Virus record (IMG/VR): IMGVR_UViG_3300045988_146916
Source: a virus
Strand: one strand, 5' to 3'
Length of the DNA: 11,313 nt
Notes under the pieces: model-generated
Database searches by the model: none
What the model saw: only the letters and a program-made list of their open reading frames with translations
What the model was told of the DNA's origin: nothing
Translations under genes and position numbers: made by a program
Shown: piece by piece, positions 1 through 11,313 of the stretch
How the letters are laid out: the number at the start of each line of letters is the position of its first letter
Position numbering within the stretch: the stretch's first letter is position 1

Positions 1-44
1 GGATACCCCCTCTATAGAACATACGTTCGGAATCCTTTCCCACT

Positions 45-132
45 TTAACGTGGTAAAGTGTTAACGTGTTAACGTGCTAACGCATTAACGCATTAACGCA
101 TTAACGCTTTAATGCGCTAACGTGATAAAGCA
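45..132. repeat. Tandem array of 11 octamers, consensus YTAACGYR, inside the ITR
   Basis: Contiguous 8-bp units from position 45: TTAACGTG GTAAAGTG TTAACGTG TTAACGTG CTAACGCA TTAACGCA TTAACGCA TTAACGCT TTAATGCG CTAACGTG ATAAAGCA. The mirrored copy lies at 11182-11269. Confidence 0.85.
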
Positions 133-194
133 AGCGGACGGATATTTTTACAAAGGGCAAACCCGAAGAATGAAGTTCGAAGTGCAATATCAAT

Positions 195-212
195 ATGTTT
201 CACGTGAAACAT
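195..212. repeat. Perfect 18-bp palindrome ATGTTTCACGTGAAACAT in the ITR
   Basis: Self-complementary over all 18 nt. It shares GTTTC/GAAAC arms with the dispersed 16-bp palindrome family but has a 4-bp core instead of 6 bp. Mirrored at 11102-11119. Confidence 0.9.
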
Positions 213-220
213 TTGAAGAT

Positions 221-338
221 TCGAATTGTCAGACAACTTGCTTTATTGTCTGAATTGATTGAATAGTCTGAATTGTCTGATAAGTCATGTAAGATTCTGA
301 ATTGTCTAACAAGTCATGTAAGATTCTGAATTGTCTGA
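221..338. repeat. Iteron-like array: five copies of a 14-mer (TCTGAATTGTCTGA and variants)
   Basis: Copies start at 221 (TCGAATTGTCAGA), 249 (TCTGAATTGATTGA), 267, 296 and 325, with spacings of 28, 18, 29 and 29 bp. The last three belong to a 29-bp tandem repeat (267-295, 296-324, partial 325-341). Mirrored at 10976-11093. Confidence 0.85.
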
Positions 339-382
339 TAGTTTATGAAATAATCTTTCTAGTGCGAATATTTGAAAATGGG

Positions 383-416
383 TTGATTTATTGGTGGAAT
401 GGAGGTAAGATATAAT
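383..416 (+). promoter_or_regulatory. Sigma-70-like promoter at the inner edge of ITR-L, firing inward (rightward)
   Basis: TTGATT (383-388), a 17-bp spacer, then TAAGAT (406-411), which overlaps a perfect TATAAT (411-416). ITR identity ends 2 nt after the TATAAT, about where +1 would be. Confidence 0.5.
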
Positions 417-508
417 CATCAAAGGAAATACAAACAGCCGTCTAACTACTAATAGAAAAGGCGTAAAGCGTTTACAAGTATCGTTGAATAAACTTGAATA
501 AAATAACA

Positions 509-524
509 GTTTCGACATTGAAAC
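509..524 (+). promoter_or_regulatory. Copy 1 of the 16-bp palindrome family (GTTTCGACATTGAAAC, one mismatch)
   Basis: Lies 14 nt upstream of the ATG at 539, with the SD GGAG (531-534) in between. Confidence 0.6.
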
Positions 525-538
525 AGAATAGGAGAAAT

Positions 539-580
539 ATGTTTGAATTAATCAAAGAGTTAGAAAATTATTTAAAATAA
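539..580 (+). CDS. 13-codon micro-ORF (MFELIKELENYLK), a possible leader peptide
   Basis: ATG is preceded by AGGAGA at the same 4-nt SD spacing as the portal gene, and by the same palindrome-SD-ATG layout. It is too short to support on coding statistics. Confidence 0.25.
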   Translation: MFELIKELENYLK

Positions 581-627
581 ATCATGGCTGACCTATCGGC
601 AATACGGGGAGAAAGAAGAGGTGCAAT

Positions 628-930
628 ATGGCATTAAACAAAGAACAGGCAAAGAAGATTCTCGAGGGGGGAATACCATTCGAGGGCGACAAAATCGAAC
701 TAAAAGAAAATGATGTATTTGTCATTAAAGAATATTATCCAATTCATGATTATTTCGCTCTTAGAATCAATGAAGCAGGCGACTTTATTTTCTCAAGTAA
801 TTCACTGACCAGATTAATAAAAGAATTTGGAACTGACGTTATTGGAACTTCCTTGAGATATACAGGACAGACAACTTTCAAAGGAACTGACGGAAAATCA
901 CGCAGAGTTAATAACTATGAAATAGCTTAA
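628..930 (+). CDS. Hypothetical early protein, 100 aa (function unknown; possibly a replication accessory or DNA-binding protein)
   Basis: ATG at 628 with SD AGAGG (617-621) at 6-nt spacing. It is the first substantial ORF downstream of the ITR promoter. I recognise no motif. Confidence 0.7.
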   Translation: MALNKEQAKKILEGGIPFEGDKIELKENDVFVIKEYYPIHDYFALRINEAGDFIFSSNSLTRLIKEFGTDVIGTSLRYTGQTTFKGTDGKSRRVNNYEIA

Positions 931-957
931 GGCAGGTTTCCATAAAATTCTAAAATA

Positions 958-996
958 GGCGTATTGGTTTAAGGCGGTTCGATTCCGCCAAACGCC
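958..996 (+). other. tRNA-like acceptor-stem/T-arm minihelix (possible RNA processing signal or atypical terminator)
   Basis: The 5' strand GGCGTAT (958-964) pairs with AAACGCC (990-996) at 6 of 7 positions. An 8-nt linker follows, then a T-arm GGCGG-TTCGATT-CCGCC (973-989) with canonical G53, T54, T55, C56, R57, A58 and C61 equivalents. The 3' acceptor strand abuts the T stem as in real tRNAs. TTT follows at 997-999. Confidence 0.4.
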
Positions 997-1012
997 TTTA
1001 AGGAGCGATAGA

Positions 1013-1594
1013 ATGAGAAAAAAGAAAAAATCTGGACTAACCAGAAAACAGAAAGATTTTGCAAGACGGCAAATTATAAAAGTAAATAAGCGACTTAAAG
1101 AAATGCGTAAACATTATAAACACGGAAACAAAGCGTTAGACTTTGCAGACTTATCCATTAAAAAAACAGGCGGAAAAAATGAATTTAAGCTTAAAAAAGG
1201 AGCTAGCAAATCTGATTATAATAAAATTATTAGAGCCACTCAAAAATTAATCAGTTCGCCATATTCAACCGAAACAGGCAGAAAAAAGGTAACTGAAAAA
1301 GCATTCAGAACATATGCGGAAAATCGAGGTCTTAACTATGACGAACTTAGAGAAAGTTTTGAAAAAATGGAAAATATACTTTCTTCAAATATTTTCGCTA
1401 AGCTCATGGAACAGTACGAACATGATTCCGATTCAGTCATGGAAACTATTCTAAATATGACAGAAACAGAAATGAAGTCAAGTGATATTATAAAATTAAT
1501 GAATGACTTTAATAAGACTAATAAGGACGTGAGCTTGCGCAATTATGTTGATGAATTTTTGGAAAACGAGGGGAAAAGATTTACAAGATATTGA
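1013..1594 (+). CDS. Candidate terminal (priming) protein, 193 aa
   Basis: SD AAGGAG (1000-1005) sits 7 nt before the ATG. The N-terminus is very basic (MRKKKKSGLTRKQKDFARRQIIKVNKRLKEMRKHYKH). The ORF lies immediately upstream of, and overlaps, the protein-primed polymerase gene, which is the conserved TP-then-pol order of phi29, Cp-1 and PRD1. The function is inferred from position only. Confidence 0.55.
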   Translation: MRKKKKSGLTRKQKDFARRQIIKVNKRLKEMRKHYKHGNKALDFADLSIKKTGGKNEFKLKKGASKSDYNKIIRATQKLISSPYSTETGRKKVTEKAFRTYAENRGLNYDELRESFEKMENILSSNIFAKLMEQYEHDSDSVMETILNMTETEMKSSDIIKLMNDFNKTNKDVSLRNYVDEFLENEGKRFTRY

Positions 1595-3668
1595 CTTTTC
1601 AATTAAAAGCACCAGACATAAAAAAGACATTGAATACTTTTGTAATGATATTTTTTGTTTCGACATCGAAACAAGTAACGGGTTTTTAAATAAAAATACA
1701 GGAATTGTAGAAGAATTTTCACATGAAACTTATAACAAAAATCCTAAATATTACAACGACTTTGAAAAAATATCTTTACCTTATCTATGGGGTTTTTCAA
1801 TAAATGATAATGTTTATGTCGGAAGAGAATTGAAATATGTCTTAGACTTAATGGATGAAATAGAAAAAAAAGTACCAGAATTAAAATTTATATATGTTCA
1901 CAATTTACCATTTGAATTTATGCACTTGCTCAATATTTTAATTCCGCAAGATGTTTTTGCAAGAGAAAAGAGAAAAGTTATCACATTTTCTTATAAGTCT
2001 TGGAAGTTTCGTTGTAGTTTAAAACTTGTAAATCTATCTCTTGATTCTTGGGCAATCAATAAAAATTTACCGGTAAAAAAACTAAAGGAGAATATGTCTT
2101 ACTTGGAACTAAGAACCCCTAGAACTGAATTACCGAAAGAGATTTATGACTATCAGACAAATGACGTGTTAGTGATGTATTATGGTTTACTGGAATATCG
2201 TGATAGATATAAGGACGTTTATCATATCCCCTTGACCCAGACAGGCGAGACTAGAATCGAATGCAGAAAAATTATGCGAAAAGAAACCGCTTACCGTAAC
2301 AAGTGTATATCATTAATTCCACGAACGCTTGACGATTTCGAAAAGTTAGTAAGGATTTTCGCAGGCGGTTACACGCACGCCAACCAGTTATATTCTTGCG
2401 AGATACTGGGAAATGTGAAAAGTAAGGATATAGCATCTAGTTATCCAACAGTCATGTTTCTGGAAAAATATCCTTTTTCCAGATTCGAAAAAACAAAACC
2501 GTTAGAAAAATATTTCGATAATGACAGATATTCATATATTATAAGAATCCGAGCCGATTACATAGAAAGTAAGTACTGGAATTCTTTCTTATCATCTAGT
2601 AAAGTAAACTCAATGAAAAAATGTAAATACGACAACGGTCGTATTATATCAGCTTACGATATTGACGTGACTTTGACAAATATTGACTATCATATTTTTC
2701 AAAAATGCTATGAAATAAAAAACGAGCAGATATTGAGTTTCGAAGTCAGCGTTAACCGTTACTTGAATGATTCACTTGTTAAATATATTCTTGAATTATA
2801 CAGAAATAAAACCGAACTAAAAAACATACCAGAAAAAAGGGATTTATATGCGCATATGAAACAGTTAATTAACGGTATGTTTGGAATGGCTGTAACAAAA
2901 GATATAACAGACGATATAGATTTCAATGAGTTAGTCGGATGGGAAACAGTATTACTCAATCCGACACGATTTAACGAAAAAATCGCAAAAATGAAAAAAG
3001 CACCAAGTAAAATCTTCACAACTTATCAATCGGGAGTGTGGGTTACTGCTTACGCTAGGCGTAATCTGTGGAGTGCGATAACCGCTCTTGATGATGATGT
3101 AGTCTATTGTGATACGGATTCCGTAAAATACATTGGAGAACATGAAGATTTTTTTGAAAATTACAACGCTAATATTTTAAAAAGAATCGAAGAAAGAGCT
3201 AATAATCTGGGATTAACGATTGACGATTATTCCCCTGCTGATAAGTTCGGGGAACGTCACACAATAGGATTTTTTGACACTGAAAAACCGTACGACCGAT
3301 TTATAACACTGGGTGCAAAAAAATACTTAGTCGAGCAGGAAGAATTCGACGAAACTTCTAAGACTTATAAGAAAAAACTTAAGTTAACGTTATCGGGCGT
3401 GAAAAAATCAGCGGTTAGTTCCATTAAAAAAATGGAAGATTTCAAAGACGGACTAACCTTTGATAGTAAAACATCTGGAAGATTGATTTCATATTATAAC
3501 GAAAATCAAACGCCTGTCACTTGGAAAAAAGGCGAATATGATGAATACTTTTCCGACTTTCAATATGGAATATGTCTCATGCCCTCGTCATATACTTTGG
3601 GGGTGACACCAGAATATTTAGAGTTAGTATTGGAAAATTCCAGACCAGTTACAGAAATTTTTAAATAA
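1545..3668 (+). CDS. Protein-primed family-B DNA polymerase, 707 aa
   Basis: Motifs are present in canonical order: ExoI FDIET, ExoII HNLPFEF, ExoIII YQTNDVLVM, motif A DIASSYPTVM, motif B KQLINGMFGM, motif C YCDTDS and KxY GAKKYL. The start is ATG 1545 or 1551, with no other in-frame ATG before ExoI. The SD is weak and the ORF overlaps the upstream ORF by 50 nt. Confidence 0.95.
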   Translation: MLMNFWKTRGKDLQDIDFSIKSTRHKKDIEYFCNDIFCFDIETSNGFLNKNTGIVEEFSHETYNKNPKYYNDFEKISLPYLWGFSINDNVYVGRELKYVLDLMDEIEKKVPELKFIYVHNLPFEFMHLLNILIPQDVFAREKRKVITFSYKSWKFRCSLKLVNLSLDSWAINKNLPVKKLKENMSYLELRTPRTELPKEIYDYQTNDVLVMYYGLLEYRDRYKDVYHIPLTQTGETRIECRKIMRKETAYRNKCISLIPRTLDDFEKLVRIFAGGYTHANQLYSCEILGNVKSKDIASSYPTVMFLEKYPFSRFEKTKPLEKYFDNDRYSYIIRIRADYIESKYWNSFLSSSKVNSMKKCKYDNGRIISAYDIDVTLTNIDYHIFQKCYEIKNEQILSFEVSVNRYLNDSLVKYILELYRNKTELKNIPEKRDLYAHMKQLINGMFGMAVTKDITDDIDFNELVGWETVLLNPTRFNEKIAKMKKAPSKIFTTYQSGVWVTAYARRNLWSAITALDDDVVYCDTDSVKYIGEHEDFFENYNANILKRIEERANNLGLTIDDYSPADKFGERHTIGFFDTEKPYDRFITLGAKKYLVEQEEFDETSKTYKKKLKLTLSGVKKSAVSSIKKMEDFKDGLTFDSKTSGRLISYYNENQTPVTWKKGEYDEYFSDFQYGICLMPSSYTLGVTPEYLELVLENSRPVTEIFK
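1657..1672 (+). promoter_or_regulatory. Copy 2 of the 16-bp palindrome (GTTTCGACATCGAAAC), inside the polymerase gene
   Basis: Perfect arms. It encodes the ExoI motif C-FDIET. Confidence 0.45.
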
Positions 3669-3671
3669 CTC

Positions 3672-3703
3672 TTGGCTTAATAAGTCAATTAGTGTATTAT
3701 AAT
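3672..3703 (+). promoter_or_regulatory. Candidate internal sigma-70-like promoter between the replication and morphogenesis modules
   Basis: TTGGCT (3672-3677), a 17-bp spacer, then TATTAT (3695-3700), which overlaps TATAAT (3698-3703). It lies in the 52-bp gap after the polymerase stop. Confidence 0.4.
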
Positions 3704-3720
3704 ATGTGGAGGATGACAAT

Positions 3721-3906
3721 ATGAATAAAGAAGAAAGAAAAAAATTAATCAATGCGAATTATGGACTGAACTATAACAAAAAATTAGAAAATAGTCACAT
3801 CGACTACAAACATTTAGAAAAAATCAATTTTCCAGAAAATGCAATTTACACGGATACCGATTCGATAATTGTAAATAGTTTCGACATCGAAACAGAAACG
3901 AGGTAA
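3721..3906 (+). CDS. Hypothetical 61-aa protein
   Basis: ATG 3721 is preceded by GGAGGA (3708-3713) at 7-nt spacing, so I prefer it to the GTG at 3706 in the ORF track. The C-terminus reads IYTDTDSIIVNSFDIETETR. Confidence 0.55.
   Translation: MNKEERKKLINANYGLNYNKKLENSHIDYKHLEKINFPENAIYTDTDSIIVNSFDIETETR
3878..3893 (+). promoter_or_regulatory. Copy 3 of the 16-bp palindrome (GTTTCGACATCGAAAC)
   Basis: Lies 15 nt upstream of the ATPase ATG (3909), with SD GAGG (3900-3903) in between. It also encodes SFDIET at the end of the 61-aa ORF. Confidence 0.6.
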
Positions 3907-3908
3907 CC

Positions 3909-4976
3909 ATGGAAAAATACTACTCATTAAAAGCAATTAAAAAATTAAATTGTGAGTACAATATCCTCTTAGGCGAAAGAGCGAATGGAAAAAGTTATTC
4001 AGTAAAAGACGATGTATTAAAGAATGCATGGCGGAATAAAGAAGAATTCATATATTTAAGGCGTTGGAAAGAGGACATTCGCAGGGTTTCAATAGTGAAC
4101 TACTTCGCTGATATGGACATAAAGAAATACACTCGGGGATGTTATGATTCAATCGAGGTTTACCAAGGTGGAATATATTTTGCAATTGAAGATCCGAACG
4201 GAAAGAAGAAAAGAGGACAGCGCATCGGCCATGCGATTCCGCTAACTGGGGAAACGCATTTCAAAAGCCAGTTATTTCCGAAAGTTACGACTGTTATTTA
4301 CGAGGAATTTATCACGGATTCGGGTTACTTAAGAAACGAACCCGATACTTTAATGTCACTTATTTCTACAATTTTCCGTAGACGTTCGGGAAGAGTGTTT
4401 CTCATCGGAAACACAATGTCGAGGGTATGTCCGTATTTCTCAGCATGGCAGTTGGAAAACGTACCACGCCAGAAAATAGGAACGATTGAAATTTATAAAT
4501 TCAATACAAAACGTCTTGACGAAAATAACGAACCGCTAATAATTAATATAGCTGTTGAATATTGCGAATCGACTGCATCATCATCAATGATTTTCGGCTC
4601 AACTTCCAGTATGGCAGTTGGCGGAGCATGGCAGACCGAAAATCAAAATACATTTACAGAACCGATAGAACATTTAAAAAAATTCTACAAGATTTTATTT
4701 GAACATGACACTTTTAAATTTTGTATTTTATTAGTCACTGGAAAAGATAAAATTCCTTTTTTAGCGGTTTATCCGTATACAAAAAAAGTAAATGTAAAAG
4801 ACTTTGACAGAATAATTTCAAATAAGCTTTACATGACCAGATTTTATAGCGAATGTCTGGGAGTAATTACTAAATATGACAACTTATTTTTACAGTTATT
4901 AAAACAGAATAAAATACAGTTTTCAGACAATCTAACTGGAACTGAATTTTATAGAATATTAAAAGAAAGGAGTTGA
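3909..4976 (+). CDS. DNA encapsidation (packaging) ATPase, phi29 gp16-like, 355 aa
   Basis: Walker A GERANGKS lies near the N-terminus and a Walker B-like VTTVIYEEF about 100 aa later. Its size is typical of podovirus gp16-type ATPases, and it is the only P-loop protein in the genome. Confidence 0.8.
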   Translation: MEKYYSLKAIKKLNCEYNILLGERANGKSYSVKDDVLKNAWRNKEEFIYLRRWKEDIRRVSIVNYFADMDIKKYTRGCYDSIEVYQGGIYFAIEDPNGKKKRGQRIGHAIPLTGETHFKSQLFPKVTTVIYEEFITDSGYLRNEPDTLMSLISTIFRRRSGRVFLIGNTMSRVCPYFSAWQLENVPRQKIGTIEIYKFNTKRLDENNEPLIINIAVEYCESTASSSMIFGSTSSMAVGGAWQTENQNTFTEPIEHLKKFYKILFEHDTFKFCILLVTGKDKIPFLAVYPYTKKVNVKDFDRIISNKLYMTRFYSECLGVITKYDNLFLQLLKQNKIQFSDNLTGTEFYRILKERS

Positions 4977-4980
4977 AAAC

Positions 4981-5187
4981 ATGGTTAGTATTGACGCATT
5001 AGCACCACAAAAAGAAAGTGAGGATAAAATCAAGGTAGTAAGTTCAGTGGAAGAAATAGCCGAAGACATTAAGAAAGACTTGCAATCAGAAAAGAAAGAA
5101 CCAGAAGACCCAGAAGAACCAGAAGAACCAGAAGACCCAGAAGAACCAGAAGAACCAGAAGAATTAGAAGAACCAGAAAAGGAGTGA
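4981..5187 (+). CDS. Highly acidic 68-aa protein with a PEEPE(D/E) repeat tail (scaffold-like or DNA mimic? function unknown)
   Basis: SD AAGGAG (4967-4972) sits 8 nt before the ATG. The C-terminal half is EPEDPEEPEEPEDPEEPEEPEELEEPEKE. Confidence 0.65.
   Translation: MVSIDALAPQKESEDKIKVVSSVEEIAEDIKKDLQSEKKEPEDPEEPEEPEDPEEPEEPEELEEPEKE
5101..5181 (+). repeat. Nine tandem 9-bp units (CCAGAAGAM) encoding the PEE/PED repeats
   Basis: Units in order: CCAGAAGAC, CCAGAAGAA x2, CCAGAAGAC, CCAGAAGAA x3, TTAGAAGAA, CCAGAAAAG. The first six units form a 27-bp higher-order repeat present twice. Confidence 0.9.
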
Positions 5188-5191
5188 CAAA

Positions 5192-5524
5192 ATGACTTTT
5201 TTATGTGCAGTAATTTTTATTTTAATTGATTTCATTACTGGAATGATAGGAGCTTTTCGCCAACACTGTTTCGATTCATCGAAAATGCGAGAGGGGTTGT
5301 TGAATAAACTTGGCGAATTGTGTGCATTGATTCTCGGATTTTGTACTGACAAGGCACTACCTTATTTAGACATCGGAACAAATATACCGGTATTCATGGC
5401 GATAGCTAGTTATATTTCATTAATGGAAATTTTCAGTACAATCGAAAATTTAGGAAGCATATCGCCTAAATTAGTACCTGAAGAATTAAAAAAATATTTC
5501 AAGAAAATAGAAAGCGAGGATTGA
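5192..5524 (+). CDS. Holin, 110 aa, three predicted TM segments (Phage_holin_4_1 / toxin-secretion holin-like)
   Basis: Three hydrophobic stretches: FLCAVIFILIDFITGMIGAF, LGELCALILGFCT and IPVFMAIASYISLMEIF. It has family-like motifs IDFITGM..A, SSK..EGL.NK and STIENLG, plus a charged C-terminus KKYFKKIESED. Confidence 0.75.
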   Translation: MTFLCAVIFILIDFITGMIGAFRQHCFDSSKMREGLLNKLGELCALILGFCTDKALPYLDIGTNIPVFMAIASYISLMEIFSTIENLGSISPKLVPEELKKYFKKIESED

Positions 5525-5528
5525 AAAC

Positions 5529-6671
5529 ATGAGCGATGTTAAACAGATTTATACAATTGTAAACGAGGTGGCAAAACAGGCTTGGGGAGAAAGTGCGTTA
5601 GCGGTAATTGATACCGCAAGTTTTATTTCTTTAGGGGATACGGTATTATCTTCCACTACAGATACTGACGTATTTTTAAATGCGTTAGTCGATAGAATCG
5701 GAAAAACGGTATTTTCAATGAGAAAATACAGTCGAAATAGAAACACAATGGCAAGAGAACCTTTTGAATACGGTTGTATTTTACAGAAGATTACCGTTGA
5801 ACCACCAGAAGCGAAAGAAAATAACGCTTGGAAAATCGGTGACGTTGCATATACTCCAACATATGCACCAGTTATTAAAAGCAACGTGAAGCAGAAAATT
5901 TTTAATAAAGTTTCAACTTGGGAGATTGATGTCACTATTCCAGATTATCAGCTTAGAACTGCTTTCACCAATGAGACAGAAATGGCGGTTTTAATTGACG
6001 CTATCTTCACATCAATGGATAACCGCATGGAACAGGCATTAGAAAGTTGTGGAGATTTAACAAGAGCGAATTTCATCGCAAGAAAAATTAAATCAGCGAA
6101 GCCTTGCGGTGCTATTAACCTCTTGCATAATTACAACACATTAACAAACCAGACTTTAACAGTTGACACCGCTTTAATGAATAAGGAGTTTTTAAGATAT
6201 GCAATTGGTCAGATTAATCTTTGGATTCCGAGGATGGCGAAAATATCTACCTTATTCAATGAAGATGGATTTCATCGTTTCACGCCAGATGACCGCCTTG
6301 TGGTAAATATCTTAAATGATTTTGTAGAGCAAGTGAAAACAGTTTTGCAGTCAGATACTTGGCATGATGAACTTGTAAAACTTCCATTATATGAATCCGT
6401 ACCATATTGGCAGGGAACGGGAACGGATTATGCATTCGATTCAACGAGTGCCATTAATGTAAAAATTGATGATGCCACAACCGTAGAAGAAAGCGGTATT
6501 ATAGCGGTGTTTTACGACTATGATGCAATGGGAACTTCCATTGTAGAAAGACGTAGTTCTTCAGAGCGGAATAACAAGGATGAATATACCGATTACTATA
6601 ATAAAGCCAACATGGGTTATTTTAATGATATGTCGGAAAATGGTATTGTGTTCTACATGAAAGAAGTTTAA
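5529..6671 (+). CDS. Major capsid protein, 380 aa
   Basis: Size, position upstream of the connector gene, a good SD (GAGGA, 8-nt spacing), and the strongest intrinsic terminator in the genome immediately after it. In my recollection its N-terminal region resembles the major head proteins of small podoviruses. Not verified by any search. Confidence 0.75.
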   Translation: MSDVKQIYTIVNEVAKQAWGESALAVIDTASFISLGDTVLSSTTDTDVFLNALVDRIGKTVFSMRKYSRNRNTMAREPFEYGCILQKITVEPPEAKENNAWKIGDVAYTPTYAPVIKSNVKQKIFNKVSTWEIDVTIPDYQLRTAFTNETEMAVLIDAIFTSMDNRMEQALESCGDLTRANFIARKIKSAKPCGAINLLHNYNTLTNQTLTVDTALMNKEFLRYAIGQINLWIPRMAKISTLFNEDGFHRFTPDDRLVVNILNDFVEQVKTVLQSDTWHDELVKLPLYESVPYWQGTGTDYAFDSTSAINVKIDDATTVEESGIIAVFYDYDAMGTSIVERRSSSERNNKDEYTDYYNKANMGYFNDMSENGIVFYMKEV

Positions 6672-6678
6672 CAATTAG

Positions 6679-6711
6679 ATACTGGGGTATTAATTGCCCC
6701 AGTATTTTTTT
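6679..6711 (+). terminator. Rho-independent terminator after the capsid gene
   Basis: A 9-bp stem, ATACTGGGG (6679-6687) pairing with CCCCAGTAT (6697-6705), a 9-nt loop, then a T7 run (6705-6711). Confidence 0.8.
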
Positions 6712-6714
6712 AGA

Positions 6715-6730
6715 GTTTCGATGTCGAAAC
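6715..6730 (+). promoter_or_regulatory. Copy 4 of the 16-bp palindrome (GTTTCGATGTCGAAAC)
   Basis: Lies 4 nt after the terminator T-run and 13 nt upstream of the portal ATG (6744), with SD GGAG (6736-6739) in between. Confidence 0.6.
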
Positions 6731-6743
6731 GGAAAGGAGAAAA

Positions 6744-7637
6744 ATGTCCAAGACGATTATAGAAAAGATTATCGAATCAGAACAAAAAGAGATGTCACTT
6801 GCGGATATTTATGTTGATAATGTTAATTTGCTTTTTGAAAAATGTGTAAGAATTTTTAAATGGAATGAAGTTCCTAAAAATTTACCGCAAAGAGAAATTG
6901 AAAAGTACGCTATTGCACTTGGTTTTTGTGGTTTCGTAAATGATAAAAAATGCGGATATATGGTATCGAATGGTGGGATGTCTGGACCGACACAGTACGA
7001 TGATGTGTTTAAAAATTTTACATATTCCAGACCAACCGCAAAGGGTGGAACGGTCGCAATAGGTAAAGAGTGTGTAATAATACGAAATACTTCTATGATG
7101 AATCCATTATCTGGATTAATCAGAAGAACCGCAAGCCAGTTAGCACACGCTGACATCACACTAAGAGCGGCTCTTATAAATTACCGTGCAAACGAAGTTC
7201 TTTCTGCTGAAGATGATTCCACCGCTGAAAGTATTAACTTGTATTACAGTTCTTTATATGAGGGAAAATTAAAAGCTATTGTGGATTCTGGATTAATAGA
7301 CGGGGTTAAAAATTTATCAAGTTCGAAGTCATATGCAGATTTATTAAAATTGACCGATGTTAAAAATGAAATCATGCGTTCGTTTTTTGCAGAAATCGGA
7401 ATTAGACAAAAGTCTGATAAAAGAGAACGTCTTGTAACGGAAGAAGTGGAAAGCGATTCGATGATGTTATTGTTTAATATCCATGATATGTTAGAACAAA
7501 GACAAAAAGCATGTGAAGAAATTAATAATATTTTTAATTTGAATATGTCTGTAGAATTATCAGAAGAATGGAATTATTTAAAAAAGGAAAGAGGTGTTAA
7601 AGATGAAATTAGCGGAATATCTGGAAAAGACGATTGA
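6744..7637 (+). CDS. Head-tail connector / portal (upper collar), phi29 gp10-like, 297 aa
   Basis: The size is typical (about 300 aa). FKWNEVPKNLPQREIEKYAIALGFCGFV...SNGGMSG and RERLVTEEVESD...ACEEINNIFNLNMSV resemble conserved gp10 connector blocks as I remember them. Confidence 0.85.
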   Translation: MSKTIIEKIIESEQKEMSLADIYVDNVNLLFEKCVRIFKWNEVPKNLPQREIEKYAIALGFCGFVNDKKCGYMVSNGGMSGPTQYDDVFKNFTYSRPTAKGGTVAIGKECVIIRNTSMMNPLSGLIRRTASQLAHADITLRAALINYRANEVLSAEDDSTAESINLYYSSLYEGKLKAIVDSGLIDGVKNLSSSKSYADLLKLTDVKNEIMRSFFAEIGIRQKSDKRERLVTEEVESDSMMLLFNIHDMLEQRQKACEEINNIFNLNMSVELSEEWNYLKKERGVKDEISGISGKDD

Positions 7638-8355
7638 CCAACCTTTTATATTAGATACGATTTTTAAAACTTGCTTTGCGAATCTACCGGATGATTTCAA
7701 TAACAAGATTACTGACTTCGCAAAAGAAAACTATGGAATGAGAACTATAAGGGGTAGTATTACTGTATGTCGAACCGATGAAGAAATCAAGGACAAAATC
7801 AATGCATTGTGTACGACCGTAGCATTTGACAACGCTTATGGCTTAAATGTGCTTTATAAAACACTGAACCTCGATTATAATCCAATTGAGAATTATAATA
7901 TGAAAGAAGAAATAACCGACACTGGAAAAGTCAGTCATTTAAATATCACCGATTCCACGAACATGGAAAAAAATACTGGAACAGTCTCCAGTGTGAATAG
8001 TAATTCTATGAACAATGGCGAAACAGTTAATACAAGCGTTGCCAGTAAAACCCCTTTTGATGATGATGCCATGACAGATACAGAAAAAAACGTGACTACA
8101 GGAAATGCTGTTGTAAATTCTGAATCTGGAAACGCAACCACAACTAATAATCTGAACAATGAAACTGTCTTTCATAATACAGATGATAACGTGGAAGAAC
8201 GGAACTTGAAACAGACGCATACCAGAACTGGAAACATCGGAATAATGACCACACAAGACATGATAAAACAGGAGCGAGAAGTCGCTGAATTTCATTTTTT
8301 ATCAATATTCACAAGAAAAATAATCGGAGCTATTTGTCTGGGGGTGTATTTATGA
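7603..8355 (+). CDS. Lower collar / tail tube protein (phi29 gp11-like), 250 aa
   Basis: ATG 7603 with SD GGAAAGAGG ending 8 nt upstream is preferred to the track's GTG at 7594. It follows the connector gene. It has LDYNPIENY and TGNIGIMTTQDMIKQE motifs typical of lower collar proteins, and a central N/T/S-rich segment. Confidence 0.6.
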   Translation: MKLAEYLEKTIDQPFILDTIFKTCFANLPDDFNNKITDFAKENYGMRTIRGSITVCRTDEEIKDKINALCTTVAFDNAYGLNVLYKTLNLDYNPIENYNMKEEITDTGKVSHLNITDSTNMEKNTGTVSSVNSNSMNNGETVNTSVASKTPFDDDAMTDTEKNVTTGNAVVNSESGNATTTNNLNNETVFHNTDDNVEERNLKQTHTRTGNIGIMTTQDMIKQEREVAEFHFLSIFTRKIIGAICLGVYL

Positions 8356-8795
8356 ATCTGATTTTTTATGTTAACGTTAGCGAACGTTACGCATTAAATA
8401 AAAATTTAACTGAAATTTTTCGGACAACTGGAAAATTAAAAGAAAATACTGATATTATAAATCCTATTTATATTTTGAAAAAATCAAATAACTTACAATC
8501 TGTAAATTACTGTTTCGATGTCGATACAGGACGTTATTATTTTATTCAGAATGTGAAAAAAAATATAGGCGGATTTTGGGAAGTGGAGTGTTCAGTTGAT
8601 GTATTAATGAGTTTTCGAGACGGAATAAATAATCTTGACATCGTGGCGAAAAGGCAGGAAAATACTTATAATACTTATCTGAACGACCCAGAATTTAAAA
8701 CGTACAATTATCCGAGAATCACACAAAAGAAATTTCCGATTGGATTTACAAGTGATTCTCATATCATTCTTACGGTGGCAGGGGGTGTATCTTAA
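8352..8795 (+). CDS. Structural protein, 147 aa, resembling the N-terminal domain of tail-knob (phi29 gp9-like) proteins
   Basis: ATG 8352 overlaps the upstream stop (ATGA), so I prefer it to the track's TTG at 8334. The pattern NY.F....G.YYF...V........VE..VDVL.SF recalls the gp9 N-terminal region. That resemblance is from memory. Confidence 0.45.
   Translation: MNLIFYVNVSERYALNKNLTEIFRTTGKLKENTDIINPIYILKKSNNLQSVNYCFDVDTGRYYFIQNVKKNIGGFWEVECSVDVLMSFRDGINNLDIVAKRQENTYNTYLNDPEFKTYNYPRITQKKFPIGFTSDSHIILTVAGGVS
8512..8527 (+). promoter_or_regulatory. Copy 5 of the 16-bp palindrome (GTTTCGATGTCGATAC, one mismatch), intragenic
   Basis: Encodes CFDVDT in the 147-aa ORF, in the same codon phase as the other coding copies. 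Confidence 0.35.
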
Positions 8796-10537
8796 TGGCG
8801 GTTAAACGTGAATATATTAAATTTAAAAATGGTGATTGTAAAATGTGTGGTTCGGGGTGTGGTGTCATGTTTGACAACGCCAGCACGACCGCTAAAAATG
8901 CTAGCGGTCAAAATTTTACTATTTATTATGAAAATAAATACACCTATCCGAATTATCGGGGTGATGATATACGTCAGTTCATAAAAATGAATGACGTAAA
9001 AGCAGGGGATATAATTTACACCTTAAAAAATGGAGCGTATTGTAAAGTTGAAACCATAGAAAAAACGGAGAGTCGGTCTTATTCATATTATAGAACCGTT
9101 CATAGTTCATTAACAAAAGACGGATTAATAAATAAATTGAAAAGTTTATATAATACGGACGCTTATAATTATGTCGTTGATTATTACAGTGCGACACTTC
9201 AATTAATTGACCAGTACGGAAACAATGTTACTTCAAAAATTCATATCAGCAACACCGAGGGATTGGCTGTTTTAAGAAATAATTTACCGATGAAAATTTA
9301 CATACATCCGAATTTATCAACGCCAGACGTGCCCTCAACTGGAGTTAATTCTTTTTTAAGTAATGTCGTAGACCCAGACCATTTAACGACCGAATATTAT
9401 AGCCAGACAGATGAGAGAAACCCCTTTATATTTACACCCGATGCAAGTCGGATAACATTCGGCTGGATTAATGGAGCATTTGCTTATGAATTTGCGAAGT
9501 ACACCGAAAATTTACAAGAAAAAAATGAGGGCGAGGACACAGGCGGCGAATCTACTCCAGGTGGTCAGAACGGAAATTTTGACGATACGTCAGACAATAT
9601 TGATGTCCCAACTTTACCAGCAACAAATGCAAGTTCTTGTGGTATGGTAAAAATGTATGAGTTGGATTTAGGACAGACAAAGGCACTCGCTAGTTATTTA
9701 TGGAGCGGAGCTAAAGAGTTTTACGAGAATTTAACAAAAATGTTCAATGACCCTATGGACAGTATCATCTCATTATCACTAGCACCGATTCAGCCGAGCG
9801 TCGGAAGTTCGACTATTATTGAGATATGCAAGTATGCTATTAATAATGTAACTGGCAATCCTTTAACTTCTCAATATGCTAGTTTGAATTGCGGAACTGT
9901 CAAAATAAGTCCGTACTGGGGCAATGCCTTAGACTATGCGCCATATACAAAGGCTAGTATATATTTGCCTTTTATCGGTACGCAAGAATTAAATATTGAT
10001 GATGTTATGAATCGTACTGTAGGGGTTATTTACAACATTGACTTGCTTTCTGGAGCTTGCGCTTGCTTGATTACTTGTGACGGTTCCGTTATGTATAATT
10101 TCTCGGGAAATGTTATTTCTCAAATTCCCGTATCTGGAAAAAACGCATTGGAAATGTATAAGTCGGTTATTAGTGCAGTAACGAACACTGCCTTAGCGAT
10201 TGGAACTGGGGCAGGTGGCGTTGCCTTGGCTGGGGATGTTGTATCGAATGGTCTTTCTGTCATGGGTTCAAAAATGACCGTTCAAAGGGGTGGTACAATT
10301 TCCGCTACTAATGGAGTGCTTGGCGTAAAGTTTCCATACATTACAATTTTAAGGGCGAACCAGTCTTTGCCAGCTGACTTTCATTACTTCAAGGGGTATC
10401 CGAGCAATATTACAGGTAAAGTATCGTCATTCAGCGGCTATACAGAGGTCGAATACGTTCATGTTACTGGAATAAATGCAACTGAAAACGAGTTAGAAAT
10501 GATTGAGAATATCTTGAAAGAGGGATTCATAATTTGA
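8795..10537 (+). CDS. Tail protein, 580 aa: novel N-terminal domain, acidic/Gly linker, and a tail-knob (gp9-like) C-terminal region
   Basis: The ATG overlaps the upstream stop (TAATG). A C-x2-C-x3-C cluster lies at 8837-8860. The linker EKNEGEDTGGESTPGGQNGNFDDTSDN falls at about 9515-9640. A Gly/Ala-rich hydrophobic segment ALAIGTGAGGVALAG lies at about 10162-10270. The C-terminal YFKGY...VEYVHVTG..ATENELEMIENILKEG pattern resembles the end of gp9-type knob proteins. Confidence 0.65.
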   Translation: MAVKREYIKFKNGDCKMCGSGCGVMFDNASTTAKNASGQNFTIYYENKYTYPNYRGDDIRQFIKMNDVKAGDIIYTLKNGAYCKVETIEKTESRSYSYYRTVHSSLTKDGLINKLKSLYNTDAYNYVVDYYSATLQLIDQYGNNVTSKIHISNTEGLAVLRNNLPMKIYIHPNLSTPDVPSTGVNSFLSNVVDPDHLTTEYYSQTDERNPFIFTPDASRITFGWINGAFAYEFAKYTENLQEKNEGEDTGGESTPGGQNGNFDDTSDNIDVPTLPATNASSCGMVKMYELDLGQTKALASYLWSGAKEFYENLTKMFNDPMDSIISLSLAPIQPSVGSSTIIEICKYAINNVTGNPLTSQYASLNCGTVKISPYWGNALDYAPYTKASIYLPFIGTQELNIDDVMNRTVGVIYNIDLLSGACACLITCDGSVMYNFSGNVISQIPVSGKNALEMYKSVISAVTNTALAIGTGAGGVALAGDVVSNGLSVMGSKMTVQRGGTISATNGVLGVKFPYITILRANQSLPADFHYFKGYPSNITGKVSSFSGYTEVEYVHVTGINATENELEMIENILKEGFII

Positions 10538-10680
10538 GTGATTTAGAAATTGACTTAGCAATTGAAAAAGACGCTAACGAGTTTATTAATTTTATCGAGT
10601 GGGCGGTTGATAATAATTTGATGATAAGACAAGAAGACTGGAACGCTTACTTAGAATTGATAAAAAATAAAGAGGGGTGA
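10534..10680 (+). CDS. Hypothetical acidic 48-aa protein (TTG start)
   Basis: TTG 10534 is preceded by AAGAGGG (ending 10524) at 9-nt spacing and overlaps the stop of the tail gene. The frame is open to TGA 10678-10680, which lies inside the terminator stem. It falls below the ORF-track length cut-off. Confidence 0.4.
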   Translation: MSDLEIDLAIEKDANEFINFIEWAVDNNLMIRQEDWNAYLELIKNKEG

Positions 10681-10693
10681 AAACCCCTCTTTT
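10669..10693. terminator. Bidirectional rho-independent terminator between convergent genes
   Basis: AAAGAGGGG (10669-10677) pairs with CCCCTCTTT (10684-10692) around a TGAAAA loop (GAAA tetraloop if T10678-A10683 pair). T-rich tracts follow on both strands: CTTTTCT on + and TTATTTTTTA on -. Confidence 0.8.
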
Positions 10694-10855
10694 CTAACTT
10701 ACAATTGTTATTGTTCCGTTATCTAATGAATCTTTAGAATAAGTGGTTGTGCTACCGTCATCAAAAATAACCACTAAACAACCGTTTATAAATGTCACGT
10801 TTTTTACCTCGTCAATCGTGTAAAATGTTGATTCTGTTTTTACTATTAATTTCAT
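10694..10855 (-). CDS. Hypothetical 53-aa protein (MKLIVKTESTFYTIDEVKNVTFINGCLVVIFDDGSTTTYSKDSLDNGTITIVS)
   Basis: Translated by hand from the minus strand and absent from the ORF track. ATG is at 10855-10853 and TAG at 10696-10694. It exactly fills the space between the right ITR promoter plus palindrome and the bidirectional terminator. Confidence 0.5.
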   Translation of the reverse strand: MKLIVKTESTFYTIDEVKNVTFINGCLVVIFDDGSTTTYSKDSLDNGTITIVS

Positions 10856-10869
10856 ATCCTTTTACCTTG

Positions 10870-10885
10870 GTTTCGACGTCGAAAC
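10870..10885 (-). promoter_or_regulatory. Copy 6 of the 16-bp palindrome (GTTTCGACGTCGAAAC, perfect)
   Basis: Lies 10 nt inside the ITR-R boundary, about +5 to +25 relative to the ITR promoter. It is 14 nt upstream of the minus-strand ATG at 10855. Confidence 0.6.
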
Positions 10886-10895
10886 TCCTTTCCTT

Positions 10896-11313
10896 TGATT
10901 ATATCTTACCTCCATTCCACCAATAAATCAACCCATTTTCAAATATTCGCACTAGAAAGATTATTTCATAAACTATCAGACAATTCAGAATCTTACATGA
11001 CTTGTTAGACAATTCAGAATCTTACATGACTTATCAGACAATTCAGACTATTCAATCAATTCAGACAATAAAGCAAGTTGTCTGACAATTCGAATCTTCA
11101 AATGTTTCACGTGAAACATATTGATATTGCACTTCGAACTTCATTCTTCGGGTTTGCCCTTTGTAAAAATATCCGTCCGCTTGCTTTATCACGTTAGCGC
11201 ATTAAAGCGTTAATGCGTTAATGCGTTAATGCGTTAGCACGTTAACACGTTAACACTTTACCACGTTAAAGTGGGAAAGGATTCCGAACGTATGTTCTAT
11301 AGAGGGGGTATCC
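10896..11313. repeat. Right inverted terminal repeat (ITR-R), 418 bp
   Basis: Exact reverse complement of 1-418, ending at the last base of the window. If a 3-nt indel is allowed (TCA, left 419-421), another 7 nt (AAGGAAA) also match. Confidence 0.95.
10898..10931 (-). promoter_or_regulatory. Sigma-70-like promoter at the inner edge of ITR-R, firing inward (leftward)
   Basis: Mirror image of 383-416, with the same TTGATT-17-TAAGAT/TATAAT arrangement on the minus strand. Confidence 0.5.

Follow-up and report, generated by a model that had tools for sequence, protein, structure and literature searches.

A dispersed 16-bp palindrome in phi29-like gut phages as the probable operator of a ParB-like regulator deleted from one genome

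The window, meaning the whole stretch of DNA that was analysed, is a complete phi29-like genome of 11.3 kb in which a 16-base palindrome is repeated six times. The repetition itself is a confirmed observation, and the palindrome is probably the operator of a ParB-like regulator that relatives of this phage encode and the window has lost, a regulator that would act genome-wide and probably by repression. The features on which this reading is built are the following.

196-211, unstranded: canonical, perfect parS, TGTTTCACGTGAAACA, in the left inverted terminal repeat (ITR); mirror copy at 11103-11118
411-416, plus strand: putative -10 (TATAAT) of the left ITR promoter, read from the sequence
509-524, unstranded: palindrome copy 1, GTTTCGACATTGAAAC, one mismatch (C11T), 14 nt 5' of the regulator gene remnant
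539-580, plus strand: regulator gene remnant of 13 codons (MFELIKELENYLK, then stop), junction compared with L005 and L006
1657-1672, unstranded: palindrome copy 2, exact, inside the PolB gene, encoding F39-D-I-E-T43 of the ExoI motif
3878-3893, unstranded: palindrome copy 3, exact, 15 nt 5' of the ATG of the gp16-type packaging ATPase
6677-6711, plus strand: intrinsic terminator 3' of the major capsid gene (region -28.9 kcal/mol, z -5.3)
6715-6730, unstranded: palindrome copy 4, exact, following the capsid terminator and preceding the portal gene (ATG 6744)
8512-8527, unstranded: palindrome copy 5, GTTTCGATGTCGATAC, one mismatch, in frame in a 153-aa ORF (CFDVDT)
10870-10885, unstranded: palindrome copy 6, perfect palindrome GTTTCGACGTCGAAAC, between the putative right ITR promoter and the Shine-Dalgarno (SD) sequence of a minus-strand 53-aa gene
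10898-10903, minus strand: putative -10 (TATAAT) of the right ITR promoter, mirror copy, with a poor -35

Four copies, at 1657, 3878, 6715 and 10870, are exact matches to GTTTCGAYRTCGAAAC, of which 200 shuffles of the window give an expectation of 0, and those at 509 and 8512 carry a single mismatch. With up to three mismatches, seven matches are found against 0.24 expected, including a three-mismatch match at 5364 that is unrelated to the palindrome set. All six coordinates given in the first-pass annotation are correct, as is its statement that chance recurrence is not expected. Each palindrome consists of two 8-bp half-sites, GTTTCGAY and RTCGAAAC, and is separate from the parS element of the ITRs, which was recognised from the consensus TGTTNCACGTGAAACA (PMC7022226). 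The short, fixed distance to a start codon described for four copies also holds, with gaps of 14 nt (539), 15 nt (3909), 13 nt (6744) and 14 nt (10855, minus strand), each containing an SD-like purine run; the ATG at 539, however, opens only a 13-codon ORF, the remnant of a gene of about 200 aa. The copy reported to follow the capsid terminator lies 3 nt past its T-run, but it is the same copy that precedes the portal gene. Near the right end of the window, whose ITR measures 418 bp, the palindrome begins 12 nt past the -10 and would occupy about +6 to +21 if the promoter is real, although this promoter is putative and a consensus promoter scan of the window lists neither ITR promoter. Copies 2 and 5 are in-frame coding sequence, and copy 2 uses the rarer C-ending codons TTC GAC ATC (TTC 32%, GAC 41%, ATC 17%) for ExoI residues encoded by TTT GAT ATT in L003 and by TTT GAC ATT in L004.

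Conservation in related genomes, proposed earlier as a check on the motif, is evident in its arms. These differ at 1/65 positions between the window and L002 and at 2/78 between the window and L006, against 100/300 and 135/360 positions in the respective ungapped 30-nt flanks, a contrast that is indicative rather than exact because indels and the unrelated sequence upstream of the ATPase copy inflate the flank counts. Copy 3 is kept in L002 and L006 despite that unrelated upstream sequence, and copy 5, the most variable among relatives, is perfect in L002, L006 and L011. In the sister clade, with a PolB about 47% identical, each genome holds four to eight copies of GTTCGAYRTCGAAC, and the perfect palindrome with a CG centre is the commonest form. 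At least nine other clades of 11-15 kb gut phages have their own dispersed palindrome of 6-YR-6 or 6-N4-6 type, among them TCTACTYRAGTAGA, TTTAGTYRACTAAA, TTTTAAYRTTAAAA, TCTAATYRATTAGA, TCCGAACGTTCGGA, GTCCAAN4TTGGAC and TTGTAGN4CTACAA. Among the copies of any one genome, variation is confined to the central 2-4 nt (Y-R) and spares the arms, which is the pattern of a dimer operator. Some strand asymmetries are not predicted by a symmetric dimer and speak against the operator reading: position 16 is A in 95% of sister-clade sites whereas position 1 is T in 37%, and all three changes in L006 fall at position 10.

The position of many copies would also suit an RNA element, in which a hairpin 5' of the ribosome-binding site serves the downstream cistron as a translational operator, as a processing site for RNase III or RNase Y, or as a 5' stabiliser. 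The 6-bp stem and 4-nt loop predicted at first do form in silico (about -5 to -6.5 kcal/mol), pairing in the 509 copy is preserved by a G-U pair, some of the asymmetry tracks the mostly transcribed strand (L006 position 10, sister-clade position 16), and across clades 65/159 sites precede an SD, as four of the six do here at 13-15 nt from the start codon. This reading is nonetheless a distant prospect, since the hairpin is no stabler than shuffled sequence (z -0.5 to -1.6), Rfam returns no match, the arms are identical rather than covarying among copies while the loop varies, and about one third of the sites across clades are intragenic. L054, from a related clade, has its asymmetric centre, CTGA, on the plus strand whichever way the surrounding genes run. 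The palindrome-SD-ATG layout is real for about 40% of sites but not universal, for the homologous site of L003, L023 and L004 precedes a terminator, far from an SD. An RNA role also sits poorly with the co-occurrence of the palindrome with a protein of DNA-binding fold, and among the roles listed originally, the evidence favours that of a dimer operator, phage regulator site or roadblock.

In close relatives, the gene for this protein comes first after the left terminal promoter, and a palindrome lies in the interval from that promoter to the ribosome-binding site; the operator stands directly 5' of the gene in L005, L006, L054, L104, L004, L117 and L120, and the homologues of copy 1 in L005 and L006 precede an intact gene of 199-208 aa. 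The window is 98.7% identical to the gene-carrying L005 and has undergone an in-frame deletion between two ATTAATCA repeats (8-bp microhomology) that joined the first five and the last eight codons, and the family profile finds no member in its six-frame translation. The 100-, 61-, 53- and 48-aa ORFs had been proposed for binding tests; the candidate is instead the ParB/Noc-type protein of about 200 aa of the relatives, deleted here. Among 118 genomes of at least 10 kb, 19 have both gene and palindrome, 93 neither, four only the palindrome and two only the gene (Fisher p=4e-16, which overstates the support because the genomes are not phylogenetically independent), and the carriers fall in at least six lineages of the PolB tree, interspersed with non-carriers. 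The four palindrome-only genomes are three deletion variants and one truncated contig, and the recognition-helix region of the protein varies with the palindrome type. Other observations fit less well. L153 has the gene and no detectable palindrome, and the gene is missing from clades whose palindromes at these pre-SD positions are all of parS type, which counts against the operator reading. L002, about 12% different from the window and 13-17% from L006, has no regulator gene yet 5/5 perfect sites, which implies either a recent loss or a function independent of the phage's own protein.

The regulator was modelled with AF2 from 80 diverse family sequences (pLDDT 83.4). Searched with Foldseek against the PDB, the model matches best the Spo0J-parS complex 4umk (probability 0.90-0.98, rmsd 3.6-4.0 A, about 100 columns), with Noc-NBS 7ol9 (0.97), Noc 7ng0 and Spo0J 1vz0 as further top matches, and an independent low-confidence model yields the same ranking. 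As the E-values (0.2-1) and TM-scores (0.3-0.4) are weak, the fold class rests on ranking and probability. At the sequence level, the family profile matches a Cro helix-turn-helix among PDB sequences (E=0.0026), and weak matches among the 80 members include HTH_3 (11), HTH_ParB (2), LacI (3), DUF3102 (3) and P22_Cro (2), all below curated cut-offs where compared. The family, specific to these phages, is of ParB/Noc fold class by its best matches, and from the model we infer that it binds DNA.

A fold of this class also admits a physical role, in which the same protein and sites, together with the ITR parS, would form a centromere or tether that partitions, condenses or anchors the linear genome, for instance in a plasmid-like carrier state, in spore trapping or in membrane-bound replication, by analogy with Noc-NBS tethering. 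This is unlikely, although not without attractions: the fold resembles that of ParB, Spo0J and Noc bound to palindromes, the Borrelia PF49 model of a partition protein gives a weak match to one family member (below cut-off, at E=1e-5), both ITRs contain a perfect parS, spore entrapment in phi29 uses five parS sites and Spo0J (PMC2731898), and some phi29-like elements are deposited as plasmids (PMC11476376). Palindrome spacing is also more even than random, with p=0.012 for the window and p=0.0055 for L036, but this may merely track gene boundaries and is absent in L054. Moreover, neither a CTPase domain nor a GERR motif was found in the regulator, nor a ParA gene in the examined genomes of 11-13 kb, the sites are concentrated at promoters and the starts of genes instead of being clustered, and their arrangement at the gene for the regulator itself suggests autoregulation.

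A host protein could be the binder instead. The 0A box, TGTCGAA, occurs five times in the window, 4/5 within palindromes, so that the palindromes might be overlapping inverted 0A boxes for host Spo0A or, in the sister clade, for a Spo0A_C-like protein of the phage itself, whose binding would shut the phage down in sporulating cells, as happens in phi29. The relatives are binned with Clostridia, and most sister-clade genomes encode a Spo0A_C-domain protein (PF08769, 36 bits), from a gene overlapping the regulator gene, in which an E-R-x-x-R pattern is kept, presumably the base-contacting residues of the Spo0A recognition helix. Spo0A, however, binds box pairs as direct repeats and not as overlapping inverted ones. 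Six consensus 0A boxes do occur in phi29, near promoters and DNA ends, but the footprinted sites are box pairs 3 bp apart (PMC2731898). The CG-centred perfect palindrome and the TA-centred variants contain no exact box, palindromes at equivalent positions elsewhere (TTTAGT.., TCTACT.., GTCCAA..) have none, the window clade and L004 show the motif without a Spo0A_C gene, and a 7-mer leaves the conservation of both full arms unexplained. The chances of this reading are accordingly slender.

Returning to the operator of a phage-encoded regulator, the proposed mechanism is that a dimer of the protein of about 200 aa, built of a predicted ParB/Noc-type helix-turn-helix core, an acidic linker and a small helical C-terminal domain, would recognise the two 8-bp half-sites in double-stranded DNA, working without a CTPase domain or a ParA partner. 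In intact relatives, the regulator gene would be transcribed first from the left terminal promoter and, because the operator lies between this promoter and the ribosome-binding site, the regulator should repress its own gene. The same operator occurs at the putative right terminal promoter, at the heads of the packaging/capsid and portal/tail blocks and inside two genes, where the bound protein may block RNA polymerase from starting or passing and so act as a genome-wide repressor or silencer, probably dispensable for lytic growth. Against this, the sites abut the SD, often directly after a terminator, with no evident target promoter.

Another suggestion is that the palindromes are mainly features of recombination or mobility, either microhomology linkers for module swaps or small self-spreading elements, with no regulatory role. 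The sequence 5' of the pre-ATPase copy is unrelated among the window, L002 and L006, the left end exists in four architectures all joined at the palindrome, the ITR of L005 runs through the palindrome at both ends and stops exactly there, and stoperators are known points of deletion and recombination in L5/D29 (PMC5712189). Such a view is highly improbable, as it leaves unexplained why the palindrome is tied so strictly to one protein family, changes in sequence by clade, lies next to the SD and is selected within coding sequence, whereas mosaic joints at conserved operators are an expected by-product of the operator explanation.

Among known systems, KorB-OB of the IncP plasmid RK2 also combines a ParB-type DNA-binding domain with a 16-bp palindrome that recurs at many points of a small replicon, and KorB is a global repressor of transcription whose targets include its own operon. 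Its operators can be promoter-proximal or distant from promoters, and the arms of the printed OB core (within GGGATATTTTAGCGGCTAAAAGGA) resemble those of the phage type TTTAGTYRACTAAA (PMC11790492). KorB differs in having an N-terminal CTPase domain, forming a sliding clamp, working with KorA and partnering the ParA protein IncC. No CTPase domain, GERR motif or nearby ParA gene is seen for the phage regulator, and the phage sites lie mostly between promoter or terminator and SD, not upstream of a -35. ParB/Spo0J-parS and Noc-NBS of Firmicutes, the best structural matches, both as protein-palindrome complexes (4umk and 7ol9), have in common with the phage sites a palindrome of 8+8 bp and a pyrimidine-purine step at its centre, and NBS sites are likewise dispersed. 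The phage motif nevertheless differs from parS at two positions per half-site in the best register, and ParB and Noc, which spread on or tether DNA, belong to the host and have CTPase domains, unlike the phage-specific protein of only about 200 aa.

The fate of the window has a parallel in Cluster A mycobacteriophages, in which two dozen sites for the repressor (L5 gp71), spread through the genome and mostly in short intergenic gaps within operons, block transcription, with a consensus that varies by subcluster and recombination between sites; D29, whose repressor was removed by a microhomology deletion, retains the sites, shows lytic growth and still responds to repressor in trans (PMC5712189, PMC9283540). 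As in D29, the window has lost the regulator at an 8-bp microhomology and retains its sites, with mosaic joints at them. Stoperators, by contrast, are 13-bp asymmetric sites in one orientation to transcription, bound by a monomeric two-domain repressor, whereas the phage sites are symmetric and go with a protein resembling the ParB DNA-binding domain; Cluster A phages are temperate integrating siphoviruses, and the window group protein-primed phi29-like podoviruses without an integrase. The first-pass annotation knew of no equivalent in phi29-like phages, but phi29, type phage of the wider group that includes the window, has five parS for host Spo0J and six 0A boxes for host Spo0A, through which the lytic cycle is silenced and carriage of the genome into spores is assisted (PMC2731898). 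Both phages have dispersed short sites near promoters and both DNA ends, with a parS per ITR in the window; the binders in phi29 are host proteins, while the window-type palindrome tracks a phage-encoded protein and shifts in sequence from clade to clade.

With the regulator gene reduced to a remnant, the six sites of the window are probably orphan operators, and the prediction is that this phage is a derepressed derivative, still responsive to regulator provided by a related phage, whether co-infecting or resident. Taken together with its relatives, the window suggests that tiny phi29-like gut phages have a system of control across the whole genome, of which no description was found.

The window is a complete linear genome of 11,313 bp bounded by perfect inverted terminal repeats (ITRs) of 418 bp. 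Its gene set, with a protein-primed-type PolB (PHROG DNA polymerase match, E=3e-49), a gp16-type packaging ATPase, a holin and a phi29-type major capsid protein and connector, all genes but one being on the + strand, is that of a phi29-like podophage, and a very small one. Human gut metagenomes contain near-identical contigs, and the only deposited phage sharing DNA with the window, at the ITR tip, is MT836125, a member of a sister clade (PolB 46-50% identical to that of the window). No relatives were found in IMG/VR with the window capsid as query, no pRNA or tRNA was found in the window, and a host search through related genome contigs returned only MAG bins, mostly of Clostridia and none near the window.

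The six copies of the palindrome reported in the first-pass annotation are all real: GTTTCGAYRTCGAAAC occurs exactly at 1657, 3878, 6715 and 10870 (0 expected), and the copies at 509 and 8512 carry one mismatch each. Palindromes of this kind, made of two half-sites of 7-8 bp (14-16 bp in total), are thus present six times in the window, and 4-17 times per genome in the carrier clades. Their placement upstream of start codons is likewise borne out, with gaps of 14, 15, 13 and 14 nt before the ATGs at 539, 3909, 6744 and 10855 (minus strand), except that the ATG at 539, correctly positioned after its palindrome, opens 13 codons only and not a full gene. Beyond what had been seen before are this short ORF and the coding nature of two copies, that at 1657 spelling out the PolB ExoI residues F-D-I-E-T and that at 8512 lying in frame in a 153-aa ORF; the other four of the six sites are intergenic. 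The ExoI copy uses the codons TTC GAC ATC, which account for just 32%, 41% and 17% of the respective synonymous codons in the window genome, and the same residues are encoded by TTT GAT ATT in the related phage L003 and by TTT GAC ATT in L004. Sister-clade PolB genes contain palindromes encoding F-D-V-E-H at places where the window PolB has other residues. The coding sequence seems to have been moulded by the DNA motif, and not vice versa.

Internal promoters next to the sites were sought in the window with a consensus scan, which did no better than shuffles (58 hits against 45.8 expected). A promoter-like element abuts the pre-portal palindrome of the sister clade only, and the spacer of this L036-type element contains a half copy of the motif (CGACGTCGG):

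L036 7385-7436, homologous sites in L025, L032 and L033: promoter-like TTGACA-N13-15-TATAAA at the pre-portal site

Other elements of the window are the following:

61-120 and 253-356, mirrored in the right ITR: ITR repeats, comprising TAACGCAT-type tandem 8-bp repeats and three 29-bp repeats with GAATTGTCTGA
196-211 and 11103-11118: canonical parS, perfect (TGTTTCACGTGAAACA), one per ITR
419-505: segment of ~90 nt between the left ITR and the first palindrome copy
586-612: conserved leader GCTGACCTATCGGCAATACGGGGAG, running into the Shine-Dalgarno (SD) sequence of the 100-aa gene
958-1003: tRNA-like minihelix between the 100-aa gene and the terminal-protein gene
1986-2012 and 3349-3375: 27-nt inverted repeat, 96% complementary, both arms within the PolB gene and 1.3 kb apart
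3721-3906, + strand: 61-aa ORF aligning in order to PolB motif B (KxxxNxxYG), motif C (YTDTDS) and FDIET
5096-5187: 9-bp tandem repeat encoding (P-E-E/D)n, within a 68-aa ORF between the ATPase and holin genes

The ITR repeats may be replication-protein binding sites, and the parS sequence TGTTTCACGTGAAACA is also present in most related clades, forming the stem of terminators in contig L120. The segment at 419-505, for which Rfam gives no match, is found in the window, L002 and L006 and is absent from L005, where the palindrome directly follows the ITR promoter. The leader GCTGACCTATCGGCAATACGGGGAG recurs in L002, L003 and L004 and twice in L036, its copies in relatives lying ~20-30 nt 3' of a palindrome of parS type or TTCGA type. 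The minihelix combines an acceptor-like stem (AGGCGT/ACGCCT) with a perfect T-arm (GGCGGTTCGATTCCGCC); ARAGORN finds no tRNA in it, and its Rfam matches are weak, far under the family gathering scores. The 61-aa ORF, whose FDIET end is a palindrome copy, resembles what would be left of a collapsed polB. Window-type genomes alone have it, unrelated sequence taking its place in L002 and L006. The number of (P-E-E/D)n repeats differs among near-identical relatives, which gives products of 57-71 aa.

The motif is also conserved in relatives, being kept at every homologous place in the contigs of the window clade (L002 and L005-L022), whose DNA identity to the window is ~88% for L002, 90% for L006, 98.7% for L005 and 99.7% for L007. 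Between the window and L002, 1 of 65 nucleotides at the 13 arm positions has changed, against 100 of 300 in ungapped 30-nt flanks; the corresponding figures for L006 are 2 of 78 and 135 of 360, although the contrast between arms and flanks is indicative only, since indels and, at one site, non-homologous sequence raise the flank counts. Variation within the palindrome is concentrated at positions 8-10, with the Y-R centres CA, TG, CG and TA all seen, and three palindromes of L006 are altered at position 10 only. The sequence 5' of the pre-ATPase palindrome is unrelated among the window, L002 and L006, whereas the palindrome and the part downstream are retained. These comparisons indicate that the palindromes are selectively maintained. 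In L005 the terminal inverted repeat extends through the palindrome at both ends, from which the ancestral layout of each genome end follows: putative promoter -10, 12-16 nt, palindrome, SD and gene.

Maintenance as an RNA hairpin, acting as 5' stabiliser, RNase III site or translational operator, was among the roles first proposed for the motif. Its folding, however, amounts to only about -5 to -6.5 kcal/mol (z of -0.5 to -1.6 against shuffles), Rfam gave no family, the copies share identical arms and vary in the loop, with no compensatory changes, and some of them lie inside genes. Orientation is informative in the contig L054, the window motif being nearly symmetric, and there the CTGA centre stays on the + strand in both gene orientations; a function as RNA is therefore very unlikely.

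Sister-clade genomes carry 4-8 copies each of [T/A]GTTCGAYRTCGAACA (forms TGTTCGAYRTCGAACA and GTTCGACGTCGAAC). This motif and that of the window have the 12-bp core TTCGAYRTCGAA in common, with the outer pair swapped on both arms, and among the sister-clade sites position 16 is A in 95% and position 1 is T in only 37%. Further palindromes characterise other clades of 11-15 kb phages:

(GG)TCTACTYRAGTAGA(CC); TTTAGTYRACTAAA; TTTTAAYRTTAAAA
TCTAATYRATTAGA; TTTAATCAATTAAA; TCCGAACGTTCGGA
with an N4 centre: GTCCAAN4TTGGAC (13-17 copies); TTGTAGN4CTACAA

Across 21 genomes, namely the carriers of the regulator gene described below plus the gene-less window and L002, 159 sites were counted, of which 65 are directly before an SD and start codon, 43 otherwise intergenic (108 of 159 intergenic in total) and 51 within genes; many stand directly 3' of an intrinsic terminator. 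The identical arms within each genome, together with the free Y-R centre and the clade-wise change of sequence, indicate a dimeric factor that is sequence-specific and evolves together with the palindromes. The window motif was also compared with canonical parS (TGTTNCACGTGAAACA, consensus from PMC7022226) and rejected as such, since GTTTCGAYRTCGAAAC and TGTTCGAYRTCGAACA differ from it at two positions per half-site and true parS is present separately in the window ITRs (196-211 and 11103-11118).

Recognition by the host protein Spo0A would give the dispersed sites another reader. Its 0A box (TGTCGAA) is found once each in four of the six palindromes, four of the five boxes of the window are inside palindromes, and phi29 provides a precedent (PMC2731898). 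Most sister-clade genomes, moreover, have a Spo0A_C-like gene overlapping that of the regulator. This reading has to contend with the CG-centred perfect palindrome and the TA-centred variants without the box, and with the box-free palindromes of other clades at equivalent positions. The paired Spo0A boxes of the phi29 and Nf sites are direct repeats. The half-boxes here are inverted and overlapping, in contrast to the 3-bp-spaced pairs of the footprinted phi29 and Nf sites (PMC2731898), and Spo0A as the cognate factor is highly improbable.

A phage-encoded factor is the better candidate. An iterated profile search of all ORFs in all fetched genomes identified one protein family of ~200 aa that tracks the palindrome-bearing genomes: of the 118 genomes that measure 10 kb or more, 19 have both gene and palindrome, 93 neither, four the palindrome only (the window, L007, L002 and the partial contig L026) and two the gene only (L004 and L153), a tie with Fisher p=4e-16 for genomes that are not phylogenetically independent. 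L004 does have sites after all, close to its ends; in L153 the palindrome was not found. On the PolB tree the gene carriers fall into at least six lineages interspersed among non-carriers, as exemplified by L105, with gene and sites, and its tree neighbours L106 and L112, without either. The small window ORFs first suggested as binders (100, 61, 53 and 48 aa) are not supported, as they have no HTH or family match and do not track the palindrome; the extra right-end genes of L002 (104 and 67 aa) were also considered as relatives of the regulator and are unrelated.

The family comprises 227 clusters at 50% identity in a library of 1.8 billion proteins. None of its Pfam matches reaches the threshold, and annotated collections of phages and plasmids gave no homologue with a name. 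The segment conserved in the family, F-[LI]-G-x-S-[KR]-x-x-[LI]-x-K...A, constitutes a helix-turn-helix: an 80-sequence profile matches Cro HTH sequences in the PDB (E=0.0026), and weak Pfam matches among the 80 members include HTH_3 (11 of 80), LacI (3), DUF3102 (3), HTH_ParB (2) and P22_Cro (2), all under curated cut-offs where compared (best HTH_ParB E=0.0044). Residues of the second helix vary with palindrome type, an N-x-x-K pattern being common to both TTCGA-type clades. Co-occurrence, phylogenetic interspersion and this recognition-helix variation indirectly support the predicted specific binding of the regulator to the palindrome.

Sequence-only PDB searches with shallow alignments gave no informative match, and a first AlphaFold2 model from 21 near-identical sequences (pLDDT 57) was superseded by one from 80 diverse members (pLDDT 83.4) with the same structure ranking. 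The best match of the latter is the Spo0J-parS complex 4umk (probability 0.90-0.98, rmsd 3.6-4.0 A, ~100 columns), followed by Noc-NBS 7ol9 (0.97), Noc 7ng0 and Thermus Spo0J 1vz0, with P1 ParB, VirB and SopB ranking below Spo0J and Noc. The fold class is probably, though not provenly, that of a ParB/Noc-type DNA-binding domain, the leading matches having probabilities of 0.75-0.98 but E of 0.2-1 and TM of 0.3-0.4. No GERR-like motif was found in 23 family members, no ParBc/CTPase domain among the 25 most frequent families listed for the scanned regulators, and the gene tables of the window and relatives show the gp16 packaging ATPase only, with no ParA. The same protein-site pair might serve in partition or tethering, in keeping with the fold, a weak PF49 match of one family member, the parS in the ITRs and a site spacing more even than random in two genomes; we regard this role as unlikely.

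In most sister-clade genomes the regulator gene has an overlapping neighbour:

L182 447-1405 and L189 755-1704 (sister clade): Spo0A_C-domain gene of 100 aa, overlapping the 3' end of the regulator gene

The overlap suggests translational coupling, and the pair resembles KorB and KorA. This gene is missing from the window clade and L004.

In the window itself the regulator has been deleted. Intact genes encode 208 aa in L005 and 199 aa in L006, start with MFELI... and end with ...KELENYLK, and an operator stands between the terminal promoter and the gene's own SD. The 13-codon ORF at 539-580 of the window is MFELI fused to KELENYLK, the deletion junction lying inside ATTAATCA, which occurs at both ends of the intact gene. 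The regulator profile finds no member in the six-frame translation of the window (best E=0.1, on an acidic repeat). The same deletion is present in L007 and L008, and L002 lacks the gene through another left-end rearrangement; four of the six window-clade contigs that include the left end are gene-less. The 98.7% identity of the window to the gene-carrying L005 implies a recent loss, with too little time since then for any decay of the sites. Since gene-less natural genomes are common, phage propagation would not require the regulator, as is to be expected of a negative regulator more than of an essential activator.

As a mechanism, a regulator dimer would bind the 8+8-bp site and hinder RNA polymerase. 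Sites at both terminal promoters would provide autorepression and early shut-off, and those that open the packaging/capsid and portal/tail blocks, as well as the one within PolB, would act as roadblocks; a block of elongating RNA polymerase is inferred only from their position after promoters or terminators and before the SD. The window would then be a derepressed derivative with orphan operators. Several observations fit less well. The sites are very near the SD and often right after a terminator, and a controlled promoter is not evident; the sister-clade sites are unequal at their outer positions 1 and 16; the gene-less L002 retains five perfect sites despite ~12% divergence from the window; L153 has the gene with no palindrome; and parS-only clades (L039-L046 and L052-L053) use dispersed parS at the same pre-SD positions without a regulator gene, and may rely on host ParB to the same end. 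That regulator, dispersed operators and ITR parS together form a silencing-and-inheritance module, for quiescent linear episomes or carriage in spores, is a tentative proposal, possible but rather doubtful.

A global regulator with dispersed operators is a known kind of system. The stoperators of Cluster A mycobacteriophages are likewise numerous and mostly in short intergenic gaps, but they are asymmetric 13-bp sites in fixed orientation to transcription bound by a monomeric repressor, whereas the sites here are symmetric palindromes and the predicted protein fold is ParB-DBD-like. By analogy, the closest parallel to the window is mycobacteriophage D29, whose repressor was lost through a microhomology deletion while the stoperators stayed in place, and which still responds to repressor in trans (PMC5712189). 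The closest molecular parallels are KorB with the 16-bp OB operators of RK2 (PMC11790492) and Noc/ParB with their palindromes; these differ in the CTPase domain (GERR) and nearby ParA, not found with the phage family, and in the window the binder gene is absent. What would be new is its form here, in which protein-primed podophages pair a ParB-DBD-like protein lacking the CTPase domain with palindromes specific to each clade, and recurrently lose the protein in nature. We found no description of the family or its operators in the literature, and the words palindrome, ParB and parS do not occur in a 2024 review of phi29-like phages (PMC11476376).

If the system is confirmed, the 227 clusters of the family (at 50% identity) would provide ParB-type domains of altered DNA specificity in a compact natural series, and a practical caution would follow, as the protein that binds a conserved site may be absent from the genome carrying it. 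Phi29-like phages are the textbook example of strictly lytic minimal phages, and phi29 genes are controlled by the early proteins p4 and p6. Control in phi29 also involves the host proteins Spo0A and Spo0J (PMC2731898). Many clades of their smaller gut relatives, by comparison, encode their own predicted DNA-binding protein with 4-17 operators over 11-15 kb, a protein-site pair that diversifies from clade to clade like immunity systems and whose regulator is repeatedly lost in nature. Should the proposed module be true, protein-primed phi29-like gut phages would have a repressor-based 'temperate-like' lifestyle without integration, and the window would be a natural clear-plaque-type escape mutant, D29-like and under immunity from regulator-carrying relatives. 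Confirmation would also supply a mechanism, open to test, by which abundant uncultured phages of Clostridia may enter dormancy or a carrier state or confer superinfection immunity.
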